A stretch of 40,294 nt of DNA, taken from assembly GCA_038872135.1 (NCBI GenBank), contig JAVZGN010000007.1, positions 1 to 40,294 of the forward strand. The letters are read 5' to 3'. Positions 1-40,294 of the stretch are shown in pieces. Numbering within the stretch: position 1 is the stretch's first letter; the number at the start of each line of letters is the position of its first letter. A program made the position numbers and the translations under genes. Source of the stretch: Candidatus Hadarchaeales archaeon. GTDB lineage: Archaea > Hadarchaeota > Hadarchaeia > Hadarchaeales > Hadarchaeaceae. A model generated the notes under the pieces. That model worked only from the letters and a program-made list of their open reading frames with translations, was not told the DNA's origin and did not search any database.

Positions 1-1537
1 CTTTTGTTACAGTTTGGGGACGCGTTGTTCCATCCACGTGGACTATTGCTGGAACCTTTTTTCTCTCCGATTCTTTTACTTTAAACGTTAAGAGCATGAA
101 GGGGGATTCCCTCGGCTTTTCAAAATATTCGTCGATCGCCTCTAGCAAAATAGAGGGGGCTAACGGACGCCAAGGCTCCCTACCTTTTATCTTATTTACT
201 GTGCTCCACATTTCCTTTTTGGTGGGGTCTGCAAGGATGCTTCGGTTCCCCAGAGCCCTTGGACCAATTTCCATCCTTCCTTGGAACCATCCCACAATTT
301 TTCCTTTGGCAAGCAATTCCGCTGTAATGCCCGCAATGTCATCATATTTTTCATATTTTATTTTATTATTTTTGAGCATAGTTTCTATTTTCTCGCAAGA
401 AAACTCGGGGCCCCAGTAAGCGTGGGTTAGTTTGAATTTTGGTTTTTCGCCCAGCATCGCGGCGCATGCTAATGCAGCGCCCACGGCCACTCCACCATCG
501 TTAGTTGCGGGAAAAATGTGCAAATCCTCTACTAACCCCGAATTTATTATACGAGAATTTGCGGTACAATTTAACGCAACTCCGCCGCCCAAAACGCATG
601 TTCTAATGTTCGTTCGCCGAATGACATACTCCACGCATTTTAAGATGGCTCTCTCAAGAAAATCCTGCGCACAGTAAGCGAGATTCCGATACTCCTTTTC
701 CAAAGGACTTTGGGTAGTTCTCGGAGGAAATCCTAAAATGTCACTCCTGAGAAATTTTATTTTTCTTCTATAAAGCGGGGCATTTAAATCGATGTGCGCC
801 TCGATTTTTTCCATCATCTCTTTGGATGGCTCTCCATATGGAGCTAGACCCATCGTCTTTCCAGCCCCTAGCCAACCAAGCCCAAGATAATTTGTAACTT
901 CCTCGTAAAAAAAGCCTAAAGAGTTTTGCTCGCTCTCTTCTCTTATTTTTTCAATCGAATTATCGATTCCCTGCCACAGAACTGTTGAATTTAGTTCCCC
1001 TTGAGCATCTATCGTGACGATTGAAGCATCTTTGAATCCAGATGTATAAAATGATGCGGCAGCGTGGGCCAGATGATGCTCAAAATATATTACTTTTGCT
1101 CGAATCTCATCAAAAGTTCTTTTTACCGTTGGAGCAACATACTCGTTATACCAATATCTCTCTATTGGCCTGAATTTTTTCCGATATATCTTGGCTCTAC
1201 TGATCGCTCCGCCTTGAGAAGTTTCTCTCCGGAAAAGTCTGAAAAAAGACTGTATAAAATATTGGACCATTCCTTCAATAGAACTTAGTGCGTTGCGTCT
1301 TAACCATAAACTAGGATCCCAGCCTACTGCGATGTAATCAATGTCATCTAAGGAAAGATTTGCGTAATCCAAACAAAACTTAGCTGCTCGGACTGGTGGA
1401 GCACTCGTATGCTTCACGCGGTCGAATCTCTCTTCCTCCGCCGCGGCTACGAGCTTTCCATCCTTTACGAGCGCTGCACATGTGTCGTGCCCTAGCCCCG
1501 CCGCGTAAAGTCCCAAGATATTCATCAGTGTATCCAT
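1..1537 (-). CDS. Carbamoyltransferase (NodU/CmcH/TobZ family), 3' end runs off the window
   Basis: Not in the ORF track because the stop lies outside the window. Both ends translated by hand in the same frame: from ATG 1537 (or 1525) MNILGLYAAGLGHDTCAALVKDGKLVAAAEEERFDRVKH, and at the window edge VPAIVHVDGTTRPQTV. Both are family motifs. Confidence 0.93.
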   Translation of the reverse strand, partial: MDTLMNILGLYAAGLGHDTCAALVKDGKLVAAAEEERFDRVKHTSAPPVRAAKFCLDYANLSLDDIDYIAVGWDPSLWLRRNALSSIEGMVQYFIQSFFRLFRRETSQGGAISRAKIYRKKFRPIERYWYNEYVAPTVKRTFDEIRAKVIYFEHHLAHAAASFYTSGFKDASIVTIDAQGELNSTVLWQGIDNSIEKIREESEQNSLGFFYEEVTNYLGLGWLGAGKTMGLAPYGEPSKEMMEKIEAHIDLNAPLYRRKIKFLRSDILGFPPRTTQSPLEKEYRNLAYCAQDFLERAILKCVEYVIRRTNIRTCVLGGGVALNCTANSRIINSGLVEDLHIFPATNDGGVAVGAALACAAMLGEKPKFKLTHAYWGPEFSCEKIETMLKNNKIKYEKYDDIAGITAELLAKGKIVGWFQGRMEIGPRALGNRSILADPTKKEMWSTVNKIKGREPWRPLAPSILLEAIDEYFEKPRESPFMLLTFKVKESERKKVPAIVHVDGTTRPQTVTK

Positions 1538-1625
1538 GTTTCGAAAGTTTAAAAAACCTTATTGCTGAGCTGGACATCCGTCGTCGAATCTTGTAAATCG
1601 CTCAGAGACTGCGAGCTACAGCTTC

Positions 1626-3176
1626 TCATGGAGGGGTTAATTTTCTAAAAACTTGAAGAACCCATTTAGGTACGGGCACAACTTTTTTAAGCAAAAGTAA
1701 ATCTTCCCGCTCGATTGCCTTCAACCTAAGTAGCCATAGGCTATAAAAGATCAGGCTTAACAATAATACAAGAAATGTCTCGAAAAAGACGGGCAGGTCG
1801 AGAATGATTTTTAGCCCCCATATTATCAGCAGCGAAATTGCGCCTCCAGCGAGTATTTTTATAATTGACTTAGCAGACATTCTTAATTGAAATAGCCTTC
1901 TGGCAAAAAATAGAGAAAGGAAAAATCCCCAAATCGTTGGAACTAAAAATGCAAAGCTTGCACCTTCAATTCCGAAAGATGGAATCAAAAAAAGTGCAAA
2001 TAATGCTATAAGGGGATAAGTTATCCACAGGTTTAATGTGACTAAAGCTGGCTTCCCCACGCCCGCAACAGCACAATTTATCAACACTGTAAAATTAGAA
2101 ATTGTAACATAAACCGAAAGGATTTGAAGAGCAGAGCTGGCCCCTATGTATTTTGGACCAAATATCAAGGAAATGACGAGTTCTGGAAAAACAAGAAAAA
2201 TGAGAACAACGAATGTCAGGATGACTAATGAAAATTTAAGTACGATCTCCATTGTACGAGCAATTAAAGATTTTTCTCCTCTAGCCCACATCTCGGAAAT
2301 CATGGGGAAAAGAGAAGGGGTGATGAACGCATGAAAATTTCCCAATAAACTCGCAAGCGGCAGTGCTACTTGGAAAAGTCCTACCTCCGAAAACGTGCGA
2401 AAAGCTGTTAAAAAGATCGTCACAAGGGGGACAAAAACTATCGCTGCAAATCCACTCATCTGAGCTGGTATTGCAAAAGAAAAGAGTTTCTTGAACAGGG
2501 ATCGAGACAGTTTAATTTTAGTCGCGAAAATCTGCGAATGCCTTTTCAAAAGAATCGCGAATACAATAATGGCTACAATTCCAATTCCCACAAAATAACC
2601 TAACGCAACACCACACAAGTTTGGTAAAATTGTAACAAATAACAACAGAAAAACGAGAAGAAGAAATGAATACAAAAAATCATTCAAGACAAATGCATCT
2701 ATATCCTGAACCCCCAGCAGAGAAAACTTGGCTACATAGTAGCACCCATCAAAGAAAAACCATCCCCCCATTAATTTCAAAATTAACGAAGATTTTGGAG
2801 AATGAAAGAGTCCCACAGCAATTTGATCGGAAAAAATTATTACCAGCAGTAAAATAATTGATGAATAAATTACTGTAACAAAAAAGCAAATTGCTATTGA
2901 AGATTTCATATTGTCATACTCTTTCCTTACATTAAATTCTGGAAGATACTTCAACATAGATTGATTAAACCCTAAATCTCGAAAAGAGAAAATAGAAAAA
3001 AATGCTATGGTAGCAAAGAAGACCCCATAATCTTCTCGGCTAAGACTTCTTGTTAGAAATATTCTGACGAAAAGACCAATAAAACTGGCAAAAATCCAAA
3101 CTATAAATAGCATGGTGCTGGCCCTAACCAAATACCTCGCTCGACTTTTTGATTCGCTTTTCGCTGTTTCAGTCAT
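1626..3176 (-). CDS. Oligosaccharide flippase (Wzx/MOP superfamily)
   Basis: 516 aa with many hydrophobic segments. Motifs LTRSLSREDYG, DLGFNQSMLKY, EVGLFQVA and LIPSFGIEGA are typical of Polysacc_synt proteins. Confidence 0.9.
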   Translation of the reverse strand: MTETAKSESKSRARYLVRASTMLFIVWIFASFIGLFVRIFLTRSLSREDYGVFFATIAFFSIFSFRDLGFNQSMLKYLPEFNVRKEYDNMKSSIAICFFVTVIYSSIILLLVIIFSDQIAVGLFHSPKSSLILKLMGGWFFFDGCYYVAKFSLLGVQDIDAFVLNDFLYSFLLLVFLLLFVTILPNLCGVALGYFVGIGIVAIIVFAILLKRHSQIFATKIKLSRSLFKKLFSFAIPAQMSGFAAIVFVPLVTIFLTAFRTFSEVGLFQVALPLASLLGNFHAFITPSLFPMISEMWARGEKSLIARTMEIVLKFSLVILTFVVLIFLVFPELVISLIFGPKYIGASSALQILSVYVTISNFTVLINCAVAGVGKPALVTLNLWITYPLIALFALFLIPSFGIEGASFAFLVPTIWGFFLSLFFARRLFQLRMSAKSIIKILAGGAISLLIIWGLKIILDLPVFFETFLVLLLSLIFYSLWLLRLKAIEREDLLLLKKVVPVPKWVLQVFRKLTPP

Positions 3177-3209
3177 TTTTACCCCTTCCGGCCTATTTTT
3201 TTGCTTTTA

Positions 3210-4319
3210 CTATTTCTGCTCATAAACTTCCCTGTAAATTTCTAATGTTCTTTTCGCTGTTTTTTCCCAGGAAAATTTCTTTGCTCTTTTCAACCCTTTC
3301 TCTATCAAGGCTTCCCGGAGGCCGTCATCTGTGAGAACGCTATATATCGCATTTGCAAATCCCTCGACATCATTTGGATTTTTCATTATCCCAGCATCCC
3401 CAACTACTTCTGGTAATGCTGCAACATTGGAAGTAACCGCCGGCAACCCACATGCCATGGCCTCCAATGGCGGAAGGCCAAACCCTTCATAAATCGATGG
3501 ATATACTAAAACATCCGCCGAGTTGTAATATGCGGGCAAATCTTTTTCGGAAACATGGCCAATGCAAGTTATATTTTTGATCAAATTGAGCTCCGCAGCC
3601 AGATTTAAAAATTCTTTACCTGCACTTCCAATTTTTATCAGCTTTATTTCGGAAATCTTTTTCTTAACTTTATAAAGGGCTTTTAACAGGACATTTGTGT
3701 TTTCTCTTAACTCAGAACCCCCTACATGTAAAATGATTTTTTCTGTCAAGGTTTTTGGTGGCTTAAAATTTTTGAGTGGTTTATACATTTTTGTGTCCAC
3801 GCCCAGATGCGTAACATCTATCTGCTCTTTGGGATAACCCAATTTTTTTGTAATCTCATTTTTTGTAAATTCTGAAATCGCGATTATCCTCTTAGCCTTC
3901 ACCAAAGCTTTCGACCATGCATTCGTTTCAAACATGAAAAAATGATAATCTATGAACCCCTGATTTTTCCGCAGTTCTGATCTCAGCTTTGGATCCTCAC
4001 GCACATAGAGATTAAACACATCGTATACCGTTACGATCGATCTATCTGGATTAATTTCATGGAGCAAATATGACTGCTGCTGACCAGTTATGTGGACTAT
4101 GCCATCCCGCAACTTCCTCTTGACCGTCAATGGATAAAGAACATATCTTTGAAAAGGTGCAATTATGGGGAGTGCCTCATATTCTATTAAGTTAAAATCA
4201 ACCTTATCTTTCAACAGTGTGTAAATCATTTTACGATATCGCCCGACACCCGTCATTCTGGACTCTCTCTCACCCACAAAGTAATTTACCAGCATTCTAT
4301 TCATATCAAACTTGAACAT
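3210..4319 (-). CDS. Glycosyltransferase family 4 (GT-B)
   Basis: YPSIYEGFGLPPLEAMACG (EX7E motif) and a C-terminal FSWEKTA. Confidence 0.95.
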   Translation of the reverse strand: MFKFDMNRMLVNYFVGERESRMTGVGRYRKMIYTLLKDKVDFNLIEYEALPIIAPFQRYVLYPLTVKRKLRDGIVHITGQQQSYLLHEINPDRSIVTVYDVFNLYVREDPKLRSELRKNQGFIDYHFFMFETNAWSKALVKAKRIIAISEFTKNEITKKLGYPKEQIDVTHLGVDTKMYKPLKNFKPPKTLTEKIILHVGGSELRENTNVLLKALYKVKKKISEIKLIKIGSAGKEFLNLAAELNLIKNITCIGHVSEKDLPAYYNSADVLVYPSIYEGFGLPPLEAMACGLPAVTSNVAALPEVVGDAGIMKNPNDVEGFANAIYSVLTDDGLREALIEKGLKRAKKFSWEKTAKRTLEIYREVYEQK

Positions 4320-4527
4320 GAGATTTAAGAACTTACATACAATCCGTCAAAACTCCAGCTCCAAAAAGCTCCTTTCTGCCATCTGAGCGCGAGTGCGAGA
4401 TTATGGACAACTACATTAAAAGAATGCTCAAAACTTTCTCGCATTCTTGTTTAACTCCATCCCAAGTTCTCTTATTTTCCGATGTACCAACAATCAAAGT
4501 TAAATACGTTCAAATCTAACAACACAC

Positions 4528-5211
4528 GTGCCTGTGTTGGATAAAAGATACGCGGGAAGTATGAAGATAGTTCAACGAGTGGCAGAGTTTCTAACCAACA
4601 CATTGGACAAACATCTCCCAGCGATTCAATTTTTCACAGAAAGAATCGTCGAGTACCCCTTCGTTCACTCCAATATTGAGAGGAAAGGGAAAATTCTCGA
4701 TGTGGGGTGTGGGAAAAGTTTCTTGCCTTTTGAACTAGCAAGCAGGGGTCATGAGGTCTATGGTATTGACCTGATCGATTATCCCCACTCGATCACCCAT
4801 CCGAACTTTAAATACATCCGGGGAGATGCTCGAAAAATGCCGTTTAAAAGTTCTTTTTTTGACGTGGTTGTTTCTGTTTCTGTTTTAGAACATCTTGTAG
4901 AATTTGGTCCTAATGAGGATGAAAGAGTCGTTGATGAAATCGCCAGAGTGCTAAAACCAAATGGAAAATTTATTTTGACCCTACCTTTTGGGAAAAGGAT
5001 GATTTTTAGGGGAAAAATAAAAGTTTACGATTTAAAATTGTTGAAAGAGCTTCTCACGAAATTTGAAATAATTAAAATAGAGTTTGCTAAGAAAAAAGGA
5101 GAGGTCTGGGTCCCTGCTTCTCTGAAAGAAGTCGAAAATCTACGGCACCCCAAATCGAATGGATGGCCGTGCTCAAGGGCTATCGCCCTGGTCGTTGCCA
5201 AAAAAAGATAA
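4528..5211 (+). CDS. Class I SAM-dependent methyltransferase
   Basis: ILDVGCG, GDARKMPF..FDVV, SVLEH and RVLKPNG. Alternative start ATG at 4561. Confidence 0.9.
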   Translation: MPVLDKRYAGSMKIVQRVAEFLTNTLDKHLPAIQFFTERIVEYPFVHSNIERKGKILDVGCGKSFLPFELASRGHEVYGIDLIDYPHSITHPNFKYIRGDARKMPFKSSFFDVVVSVSVLEHLVEFGPNEDERVVDEIARVLKPNGKFILTLPFGKRMIFRGKIKVYDLKLLKELLTKFEIIKIEFAKKKGEVWVPASLKEVENLRHPKSNGWPCSRAIALVVAKKR

Positions 5212-5284
5212 ATTGAGTTCTCATCGGAATTTTTGCCTCTCCTGAAAAAAATGTGATCTATGATGACCGAGCGACGAAGGATTC

Positions 5285-5618
5285 ATGGGAATAAACACCA
5301 TGTGCTCAGACTGCGAATCGAAAGACATCAAGAGGGTGGGAAAGCACGAGTAAGTACAAAATCGAGAAATGCGGACGTTGTTTCGTTGGCCATAAACCAC
5401 TCCCGTCTGCTCGGTTAGGATATCTTTCTACAGCTGAAAAACCTTCGGTTACCCGCAAACACTGTTCGCATAGCGTTAGAAAACGCAAATATCCTAGCGT
5501 TTGGTTGGTAGTAAAAACCCCAAAATTAACAAAGGAGTTCACAAAGAACACCCCATCCTTTCTATACGTGTACGGACGAAAGTTCACGGCATATTATCTC
5601 TCAGACTTTACCTCATGA
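5285..5618 (+). pseudogene. Frameshifted remnant with an N-terminal zinc-ribbon-like segment (IS1-type transposase-like?)
   Basis: MGINTMCSDCESKDIKRVGKHE* (stop at 5351) continues in the +1 frame as KYKIEKCGRCF... to TGA 5618. Resembles CxxCxSxxxxKxG...YxCxxCGRxF. Confidence 0.3.
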
Positions 5619-5645
5619 ATCTCACATGAAGGATGATTTAGCGGT

Positions 5646-6944
5646 TCAAATTTCAGTCAGGACCGATCCCCAGAGTTCCGCCACCCACTTCTTCCTTCTC
5701 TCGATGCTTTTCCTTCTCCTGCTTTCCTGAAACAAAATTACCCCGATGAGGAGGATCCCAAAGATAATCCCGGCCCTTACGAGAAATTCTGTAATTTTAT
5801 CTGGTTGTGGCAGGATATACTTCACATACTTGCTACTCCAGTCCCTCCTGAAAATCTCTTCAACAGCTGAAGCCAGATTTTCATCTTCAAAATAGACCCC
5901 AAGCTCCCGCCTCCCGATCATCGAAGAGGCGCTCCAGTTTGCGCTGCCCACATAACCCGCCTTTCCATCTACCACTATTGTTTTTGAGTGATAAACACCG
6001 TTGCCTGGGAGTTCCGCACGCTTTATCTCCACTCTTGGTAATTCGTCGAGTGTCTTTATGTCGGGAAACTCATTTGGATCGCCGAATTCACTATCAACGA
6101 TTATTCTCACAAATGCGCCTCTCTCGGCTGCATTTTCTACTGCATTTTTAAGTGCTGAAGGGGGGCTCATAACATAGGTTGGGACATTGACAGTATTTTT
6201 TGCTGTTTTAAAGAGGTACACAACCGTCTCAAGAGTTGTTGGAACCCATGAGGGACAGTCGAGGGGCGTAGCTACTGGCTTTATCCAGCTGATGGGCCAG
6301 CCATTTTCAAACTCCGATGGAGGAATGTTCCTAGACCACCCCGCTTCAAAGATGTTCGTCATGGCCCTTCCAAAGATTTCTCCCTTGACTAAAACTCCTA
6401 TGTTCCTGCTTTCTGTCATGGCGCTGTTGCTGAGGTTGGCGCTGCTGACAATGACCGTTGCATTGTCTATGATAAAGACTTTGGAATGCATGGGAAGCCT
6501 TGACTGCCGGATCTCGATGTTCGGGTGGTTGTCCATTGATTGGAATAAGAATTTTTCCGCGTCTCCCTTGATGGCCTCCCGATACATTTCATTATCCATT
6601 AAAATTCTTACCCTAACACCCCTTGAGGCCGCTTCTCGGATTGCATTGCTTATCTGAGCCACCGGACCGCTTGAATACCAATACCAACTGAAAACCTCCA
6701 TATCTAGTGAGAATTTTGCATTTGCGACTTCTTCTTTTATCACATCCGGAATATTTCTGATATCCGGGTGATCTAAGGCTGGTGGCGCCACCTCAATGAT
6801 TTCAGCAAATATGTTGTCTCTCAGTGTTGCTGAGCCGAGAAAATTGTATTGGATATATTGAACCGATGTAGCAATATGAATCCCGCCGGAAATGGCTAGC
6901 GAAACCGCGAAGAGCGCACCCAGCGTGAACAGATATCTTCTCAT
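5646..6944 (-). CDS. Membrane-anchored phospholipase D family protein with two HKD motifs
   Basis: HSKVFIID...SSANLS and HSKTIVVD...GSANWS. N-terminal signal/TM segment and a C-terminal TM followed by RRRK. Confidence 0.88.
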   Translation of the reverse strand: MRRYLFTLGALFAVSLAISGGIHIATSVQYIQYNFLGSATLRDNIFAEIIEVAPPALDHPDIRNIPDVIKEEVANAKFSLDMEVFSWYWYSSGPVAQISNAIREAASRGVRVRILMDNEMYREAIKGDAEKFLFQSMDNHPNIEIRQSRLPMHSKVFIIDNATVIVSSANLSNSAMTESRNIGVLVKGEIFGRAMTNIFEAGWSRNIPPSEFENGWPISWIKPVATPLDCPSWVPTTLETVVYLFKTAKNTVNVPTYVMSPPSALKNAVENAAERGAFVRIIVDSEFGDPNEFPDIKTLDELPRVEIKRAELPGNGVYHSKTIVVDGKAGYVGSANWSASSMIGRRELGVYFEDENLASAVEEIFRRDWSSKYVKYILPQPDKITEFLVRAGIIFGILLIGVILFQESRRRKSIERRKKWVAELWGSVLTEI

Positions 6945-7060
6945 GCCCACCCCCTTCTATCCAGAGAGAAAAAAAGGTTGCTGTCGACCGGCGACCGATT
7001 CAGCCCACTCCCTCACCGGATGTGCTTTTATCTGGGACGACACAGTTAAAAAAGGGAAAA

Positions 7061-7453
7061 ATGGACATCCAGGCAAAAGTTGTGACCCTGTTCATCGGCG
7101 CAGGTGGGTTGGCAGGAATTTTGTCTGGCATGGCGCAAAATGGGTGGGTAGCAGTGGGGCTGGCCCTGCTCATCTTTTATCTTGTTTACAGGTTTGCTTC
7201 AAAACTGCTGAGATTCCAGCCTTCTGAGTTTCCCCCGAGAAAAATAGCCACCACTGGATTTTTCCCCCACTTCATCGCCTGGCTCATCCTGTGGATCGCT
7301 GTTTACACCAATCTCCTCGTGGGGGCCATCATCCCCCTCGTCCTCTTCATCCTGGTATGTGTTCTCGGCTATCTAATCCTGCTCTCGAAATTGGAGCTGC
7401 CGAAACCTACTGCCCAAGAAGGACAGGCCCAGGCGACTAAGGCTTCTCAGTAA
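7061..7453 (+). CDS. Small membrane protein, DUF5379/archaeal EMC6-like
   Basis: About four hydrophobic helices. GFFPHFIAWLILWIAVYT resembles the third helix of archaeal EMC6-like proteins (recalled, not searched). Confidence 0.5.
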   Translation: MDIQAKVVTLFIGAGGLAGILSGMAQNGWVAVGLALLIFYLVYRFASKLLRFQPSEFPPRKIATTGFFPHFIAWLILWIAVYTNLLVGAIIPLVLFILVCVLGYLILLSKLELPKPTAQEGQAQATKASQ

Positions 7454-7510
7454 CATCAGCATTTGTTCTTGCCTTTTAACCAGGCTCCACCCAAATATTT
7501 GAGGGGAAAA

Positions 7511-8158
7511 ATGTCTACCCTGAAAATAGTAGCCGACCACAGGGAGTCCTCATCTGGAATTATAGAGCTTTTGAAAGAACTAGGAGCGGGAGTGAGCATC
7601 AGGCAACTTCAGCTTGGCGACTTCATTGTCGGGGAAGAGGTTGTGGTTGAGAGGAAATCTGCGGATGATTTTCTGCAGTCGTTGATCGATGGCCGCCTCC
7701 ATGAACAGGCAAAAGCCATGAGTGAAAATTTCCGGTGCCCGGTGCTGATAATCGAAGGAGACGATATCTACAACCGGCGGAAAATCCATCCAAACGCCAT
7801 AAGGGGAGCTCTCGCAGCTTTGGCTATCGACTTCAGAATTCCGATTCTATGGAGCAGAGATGAGAGGGAAACCGCCGAGCTCCTGCTTGCGCTCGCTAGG
7901 AGAAAGCAACTGAAAGAGGAAAAGCCACTTCCTCTCAGAAGAAAGCTTGGGACGGCAGATTTTCAGAGGTTCATAGTTGAGAGTCTGCCTGGAGTCTCGG
8001 CGGTTCTTGCGAGAAGGCTTCTTGACCACTTCAGGACTGTCGAGAAAATCATGTGCGCCAGCGAAAAGGAGCTGATGGAGGTTGAGGGAATTGGGAAGAA
8101 AAAGGTGGCAGAGATAAGAAAGGTTCTCACCCAAGAATACCCTTCACAACTTTCCTGA
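7511..8158 (+). CDS. Stand-alone XPF/ERCC4 structure-specific endonuclease with (HhH)2 domain
   Basis: IVADHRE, GDFIV..VVERKS..DF, LIIEG, and HhH motifs LPGVS and VEGIGKK. No helicase domain. Confidence 0.9.
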   Translation: MSTLKIVADHRESSSGIIELLKELGAGVSIRQLQLGDFIVGEEVVVERKSADDFLQSLIDGRLHEQAKAMSENFRCPVLIIEGDDIYNRRKIHPNAIRGALAALAIDFRIPILWSRDERETAELLLALARRKQLKEEKPLPLRRKLGTADFQRFIVESLPGVSAVLARRLLDHFRTVEKIMCASEKELMEVEGIGKKKVAEIRKVLTQEYPSQLS

Positions 8159-9284
8159 TACCATCGATGCCTTCTAGGATGCTTTTCGGCGAGGCGGCAA
8201 AGCTCAGCCTGATGTGGCCCTCTCCATAAGGCCCGAAACCGCTCCCAGGGACTGCTGCCACCCCTGCATCCCTCAGCAGCCTCTCGCAGAATTCCACAGA
8301 CGTTATCCCTAGATTTTTTATGCTCGGGAAAGCGTAAAATGCACCCTTTGGCCTTGGGCAAGAGATTCCTTCGATGGAATTCAGACCCTCAGAGATTAGG
8401 TCCCTCCGCCTCCTGTACTCCTCTCTCATTTTTTCCACAAAATCCTGCGGGCCACGCAGGGCGGCGACCCCCGCCTGCTGGACGAAACCGGGAACACAGG
8501 AAGTCGAGGCCTGCTGCACTTTGTCCATCTCGGAGATCAGCTCCTGAGGGGCCACAGCGTACCCCAGCCTCCATCCCGTCATGGCATATGTCTTGGACAG
8601 CCCATTCACATAAATCGTTCTTTCCGGGGCCTCGGGGAAGACGCTCGCATGCTCGCCATCGTAGACGAGAGCATCGTAGATTTCATCTGAGAGGATCCAG
8701 AGGTTTTTCTCCACTGCTAGGTCGACCACCGCCTTGATGTCTCCTCTCTCCAGAACAGCGCCGGTGGGATTGTTTGGATAGTTCAGGAGAATTATCTTAG
8801 TTCTTCCTGTGATCGCCTTTTCAACATCCTCTGCGTGGAGCCGGAAGCCGTCCTCGCCAGAGGTTCTCACAAAAACTGGCCTACCTCCAGCCAGTAGAAC
8901 CATCGCCTCGTAGGTCCAGCATGGGCTTGGAATAATCACCTCATCTCCCTGATCGAGCGCCGCAACGAGAGCGCAGAAGATGGCATGCTTTGCCCCAGGG
9001 GTTATTATTATATTTTTTTGCGTTGCGGCTATCCCCTTCAATTTTAAATGCTCGACTATCGCCTCCTTCAGCTCTGGGATGCCTGTGCTCGGAGTGTATT
9101 TTGTCATGCCCTCTTTTAGCGCCTGGTATGCTGCTTCCTTTATGTGGTCGGGGGTGTCGAAATCTGGCTCACCGACTTCCAAATGCACGATTTTCCTCCC
9201 CTGACGTTCTAGTTCCTTTGCCAGAGCTAGAACCTTCAGAGTGCTCGAGGGAGGAATAAGTCCCATTTTTTCCGCAGCTTTCAT
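8127..9284 (-). CDS. PLP-dependent aminotransferase class I/II (aspartate aminotransferase-like)
   Basis: GEPDF, NYPNNPTG, SDEIY and SKTYAMTGWRLG. Confidence 0.95.
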   Translation of the reverse strand: MKAAEKMGLIPPSSTLKVLALAKELERQGRKIVHLEVGEPDFDTPDHIKEAAYQALKEGMTKYTPSTGIPELKEAIVEHLKLKGIAATQKNIIITPGAKHAIFCALVAALDQGDEVIIPSPCWTYEAMVLLAGGRPVFVRTSGEDGFRLHAEDVEKAITGRTKIILLNYPNNPTGAVLERGDIKAVVDLAVEKNLWILSDEIYDALVYDGEHASVFPEAPERTIYVNGLSKTYAMTGWRLGYAVAPQELISEMDKVQQASTSCVPGFVQQAGVAALRGPQDFVEKMREEYRRRRDLISEGLNSIEGISCPRPKGAFYAFPSIKNLGITSVEFCERLLRDAGVAAVPGSGFGPYGEGHIRLSFAASPKSILEGIDGIRKVVKGILG

Positions 9285-9328
9285 TTTACCTCTACTATTT
9301 TATGATGCCAATTTAAACGGATTTTGAC

Positions 9329-10909
9329 ATGCATTGGATAGACATCAGCGCCGAGGCTCTTCTTAAAAGAGGCAGAAGGCACATCATAGCTAGCGGGATC
9401 TCCATCTCCGGCCACATTCACATCGGACATGCAAATGATGTCTTCATTGCGGATGCCGTGAGAAGGGCCATTGAGGAGAAAGGGGGTGAGGCCGAGGCCA
9501 TCTGGTATGCCGATGACTACGATCCAATGAGAAGGGTTCCCTGGCCGCTGAATGAGGGGGAGCTGGCAGAAAAATACAAAAAATATCTTGGCTTCCCCTA
9601 CTCAAACATTCCCTCTCCAGACCCAAAATTCAGCAGTTTCGTCGACTACTTCCAGAGAACTTTCGTCCAAGCCCTGAACTCCTATGGGATAAAAGTCAGA
9701 ATTTACTCCGGGGCGGAGATCTACAAGAGCGGGAGGATGGCTGAACTCATCAAAAAAGCCCTCGAGAACTCTGAGAAGATAAGAGAAATTCTTAACAGGT
9801 ATAGGGACAACAAATTGCCAAAGGACTGGCTTCCCTTTGACCCCATCTGTGAAAATTGCGGGAGGATTTCAACCACTGTCGCAACTTCGTGGCATGGGGA
9901 TTATGTGCGCTATAGGTGTGAGGGAGCGCAGTATGTGGCCGGGTGCGGGCATGAGGGCGAAGCAGATTACACAAGAGGAGAGGGGAAGCTCACATGGAGG
10001 GTTGAGTGGCCGGCGAGGTGGAAGATGCTTGGTGTCACCTGCGAGCCCTTTGGAAAGGATCATGCTGTGGTAGGCGGCAGCTATGACACCGGAAAGCTCA
10101 TCGCAAGGGAGATTTTTGATTGCGAGCCCCCCTACCCCATTCCCTACGAGTGGGTGAGCCTTAAGGGAAAGCGCCTGTCCTCCTCAAAAGGAATCATATT
10201 CACTCTTGAGGAATGGCTGGAGATAGCGGAGCCTGAACTCCTGCGGTACTTCATCTTTAGGAGCAAGCCTACGAAATCTAAAGAGTTTGACCCTGAAACT
10301 TCCCTGATCGATTTATATGAGGAATATGACCTCGCGGAGGACGCATACTTTGCGAAAGCTGGACCTCCTTCAAGGGTTGAGCAGCTTTCCAGGATTTATG
10401 AGCTTTCTCAGGTTGGAACTCCTCCGCAAAAAAAGCCCCAGAGGATTTCCTTCAGGCTCGCGGCGATTTTGGCCCAAGTCGCTGGTGATAGAAATAGAAT
10501 AAAAGACATTTTGATTAGTAGAAAAATTCTCATTTCTCCAACCGAAGAAGACATTCAACTTGCAATCAAGAGAATAGAACTTGCTGGGAGGTGGGTGGAG
10601 AGATATGCCCCGCCGCACATGAAGTTTGAAATTGCAGCTACTCTTCCAGCCGAAGTTCAGGGACTCTCTCCAGAGCAGAAGAAGTGTTTGGCAAGGCTCG
10701 CTGAGGCCCTGCGCGAGGATATCCCCGCAGCGGAAATTCACAACAAAATCTACGAGATTGCGAGGGAGGGGGGGCTTGACCCCCAGAAGCTTTTTGAGGC
10801 GGTATACATCTCTCTGCTGGGAAAAACTTCTGGCCCAAGAGCAGGCACATTTATCTCAGCTTTGGACAGAGATTTCGTGAGAAAAAGATTCATGGAAGCG
10901 GCCGGGTAA
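9329..10909 (+). CDS. lysS: Lysine--tRNA ligase, class I
   Basis: GHIHIGH, KLTWRVEWPARW, EPFGKDH, RLSSSKG (KMSKS-equivalent) and C-terminal GPRAG. Confidence 0.97.
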   Translation: MHWIDISAEALLKRGRRHIIASGISISGHIHIGHANDVFIADAVRRAIEEKGGEAEAIWYADDYDPMRRVPWPLNEGELAEKYKKYLGFPYSNIPSPDPKFSSFVDYFQRTFVQALNSYGIKVRIYSGAEIYKSGRMAELIKKALENSEKIREILNRYRDNKLPKDWLPFDPICENCGRISTTVATSWHGDYVRYRCEGAQYVAGCGHEGEADYTRGEGKLTWRVEWPARWKMLGVTCEPFGKDHAVVGGSYDTGKLIAREIFDCEPPYPIPYEWVSLKGKRLSSSKGIIFTLEEWLEIAEPELLRYFIFRSKPTKSKEFDPETSLIDLYEEYDLAEDAYFAKAGPPSRVEQLSRIYELSQVGTPPQKKPQRISFRLAAILAQVAGDRNRIKDILISRKILISPTEEDIQLAIKRIELAGRWVERYAPPHMKFEIAATLPAEVQGLSPEQKKCLARLAEALREDIPAAEIHNKIYEIAREGGLDPQKLFEAVYISLLGKTSGPRAGTFISALDRDFVRKRFMEAAG

Positions 10910-10951
10910 TTGAAAACACCCTTTATTAACCAGCATCGTGAAGGTTTTTCG

Positions 10952-12388
10952 ATGACGGCGAAATTATGCGCTGCGGTGATGCTCATCCTCCTTCTGACGC
11001 CTGGAATTGTGGCGGGAGCTGAAGAAGCCGCGGTATACACGGTGACGATAAATTACGATATCCAGAACACGAGCAGCAACACTGCCAGAGATTTTGAAGC
11101 CACAATATACCTTTACGACAACATTTCTGGCTGGGCCGACCAGAGAGTTCTAGCAGAAAATATTTTTGTCGATGGAGTTCCAGTCAGTCCACAAATTTTC
11201 AAGGACGAAGACAACAGATGGACAAAACTGCAGCTGGGGGAACTCGGGCCCCACCAGTCGAAAAGGATAACGGTCACGCAAACGCTGAAAATAAAAACTG
11301 TGGACTTTAAGGTGGATCCTTCCCTCGTCGGAACAACCATTCCCCCGGAGCTGGCCATTTACACCACGCCAGTTCAGGGTCTCTGGGAAAGCGATGATTC
11401 AAGAATTTCAGCGCTGGCCGCAGAGCTGGTGGAAAATGCCCCAAATGTTTACTATGAGGCCGAGAATATATTCCGATTTGTAATAAAGTATCTGCAATAC
11501 AAGCGGCTTGACGCAGAACATGGAGCCCTTTACGCTTATCTAACAAAAGTTGGAGATTGCACAGAATATTCAAATCTCTTTGTTGCTCTTGCTAGGGCGG
11601 CTGGAATTCCTGCAAAGGTGGTTGCTGGCAACGGTTATCTGCCCATCTACAATGTTGGTGGCTCTGCAGATTTCTCAGCCACCGGCCACGCCTGGGCAAT
11701 CTTCTATCTTCCAGATTATGGATGGGTTCCTGTGGATGGTGTCTGGCCAACTGGAAAGGGCTCATTTGCAAGAGCAGATTATTCTCACATAGCCGGCGCA
11801 ACAACAGACGGGAGCAATGCTATCAGCGGTGGGAAGATAAGCTGGCCTGGTCCAGGATCGATCAAAACAAACTGGAGCTACTTAGTGAATCGCCCGGTCT
11901 ACAGCCAAGAAATTGTTGCCTCGGCGTCTGGAACAATAACCCCCCAGGTGATGCTGGACGTAAAACTCACCTCCTCCCCCCAGATTTCCACCGAGGGCAC
12001 TTTGGTTTTCACTGCTACCGTCCAAAATCTTGGAAGCGTCCCGGCCAAAAATCTTCTGATAGATTTGAACCTTGACAGCAGATATTTTGAGGTGAAGGCC
12101 GGCGAAGTTCAGAAAGGGGAACTGCCGGTTGGAGGGAAATGGGTCGTCCCAATAACTGTTCTGGTAAAAGACGCAGCATATGGGGAAAATTTTGAATTAG
12201 AGCCGACTGTTACTTTTGAAGCATCTTACGGCGGGGTAACTGGCGAATATATCGCTAGGGGGGCGCTGACTCTCTCAGTGGGACAAAAGCCAGCCATTAT
12301 CGGCCTCCCGCTTGATTTAACGATGATCCTCATCATTGCTGTTCTGGTTGTTTCGATCATCTCAGTTGCGATCATCGCCAGAAGGTAG
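10952..12388 (+). CDS. Secreted/membrane-anchored transglutaminase-like domain protein
   Basis: Signal peptide. GDCTEYSNLFVALARAAGIPA, GHAW and WVPVD give a Cys-His-Asp triad. Ig/CARDB-like C-terminal region, then TM plus ARR. Confidence 0.88.
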   Translation: MTAKLCAAVMLILLLTPGIVAGAEEAAVYTVTINYDIQNTSSNTARDFEATIYLYDNISGWADQRVLAENIFVDGVPVSPQIFKDEDNRWTKLQLGELGPHQSKRITVTQTLKIKTVDFKVDPSLVGTTIPPELAIYTTPVQGLWESDDSRISALAAELVENAPNVYYEAENIFRFVIKYLQYKRLDAEHGALYAYLTKVGDCTEYSNLFVALARAAGIPAKVVAGNGYLPIYNVGGSADFSATGHAWAIFYLPDYGWVPVDGVWPTGKGSFARADYSHIAGATTDGSNAISGGKISWPGPGSIKTNWSYLVNRPVYSQEIVASASGTITPQVMLDVKLTSSPQISTEGTLVFTATVQNLGSVPAKNLLIDLNLDSRYFEVKAGEVQKGELPVGGKWVVPITVLVKDAAYGENFELEPTVTFEASYGGVTGEYIARGALTLSVGQKPAIIGLPLDLTMILIIAVLVVSIISVAIIARR

Positions 12389-12425
12389 TTTTTATATTTA
12401 TGGGACGATTTAAACAGGGAGCAGC

Positions 12426-13037
12426 ATGTACGAGTTTGCGGGAACTGTTGTGGGACTAAGGTGCAGGGATGGAGTAGTACTGGCCTCCGATACCAAGGGC
12501 ACATATTACTACCACGTTTTGAGCAAGAGGGTGCGAAAGGTGTTCCCTTTGGATGAGAACATTGGAGCTGCATTTGCTGGGAGTTCCGGCGATGTCCAGA
12601 GCCTCGTTAATCTACTGAAGGCCGAGGTCAACCTCTACAAGTTTGAAAAAAATCGTCGGATTTCTCCGAGAAGTGTGGCACAGATAGCATCCAATGTCCT
12701 TCATGGCCGCAGGATGTTCCCATATCTCATGGAAGGGGTGATTGGCGGGATGGATGGAGATGAACCTGCATTATTTTTTATGGACCCCATTGGAGGGAAG
12801 CTAGAAGAGAGGAAGTTTGCTGCTGCAGGGACTGGAGCTACAATCGCATATGGGGTCTTTGAAAAAGAATTTTCAGAGAAGATGAACGTGAAAGAGGGAG
12901 CGAAGCTGGCGGCCGGGGCTATCAAAGCTGCAATTGAAAGAGACGCTGCAACGGGGGAAAAGACTGTTGTTGCGATCATTGACAAGAAGGGTTACAGGGA
13001 GCTGTCCGAGGAAGAAGTGGATGAACTCTTGAAGTAA
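12426..13037 (+). CDS. psmB: Proteasome subunit beta, probably a non-catalytic paralog
   Basis: Ntn-hydrolase fold motifs DGVVLASD, AGSSGD, DPIGG and RDAATG. The N-terminus reads AGTVVG rather than GTTTVG. Confidence 0.9.
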   Translation: MYEFAGTVVGLRCRDGVVLASDTKGTYYYHVLSKRVRKVFPLDENIGAAFAGSSGDVQSLVNLLKAEVNLYKFEKNRRISPRSVAQIASNVLHGRRMFPYLMEGVIGGMDGDEPALFFMDPIGGKLEERKFAAAGTGATIAYGVFEKEFSEKMNVKEGAKLAAGAIKAAIERDAATGEKTVVAIIDKKGYRELSEEEVDELLK

Positions 13038-13052
13038 CCCCGGAGAGTTCTG

Positions 13053-14177
13053 ATGCAGACTGTGCTTTTAAACGCAGTCATCCTTGAGGGGAAGGATCTT
13101 GAGCCAATCAAAGGATTTCTCGTGATAAAAGATGGGGAGATAGCTAGAATATCGAGCGGCGCCCCGTCCAAAGGAGGGATTGACATGAAAAATGCAATCC
13201 TCATTCCGCCGTTTGTTAACTCTCACACCCACATCGGTGATGCTGCCGGGGCCGAACTCTATCTTGGGCGAGGACATGAGGAAGTTGTCGGGCCTGGTGG
13301 AGTAAAATTCAGAATTTTTGAAAAAATTTCTAAAAATCTGAGAAAAGATGCGATGGCCAAAGCGATAGCAGACATGAAAAAACTTGGGACGATCGCTCAT
13401 GTAGACTTTCGGGAGGAGGGAATTGAGGGAATAAAACTTTTAAAACAGTGCGCAGATGCCACCACCCGCTCAATCATTCTCGGGAGGGGAGAAACCGACA
13501 GGGAAATCGAGGGAGTGCTGCAGGTGGCTGACGGTGTGGGACTCCCATCTGTGAAAGGAATGCCACCAGAGAAGCTGAAGGAGCTTTCCAATCTTGTGAA
13601 GGGGAAGGGAAAGCTGCTAGCAGCCCACGTGGCGGAAGAGCCCCCGAAAAAGACAGGCGTAAATGAAGTAAAAATTGCTGCCGATGCCGGGATGTCTTTT
13701 GTGGTTCACGCAACCCATTGCACTCAGGAGGATCTCGAAATTCTCAAGAGAAAAAAAATTCCCGTTGTCTTTTGTTGCAGGTCTAATCTTCTCCTTCATA
13801 CCGGTGTTCCACCCATAGCTAAGGCGATAGAGATGGAGCTGGATTTCTTTCTCGGGACGGACAACGTGATGGTATGCCGTCCAAGCATGCTCGAGGAACT
13901 CCATTTTGCCATCGCTTGCGCTCGCCTGAAAGATTCAAAAATTGGGGCGGAAGAGGCGAGAAAGATTTTGATATCGGCTACGATCAAGCCAGCAGAATAT
14001 TTTGGTCTAAGCGGTGGTGTTATAGAAGAAGGGGCAGAAGCCACATTTCTTGTCCTAGCCCGCGGCAGCAACCTTCTGAACCTGAAAGATATCCACGCAG
14101 GAATAGTCAACCGCGCTGGAGAGGATAATCTCAAGGCATTCTTTGTGAAAGGAAAAAATATATTAGAAGAGCCGTAG
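13053..14177 (+). CDS. Amidohydrolase family (metal-dependent deaminase-like) protein
   Basis: FVNSHTHIGD, HVAE, VVHATH and LGTDN. Confidence 0.88.
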   Translation: MQTVLLNAVILEGKDLEPIKGFLVIKDGEIARISSGAPSKGGIDMKNAILIPPFVNSHTHIGDAAGAELYLGRGHEEVVGPGGVKFRIFEKISKNLRKDAMAKAIADMKKLGTIAHVDFREEGIEGIKLLKQCADATTRSIILGRGETDREIEGVLQVADGVGLPSVKGMPPEKLKELSNLVKGKGKLLAAHVAEEPPKKTGVNEVKIAADAGMSFVVHATHCTQEDLEILKRKKIPVVFCCRSNLLLHTGVPPIAKAIEMELDFFLGTDNVMVCRPSMLEELHFAIACARLKDSKIGAEEARKILISATIKPAEYFGLSGGVIEEGAEATFLVLARGSNLLNLKDIHAGIVNRAGEDNLKAFFVKGKNILEEP

Positions 14178-14208
14178 ATAGAGATAATTGGTATTTTACG
14201 ACCCGAGG

Positions 14209-15057
14209 ATGGATGAGGGTATGAAAGTAAAAGATGTGATGACAAAGGAAGTAAAAACGGTTGAGCTGCCGGGAACAAGAGCTGATGCTCTAGAGGTCAT
14301 GAAAAAGGTCGGCGCAAGTGCCCTCCCCGTTGTCAAGAAGGGGACGGGAGAACTTGTGGGGATGATTGTCGCCCAGAAGCTTGTGGAGAATCCAAATGAA
14401 GATCAGCTTGCGTTGCTGGTAGACAAAAATGTGCCAACAGTTGGACCGGAGGATGACTTAAAGACGGCTGTGAAAGTTCTTCTCAACGCCAAGGTTAGGC
14501 GGCTTCCTGTTGTCAAGGATGGAGCACTAGTCGGGATGCTGGCTGTCAAAGATGTTGTGTACCGGGCAATAGCCGAGATGAATCTGGAAAAACCGGCGGC
14601 GGACTACATGCGCCCACACATAATTGCCCTGTGGGAAGGCACGCCCCTAAAACCTGCGCTTCACCTGATTGCCCTTTCCGGCTTCCATGTCGTCCCGGTA
14701 ATTAACAGTGATGGAAAGCTGGTTGGGACTATCAGCGATGTTTCAATCTTCAATCTCAGCGACATCGAGGTTGGATCAAAGATGAGCCAGATGAGCGGAA
14801 GGAGCGAGGGAGACAGCTGGAGCTGGGACACGGAGGCGAGGATATATATCACGAGAAAGGAGCTGGTGTTGCCTGAGAAGACCGTGGGAGAAATCATGAA
14901 CAAAGAGATAGTGACTATCACGAGAAAAACTCCAGTCACGAGAGCAGCCCAGCTGATGAAACAGAAGAACGCAGAGCAGGCGATGGTCCTGAGCCCGGAA
15001 GAGAAGCTGCTTGGGATAGTTAGAGATGTTGACTTGATAAAAGTTCTCGTTGAGTGA
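14209..15057 (+). CDS. CBS domain protein (four CBS repeats)
   Basis: Repeated VKDVM/LPVV..G.LVG units. Start could be 14188, 14209 or 14221. Confidence 0.9.
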   Translation: MDEGMKVKDVMTKEVKTVELPGTRADALEVMKKVGASALPVVKKGTGELVGMIVAQKLVENPNEDQLALLVDKNVPTVGPEDDLKTAVKVLLNAKVRRLPVVKDGALVGMLAVKDVVYRAIAEMNLEKPAADYMRPHIIALWEGTPLKPALHLIALSGFHVVPVINSDGKLVGTISDVSIFNLSDIEVGSKMSQMSGRSEGDSWSWDTEARIYITRKELVLPEKTVGEIMNKEIVTITRKTPVTRAAQLMKQKNAEQAMVLSPEEKLLGIVRDVDLIKVLVE

Positions 15058-15089
15058 GGTTTTTTACCGCTGGCGAGTAGTTGTAAAAG

Positions 15090-16604
15090 ATGCAGATAGA
15101 AGAGGATGTACTGGAGCTAGCGAAGAGGAGAGGTTTCATCTGGCCGGCTTTTGAAATTTACGGTGGGGCTGCCGGCTTTTATGATTATGGGCCGCTGGGG
15201 GTGGCCCTGAAAAACAGGATTATCGAGAAATGGCGTAGCATCTATGTTGGGGAGGAAAATTTCTTGGAAATAGATTCACCGACAGTGACCCCTGAAGAAG
15301 TTTTGAAAGCCAGCGGCCACGTCGACCATTTTGTTGATGTAATGGTAGAATGCACGAAGTGTGGAAATGCGTTCAAACTAACAGAGGTGGTGATGGAGGC
15401 TATCCAAAAGGATGTGGAGGGGATGCCGAAAGAGGAAATCCAGAAGATTGTGGAGTCAGCTGGAATAAAATGTCCGACGTGTAGGGGGGACTTGAGCAGG
15501 ATATCTGATTTTAATGCCATGTTCAAGACCGCTATCGGGCCTGGGTCCAAGAAGGTTGGCTATCTACGGCCTGAAACTGCCCAAGGGATTTTCATCAACT
15601 TCAGGAGGCTCTTCAGGCTGGCCCGCGGAAAGCTCCCCTTTGGCGTGGTTCAAATAGGGCGGGGATACAGGAATGAAATCTCGCCGAGACAGGGAATGAT
15701 AAGATTGAGGGAGTTTACCATGGCCGAGGCAGAGGTTTTCTTCGATCCCGAGGAACCCCGCCACCCAAAATTTTCTAAAGTAAAGGGCGAGAGACTTCGG
15801 CTCTGGCCTGCAAAAGCCCAAATCGCCGGGAGTTCTGAGACGCTGGAAGCCACAGCGGGGGAGGCTGTTGAGAATAAAATTGTCTGCAATGAGCTGATGG
15901 CGTACTATCTGGTTCTCACAAAGAGGTTTTTGGAGGCCATTGGAATCCCATCAGACGCAATAAGGTTCCGGGAGCAAACACCCGGACAGAGAGCCCACTA
16001 TTCAAGGGAGACATGGGACGCCGAGGTGTTCACGAAAAAATTTGGGTGGGTAGAAATCGCTGGCATCGCCTACAGGACCGACTATGATCTCTCCAGGCAT
16101 TCAGAGTTCAGCGGGGTTGAGTTGACAGCATATCTTGAGGAGAAGAAGAAAAAAATCATTTGCCATGTGGTTGAGCCCTCTTATGGGATAGATAGGCCCT
16201 TCTACTGCCTGCTGGAGCATGCCTACACAGTTGATGGGAAAAGGAGGTATCTCAGACTGAAAAAAGATATGGCACCGGTGGAAGTTGCCGTGCTCCCTCT
16301 CCTAACGAAGGATGGTCTTCCAGAAAAGGCATCTGAAGTTTTCGAACTTTTGAAAAAAGAGGGATTGAGGGCAGAATATGATGAAGCTGGGTCGATTGGG
16401 AGGCGGTACATGAGGGCGGATGAAATAGGCACGCCCTTCTGCGTGACGGTGGACCACAGGACACTTCAGGATCAGACGGTGACTATAAGGGATAGAGACT
16501 CCACAAAGCAGGTAAGGGTGGCAATCTCCTCTCTTTCGCAAATTCTGGTGAAACTTCTCCGCGATGAAATTTCCTTTGAAGAAGCCGGTACTCCGGTGGA
16601 ATAA
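15090..16604 (+). CDS. glyS: Glycine--tRNA ligase (alpha2, archaeal/eukaryotic type)
   Basis: YDYGPLG, LRPETAQGIF, RNEISPRQG..RLREF, EPSYGIDR and SIGRRY.RADEIG. Confidence 0.97.
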   Translation: MQIEEDVLELAKRRGFIWPAFEIYGGAAGFYDYGPLGVALKNRIIEKWRSIYVGEENFLEIDSPTVTPEEVLKASGHVDHFVDVMVECTKCGNAFKLTEVVMEAIQKDVEGMPKEEIQKIVESAGIKCPTCRGDLSRISDFNAMFKTAIGPGSKKVGYLRPETAQGIFINFRRLFRLARGKLPFGVVQIGRGYRNEISPRQGMIRLREFTMAEAEVFFDPEEPRHPKFSKVKGERLRLWPAKAQIAGSSETLEATAGEAVENKIVCNELMAYYLVLTKRFLEAIGIPSDAIRFREQTPGQRAHYSRETWDAEVFTKKFGWVEIAGIAYRTDYDLSRHSEFSGVELTAYLEEKKKKIICHVVEPSYGIDRPFYCLLEHAYTVDGKRRYLRLKKDMAPVEVAVLPLLTKDGLPEKASEVFELLKKEGLRAEYDEAGSIGRRYMRADEIGTPFCVTVDHRTLQDQTVTIRDRDSTKQVRVAISSLSQILVKLLRDEISFEEAGTPVE

Positions 16605-16741
16605 ACTGCTTCATCCTTTGCTTCCCGCTCGCAATTTTAGTGGCCAGCCAGCAATCTGCAGAATTCATGTGCTCTCTCAAGTGATGTGCACCTGACATTT
16701 TCTGGCACCTGATTTTCTTGAGCCAAGTCTGCCCCAAAACC

Positions 16742-18709
16742 CTACGCAAGCAGCGGGACGAGGATGAGGGCCACGAGAGACATCAGCTTGATCAGAATGT
16801 TCAGCGATGGGCCAGCAGTGTCCTTGAATGGATCTCCGACTGTGTCCCCAACAACAGCGGATGCATGGGTGGAGCTTCCCTTCCCCCCGAAGTGTCCCAT
16901 CTCGACATATTTCTTGGCGTTGTCCCAAGCTCCACCGGCGTTCGCCATCAGGAGCGCGAAAATCAATCCTGCGACGATGCTCCCCGCGAGGAAGCCACCA
17001 AGAGCAGCCTTCCCAAGAAGAACTCCGACGGCTATCGGGGAGAGAAGCGCGAGGAGCCCTGGGACGGATAGTTCCCTCAAGGCCCCCTTGGTCGCAATAT
17101 CCACACACCTCGCATAGTCTGGCTTGGCCTTCCCGGCGAGGAGCCCTTTGATCTCCCTGAACTGTCTCCTCACCTCCTCAACCATCTTGAAGGAGTTCCT
17201 CCCCACTGCAAGAATTGTAAGGGCACAGAATAGGGCCACAACCCCCCCGCCGAGAAAGACTCCCGCCATCACATCTGGGGTAAGAAGGTCGAGCTTTGAA
17301 ACCCCGGTGAGCTGGGAATATGTGGCAAACAATGCCACCGCCGTCAAAGCTGCCGATCCTATGGCAAAGCCCTTGCAGATCGCCTTTGTGGTGTTCCCGA
17401 CGGAGTCAAGGGAGTCTGTGACTTCCCTCACCTTTTCCGGAAGCTTCGACTGCTCAACTATTCCTCCAGCGTTGTCGGCCACTGGACCATAAGCATCTGA
17501 AGAAACAACAATTCCTGTTATTGCCAGCATCCCAACTCCCGAGAGGCATATGCCGTACATTCCCGCTGTAGCATAGGCAGCGACAACTGCCACCGCGATT
17601 GCTAGGATTGGCATGGCAGTGCTAAGCAGACCAACCGAAAATCCCGTAAGAATTGTTATCGCCGTCCCGGACTGGGAGGACTTGGCGATGAACTGTGCGG
17701 GTCTCCTCAGCCTGTTTGTGAAGTAATCGGAAGTGAGCCCTATGACCAGCCCCGCCACAAGACCTGAGAGAATCGCCCAAAAGAAGTTCAGCCCTCTCTC
17801 CTGCCCAAATAGGTAGATTGAAAGTGCAACAGCACCGATGGCTGTCAGCACACATGAAACTATGGTGGCTGAATTTAGAGCATAGCTGGGGTCTTTCCCC
17901 TTCTTAACCCTTACCACTCCAACGCTGAGAATTGAGGCAAAGATTCCAACCGCCGAGATCAGGAGGGGGAGGAGCACACCATTCTGCCCAAAACCGGCAA
18001 AACCCACGATCATCGCCGCCACAATGCTTGCAACGTATGACTCGAAGAGGTCTGCGCCCATTCCCGCTACATCTCCAACATTGTCCCCAACATTGTCAGC
18101 AATCACCGCAGGATTTCTTGGATCATCCTCCGGGATCTTCGCCTCAACCTTTCCCACGAGGTCGGCGCCAACATCCGCGGTTTTTGTGTAAATTCCCCCA
18201 CCAACTCTGGCGAAAAGAGCTACCGAACTTGCTCCAAAGCTGTAGGGAAGGATCATCTGCGGCTGTCCCAGCCAAACAAACGCTAGAAAGATTCCAAGCA
18301 GACCGATTCCGACCACAGACATCCCCATCACAAGACCCCCGCGGAATGCTACTTTCAGGGCCCTGTCCAGTCCAGAAATCGCGGCGTTGGCAGTTCTGGA
18401 GTTAGCCCTGATGGCTATGTGCATCCCTATGAAACCGGCTGCCGTTGATGAAGCAGCCCCGGCAGCATAAAGAATGGCGGAGGTCCATCCCCACCCGGGA
18501 GCTATGAGCAGAAGAATCGAGATTATGATGACTACCGCCCAGATTGTCGTATACTGCCTCTTCAAGTAGGCTGTTGCTCCCTCATAGATGGCGCCGGCGA
18601 TCTGCTGCATCCTCTGGGATCCCGGCTTTTCTCTGAGGACCAGTTTTGCCGCCACCGCTGCCAAGAGGAGAGCAGCCAGCGCAGATATCGGCGTGAGATA
18701 TTCTATCAT
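16742..18709 (-). CDS. hppA: Membrane-bound pyrophosphatase, K+-independent signature (H+-PPase)
   Basis: [38 protein letters not shown] and [17 protein letters not shown] carries Lys at the K+-dependence determinant. Confidence 0.96.
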
Positions 18710-18713
18710 CACC

Positions 18714-19100
18714 TCACCTCACATTTCCGTCCATCGCTAAATGAGATTTTCCTCTAACATATATAACTGCGACGCCTTTCCTCCTGAGTTTTCTTTTCAG
18801 CTCTCCGTCGGCTGTTCCCACAGGGGTTCCCATTTCCTCAGCCAGTGAAAGAATACATGCATCGGCGTCTCCCTCAGCCCTAACTATCTTGCACTTTTCA
18901 ACCATCTTCAATGCAAGCCTTGCAGCGCTCCTTTCCCTTGGGGTTCCTCTTTCGGCAATTTTTTCCAGCTCACGGAGGACTGGAGATGGAACTAAAAATT
19001 CACACTTATCCTCCAAAACCCTCTCGCTCTCTGCCGTGATGTCAATTTTTAACATTCCAGGGAGCATGAGAAAGCTCGTGTCCGCGATCACTTTGATCAT
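18714..19100 (-). CDS. PIN domain protein (Fcf1/Utp24-like archaeal nuclease)
   Basis: VIADTSFLM, VLRELE, ADACI and TADGEL. Conserved position downstream of eif2g. Confidence 0.88.
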   Translation of the reverse strand: MIKVIADTSFLMLPGMLKIDITAESERVLEDKCEFLVPSPVLRELEKIAERGTPRERSAARLALKMVEKCKIVRAEGDADACILSLAEEMGTPVGTADGELKRKLRRKGVAVIYVRGKSHLAMDGNVR

Positions 19101-19101
19101 C

Positions 19102-20319
19102 TCATCCCGCCTTCAGCGTTCCATGACCTATGAGCCTCCATTTGTTGGCGATCTTCCTGCTGATGGCTACCCTAGAGCCAGCCTCGGCGCAAACTGGGGT
19201 CTTCAGCGCTAGGGAAACTCTGTCTCCCCTAACGCTGGTTATGGTTGCCAGCCTCGCTGCGGTTCCGATGTTGAGCATCAGCAGCTCCCCGTGGGTGAGG
19301 GATTTCACCTCAAGCTCCTTCGGTAGCCCAACCACCCTCTCCAGAAGGTGAACCTCAAGCTCAAGGGTGTTCCAGACTGGAGGCAGAGCCCCTGGCCTTC
19401 CAACCACCGATCCAACCAGGGCATCGGCCTTTGTCAGGGATGGATCAAGCATCGTTCCGAGCCCAACAAGTCCACCGGGAACCGCCTCCTTCAACGCAGC
19501 GTCCCCGGCGTGAATGCTCGCAATCTTTGTTGTAAGGTGCTGCCAGGTTGTCCTGTCCTTGTGGACGATGGGTATTCCAGGCCTTATCTCTATTTCATCG
19601 CCAACGCTGAGCCTTCCTCTGAGGATGGTTCCACCAACAACCCCTCCCTTCAGGTTCTCCACCTTTGTCCCGGGCTTGTTCACATCGAAGGATCTTGCCA
19701 CCGGGAGAAGAGGGGGTTTGCTTAGGTCCCTGGGAGGCGTCGGGATGATACTCTCGATTGCCTCTATGAGCTTGTCGATATTGGCTTTGTGAATGGCGGA
19801 GACGGGGATGATTGGGGCATCGCGGTAGCTCGTCCCTTCAAGGAAATTCTTTATCTGCTGGTAGTTTTCAATTGCCTTTTCCTTGGAGACAAGCTCAACC
19901 TTGTTCTGGACGACGACGATGTTCTTCACTCCCAAGATTTCCAGCGCCATCACATGCTCCTTGGTCTGGGGCTGAGGGCAGGGCTCATTTGCTGCAACGA
20001 CCAGCAGGGCCCCGTCCATTATCGCCGCCCCTGAGAGCATCGTGGCCATAAGCATCTCATGGCCGGGGGCATCGACAAAAGAGACCCTTCTAAGAAACTC
20101 TGTCTCGGCCCCGCAATAGGGGCATTTGCTCTTGTTGCTGTACCTCTCACATTCAGGGCAGCGGTAGAAAGAGACATCGGCGTAGCCAAGCTTTATCGTT
20201 ATACCCCTCTTGATCTCCTCGCTGTGGGTGTCGGTCCAAACTCCCGTGAGTGCCTCAGTCAGCGTCGTCTTGCCGTGGTCTATGTGGCCGATCATCCCGA
20301 TGTTTACCGTGGCCTGCGT
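19102..20319 (-). CDS. eif2g: Translation initiation factor 2 subunit gamma
   Basis: [36 protein letters not shown] and WRLIG. Homology (QATVNIG) extends upstream of ATG 20295. Start placed at ACG 20319 by inference. Confidence 0.95.
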
Positions 20320-20359
20320 TGCACCACCTGTAATCCTATAGCTTGGGGGTAAAAGAAGA

Positions 20360-20758
20360 TTAGGATGCCTTCTTTTCTTCCTTTGGTGGGAAGATTTGAT
20401 CCAGAGGCTTTTCTCCTTTTTTCACAACCTTTGTGTTTATCTGAACTATCGCATCAGAAATCTGAGCTCCACGAACCCTCTTCCTTCTCCTCTCTCCCTT
20501 CCTTCTTGGCCTGAACCCCGGGCCGGATGCAAGGACTATGCTCGTCCTTCCTGTTCCAGAGATGTCTTTTCTCATCGGGAAGCCGTCCTTATCGCTGCCC
20601 CCAGTTATCTGGAGTTCATAACCACTCAGGCCGAGAATCACCCCATCGAACTTATCGCCAATCTTCAGCCCGATGAGCCTTCTCGCCTCTGGGTCTTTTA
20701 CCTCCGTTTGATAGCTCCTCCCCGTTTCCGGGTCTGAGATGACGATCTTAAACGGCAT
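20360..20758 (-). CDS. rps6e: 30S ribosomal protein S6e
   Basis: [20 protein letters not shown] and [10 protein letters not shown]. Confidence 0.97.
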
Positions 20759-20980
20759 GGTTTCCCAGCCATTTATTTTCCCTTGGGGATAAAAAACCGG
20801 TGCTTGCTGGAGCTACTGAAAACTTCAAGGGTACGGCGCATGCAGGACAGCAGAAAATAGCTGGTGAATGAAAGCGAAATACATTCACCCGGAATTTCAT
20901 CTCAGTTTTAGAAAAAGTATAACTAGGGCTAGTTTTCACATATTTTATGAAAAGTCGTCTATGGAGAATTCTTAACATAT

Positions 20981-21039
20981 AGTTTAATTTTAGTAAGGAA
21001 AAAATTAAACTCGAGTTTAATTTTAGTAAGGTTTAAAAG
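20981..21039 (+). promoter_or_regulatory. Operator/promoter of the DUF4143 ATPase gene
   Basis: 18-bp direct repeat AGTTTAATTTTAGTAAGG at 20981-20998 and 21014-21031. Perfect 24-bp palindrome AAAATTAAACTCGAGTTTAATTTT at 21001-21024. TATA-like TTTAAAAG at 21032-21039, ~25 bp before GTG 21061. Confidence 0.7.
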
Positions 21040-21060
21040 ATCCGCCACCTAGAATTAACC

Positions 21061-22242
21061 GTGTACATAGTAAGGGAAATCACCGAAAAATTCAGAGCGG
21101 TTGAGAAGGTTTACAACCTTATTGCTGTTGTTGGCGCTAGGCAGTCCGGCAAAACAACATTTCTGAAGGAGCAGATGAAAAATGTGCGCTCGTCCTACGT
21201 GCTGTTTGACGATCCCGACGCCAGAAGCCTTTTTGAAGAAGATGTGAAGAAGTTCGAAAAGCAGTATGTGGAGGGATACGATGTAACAGTGCTTGACGAG
21301 GTGCAGCAGTGCAAGGACGCGGGAAGGAAGCTCAAGTACCTCGCAGACACCGGCAGAAGGGTGTGGATGACCTCCTCCTCGGAAATCATACTGGGGAAAG
21401 AGATACTCTCGCACCTCGTTGGCAGAGTTTCCATCATCCGACTCTATCCCTTCTCCCTCCCGGAGTTCTTGATCGCCAAGGGACAAAAAGAGATCACGCA
21501 ACCGATCTTGGAGCGAAGTATTTGGGAACACATAACCTATGGTGGATACCCAAAGGTTGTGCTCACGGACGATGTGGAGATGAAGAAAACCATCTTGAAA
21601 GACCTCTACGAGACCATGATCTTGAAAGACGTGGCCCAGACCTTCTCGATAGAAGACATCCGCAACCTGGAAGAATTCGTCAAATATCTCTCTGCTGGCG
21701 TTGGGGGGGCCCTATCTTACGAGAGGATTTCAGGGGCATTGAAAATTGCCTTCCAAACCGTTAAGAAGTATCTCAATGCGATGGAAAAGAGCTATCTAAT
21801 AGCGCTTGTGCCACCCTTCTTCAGAAACAAACATAAAGAGATTACAAAACAGCCAAAGGTTTACTTTATCGACACTGGGCTGAAAAACGCGGTAGCCAAC
21901 AGCTTCGGGGAGCCAGACGGACGCACTTTCGAGAACTATGTCTTTACGGAGCTCTTGAAGCTCGGGTTTATGCCGAAATACTGGAGAACGAAGGCAAAGG
22001 CAGAGGTCGACTTCATAATCGAAAAAGATGGCTGGATAATACCTGTGGAAGCGAAGCTGACGGCCGGGCCTGGCAAGATAGAAAAAAGCCTGCGCTCTTT
22101 CATAGAGTCCTACAAACCGAAAATAGCACTTGTCGTTACATACAAGGGGGAAAAGGGCGAGATGGACATCGGCGGGTGCAAAGTGCTCTTTACAGATGTG
22201 CTGGAGATGAGAAAATATCTGGTAGGCGGACAGAATCGATGA
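21061..22242 (+). CDS. AAA+ ATPase (AAA_14) with DUF4143 / PD-(D/E)xK-like C-terminal domain
   Basis: GARQSGKTT, VLDEVQ, YGGYP, KVYFIDTG, FENYV and EVDF...PVEAK. Confidence 0.92.
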   Translation: MYIVREITEKFRAVEKVYNLIAVVGARQSGKTTFLKEQMKNVRSSYVLFDDPDARSLFEEDVKKFEKQYVEGYDVTVLDEVQQCKDAGRKLKYLADTGRRVWMTSSSEIILGKEILSHLVGRVSIIRLYPFSLPEFLIAKGQKEITQPILERSIWEHITYGGYPKVVLTDDVEMKKTILKDLYETMILKDVAQTFSIEDIRNLEEFVKYLSAGVGGALSYERISGALKIAFQTVKKYLNAMEKSYLIALVPPFFRNKHKEITKQPKVYFIDTGLKNAVANSFGEPDGRTFENYVFTELLKLGFMPKYWRTKAKAEVDFIIEKDGWIIPVEAKLTAGPGKIEKSLRSFIESYKPKIALVVTYKGEKGEMDIGGCKVLFTDVLEMRKYLVGGQNR

Positions 22243-22293
22243 ACTAATCAGCAATTCATCCAGATTTGACTAAAACCCCATCTCCACCCAATT

Positions 22294-22620
22294 TTAGTCA
22301 TTAGGTCCTCCAGCTCCAAAGCTTTCAATAGCCTCGAACACGCCGTGTTTGCTCAGAAATGAACTCCTTAGTGGAGTTCGCTCGCGTAGACTTGAGAGTT
22401 CAAGCATAAGATCCGCCACGCCCACCTTGCTGTTGATCTCAGCTTTCTTCAGGGCTCTGAGGACGAGGTAGTACCCAGGAAGGCCCAGGAATGAGGCAAA
22501 GACGTAACCTCTAAAACCTCCTCCCTCACGTGGGGAGGTGTCGATGTCAATAAAGTTCTGAAAAACATGGCACACCTTTTCAATTTCCTCTCTTCCCTTT
22601 CCGGAGTTCGTAGACCTACT
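22294..22620 (-). mobile_element. Degenerate DDE transposase C-terminal fragment (IS1634/IS4-like)
   Basis: Across frameshifts it reads VYELRKG/REEIEKVCHVFQNFIDIDT...RGYVFASFLGL..YYLVLRALKKAEINSKVGVADLMLELS, resembling archaeal IS1634-type transposase C-termini. No N-terminal part. Confidence 0.6.
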
Positions 22621-22793
22621 ATCAACAGATCGACCAACAGTCAGTCAAAATCCGGGGTATGGGCTTCCTTGGATTTTGACCAGCAAGTTGCTATCCTTTG
22701 CTGACTGCTTCATTCACCGTTTCGCTTTCTACTGGTCAGAAGCTCTAAGAAGACTGTTTCAAAAAGTGTTCATCACCCACAGTTCTGGATATC

Positions 22794-25634
22794 TCACTTC
22801 TCCCAGAATCTCCTTGTTCTTGCATAGAGAAGTTCCGCCTTCAAAATCTCCCGCAGAAGCTCCTCCTCGCTCCCGTAGCTCCTTCTCAGAATTCTGGCGG
22901 CAGTTCTCGGCCCAACCCCGCGGCCCGCCAAAACCATCAGCGCTTTCCTGCCAAATCCCTGAACGAGAGATGCCCCGAGAGAATATCTTTCGACCTCCTT
23001 TTTCTCATCCCTCGAAAGCTTTTCCCCCCGCGCATATTTTTTCAAGAGAGCTTCCGCCCTCCTCACATCCCCAAAGATTCCGGTCATCAGCGTTGCCCCG
23101 CAGTTTTTGCAAACAGGCTTCTCTGGAAGGCGGCCCACCCTGGTCGCCGGGGCACTCCTGCTGCAGTTCATGCAGAAGAGAGTCACCCCAGTCCTCTCCA
23201 GCCTCGCCTTCACCGCCTTGAGAATTTCCCTCTCGGCTCTCTTGGGGAGAATCACCTCGCCGCCGAGAAATTCGTTGAGGATTGGAATTGCGAGAACAGA
23301 CGGCTCCTCGCGGGTTACCTCCTCCACAGCAATCCTCCCCTCCCTCATCCCAGAAGCAACCTCCTCGGCTCTCTTCACATCCAGCTTCTCAACCGCCGTC
23401 TCCTTTAGGGCCTCTTCAAACACCGGGGTTTCAGAGAAAGATTCCACAAGCCATTTCACCCTCATCTTCCCAAGCTTTGCATCTCTCTTTATCGCCCCAA
23501 ACCTCTTCCCTACATTTATAAGCCGCCAGTGAAACATGGGCGCACCTCTCAAAACTCTCTCAACGATGGGGCGGATGTGCTCGGGGCGAAGGGATTTCAT
23601 TATCTCAACAGTGATTTCGCCAAGCCGCTCATCGGGATGAATAAACGCAATCCTGTACGGATCCACCTTTATCCTCACCCCCTCCCCCAGGCGGGCTGTG
23701 ATCAGCCCTCCAATCGCCAGACCGAGTGTTTGATTAACGAGGCTGCCGAAGGAAGCGTGAACAACAACAGAGCCCTCAATTACTTCCACAACAACCCTCC
23801 TCGCTGTGGGAACCGGAAATTCCTCTTCCACCAGCGCGGAGACCTGATCTAAAATCCACTCGCCGGCGGCCTCTGAAACAGGGTATCTCTCCATCAACCG
23901 CGCCACCATTTCTTTCCTTTCTCTTCCACTTTTCAGCAACCCCCAGACCATCTCCCTCACCTCCCCAACCTCCTGAGCGACCTCAAAGGGAACTGGGATG
24001 AGCTCTCCCTCCCAGACAGGAATGGCACCCAAAGGATCACCGTGAGGCTCGACTGAAACCACGAGCCTCTCATGGTCTACTTCCACAACCCTCCAGGTCT
24101 CCCCCCTGCAGATGAAAGTCGCCCCCTCCCAAACAAACTCCGCCACAAACTCCTCATCAAGCTTGGCTATTTTCTTTCCAGAGGCGACATCTCTTACATC
24201 GTACCGCCTAACATCAGGGATTACCGAGAGGTTTGAGAAATAATACGCATAGCTCTTTTTTCTCGCCTTGAATTTTCCGCCGTCAAAAGACACGAGACCG
24301 AGGCCCGCCAGATAGCGGAGGACTCTCTCCAGCTGCTCCTTCTCCATGTTCCTGTATGGGTAGGCCCTCCTGATGATTGAAAGGGCATCACCCACCTCCA
24401 CTGTCCCCAAATCAAGCGAGAACCCAACGAGCTGATGAGCGAGAACATCCAGCGAAAGTTCATAGGGGGTAGGGCGCTCCAGCTCCCCGGCCATTGCCCG
24501 CCTCGAAATCACGGCTGCCTCACAGGCATCGTCCGGCGATATCGCCAGAATGGTTCCTCGAGAAGGAACCCCGAGCCTGTGACCTGAGCGACCGACCCTT
24601 TGAACGAGCCTGATGGCCTGCCTTGGAGAGGAGTACTGGATGACCGAGGAAATGAAGCCAATGTCAATCCCGAGCTCCATAGAAGATGTACAGATGAGAG
24701 ATTTGAGCTCCCCCTTCCTGAATTTTCTCTCGGCCTCCATCCTAGTCTCGGCGGCCAGCGAGCCGTGATGGACAGCAACCTTCCCTGAAAGCCCAAGCTG
24801 CATGAGCTTTGACCCAATGAATTCTGCGCTTTCCCTTGTGTTTGTGAAAAGAAGGGCGGAGCCACCCACGAGCATCTCTTGGAGCATCCTGAGCCTCGCA
24901 GCAACCATTGGATCAATCATCAACTCCTCTGCAACCTCTGCGTCGGCGGCCACCGGCACCGGGACCTCTACCCTCACCCTGAGCTCCTTCTCCGCCTTAA
25001 CTTCAAGAACCTCCACCTCCTCTCCCCCGCCTATGAATTTCCCAGCCTCATCCGGTGAGCCGACCGTCGCCGAAAGCCCTATCCTCTGGAAGTTGCCGGC
25101 AAGAGTCCGCAGCCTCTCCAGAGCCACTGCCAGCTGGACCCCCCTCTTGTCATCCATCAGCTCGTGGACCTCATCGACTATCACCCATCTGACCCCTTGA
25201 AGATGCCTCCTCATGAGCTTCCCAGGAAGGATAGCCTGAAGAGTCTCAGGGGTTGTGATCAGCATGTGGGGGGATTCTTTTGCCTGCTTCTGCCGCTCGG
25301 GTGAGGGAGTGTCCCCGTGCCTCACGGTTATTCTCATCCCGAGCTTCTGGCCCCAGCTTTCAAGCCTCGCTAGGAGATCCCTGTTGAGAGCCCTGAGGGG
25401 GGCGATGTAGAGAATTTTTATCCCCTCCGGCTGCTGAAGGCTCAAGAAGGATGTGAAGAGGGGCAGAAGGGCTGCCTCCGTCTTCCCGGAGCCTGTGGGC
25501 GCGATGAGAAGGATGTTTTTCCCTGAAAGGATTTTTGGGATGGCGATTTCTTGAGGGGGGGTTGGTGTGGTTATTCCAATTTCCCTTGCCACTTCCCTCA
25601 CCTCTGGAGCCAGGAGGTCAAAGACAGAACTCAC
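22794..25634 (-). CDS. lhr: Lhr-family SF2 helicase with C-terminal Cys-rich domain (aLhr1-type)
   Basis: APTGSGKT, PLRALNRD, DEVHE, SAT, HHGSL, ELGIDIG and QRVGRSGH. C-terminal CMNC...CKNC and RGVGPRTA. Confidence 0.92.
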   Translation of the reverse strand: MSSVFDLLAPEVREVAREIGITTPTPPQEIAIPKILSGKNILLIAPTGSGKTEAALLPLFTSFLSLQQPEGIKILYIAPLRALNRDLLARLESWGQKLGMRITVRHGDTPSPERQKQAKESPHMLITTPETLQAILPGKLMRRHLQGVRWVIVDEVHELMDDKRGVQLAVALERLRTLAGNFQRIGLSATVGSPDEAGKFIGGGEEVEVLEVKAEKELRVRVEVPVPVAADAEVAEELMIDPMVAARLRMLQEMLVGGSALLFTNTRESAEFIGSKLMQLGLSGKVAVHHGSLAAETRMEAERKFRKGELKSLICTSSMELGIDIGFISSVIQYSSPRQAIRLVQRVGRSGHRLGVPSRGTILAISPDDACEAAVISRRAMAGELERPTPYELSLDVLAHQLVGFSLDLGTVEVGDALSIIRRAYPYRNMEKEQLERVLRYLAGLGLVSFDGGKFKARKKSYAYYFSNLSVIPDVRRYDVRDVASGKKIAKLDEEFVAEFVWEGATFICRGETWRVVEVDHERLVVSVEPHGDPLGAIPVWEGELIPVPFEVAQEVGEVREMVWGLLKSGRERKEMVARLMERYPVSEAAGEWILDQVSALVEEEFPVPTARRVVVEVIEGSVVVHASFGSLVNQTLGLAIGGLITARLGEGVRIKVDPYRIAFIHPDERLGEITVEIMKSLRPEHIRPIVERVLRGAPMFHWRLINVGKRFGAIKRDAKLGKMRVKWLVESFSETPVFEEALKETAVEKLDVKRAEEVASGMREGRIAVEEVTREEPSVLAIPILNEFLGGEVILPKRAEREILKAVKARLERTGVTLFCMNCSRSAPATRVGRLPEKPVCKNCGATLMTGIFGDVRRAEALLKKYARGEKLSRDEKKEVERYSLGASLVQGFGRKALMVLAGRGVGPRTAARILRRSYGSEEELLREILKAELLYARTRRFWEK

Positions 25635-25853
25635 GCATCTCCTTTGAAGCGCTGGGGTAAATGGTTTTTGAACCCTTTTCGTGGCAGGCGCTTTCAGAAA
25701 ACCGCTGCCGAGACCCTAAGCTCTTGGAAATGCCTGCGCTACAAAAACAGAAATGCCCCGGGTGCCCCCCAACCAAATATTATCGCGGCCCCTAGTTTCC
25801 CCTTTCCTGGTGATTCTCAAAAATAACATTACTCATTGCGGCAAAAGTCCGAG

Positions 25854-25890
25854 TCAAAAAGATTAAATATCTTTTGATATATATTATAAT
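25854..25890 (+). promoter_or_regulatory. Putative AbiE promoter/operator
   Basis: Inverted repeat AAAAGAT-TAAAT-ATCTTTT at 25857-25875, followed by AT-rich TATATTATAAT ~30 bp upstream of ATG 25919. Confidence 0.4.
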
Positions 25891-25918
25891 GTCACGAATT
25901 TGGGAGGTTCTGATATAA

Positions 25919-26551
25919 ATGAAAAGGAGCATCCTTTTGCGCAAACTGCACATGGAAGGAGTGGAGTTTGCAACATCGGAGGAAATAAAAAAGCACTGCC
26001 AAATCCTTGGTCTCAACTACGACACGATAATAAGGTCTCTCCTCTCCCGAGGTCACCTCCTGAGGGTGTTTAGGGGCGTGTTTTATGTCAAGTCCTCAGA
26101 AGAGATCGAGTTAGCAACAGTAAAGCACTCACCTTTAGAACTCGTCGCAAGGGGGCTCGAACTTAAAGGAGTCAGGAACTGGTACTTTGGCCTCCACACA
26201 GCCCTGAAGCTCAACAATCTCACCCACGAGCACTTCGCTGTCGATGAAGTAATCAACGATAAAATATTTCGAGCTAGGCCGATAACCATAGCAGGGCACG
26301 AATTCAGGTTTATCAAAGTAAAACCATCCCTACTATCATTTGGGATAGTTAAGGAGAAGCTAAGGTATTCTGACCCCGAGAAGACTATCCTTGATTTTAT
26401 CTATCTCTGGCGCTACAACGGCGTGCCAGATGAGAAGATAATCATGGACATCTCGGAGTGGGCGAGGGGACTCTCTAATAGTAAGATGAGAAGTTACCTC
26501 AAGTGGTATCCAACAACCGTGAAGAGGATAGCTGAGAAGGTGATGAGGTGA
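25919..26551 (+). CDS. Type IV toxin-antitoxin AbiEi-family antitoxin
   Basis: N-terminal wHTH-like segment (LLRVFRGVFYV), YFGLHTAL and SDPEKTILD. Overlaps the downstream toxin by GTGA. Confidence 0.8.
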   Translation: MKRSILLRKLHMEGVEFATSEEIKKHCQILGLNYDTIIRSLLSRGHLLRVFRGVFYVKSSEEIELATVKHSPLELVARGLELKGVRNWYFGLHTALKLNNLTHEHFAVDEVINDKIFRARPITIAGHEFRFIKVKPSLLSFGIVKEKLRYSDPEKTILDFIYLWRYNGVPDEKIIMDISEWARGLSNSKMRSYLKWYPTTVKRIAEKVMR

Positions 26552-27516
26552 GGGGAAGATTTGCAGCCGGGTTGGGTAGGGCTCTGAACATCAGCAGAGT
26601 TGATCTCGTTGAAAAGGATATCATCCTACACCAGATACTGCTCGATCTCTCCAGGAATGAATTCTTCAAGAGAAATTTTCTTCTTAAAGGAGGATCCTGC
26701 CTGATTAAGCATTACCTGGGCTATTACCGGTTTTCGGAGGATGTAGATTTCACCTGGGCGGATCAAAGAGTATTCCAGGGAAAGTCGGGTAAGAAAATCA
26801 GAAAACTTCTTTCCGAGTTAATCAGCGAAATCGGCAAAATCTTCGAGGGGATCGCAAAATCAAGGGGGCTGGACTTCAGATGTGCAAAGAACAACAGAAA
26901 GTACGTGGAGCTTGTTGGGAGTGGCCGAATCCTCACATTCAAGATATGGTATAATTCAGACATCCTCGGGAGAAAATCATTCATCAAGGTGCAGGTGAAC
27001 TTCGTGGATAACCTATACTTCAATCCAGTAGAGGGCGAACTTCACAACCTGCTGTTATTGAAAACAATTGATGAAAAAGAGATGAAATTTCTTTACCCGG
27101 ATTTTTACGAGGAATACTCCATCCCAGTCACCCTCCGCATGTATGACATCAGAGAAATCATATGTGAGAAAATAAGGTCGATCCTCACGAGGCGAGGCGT
27201 GAAAGCAAGGGATTTCGTGGACGTTTACATGATTTTCAAGAAAAAAAGGATCGACCCTCGCGAACTAGACGAGGAGATTGTTGGGAAGATACGGTTGATG
27301 CTGGGCCTGTACAAGAGGTTCAGAGAGAATTTGCTTGCAACAAGAAGGTTACTTGCATCTCACAAGTTGTTCAGTTGGGGGAGTGAGAGAGAGCTGTTGC
27401 TGACCGAGATAGATGAAAAAGATTTTTACACATTTGTTTCCACGCTTAGCAAGTTTCTTGGGGAGATAATCAATAAAATAGAAACTGGTGAGGAGCAAGG
27501 CGATTCTTCCCGCTAA
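26548..27516 (+). CDS. AbiEii/AbiGii nucleotidyltransferase toxin (DUF1814)
   Basis: VEKD, LKGGSCLIKHYLGYYRFSEDVDF, EKIRS and ARDFVD. Confidence 0.9.
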   Translation: MRGRFAAGLGRALNISRVDLVEKDIILHQILLDLSRNEFFKRNFLLKGGSCLIKHYLGYYRFSEDVDFTWADQRVFQGKSGKKIRKLLSELISEIGKIFEGIAKSRGLDFRCAKNNRKYVELVGSGRILTFKIWYNSDILGRKSFIKVQVNFVDNLYFNPVEGELHNLLLLKTIDEKEMKFLYPDFYEEYSIPVTLRMYDIREIICEKIRSILTRRGVKARDFVDVYMIFKKKRIDPRELDEEIVGKIRLMLGLYKRFRENLLATRRLLASHKLFSWGSERELLLTEIDEKDFYTFVSTLSKFLGEIINKIETGEEQGDSSR

Positions 27517-27635
27517 CGATTCTTTAGCCGCTCAACCCACCTCATCTCATTTCACCCAAAGGAGACATTTCTGGAAGTTTTTATGAAGCTGAAAACCTTT
27601 CAAAAGGCATTTTACACCGCCGCGGGAAAATCTTC

Positions 27636-28310
27636 ATGATGAACCTCCTCGCCCTCTGCAGCGGTGGGAAGGACTCCACATATGCTCTCTGGCTGGCGTT
27701 AAAAGCTGGCCACCGAGTGAAAAAAATCATTGCCGTCCTCCCAACCGAAGACTCACTCATGTATCACTATCCCAACGCCCATCTAGCAGAGCTGCTGGAG
27801 AAATGCACCGGGATTCCCGTGATCGCGGTGACGGCAAAAAAAGGGGAAAAGGAGGAGATGGATGTTTTAAAGATGGTCCTGAACCAGCAAGCAACGGAAG
27901 GAATAATCAGCGGTGCGATCGCCTCCAATTACCAGAAGAGGAGGCTGGATGCCATCTGCAGAGAGCTGGGGCTCGAGCATTTTGCACCCCTTTGGGGAAG
28001 AGACCCGGCGGAATTGCTAACGGAAGTTCTTGCAGCAGGGTTTGAAATAATGGTTGTAGGGGTTGCGGCGGAGGGTCTGGGAGAGGAGTGGCTGGGGAGG
28101 AGGCTGGATAAAGAAGCAGCGGAAGAGATGCTGAAGCTGAGTAAAAAACATGGGATAAATCCCTGCGGGGAGGGGGGAGAGTATGAGACGCTGGTTACCG
28201 ATGCCCCCTTTTTTGTAAGGAGGATAGTTGTTAAAGAGGGCGAGAAGGTGTGGAAGGGAACTCACGGCATCTATCTCATCAAAAGAGTCGAACTGGAGGA
28301 GAAAGGATGA
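27636..28310 (+). CDS. dph6: Diphthine--ammonia ligase
   Basis: SGGKDS, SLMYH, GAIASNYQ, PLWG and GEGGEYET. Confidence 0.92.
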   Translation: MMNLLALCSGGKDSTYALWLALKAGHRVKKIIAVLPTEDSLMYHYPNAHLAELLEKCTGIPVIAVTAKKGEKEEMDVLKMVLNQQATEGIISGAIASNYQKRRLDAICRELGLEHFAPLWGRDPAELLTEVLAAGFEIMVVGVAAEGLGEEWLGRRLDKEAAEEMLKLSKKHGINPCGEGGEYETLVTDAPFFVRRIVVKEGEKVWKGTHGIYLIKRVELEEKG

Positions 28311-29332
28311 CAACTGCCCTGGTCTATTCACCGAAATACTTGGAGCACAGGCCGGGATGGGGGCACCCTGAGCGCCCGGAGAGGCTTGAGAAGGCTGTGG
28401 CAGCTTTGAAAGAGGAAGGGCTGTGGGGGACTGAGGAAAATTTTGTTGTCGAGCCATATCCAGCTAGGATTCAGGACATAGAGCTCGTTCATACAAAAGA
28501 CTACATCTCACTAGTGGAGAAGCTGAGCAGAAGCGAGATGCCCATCGACGGTGACACCCCGACCGCGAAAAACACCTTTGAACTCGCCCTTCTATCGGCT
28601 GGAGGAGCAATCCTGGCGGGAGAGATGGTGATGGAGGAAAAGGTGAGCGGTTCATTCGCCCTCATCAGGCCACCAGGACATCATGCATTTTCAGATCGAG
28701 GGGGAGGTTTCTGCTACTTCAACAACATGGGGGTGATGGTAAGAGCTCTTCAGAGAGATCTTGGAGTGAAGAAGGTTTTTGTCCTGGACATAGATGCTCA
28801 CCACGGGAATGGGACGCAGGATATTTTTTATGAAGATCCAAGCGTCCTCTACATGTCATTCCACCAGCATCCCCACACCTTATACCCCGGGAGCGGGTTC
28901 CCCGAGGAGATTGGAAGTGGAAAGGGGGAGGGATTTACCGTGAATGTCCCGATGGCGCCGGGGAGTGGGGATGGGGAGTATGCGGCGGCGGTAGAGGAAA
29001 TCTTCGTGCCAATCTGCAGGCAGTTCCACCCCGAGATGATTGCTGTTTCGGCGGGTTTTGACGCCCACAGAGATGATCCCCTCACGGGACTTGAACTCTC
29101 GAGCTCCGGTTATGGGTGGATTGCCCAAAGAATCGTGGAGACAGCAAAGGAACTGTGCGGTGGAAGGGCTGTTTTTCTGCTAGAAGGTGGCTACAATCTA
29201 CAGGCTGTGGCTGAGTGTGTTGTGAATGTTGTTAAAGCGCTTAACGGCGGAAGATTTCCACCACCTGAAAAAAAGCGGTTGAAGGTCTTGCAGGACCTGA
29301 GAGAGGCTCTCGGAAAGTGGTGGAAGTTTTAG
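28307..29332 (+). CDS. Histone deacetylase family (Zn-dependent) protein
   Basis: HPERPER, RPPGHH, GFCYFNN, DAHHGNGTQ, SAGFDAH and LEGGY. ATG overlaps the dph6 stop. Confidence 0.93.
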   Translation: MTTALVYSPKYLEHRPGWGHPERPERLEKAVAALKEEGLWGTEENFVVEPYPARIQDIELVHTKDYISLVEKLSRSEMPIDGDTPTAKNTFELALLSAGGAILAGEMVMEEKVSGSFALIRPPGHHAFSDRGGGFCYFNNMGVMVRALQRDLGVKKVFVLDIDAHHGNGTQDIFYEDPSVLYMSFHQHPHTLYPGSGFPEEIGSGKGEGFTVNVPMAPGSGDGEYAAAVEEIFVPICRQFHPEMIAVSAGFDAHRDDPLTGLELSSSGYGWIAQRIVETAKELCGGRAVFLLEGGYNLQAVAECVVNVVKALNGGRFPPPEKKRLKVLQDLREALGKWWKF

Positions 29333-29586
29333 AGGAGGCGGGTCAGGCCCATCACTTCCACGCCGCCCACTCCAGGAATGCTTGCGAGTTCTTTTTCAAT
29401 TGGCTCTGTCCCCCCCGCAGCATCTTCAACAACTGCCAGAACCTTCAGGGCTTCTAGTCCAAATGCTATGGGCTCTCTGACGACTGAATGAATCCCCGGC
29501 TTTTCCCTGATTGCCGCCTCAAGTTTTGAGAGATCTACCTCCACGCTCTCCGGCATCACCCTGAGAATCACAGCAACCTCGGCCAT
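29329..29586 (-). CDS. ef1b: Elongation factor 1-beta
   Basis: RVMPESVEVDL and EPIAFGL.AL. Confidence 0.95.
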   Translation of the reverse strand: MAEVAVILRVMPESVEVDLSKLEAAIREKPGIHSVVREPIAFGLEALKVLAVVEDAAGGTEPIEKELASIPGVGGVEVMGLTRLL

Positions 29587-29595
29587 CCCCCCACC

Positions 29596-29760
29596 TCAAG
29601 GACCGATGAACCCGCACTTTGGACACTGGTAGGTGTTGGCCAGCTTTCTGCAGTGAAAACATCGCCAGATTTCCACCTCTCCGCATGAGGGGCAGGGGAA
29701 TTTCACCGCTATATCTCCCGGCGCGATTTCCCTGTTGCAGGATGTGCAGATTGGCATCAT
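29596..29760 (-). CDS. Small zinc-finger protein (HVO_2753/DUF1610 family), 54 aa
   Basis: Missed by the ORF track. Hand translation MMPICTSCNREIAPGDIAVKFPCPSCGEVEIWRCFHCRKLANTYQCPKCGFIGP has four CxxC pairs. Conserved location upstream of ef1b. Confidence 0.92.
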   Translation of the reverse strand: MMPICTSCNREIAPGDIAVKFPCPSCGEVEIWRCFHCRKLANTYQCPKCGFIGP

Positions 29761-29853
29761 TTCTCCTGATGCCGGGGGAATTTAACCCTATCGTGGGGGC
29801 GGTGGGGGAGGATGAAAGGAGAACTTGCCAAACATGAAGTTTTATTAACAATG

Positions 29854-29941
29854 TATAATTTCTGTCAACCGTCTGAATCAATCAATCGGATTTCGGCAAA
29901 ACTTGCTTCCGCTAGGTTTATAACCCAACAAAAGAAAATCC
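29854..29941. repeat. Copy 1 of an imperfect ~90-bp direct repeat
   Basis: Shares TATAA.TTCTGTCAACCGTCT, TCAATCGGATTTCGGC and TAGG.TTATAACCC with 31218-31314. Confidence 0.85.
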
Positions 29942-29982
29942 TGTGAAAACATGGAATTCAAGATTTTTTGGAGGGTAAAGCG

Positions 29983-30522
29983 ATGAAGAAAAAGCAAGAG
30001 GCAATTACAGAAGCAAACATCGAACGTCTGCTTAATGAATTGGCTAGGGTCGTAAACATGGAGGAAAAAATTTCCAGTCTCGCCACAGAAACTTCTTTTG
30101 TTTTTGTGCAGGAAGAATCCATTAAACGGAAATTGTATCTGATTTTGAGAGAATCCAGTGATCATGCTTTCGCGTTGCTAAGTGCTGTTGATGGACTCGC
30201 AAAACTAAAGAACGAATACAAGGAGCGTTTCCTCATGGTCCCCCCGTTCATTGTTGGTGGGAAATCTGAACTCGAAGTTTTGGAGAATAATCGAAGAGCA
30301 GTGAAATCCGTTGCAATTGTTTATGAAGCGATATTGGACTTGTTGATAACGTTAAGTAGTCAAAAAGTAATAAATAAAAAAGGCGTGAAAATTAATATCA
30401 AACGTTTACAACAGGTTGTGGAAGAAATTTTAAAAGCGAAAAAGAGGCAAGAAGTAGCCATCGAAGGAATTATATCATACCTCACTGACGCATGTCTTGT
30501 CTCACCAAGAGATAAAAGATAG
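29983..30522 (+). CDS. Hypothetical helical protein, possibly a degenerate ferritin-like four-helix bundle
   Basis: Open 179-codon frame with an SD-like GAGGGT upstream. E..E and ESSDH resemble the first half of a di-iron site. The second half is not conserved. Confidence 0.5.
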   Translation: MKKKQEAITEANIERLLNELARVVNMEEKISSLATETSFVFVQEESIKRKLYLILRESSDHAFALLSAVDGLAKLKNEYKERFLMVPPFIVGGKSELEVLENNRRAVKSVAIVYEAILDLLITLSSQKVINKKGVKINIKRLQQVVEEILKAKKRQEVAIEGIISYLTDACLVSPRDKR

Positions 30523-30728
30523 AAACAACCAACTCGTCGCAGATGAAGCGGGTTTTATTCGCGCGCCCGTCCAGCCTCAGCAAGATTGGCGAGGCGGCTT
30601 TTCTCTTTCGTGCGGACGCCAAGTTTCTACTATCCCTACTACAGCAATTTCAGGTTTTAGCCCGCCACCCTACAATCTCCTTATTCTGGCTTTTGTTATT
30701 CTGCAATTAAGCGCATTTTTCAAAACGA

Positions 30729-30976
30729 CTACCCATATACTACTTTACGGTGCCTGACGGTTACGAACACCACCGTTCGCTTTTCATCTGAAATCTGGTA
30801 GACGATGCGATAATCTCCAACACGAGCTGAGTAGAGCCCCTTGAGTCTCCCTCTCAGCGGTTTGCCAGTCCGCGGATTTTCAGAAATTTGAGCGACTTCA
30901 CCACTCTTTCTTGGATTTCCCTGTTTAGGTCGGAGAAATCACGGTCGAATCGCTTGGATAAAACGATTGAATACAT
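30729..30976 (-). pseudogene. RelE/ParE-family toxin, frameshifted
   Basis: MYSIVLSKRFDRDFSDLNREIQERVV, then a frame change near 30897 to EVAQISENPRTGKPLRGRLKGLYSARVGDYRIVYQISDEKRTVVFVTVRHRKVVYG*. Span of 248 nt is not a multiple of 3. Confidence 0.85.
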
Positions 30977-30979
30977 GGC

Positions 30980-31183
30980 TTATCTGTACCCATGCTTTTT
31001 TAGGAATTCTTCAAACGAGAGCAAGTTCCCCGCTCTGATATCATTTAAACCTTCCTCGATTGCTTTTAGCGTCTCCTCGTCGGCGAGGATTTCGAGAGTT
31101 TCGACTGCACCGTCTACTTCATCACCAATTCGCTCGAGCACGTCGATTAAGATTTTTGCCACCTCTGGCTCGGCTACTCCCAT
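30980..31183 (-). CDS. Cognate antitoxin (RelB/YefM-like acidic C-terminus)
   Basis: 67 aa acidic protein with ETLEILADEE..AIEEG..DIRAG...SFEE, 3 nt upstream of the RelE start. Confidence 0.8.
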   Translation of the reverse strand: MGVAEPEVAKILIDVLERIGDEVDGAVETLEILADEETLKAIEEGLNDIRAGNLLSFEEFLKKHGYR

Positions 31184-31217
31184 CTGACCTACCGAGTAAA
31201 TTTTAGTATCCGCACTA

Positions 31218-31314
31218 TATAACTTCTGTCAACCGTCTAGATCTATCTCTCAATCGGATTTCGGCCGAACTTTTTGGCTTCTGTTAGGCTTATAACCCCA
31301 AAAAAAGGAAGTCC
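31218..31314. repeat. Copy 2 of the imperfect ~90-bp direct repeat
   Basis: Aligns with 29854-29941 with short indels. TATA-like motifs at both ends face divergent genes. Confidence 0.85.
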
Positions 31315-31325
31315 GAGGCGCGAAT

Positions 31326-31670
31326 GTGTTTGGAAAGAAAAAAGTCAAACGGAGAATATTGACGGTTGAAAGTGACATAAGACGAGCCAGAGGGCTTACT
31401 ATAGAACTAAATCTTGGAACGGAGGTAGAGGTCGGTTTGGACAACGCTCGGGCTGAACTAACAGACTTGCTTGCTGGTAAAAATTAGGGTTCAAAATAAA
31501 GTCAAGGGCACATATAAATGGCATTCTCAGCAGGTTGGAAGACGCAACAAAGTTACTGCTACAATCAATAGAAAAGGAAGATAAAAAGAGAATAACAACT
31601 CAAATCAGTTTAGTGAGAACAGCGATCGGAGACCTCAGAACTCAGACGCTAATTGGGGAAGAGGTAAATG
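31326..31670 (+). pseudogene. Frameshifted hypothetical helical protein
   Basis: GTG 31326 gives MFGKKKVKRRILTVESDIRRARG...LLAGK, stopping at 31486-31488. A one-base shift in the A5 run (31479-31483) continues as LGFKIKSRAHINGILSRLEDATKLLLQ... Confidence 0.4.
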
Positions 31671-31868
31671 AGAGCGGGCATACTGATTGGTGGAATTGTT
31701 CTGTTGGTTATTGGCGTGTATCTTTTCCTCACCGCTCAGCAAACAATAGTGAGTGGATTTGGATACAGTGTAGCCCAAACCAATTCAACTCAACAGACAT
31801 TTGGAGGAGCACTCGCCGTTATTGGATTGATAGTAACAGTTGTTGGAGCGGCGGCTGAAGGCGACTAA
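31668..31868 (+). CDS. Small two-TM membrane protein
   Basis: 66 aa with two hydrophobic helices and an SD GAGGT upstream. Confidence 0.65.
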   Translation: MRAGILIGGIVLLVIGVYLFLTAQQTIVSGFGYSVAQTNSTQQTFGGALAVIGLIVTVVGAAAEGD

Positions 31869-31934
31869 AAAATCAGGTTTCAGGACACGTCCTATAACCT
31901 TTTAATTTTTGAAAATGATGATGGGACGATTGAG

Positions 31935-32153
31935 ATGATCCCGGAGGGCTTTGAGGAATACAAAAGCAGGGAGTTCTGCAGGGATGTCAAGTGCCCCGTA
32001 CAGCTTCTTCTAGATAAAAAGGAAAAGGGCTCTCAGGAGTATGAGGAAATAAGGGAAATCTGCAGGGCCGGGTGCCTCCACACAACAAGGGAATTCCACT
32101 ACTGGCTCATCGACCATGGGTATTTAATCCTGAGGCCCAAGAATAGAGTGTGA
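31935..32153 (+). CDS. Small Cys/His-rich hypothetical protein (putative metal-binding)
   Basis: FCRDVKCP...ICRAGCLH..EFHYWL. Lies 4 nt upstream of lsrF. Confidence 0.7.
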   Translation: MIPEGFEEYKSREFCRDVKCPVQLLLDKKEKGSQEYEEIREICRAGCLHTTREFHYWLIDHGYLILRPKNRV

Positions 32154-32157
32154 AAAT

Positions 32158-32949
32158 ATGGAGTGGGGGATGAAAAACAGACTTTCCCGCCTGATACAGA
32201 AAGACGGGAGGGCGATGTTTCTCCCAATAGACCACGGTTACTTCCAGGGACCAACGACAAAACTTGAGGAGCCGGGAAAAACCGTGAAGCCTCTTCTGCC
32301 CTATGTCGATGCCATCATGCTCACCAGAGGAATCTTAAGAAACTGCATTGATCCAACAGAAACCAAGCCGGTAATCCTGAGAGTTTCCGGGGGAACCAGC
32401 ATGGCGAGGAGGGATGAGCTTGATCAAGAAGGATTGATAACATCTGTGAAAGAGGCTGTGAGGCTGAATGCTTGCGCGGTTTCAATGTCCATCTTTGTCG
32501 GGGCACCGGGAGAGCACCAAACGTTGCTGAACCTTGCGCGGCTGGTCGATGAATGTGAGGATTATGGGATTCCGACGATGGCCGTGACGGCAGTTGGAGC
32601 GGAGCTGGAGAAGAGAGATGCTAGATATCTCGCCTTGGCCTGCAGGATTGCCGCCGAGCTCGGGGCCCGAGTTGTGAAAACATATTATTGCGAGGAAGGG
32701 TTTGAGAAGGTTGTGAGGGGGTGCCCTGTGCCGATAGTCATCGCTGGGGGACCAAAGGTTGACTCTGAGATGGAGGTCTTCAACTGGATCTACGATGCTC
32801 TGCAGAAGGGGGCGATAGGGGTCAACCTTGGAAGGAACATCTGGCAGCATGATTATCCCGTGGCAATGGCAAAAGCTATCAGAGCAATCATTCATGAAAA
32901 TGCAACACCGAAGGAGGCCCAGCAGATTTTTGAGGAAAACAAGAGATAA
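32158..32949 (+). CDS. lsrF: LsrF-type thiolase / class I aldolase (DhnA family)
   Basis: MEWGMKNRLSR, DHGYFQGPT, VVKTYY, IAGGPK and GRNIWQ. Confidence 0.85.
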   Translation: MEWGMKNRLSRLIQKDGRAMFLPIDHGYFQGPTTKLEEPGKTVKPLLPYVDAIMLTRGILRNCIDPTETKPVILRVSGGTSMARRDELDQEGLITSVKEAVRLNACAVSMSIFVGAPGEHQTLLNLARLVDECEDYGIPTMAVTAVGAELEKRDARYLALACRIAAELGARVVKTYYCEEGFEKVVRGCPVPIVIAGGPKVDSEMEVFNWIYDALQKGAIGVNLGRNIWQHDYPVAMAKAIRAIIHENATPKEAQQIFEENKR

Positions 32950-33068
32950 GGGCAAAACTCTCATCGGCTAAACCTTCTCCCGGTCGCCATCCTGCTCCCA
33001 ACATTCTCTGGATTTTAGAAAATCCAGGTAAAACTTTTATCCGCAGAGGCTTGAAAGAAGCTGGAGCC

Positions 33069-33371
33069 ATGGCGATAATGGAGATTTCAGTTGTGCCTGT
33101 CGGAACTGGGAGCACATCCATAAGCGATTTTGTGGTGGAGGCTTTGAAGATCCTGCGAAGGAGAAGGCTTAGATATCGGCTCACACCCATGGGAACGATA
33201 GTCGAGGGGGGGCTCGATGAACTCCTTTCACTCGTTCGGGAGGTTCATGAAGCGGTGATATCTGCCGGAGCAAAGAGGCTCGTGACGTGCATAAAAATTG
33301 ACGACAGGCGGGACAAAGAAGTAAAAATGGAGGAAAAAGTAAAATCTGTGGAGCGAAAACTGAAGGGTTGA
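33069..33371 (+). CDS. MTH1187/YkoF thiamine-binding family protein
   Basis: EISVVPVGTGSTSIS, LTPMGT and IKIDDRRDK. Confidence 0.92.
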   Translation: MAIMEISVVPVGTGSTSISDFVVEALKILRRRRLRYRLTPMGTIVEGGLDELLSLVREVHEAVISAGAKRLVTCIKIDDRRDKEVKMEEKVKSVERKLKG

Positions 33372-33376
33372 TCGGA

Positions 33377-33796
33377 ATGGGTGAGTGTATCTTCTGCAAG
33401 ATTGCGCGGGGAGAGATAAAAGCCGAGAAAATATATGAAACCCCCTTTGCTGTGGCCTTCTTAGATATAAATCCTAGAGCTCCGGCCCACACCTTGGTGA
33501 TCCCGAAGATGCATGTGGAGACGGTGGCGGAGCTGGACGACGAGCTGGCCGGAGAGGTTTTTAAAGCTGTGAGGGGGACTGTTGAGCTGCTCAAAAAGGC
33601 AATTTCCCCAGATGCCTTTACGATCGGGGTAAACGATGGCAAGGCCTCCGGTCAAGAAATTCCCCATCTTCACTTCAACATCTTCCCCAGATTTTTCGGG
33701 GATGGGGGAAAGCCGGTTCACGCGGTTGTTAACAATCCTCCAAAAGAAACAATTTCTGAAATGGGAGAAAAGATAAGGGGGGCTGCGGGGAGATGA
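33377..33796 (+). CDS. HIT family protein (variant triad HLHFN)
   Basis: CIFCKI, FLDINP, HTLVIPKMH and GQEIPHLHFNIFPR. Confidence 0.9.
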   Translation: MGECIFCKIARGEIKAEKIYETPFAVAFLDINPRAPAHTLVIPKMHVETVAELDDELAGEVFKAVRGTVELLKKAISPDAFTIGVNDGKASGQEIPHLHFNIFPRFFGDGGKPVHAVVNNPPKETISEMGEKIRGAAGR

Positions 33797-34545
33797 GCGA
33801 GCTTCTCTCCATCCTCCTCGCCACGATTGCTGTCAGCCTCATATCTTTTGTGGGGGCCGGGACCCTTCTCCTCTCTGAAAAAGTATTGAAAAAGATCCTT
33901 CTCATCCTCGTGGGCTTTGCTGCCGGAACTCTAATCGGGGGGGCTTTTCTCCACCTTCTTCCAGAGTCGATCGAGCTTGGAAGGGAAATTGGAATCTTTA
34001 CGGTTTTTTCAACCGCACTCGTCGGATTCATCCTCTTCTTCATCTTGGAAAAAATCCTCTGGCGGCATTGCCATGAAAGGGCGTGCCCAATCCATGTTTT
34101 CGCCTACCTCAACCTGCTTGGAGATGGTATCCACAATTTCGTCGACGGGGTGATAATCGCTGCAGGATTTCTCGTTAGCCCCTGGCTTGGTCTCATCACC
34201 ACTCTCGCCGTTGCCGCCCACGAGGTTCCCCAGGAACTTGGGGACTTCGGGGTCCTAGTTTACGGTGGGCTCAAACCGAGAAGGGCTCTTTTCCTGAATT
34301 TTGTGACGGCGCTTACGGCGGTGGTTGGAGGAGCTGGAGGCTACTATATCCTTCCTCTCTTCGAAAATGCGAAGATTTTCCTCCTGCCGTTCGCCGCCGG
34401 TGGCTTCCTCTACATCGCCGCCTCTGATCTCATCCCTGAACTTCATAAGGAAGGAGGGAGAGTCCGCCCGCTGATATCTTTTGTCTCATTCATGCTGGGC
34501 ATCATCCTCATGTGGAGTTTGCGGTTACTTTTTGAAACTCACTGA
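33793..34545 (+). CDS. ZIP family metal transporter
   Basis: HNFVDG, HEVPQELGDF and GGFLYIA. Confidence 0.93.
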   Translation: MSELLSILLATIAVSLISFVGAGTLLLSEKVLKKILLILVGFAAGTLIGGAFLHLLPESIELGREIGIFTVFSTALVGFILFFILEKILWRHCHERACPIHVFAYLNLLGDGIHNFVDGVIIAAGFLVSPWLGLITTLAVAAHEVPQELGDFGVLVYGGLKPRRALFLNFVTALTAVVGGAGGYYILPLFENAKIFLLPFAAGGFLYIAASDLIPELHKEGGRVRPLISFVSFMLGIILMWSLRLLFETH

Positions 34546-34698
34546 TGTGCAACAATAATCACAACCCCCACCAGTTTTCAGAGGTAAAAACGGTCGGTGT
34601 TGGAAAACAATTAAACTAGAGGCATTTCTCATGAACTTCAGAAACATGTGTTCCTAATGTTTATTTGATGCCAAAAAGATGCAGTTAAAGGTGAAAGA

Positions 34699-34962
34699 GT
34701 GGAAATTGAAAAACTCAGAGAGATGATGAAAAAGTATGCGGAGGCTAAGGGGTACAAACTAAACCCTGACGAAACTGTAACCACAACCATCCTGAAAGGA
34801 CTGCTTGAAAATGAGAAAAAATATGGCTACCGCTACTGCCCTTGTAGAGTTGTGGAGGGGGACAGAGCAAAAGATGCACCAAAAATCTGTCCCTGCAAAT
34901 GGCACAAAGAAGAGATCGAGCGGATGGGCCACTGCCACTGTGGACTTTTTGTGAGGGGTTGA
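34699..34962 (+). CDS. Ferredoxin-thioredoxin reductase catalytic subunit-like protein
   Basis: CPC...CPC...CHCGLF. Confidence 0.92.
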   Translation: MEIEKLREMMKKYAEAKGYKLNPDETVTTTILKGLLENEKKYGYRYCPCRVVEGDRAKDAPKICPCKWHKEEIERMGHCHCGLFVRG

Positions 34963-34963
34963 A

Positions 34964-35347
34964 ATGGACGAGATCGAGGAGATAAAGAGGAGAAAAATGG
35001 AAGAAATGATGAAGAGAAAGCTTGGACCGGGGCACCCCATTGATTTAACCGATGAAAATTTTGAAAGGGTAGTGCTCGAGACTCCCCGGCTTGTGGTGGA
35101 TTTCTGGGCTGAGTGGTGCATGCCATGCAAGGTGATGGGACCCATAGTCGAGGAGCTGGCGCAGATGTTCAAGGGAGCAGTCCTTTTCGGAAAAATAAAC
35201 ATTGACGAAAATCCAATGACGGCAAGAAAATATGGGATAACCGCCATCCCAACCCTCCTTTTCTTCCGTGATGGAAAATTGGTGGATACCACTGTCGGGG
35301 TGCTGCCAAGGGAAACTCTGATAGCTAAGGTAAAAGCACTGAGCTAG
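34964..35347 (+). CDS. trxA: Thioredoxin
   Basis: DFWAEWCMPC and IPT. Adjacent to the FTR gene. Confidence 0.93.
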   Translation: MDEIEEIKRRKMEEMMKRKLGPGHPIDLTDENFERVVLETPRLVVDFWAEWCMPCKVMGPIVEELAQMFKGAVLFGKINIDENPMTARKYGITAIPTLLFFRDGKLVDTTVGVLPRETLIAKVKALS

Positions 35348-36534
35348 GAAACCCTCCCCAAAGAGATGGCAGCTGCAAGGCGCATCATCTCCGCATTCGA
35401 GCGGGCAATAATTGCACCGGCCTTCTTCAAGATTTTTTCCTGGAGCGAGAGATTTTGCGGGTCTTTTTTTGTCCCAATCAACCTGACGACGACTGAGACA
35501 TGCCTGCCATCCCTCTCAGCTATCTCTTCCACCTCTTCAATTACCCCCGCCGCTTCCTTCGCGGGGTTCGGGTGGGCGTTGTTTCCTAGGCCCAAGTTAA
35601 CCCCGATCACTGCTGTTTCCCAGTCCTTCGCTTCCACCAGCATTCTCCTGCAGACCGGCGTTGGATCTAGAAGTGGATCTCTCTCGCTGAGCTCCCTTGC
35701 AGTGATGTCTATGCAAGCGTTGCCGTGACTGGAGAAAAGATCTGGGAGTCTTTCACGTGGTGTCAGGGGGACATTTGAGTAGACGGTACCGGTAAATCTC
35801 TTGAGGACGATTTGCCCCTCCATACACAGCATCTTTCCCAGAAAAATTCCTCTGATTTCATTCTGATCATATCCAAACTTTTCTCTCTCCTTCCTAGCGA
35901 TCGCCAGAAGCGCATCCTTGGAAAAAATTCTAATGTTTTCAACCCCTGCTTTTACCAACGCCACCATTGCCGCCTCTTCTAAAGTTTTCGCAAATGAAAT
36001 GTTTTTCACCGGCTTTTTTGGTTCCTTCCCTAAAAAACATAAAATGCTCGGCTTCCCTGTTTTTGCCGCCGCCTTGAGCAAAATTTTTTCTGCGGTCATT
36101 GTTGGTGGAGGGGTTACAACGAGGATTATCTCGGTTTGTTGATCATTTGCCAAAAAATTCAGGGCGGAGAGGGAAGCTGCGCAGCCAACCGCCTGTGAGG
36201 TGTCCCTTCCCCCAACGTGAAGGGCGTGGGAAATCCCGGCATTCTCGAGCAGACATGCGAGTTCCCTGAGCCCTCCAGCAGATGTTGAGATAATGCCTAT
36301 CTCCCCCCTTCTAACAGAGTTCCAGATTCCAAATCCCTGGCCGCCGACAATTGAAGATTTACAACCTGGACCGAGGAAGAGAACCCCCCGTTTTAATGCC
36401 AGTTGCTTCAAAACTGCCTCCTCTTCTATCGACAGGGATTCTGGGGGAACAACAACACTTTTGCCAGCACTTAACGCAGCCTCTATTTTTTCCACCGCCT
36501 CTGCCGACGATCCAGAGATTTCAACTATCTCCAT
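35344..36534 (-). CDS. FdrA-like (succinyl-CoA synthetase fold) protein, catalytically degenerate
   Basis: LGPGC, GISHA..VGGRD, IRG and GTKKDPQ..Q...L..AG...SN follow FdrA. The RPHPMIDP motif is replaced by RDPLLDP. Confidence 0.75.
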   Translation of the reverse strand: MEIVEISGSSAEAVEKIEAALSAGKSVVVPPESLSIEEEAVLKQLALKRGVLFLGPGCKSSIVGGQGFGIWNSVRRGEIGIISTSAGGLRELACLLENAGISHALHVGGRDTSQAVGCAASLSALNFLANDQQTEIILVVTPPPTMTAEKILLKAAAKTGKPSILCFLGKEPKKPVKNISFAKTLEEAAMVALVKAGVENIRIFSKDALLAIARKEREKFGYDQNEIRGIFLGKMLCMEGQIVLKRFTGTVYSNVPLTPRERLPDLFSSHGNACIDITARELSERDPLLDPTPVCRRMLVEAKDWETAVIGVNLGLGNNAHPNPAKEAAGVIEEVEEIAERDGRHVSVVVRLIGTKKDPQNLSLQEKILKKAGAIIARSNAEMMRLAAAISLGRVS

Positions 36535-36630
36535 CTATCTCAACTGCTCCCGGCGCCATATTTCTCTTTTCAATCATCTGACTTCAGCCAACTTGACCAT
36601 CCTGATTTTTTATTTTGGGGTGAATTAGCA

Positions 36631-37656
36631 GTGATGGACACCGTTATTCTCAGATATGATGAGATTGCCCTCAAGAGCCCCCCGGTCAGAAGGAGGTTCG
36701 AGGATATCCTGAAGAAGAATGTAGTGAAAATGCTGGGGAAAAGGAGAGCCAAAATTACAAAGGAAGGGGGAAGATTTTTCATAAAAATCGATGAGCCGGC
36801 AAAAATCGCAAAGCTTCTCTCAAACATCCCTGGAGTTTCATCGACCAGTCCTGCGAGGAGCGTCGAGGCGGGGATGGAGGAAATTGTTGCCGCGGCCGTG
36901 GAACTGGCAGAAAAAATCCTTTCGCCGAAGGAAACCTTTGCCGTGAGAACGACGCGCCATGGAAAACATCCGTTTAGTAGCAATGATATCAATCGCGCGG
37001 CTGGAAGCAAAATTCTATCTACAGTTATTGGCGCAAAGGTAGACTTGGACAACCCCGATCATGAAATTTTCATTGAAATCAGGGGGGACCGAGCATATAT
37101 CTTCAGTGAACATATCCGTGGCATCGGTGGGCTTCCCGTGGGCTCGCAGGGGAAAGTGATTGTGATTTCTGAAGATGGGGAAATCGAGAGTGCGGTTTTA
37201 ATGCTCAAGAGAGGATGTGAGGTTGCTCTTCTATCGGGCGGCCACAAGCGCCCTAAGGTTCTGACAGCAGCCAAAAGACTTCTCAAACACCATCACAGGA
37301 TTGAGCTCTTTCTCGCTCCAAAGATCTCTCTGAAAGCTGACCCCTCTCTAAGGTTCTACCTCGAGAAGGTCTTCATGAGGAAGGTCGCCAGCCTTCTTGC
37401 CGAAGAAATAGGGGCAGGGGCGATAGTTTCCGGGGAGACTATCGAGGACATCTCCAGAATTGGCCTGCGGGGATTGAAACTCATCGATTCGGTGGCATCT
37501 TTGGAGGTCTTTTATCCCCTTCTCCTTGAAGAGCCGGGAAAAATAGATGTGGACCAGAACCTCTACAATGCTTTGGAGAAGGCAATCAAAAAACTTTCAG
37601 TACCGCCTGATATCATGTCTAAATTGAAAAAGATTGTTCTGGAGGCTGAAGAATGA
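36631..37656 (+). CDS. THUMP-domain ThiI-like protein with degenerate PP-loop
   Basis: LRYDEIALKS, TFAVRT.R, VDLDNPD..I.IEIR and GGLPVGSQGK. SGGxDS is replaced by SEDGEIES. Confidence 0.8.
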   Translation: MMDTVILRYDEIALKSPPVRRRFEDILKKNVVKMLGKRRAKITKEGGRFFIKIDEPAKIAKLLSNIPGVSSTSPARSVEAGMEEIVAAAVELAEKILSPKETFAVRTTRHGKHPFSSNDINRAAGSKILSTVIGAKVDLDNPDHEIFIEIRGDRAYIFSEHIRGIGGLPVGSQGKVIVISEDGEIESAVLMLKRGCEVALLSGGHKRPKVLTAAKRLLKHHHRIELFLAPKISLKADPSLRFYLEKVFMRKVASLLAEEIGAGAIVSGETIEDISRIGLRGLKLIDSVASLEVFYPLLLEEPGKIDVDQNLYNALEKAIKKLSVPPDIMSKLKKIVLEAEE

Positions 37657-38906
37657 ACCTTATGGTTGAAAAATCTGAGCTGTCTGATTCTCTCGTGGCT
37701 TTCCCTTCAAAGTTTTTTACTCAGATTGCTTGCGCAGCCGCCATCGTCTCTGGGAAGAAAAATGTGATAAAAGACCCGCTGGCTTCTAAGGAAACCTTCC
37801 TCATGCTCAAAATTGCGGAGGGTCTGGGTGGGGAGGCGAGGAGGGGCGGTGGGAAGTGGGTTATCTTTTCTCCCCAGGAAATTCGGCCGGCAAGCGGCAG
37901 CGTAAATGTGAAAAATTCTGGGTCTGCTGCTGCGCTTCTCGCCGGTCTTCTCTCGGCAGCAAAAAATCCCATTTTGCTTACCGGAGGGCAGAGCCTGTGC
38001 GCCCGCCCAATGGCTCCGCTGCTGAAATCTCTCCAGGCGCTGGGAGTGGATATCCATTCGGTGAAAGAGAGCGACGCCCCTCCTTTCATAATCTTCAACA
38101 GTGCCCCCGCCGGTGGGGTGGTTAAACTTTCGAGGTGGGAGTCGAGATATTTTGGGGCTCTGGCGCTGGTTTCTCCGCTGACTTCCAAGGGTGCGAAAAT
38201 TTACGTTCCATCTAGTGCCAGCCTGCTGAAACCGACCTTGAATTTTATTAAAGCTGCCGGCATAAAACCGAGGAAATTTAGGGGCGGAGTGGAAATTCCC
38301 CCAAGAGACTACCGGCCATTCACCTATGAGGTCCCTCAAGACATTTCTTTCACGGCGCCTTTTTTTATCTCCCAGGTGCTCAGCGGAAAAGAGGTCAAAA
38401 TAAAGGGAAAGATCCAATTGCCGAGAGATCACATCTTCCTCTCGCTGCTCAAAAAATTTGGAATTGGGTGGGAGCTGAAAAAATATGGGGTGAGGATATG
38501 GAGAGAGAGACTAAGAGGAGCAAAAGTGGACATTTCAGAGGTTCCGGAGCTTTTCCCAATCTTCGCCGTTGTTGCCTGTTTCGCAAGCGGGAGATCTGAG
38601 ATAACTGGGGCGGAGGAGGCTAGGAAAATGAAATCGGACAGGATATCCACAGTCACCGTTAGCCTGAAGAAGATGGGTGCACAGATCCTGGAGCAGTCGG
38701 ATGGTATCGTTGCCCAGGGGCCATCTGAGCTTCGGGGGGCATCTGTTGAATGCTCCGGTGATCCTGCTGTGGCGGCTGCCCTCATGATTGCCGGGATGCT
38801 GGCAGAGGGAAAAACCTCCATTGAAAATGGGCTAGACGCATTAAACCTGAGCTATCCAAGGGTCATGACAACTCTTCGAGACCTAGGAGCAAAAGCAGGT
38901 TTTTGA
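37653..38906 (+). CDS. EPSP synthase (AroA)-like protein, catalytically degenerate
   Basis: Full-length AroA fold (PSK, NSG, RPM, SDRI, SYP) with most ligand residues substituted. Confidence 0.75.
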   Translation: MNLMVEKSELSDSLVAFPSKFFTQIACAAAIVSGKKNVIKDPLASKETFLMLKIAEGLGGEARRGGGKWVIFSPQEIRPASGSVNVKNSGSAAALLAGLLSAAKNPILLTGGQSLCARPMAPLLKSLQALGVDIHSVKESDAPPFIIFNSAPAGGVVKLSRWESRYFGALALVSPLTSKGAKIYVPSSASLLKPTLNFIKAAGIKPRKFRGGVEIPPRDYRPFTYEVPQDISFTAPFFISQVLSGKEVKIKGKIQLPRDHIFLSLLKKFGIGWELKKYGVRIWRERLRGAKVDISEVPELFPIFAVVACFASGRSEITGAEEARKMKSDRISTVTVSLKKMGAQILEQSDGIVAQGPSELRGASVECSGDPAVAAALMIAGMLAEGKTSIENGLDALNLSYPRVMTTLRDLGAKAGF

Positions 38907-38953
38907 TTTTCGACAATTTTTAATCTCCACCCACCAAAGAATAATTGTCTCCA

Positions 38954-39583
38954 ATGGCAGAAGCTCACCCGGAGAAGTATGAGGTTCCTAGTTGGGAGGA
39001 GATTTACTCCATGTGCATAGAGCTTGCTGAGAAAATAAAATCTGCAAAATTCCGTCCAGATCTCATTGTCGCCATCTCAAGAGGGGGATGGGTCCCGGGC
39101 AGGATATTCTCCGACCTCCTGGAAAATCCAAATATCGCCACGATCAAGGTTGAGCACTATCTTGACATCTACAAGACCCTCCCTAGTCCACAAATCACCC
39201 AGCCCCTCCCGATAGAGGTGAAGGGGAAAAAGATCCTCCTCGTCGACGACATCGCTGATTCTGGGAGGAGTCTGAAGCTAGTGAGGGAGCACCTCTTCCA
39301 GCAGGGGGCCGAGGATGTCAAAATCTGCGCACTTTATTATAAGCCATGGTCAATCGTGGTTCCGGACTTCTACGGGAGAAGCACCGATGCCTGGATCTGG
39401 TTCCCCCACGAGGTCTTTGAAACGATGAAAAAGGTTTACGCCAGGCGAGTTGGAGAGGGAAAAGGGGTGGATGAGATAAAAAATGAGTTTTTGAGGATAG
39501 GGCTGAAGAAGGAGCTGGTCAAAAAATTCTTCGATTGGATCGGGGATTCAGGACCTTCTCCTTCTGCCTCAGGAAAAAATTGA
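38954..39583 (+). CDS. Purine phosphoribosyltransferase (type I PRTase)
   Basis: AISRGG, ILLVDDIADSGRSL, PDFY and WIWFPHE. Confidence 0.9.
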   Translation: MAEAHPEKYEVPSWEEIYSMCIELAEKIKSAKFRPDLIVAISRGGWVPGRIFSDLLENPNIATIKVEHYLDIYKTLPSPQITQPLPIEVKGKKILLVDDIADSGRSLKLVREHLFQQGAEDVKICALYYKPWSIVVPDFYGRSTDAWIWFPHEVFETMKKVYARRVGEGKGVDEIKNEFLRIGLKKELVKKFFDWIGDSGPSPSASGKN

Positions 39584-39944
39584 CGAAGCCCTCGATGTCG
39601 TGGACATCCTTCTTCAAAATCTTCCTCAGCTTCTTCCACACTTCAACATCTGGTTTTACGCCCAATCGCTCCAGATGTCTAGAATAGAATTTCAGGAGCT
39701 CTTCGCCCCTCCTGTCGAAATCTAGGAGGAGGACAATCTCCTTTAACCCCGCCAGCTCCTCAACAGCATTCAGGAGAGAACCGCCAAAGGAAATTTTTAA
39801 AACATTTTCCTCAAATCCAAGCCTCCTCATGGCCGCCGCATCCTTCTTCCCCTCCACCAGAAGTTTTGCCCCACCAGCTACCTTTTCCTTCAGCTCGGCG
39901 AGGATTTCGTCTATTTTTTCTACTGTTTCCGCATCCAGCGGCAA
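39519..39944 (-). CDS. Small Toprim-domain protein
   Basis: LVEGKKD and LLDFDRRGE. Confidence 0.88.
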   Translation of the reverse strand: MPLDAETVEKIDEILAELKEKVAGGAKLLVEGKKDAAAMRRLGFEENVLKISFGGSLLNAVEELAGLKEIVLLLDFDRRGEELLKFYSRHLERLGVKPDVEVWKKLRKILKKDVHDIEGFVNFFLRQKEKVLNPRSNRRIF

Positions 39945-39948
39945 GGTG

Positions 39949-40113
39949 TCACCGGGGACTTTCTACCCAAAATCCTTTCCTGACGCAGTTGGAGCAGACT
40001 GAGACATCCGGGATGAAGCATCTCCGGCAGGCGCTGTTCCCGCAGATTCTGCATCTGAATGTTTCTACATTGATTCTTCCGCAGATGTCGCAGGTTCCAG
40101 CTGTTCTGCCCAT
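39949..40113 (-). CDS. Small Cys-rich zinc-finger protein
   Basis: MGRTAGTCDICG...CRICG..ACRRC...VCSNC has four CxxC pairs. The frame is open to GTG 40191, so the start is uncertain. Confidence 0.7.
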   Translation of the reverse strand: MGRTAGTCDICGRINVETFRCRICGNSACRRCFIPDVSVCSNCVRKGFWVESPR

Positions 40114-40294
40114 GTGTTTCAGAGACTCTCTTTTCTCAAGAATAAGAGGGTTTTGGTTGGAAAAATCTCCGCTTCTTCTAGACTTTTGCACTTTTGACTA
40201 GCACCTCCTTATTCAACACCTCTCTGAAAATCTCTGGCTGTCTCCGCAACGTGCGCGTGACCCAGCGCCAGCCCTTTCTCGCGGCGAGCCGCAT

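Follow-up and report, generated by a model that had tools for sequence, protein, structure and literature searches.

In Escherichia coli, infC, the gene for IF3, is described as starting at AUU and being under translational autocontrol (PMC5499595), and the result of changing this AUU to AUG is attributed to Butler et al. 1987 (as cited in PMC4705826). The infC loop is direct because IF3 itself rejects AUU. In eukaryotes, eIF1 is described as autoregulating through an AUG in poor context (PMC6237735), and uORFs of eIF5 as providing auto- and cross-regulation through start-codon stringency (PMC3326321). The machinery in question is homologous to that of archaea, with aIF1 as the counterpart of eIF1 and aIF2-gamma as that of eIF2-gamma, and the eukaryotic examples resemble the case proposed here in that stringency would govern how much of the factors is made. 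They differ in that eukaryotes scan their mRNAs and rely on Kozak context and uORFs, whereas here a near-cognate codon stands behind a Shine-Dalgarno (SD) sequence. We know of no report of eIF2-gamma being controlled by start-codon stringency.

Non-canonical starts have also been described for genes of other kinds. N-terminal proteomics of Deinococcus deserti validated non-canonical starts in bacteria (PMC2830850), and in measurements of all 64 codons in E. coli, GFP started from ACG bore an N-terminal Met, with some Thr, ACG belonging to a codon class that yielded 0.1-1% of AUG (bioRxiv 10.1101/063800). These bacterial cases demonstrate that genuine proteins with an initial Met can arise from ATC, CTG and ACG, but the genes do not encode initiation factors and ACG is a very weak start there. 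A yield in that range seems low for an essential factor. ACG is likewise found at the start of conserved essential genes in chloroplasts and plant mitochondria (PMC9845219). Reviews of archaeal translation give AUG, GUG and UUG as the sole start codons (PMC7531240). Our search of the openly accessible literature found no report of an archaeal ACG start, of start codons in Hadarchaeota, or of near-cognate starts of aIF1 or aIF2 genes.

An aIF2-gamma gene with a probable ACG start

The window analyzed here is a stretch of 40,294 nucleotides (contig JAVZGN010000007.1, assembly GCA_038872135.1) from the Hadarchaeota genome G000, which belongs to a hot-spring archaeon. We propose that its aIF2-gamma gene very probably starts at an SD-served ACG codon at 20319-20317, as judged from the sequence. 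The features of the locus are as follows.

18714..19100, minus strand: PIN_9/Fcf1-like gene (PF18477, 97.6 bits)
19102..20319, minus strand: aIF2-gamma coding sequence from ACG to TGA, 405 codons plus stop
20293..20295, minus strand: first in-frame ATG of aIF2-gamma, an internal Met (residue 9, NIG-M-IGH, strand beta-1)
20304..20327, minus strand: out-of-frame mini-ORF GTG GTG CAA CGC AGG CCA CGG TAA, overlapping the start region
20317..20319, minus strand: ACG, proposed start codon of aIF2-gamma, in frame, 5 nt past GGTG and at the start slot of relatives
20322..20329, minus strand: Shine-Dalgarno sequence AGGTGGTG, complementary to the 16S 3' end GATCACCTCCT
20348..20355, minus strand: TATA-like CTTTTACC, candidate promoter element
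20360..20758, minus strand: ribosomal protein S6e gene (NF003294, 187 bits, cut-off 135)
20422..20424, minus strand: in-frame TGA that closes the aIF2-gamma frame upstream, from reading of the sequence

Read from the ACG, the frame has no internal stop and the gene is intact. The translated product scored 650.6 bits against TIGR03680 (cut-off 514.5), in an alignment that takes residues 2-403 over positions 3-407 of the 407-position profile, and 658.9 bits against NF003077 (cut-off 315). It aligned in one stretch with chain A of PDB entry 1kk0 (601 bits; residues 2-403 with 8-409, placing Q2 at residue 8), so that the three-domain length is complete and colinear with solved aIF2-gamma structures. 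The P-loop GHxDHGKT is present as GHIDHGKT, and the four-Cys knuckle of the G domain (C54, C57, C66 and C69) is invariant in an alignment of 15 sequences. Genes for aIF2-alpha and aIF2-beta were also found in G000, and the gamma subunit is predicted to bind GTP and Met-tRNAi and to pair with both.

On the minus strand, the start region reads TAT AGG ATT ACA GGT GGT GCA ACG CAG GCC ACG GTA AAC ATC GGG ATG. A preliminary description of this DNA had claimed that the frame contains no ATG, GTG or TTG from the TGA at 20424-20422 to the ATG at 20295, that the conserved strand QATVNIG lies upstream of this ATG, and that an SD-like AGGTGGTG (20329-20322) precedes the in-frame ACG. Our reading of the frame agrees on each point: the ATG is the internal Met of the conserved NIG[ML][IV]GH, and the SD pairs with the 3' end of the 16S rRNA of G000 (...GATCACCTCCT), AGGTGGT pairing over 7 positions with one G:U. 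The ACG comes 5 nt after GGTG. Across G000, the first canonical start past a GGTG is most often at 5 nt (88 cases) and next most often at 7 nt (35 cases). The SD itself contains two GTGs (20327 and 20324); neither is in the aIF2-gamma frame, and reading from them ends at the TAA at 20306-20304. Folding of the RNA of the start region gave no structure (z = +1.26), and for this reason we propose no riboswitch-like element for aIF2-gamma.

The gene is flanked on the same strand by S6e, whose stop codon TAA (20362-20360) lies 40 nt upstream of the ACG, and by the PIN_9/Fcf1-like gene, which we place in the same operon because its ATG is 1 nt past the aIF2-gamma stop. The TATA-like CTTTTACC is a possible promoter element of aIF2-gamma. 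Counted by eye, the interval between the end of a TTTTTA(C/T/G)-like box and the start slot is 28-30 nt in G000 and in the related genomes G001, G004, G015 and G022.

The ACG in independent samples

A T-to-C sequencing error, or a 1-nt deletion after the out-of-frame GTG CAA, had been raised beforehand as an alternative to an ACG start, to be checked against raw reads. Our read evidence consists instead of Logan contigs of runs X1, X2 and X3, at a depth of 2-6; contigs of a fourth run, X4, leave out 20312-20503, and the comparison of the start codon covers X1-X3. No RNA run was among those listed as containing this stretch. Relative to the window, the contigs have 0 (X1), 2 (X2) and 3 (X3) differences, and all of them keep the ACG with no indel or extra base. 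One strain variant in X3 (20322 C>T) changes the second out-of-frame GTG of the mini-ORF to GTA. Because contigs of three runs from two studies show the ACG and no indel, a sequencing error at this codon is unlikely. At the level of contigs, therefore, neither the T-to-C error nor the deletion was borne out, the latter also being at odds with the loss of the second GTG. An artefact of assembly or sequencing, whether T-to-C or the loss of a base without which the SD GTG would be in frame, might be suspected on the grounds that the source is a metagenome-assembled genome (MAG), that contig coverage is low, and that X1 may be the source sample of the window. We consider it highly improbable, since X2 and X3 belong to a separate study and have SNPs of their own, and three other species-level MAGs show ACG, ACG and ATA at the same slot. 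Scanning of a metagenome collection turned up nothing closer than 70% identity, and that collection thus supplied no second assembly of the same species.

Start codons of aIF2-gamma and aIF1 in relatives

In Hadarchaeota family f1, ATG, GTG or TTG stands directly before (P)-Q-A-x-V-N-I-G in 36 of 40 readable aIF2-gamma genes, and a near-cognate codon occupies the slot in 4 (three ACG and one ATA). In G000, the ACG stands directly before Q-A-T-V-N-I-G, placed like the M-Q-A starts of three relatives (L027, L034 and L036); across the relatives, it coincides with their start codon or adjoins it. The other near-cognate codons are found in sister-genus genomes (ACG in G015 and G022, ATA in G004), 3-5 nt past GGTGAT or GGTGGT, and the SD of relatives, GGTG(A/G)T, is at the same position. 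An in-frame TGA immediately precedes the ATA of G004. In G015 and G022, an in-frame GTG lies 9 and 3 codons upstream of the slot, respectively, and could serve instead. The four genomes form one clade with G001 and G003 (support 97/98). The preliminary description had named conservation of near-cognate starts in related genomes as a check; it is seen in the three sister-genus genomes and is absent from the same-genus G001, G002 and G003, all of which have ATG. Given that only 4 of 40 genes have the feature and that G001-G003 use ATG, a near-cognate start is evidently not required for aIF2-gamma. Between G000 and G001, the QATVNIG codons show 5 synonymous and 0 non-synonymous differences. By this comparison of coding sequences, the codons between the ACG and the ATG at 20295 are shown to be under purifying selection.

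Near-cognate codons were also found at the aIF2-gamma slot in a Thermoprotei-labelled class, in 3 of 110 readable genes (CTG in G077 and G078, ATC in G113), each preceded by a strong SD and an in-frame stop. On sequence grounds, these are independent cases. Several further candidates were set aside. In the metagenome contig L161, which lacks a canonical start, an ACG stands at GGTG+7, and its sister L143 has a GTG start directly after the S6e stop; because the same GTG is out of frame in L161, an indel is as likely as an ACG start and the contig was not counted. Similarly, L096, L108 and G112 were not counted: the codon at their SD slot is CTG or ATC, but each SD also includes a TTG or GTG that is in frame.

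The start slot of aIF1, a gene preceded by uL29 as aIF2-gamma is preceded by S6e, is near-cognate in 36 of 45 genomes of family f1 (CTG in 34, ATA in 2). TTG was never found at this slot among the 45 genomes, though it is a single transition from CTG. By comparison, aIF1 starts are canonical in all 99 other archaeal genomes read (near-cognate in 0 of 99). In families f2-f5, the aIF1 start is ATG.

ACG is not a general start codon in the sequences screened. We screened 1158 ORFs of G000, and 214 G015/G000 orthologue pairs filtered on coding potential and drawn from 400 kb of G015 that include neither aIF2-gamma nor S6e, and found no further case; an aligned-slot ACG occurred in 1 of the 214 pairs, in a gene with an ATG five codons upstream. 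Nor was a genome-wide excess of SD plus ACG found: an SD accompanies 3 of 75 pre-start ACG codons, a share close to the mean over codons of every kind. Other probable CTG starts in G000 number about 6 of 1158 ORFs, so that near-cognate starts could represent tolerated drift at strong SDs or coupled junctions, with no part in regulation. Among factor genes of G000, those for aIF1A, aIF2-alpha and aIF2-beta have canonical starts, and the two with near-cognate starts are precisely the pair involved in start-codon choice.

Alternative explanations

The simplest alternative is translation from the ATG at 20295, which would yield a protein lacking Q-A-T-V-N-I-G. This ATG is the first canonical codon in frame and would be the pick of a gene caller, but we regard it as a very unlikely start: it lies 29 nt past the SD core, it occupies the M/L position of the conserved motif just ahead of the P-loop, the seven codons upstream of it vary only synonymously, and the TIGR03680 and 1kk0 alignments begin at residue 2. 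An AF2 model built on the 15-sequence alignment has a strand at residues 7-10 that crosses this Met, at low pLDDT; because pLDDT is below 50 over residues 1-16, the model lends little weight to the placing of strand beta-1. We also consider very unlikely a start at an in-frame near-cognate codon farther upstream, ATT at 20334-20332 or AGG at 20337-20335, for example on a short-leader mRNA. Both codons are upstream of the SD rather than after it, the region has no coding conservation in relatives, and G003, G004 and G020 (L004) have an in-frame stop within two codons of the slot. C-to-U editing of the mRNA, as in plant organelles, is hardly credible as the source of an AUG. Many organelle ACG starts are edited to AUG, a change that restores a normal start from an ACG codon, and in both G015 and G022 two neighboring genes show ACG. 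Under editing of this type, however, the non-AUG start would always have to be ACG; here ATA (G004), CTG (G077, G078 and 34 aIF1 genes) and ATC (G113) occupy homologous slots and cannot be converted to AUG by C-to-U, and editing for this reason cannot account for all of these starts. We know of no mRNA editing in archaea. A start at the out-of-frame SD GTG followed by a programmed frameshift can be almost wholly discounted, as can a dedicated initiator-like tRNA that reads ACG. GTG GTG does lie 2-5 nt upstream of the ACG, but there is no slippery heptamer at the aIF2-gamma start and no upstream frame that feeds into it: the GTG frame is closed by a TAA 7 codons on, the GTG belongs to the SD, which holds for all SDs of the GGTG type, and the X3 variant loses one of the two. 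No special initiator tRNA with a CGU anticodon was found in G000, where the sole CGU tRNA nearly copies tRNA-Thr(UGU) and is an ordinary elongator; an initiator-like tRNA(CAU) with the GGG/CCC anticodon stem is present.

A different kind of alternative accepts the ACG as the start but denies it a function, holding that it is neutral or slightly deleterious and that a strong SD, possibly with coupling to S6e, suffices. We consider this unlikely, though several observations favor it: the feature is confined to 4 of 40 genomes in the family, ATG is the start in the close relatives G001-G003, G000 contains further CTG-start candidates, CTG, ATC and possibly ACG occur at homologous slots in another class, and a CTG-made aIF1 in family f1 may relax stringency generally. 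Against it, ACG is a single transition from ATG and yet has been kept in three sampled populations and in G015 and G022; ACG at an aligned slot was nearly absent from the orthologue pairs; and in G000 the near-cognate starts of factor genes are confined to those that act in start-codon choice.

A proposed role for weak starts

We favor initiation at the ACG itself. The SD AGGTGGTG, by pairing with the 16S 3' end, would bring the ACG into the P site with the spacing most frequent in G000, where initiator Met-tRNA (anticodon CAU) would pair with it through one central C:A mismatch. The protein would then begin M-Q-A-T-V-N-I-G, with Met inserted at the ACG and a yield presumably below that of AUG. 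There are two ways in which such a weak start might be of use. It may tie the synthesis of aIF2-gamma to start-codon stringency, in a fidelity-sensing feedback shared with aIF1, a possibility that we put forward tentatively; stringency would be set mainly by aIF1, itself started at a conserved CTG in family f1. Alternatively, the weak start may just lower the output of the factor behind ribosomal-protein genes (S6e/aIF2-gamma and uL29/aIF1), a reading to which we give a little less than an even chance. Feedback and down-tuning are compatible and do not exclude one another. The S6e gene also has ACG in G015 and G022, which is a poor fit to either.

The locus resembles infC in that a gene for a factor of start selection, located among ribosomal-protein genes, probably has a non-canonical start behind an SD. 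The two cases belong to different domains of life and involve different factors and codons (here ACG), and a loop in Hadarchaeota is hypothetical. Moreover, the closer counterpart of IF3 is aIF1, whereas aIF2-gamma is the tRNA carrier. Among relatives, a non-canonical start of aIF2-gamma is limited to four genomes of a single clade, and that of aIF1 is found across most of the family. In Sulfolobus solfataricus, aIF1 is reported to reject AUU mRNA in vitro (PMC4705826). Because aIF1, which is reported to discriminate against non-AUG codons, has a conserved CTG start, a fidelity loop of the kind suggested in the preliminary description is plausible, but with its center at aIF1 rather than aIF2-gamma. 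As a tentative model for family f1, aIF1 would be made from a conserved CUG or AUA following loss of an ancestral ATG and, in a sub-clade, aIF2-gamma from ACG or AUA, and the output of both would fall when selection of start codons is strict and rise when it is lax.

Gene callers are expected to shorten aIF2-gamma to M9 and aIF1 to a GTG within its zinc knuckle. As a consequence of this truncation, annotations and marker-gene alignments of the lineage are probably wrong at both loci. Were an essential factor translated from ACG, and a fidelity factor from CUG in 34 of the 45 genomes of family f1, near-cognate starts would be shown to serve core genes in archaea. The aIF1 and aIF2-gamma starts are a testable candidate for feedback on initiation fidelity in the third domain. 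If true, the circuit of family f1 would be the archaeal counterpart of the AUU of bacterial infC and of the eukaryotic eIF1/eIF5 network, and start-codon fidelity loops would be a feature of all three domains.

Start region of the aIF2-gamma gene

In the gene for aIF2-gamma, the tRNA carrier subunit, an optimally spaced Shine-Dalgarno (SD) sequence serves an in-frame ACG at the position where relatives place their start codon (the start slot), and a canonical start is lacking. The start region reads, on the minus strand, TAT AGG ATT ACA GGT GGT GCA ACG CAG GCC ACG GTA AAC ATC GGG ATG. It bears out in full what the preliminary description observed: the frame contains no ATG, GTG or TTG between its upstream TGA and its first ATG, QATVNIG is encoded 5' of that ATG, and an SD-like sequence precedes the ACG.

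Elements of the start region and neighboring genes
20424-20422, minus strand: TGA, in frame
20329-20322, minus strand: SD, AGGTGGTG
20319-20317, minus strand: ACG, immediately before Q-A-T-V-N-I-G
20306-20304, minus strand: TAA, reached by the two GTGs within the SD, which are out of frame
20295-20293, minus strand: first in-frame ATG
S6e gene: stop 40 nt upstream of the ACG
PIN_9 gene: begins 1 nt past the aIF2-gamma stop

Reading from the ACG gives a 405-residue product, which matches TIGR03680 (aIF2 gamma; cut-off 514.5) at 650.6 bits, with residues 2-403 covering profile positions 3-407 of 407, and scores 601 bits against the solved Pyrococcus abyssi structure 1kk0, in which Q2 corresponds to chain residue 8. 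Because of these scores, because the P-loop GHIDHGKT and four knuckle cysteines are present (both invariant in relatives), and because the genome has no second copy, its next-best hits being paralogous GTPases at 31-35% identity, the gene is predicted to be a working one and no pseudogene.

The preliminary description had allowed for a T-to-C error or a 1-nt deletion at the start. Four runs, of which those containing the stretch are hot-spring metagenomes, were compared with window positions 20000-20700 as Logan contigs of depth 2-6 and not as raw reads, so that rare variants would escape. The contig of run X1 (study P1, possibly the source sample) spans 20215-20401 with 0 differences, that of X2 (study P2) spans 20300-20509 with 2 differences, and that of X3 (study P2) spans 20205-20509 and differs at three sites (20257 A>G, 20322 C>T, 20402 C>T); X4 does not cover the site. 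None of the three contigs differs at 20317-20319 or has inserted or missing letters, which speaks against both error explanations at this depth; the ACG sequence is thus reproducible. The X3 variant at 20322 converts the second out-of-frame GTG into GTA, so a role for this GTG is disfavored.

In this genome the 16S rRNA terminates in ...GATCACCTCCT, which allows it to form 7 base pairs with AGGTGGT, one being G:U. The 16S rRNA gene itself (L041, C26:5037-7437) spans 2401 nt for a 1478-position model and is therefore probably interrupted by at least one intron or insert. In the genome's long open frames, GGTG most often stands 5 nt from the first canonical start (88 cases), followed by 7 nt (35 cases); the aIF2-gamma ACG lies exactly 5 nt past GGTG.

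Other ways of starting the protein fare poorly. The ATG at 20295 occupies the M/L position of NIG[ML][IV]GH, just before the P-loop, and the seven codons preceding it differ from those of the congener G001 by 5 synonymous and 0 non-synonymous changes; the codons downstream of the ACG are thus constrained and therefore translated. ATT at 20334 and AGG at 20337 both lie 5' of the SD. A frameshift from an SD GTG would take place without a slippery site, and the GTG frame stops after 7 codons. As for a special ACG-reading initiator tRNA, the lone CGU-anticodon tRNA is an ordinary elongator Thr tRNA, and an initiator-like tRNA(CAU) is present. C-to-U editing cannot account for the ATA, CTG and ATC found at homologous slots. 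Folding of the start region gave less structure than in shuffled controls (z = +1.26).

Near-cognate start slots among relatives

All genomes compared are metagenome-assembled, and since they are related by descent we give counts and no statistical tests. In the GTDB family, 46 genomes were searched; aIF2-gamma was found in 43, and its start region was readable in 40. It was unreadable in G024 and G042, which have a P-loop intein, and in G053, where the match lacks the N-terminus. Intein-like inserts in the P-loop were seen at L021, L063, L235 (G024) and L233 (G042), and in G024 and G042 the extein resumes ...GGIVSHN|TTLTEAL after GHxDHGK.

The preliminary description had pointed to related genes as the place to look for conserved near-cognate starts, meaning codons other than ATG, GTG and TTG. 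Near-cognate codons at the slot are found in a small part of the family: 36 of the 40 genes have a canonical codon directly before (P/S/T)-Q-A-x-V-N-I-G, 3-8 nt past a GGTG-type SD, and besides the genome studied here the exceptions are G015, G022 (both ACG) and G004 (ATA), all in the sister genus g2. Their slots read GGT GAT AAA ACG CCG CAG GCG in G015, GTG GTA AAA ACG GCG CAG GCG in G022 and AGGTGAT TGA ATA GCA CAA GCG in G004. An in-frame GTG, a possible alternative start, lies upstream of the slot by 9 codons in G015 and 3 in G022. In G004, an in-frame stop directly precedes the ATA, and the sole GTG encodes the V of VNIG, 20 nt past the SD core. A run of N inside the G004 gene (L218), a scaffold gap and not a frameshift, explains its split match in the homology search. 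In the other families of the order the start is canonical in 15/15 readable genomes, three of these starts directly preceding Q-A (L027, L034, L036).

By eye, G000 (the genome studied here), G001, G004, G015 and G022 share a TATA-like TTTTTA(C/T/G) box ending 28-30 nt 5' of the slot, so box, SD and slot have the same geometry for ATG and near-cognate slots. Most family members conserve a GTTTTATAT-like motif between S6e and aIF2-gamma, ~33-38 nt before the start (L004-L012, L203-L230), probably an internal promoter.

When 29 aIF2-gamma proteins are analyzed by maximum likelihood, genera g1 and g2 come out as a single clade (97/98), in which G000 groups with G015 and G022 (91/90), and G004 with the ATG users G001 and G003 (81/78). 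Given this grouping, the near-cognate start may be old in the clade, with reversions, or may have had two or three origins; under either history it has persisted across branch lengths of 0.2-0.3 changes per site.

The S6e start is canonical in 29/31 genomes. The other two are G015 (L002) and G022 (L003), whose SD-served S6e slot, ~450 nt upstream of aIF2-gamma, is unexpectedly ACG (GGT GAT GAC ACG CCG TTC AAA); no canonical codon comes until a GTG 4 codons further on. For the PIN gene, which like S6e served as a control, the start is canonical in 28/28 loci parsed and, by eye, in G015 and G022.

The design recurs, with CTG and ATC, in a second lineage, a class with records titled Thermoprotei or Thermoproteales archaeon (120 genomes, aIF2-gamma in 111, 110 readable). 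A canonical start before N-I-G is absent in 3 of the 110; these three have an in-frame stop inside or just past a strong SD and a near-cognate codon 6-7 nt past GGTG.

aIF2-gamma start slots in the Thermoprotei-labelled class
G078 (L242): GGAGG TGA ATA CCA CTG GCG
G077 (L243): GGGG TGA TCC TTA CTG TAT
G113 (L301/L113): GAGGTGAAC TAG ATC GCA

G112 (L307) is not a clear case, having ATC at the slot and also an in-frame GTG within the SD. S6e lies directly upstream of aIF2-gamma in this class too, with a canonical start in 19/19 loci parsed. Outside the two lineages the survey was a sample; the other aIF2-gamma loci read (74/80 genome contigs, 78/80 metagenome contigs) gave no case beyond G004, G015 and the metagenome contig L161, whose ACG is ambiguous and possibly due to an indel, since the GTG at which its sister L143 starts also occurs in L161, but in another frame. 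In Candidatus Culexarchaeum nevadense (L096) and a Methanomethylicia MAG (L108), the leader reads TTG AAG GTG AT(C/T) T(T/A)C CTG, with CTG 6 nt past GGTG and in-frame canonical codons only inside the SD; these are possibly further CTG starts.

The start slot of aIF1

Parts of two publications describe aIF1 as the archaeal factor that rejects non-AUG codons (PMC4705826, PMC6237735), and we therefore inspected its gene.

aIF1 gene, outside the window
C4:41839-42147 (L372:1474-1782), minus strand: aIF1/SUI1, in the order uL22, uS3, uL29, aIF1, RNase P p29 (Pfam)

Upstream of the N-terminal CxxCG.P...C.C (zinc) knuckle, the aIF1 frame lacks a canonical start; it has a CTG 8 nt past GGTG and 2 nt past the uL29 stop. 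Among the 45 of 46 family genomes that have aIF1, the slot is CTG in 34, ATA in 2 (G060, G011), GTG in 4 and ATG in 5. TTG occurs there in no family genome, though it is a single transition away from CTG. In most CTG-slot genes the CTG is separated from an in-frame stop by one codon, and the codons after the CTG (P/Q-E-I/V-C) vary synonymously. In the remaining four families of the order the slot is ATG in 18/18 genomes that could be read; their text is GGAGGTGCG TAA CAG CTA ATG CCT GAA ATA TGC, compared with GGAGGTGCG TAA GAG CTG CCG GAG GTA TGC in the family. This comparison shows the loss of the ATG in the family, the neighboring Leu codon having become the predicted start. In ten genomes of other lineages and 71/71 parsed genomes of three further classes (81/81) the aIF1 start is canonical, and outside the family a near-cognate start was found in 0/99 genomes. 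aIF1A (ATG), aIF2-alpha (TTG) and aIF2-beta (ATG) of G000 have canonical starts. In the Thermoprotei genomes with a near-cognate aIF2-gamma start, aIF1 starts with ATG, so the two are not strictly linked.

Frequency of predicted near-cognate starts

When 1082 coding ORFs of G000 were screened for an SD and near-cognate codon before the first canonical start, ACG was not in excess (an SD accompanies 3/75 pre-start ACG codons, close to the mean of all codons). Under stricter criteria, 1158 ORFs yielded 25 sites, among which the sole ACG is that of aIF2-gamma and ~6 CTG candidates, including aIF1, are convincing. The other probable CTG starts (C4 + 57214, C6 - 53334, C8 + 6747, C2 - 63761, C14 + 3491) stand behind 7-8 nt SDs at a spacing of 4-5 nt; one belongs to a pilin-like protein that would forfeit its class III signal peptide at the first canonical start. 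Over 400 kb of G015, 214 orthologue pairs passed the coding filter, and the G015 codon at the G000 start is ATG in 88, GTG in 23, TTG in 16 and ACG in 1, the last preceded by an ATG five codons away; there is also one CTG (GGTGAT + 5 nt) that resembles a real start. From these counts, near-cognate starts would be used by roughly 0.5% of genes or fewer.

Possible mechanism and function

The closest known systems are bacterial infC with its AUU start and the eukaryotic eIF1/eIF5 stringency network. An archaeal review, in the portion available, lists AUG, GUG and UUG only (PMC7531240), and part of a Haloferax ribosome profiling study gives ~30% of putative alternative start sites as near-cognate and sets them aside (PMC7261190). 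In the open full-text literature, neither an ACG start in archaea nor near-cognate starts of aIF1 or aIF2 genes turned up.

At the aIF2-gamma start, the SD/anti-SD duplex would place the ACG in the P site, where Met-tRNAi would tolerate the central C:A mismatch and yield M-Q-A-T-V-N-I-G at a reduced rate. What such starts do we infer. Three overlapping readings follow, none of which neatly accommodates the S6e ACG of G015 and G022. That the ACG is a neutral, tolerated change is rather unlikely in our judgment. Tentatively, aIF2-gamma synthesis, like that of aIF1, may be tied to the stringency that aIF1 sets; like IF3 and eIF1, aIF1 would curb its own synthesis, and aIF2-gamma would be dragged along. 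It is quite possible, though short of an even chance, that the two factor genes, which lie directly behind ribosomal-protein genes, need a lower output, and that a weak start codon would supply it.
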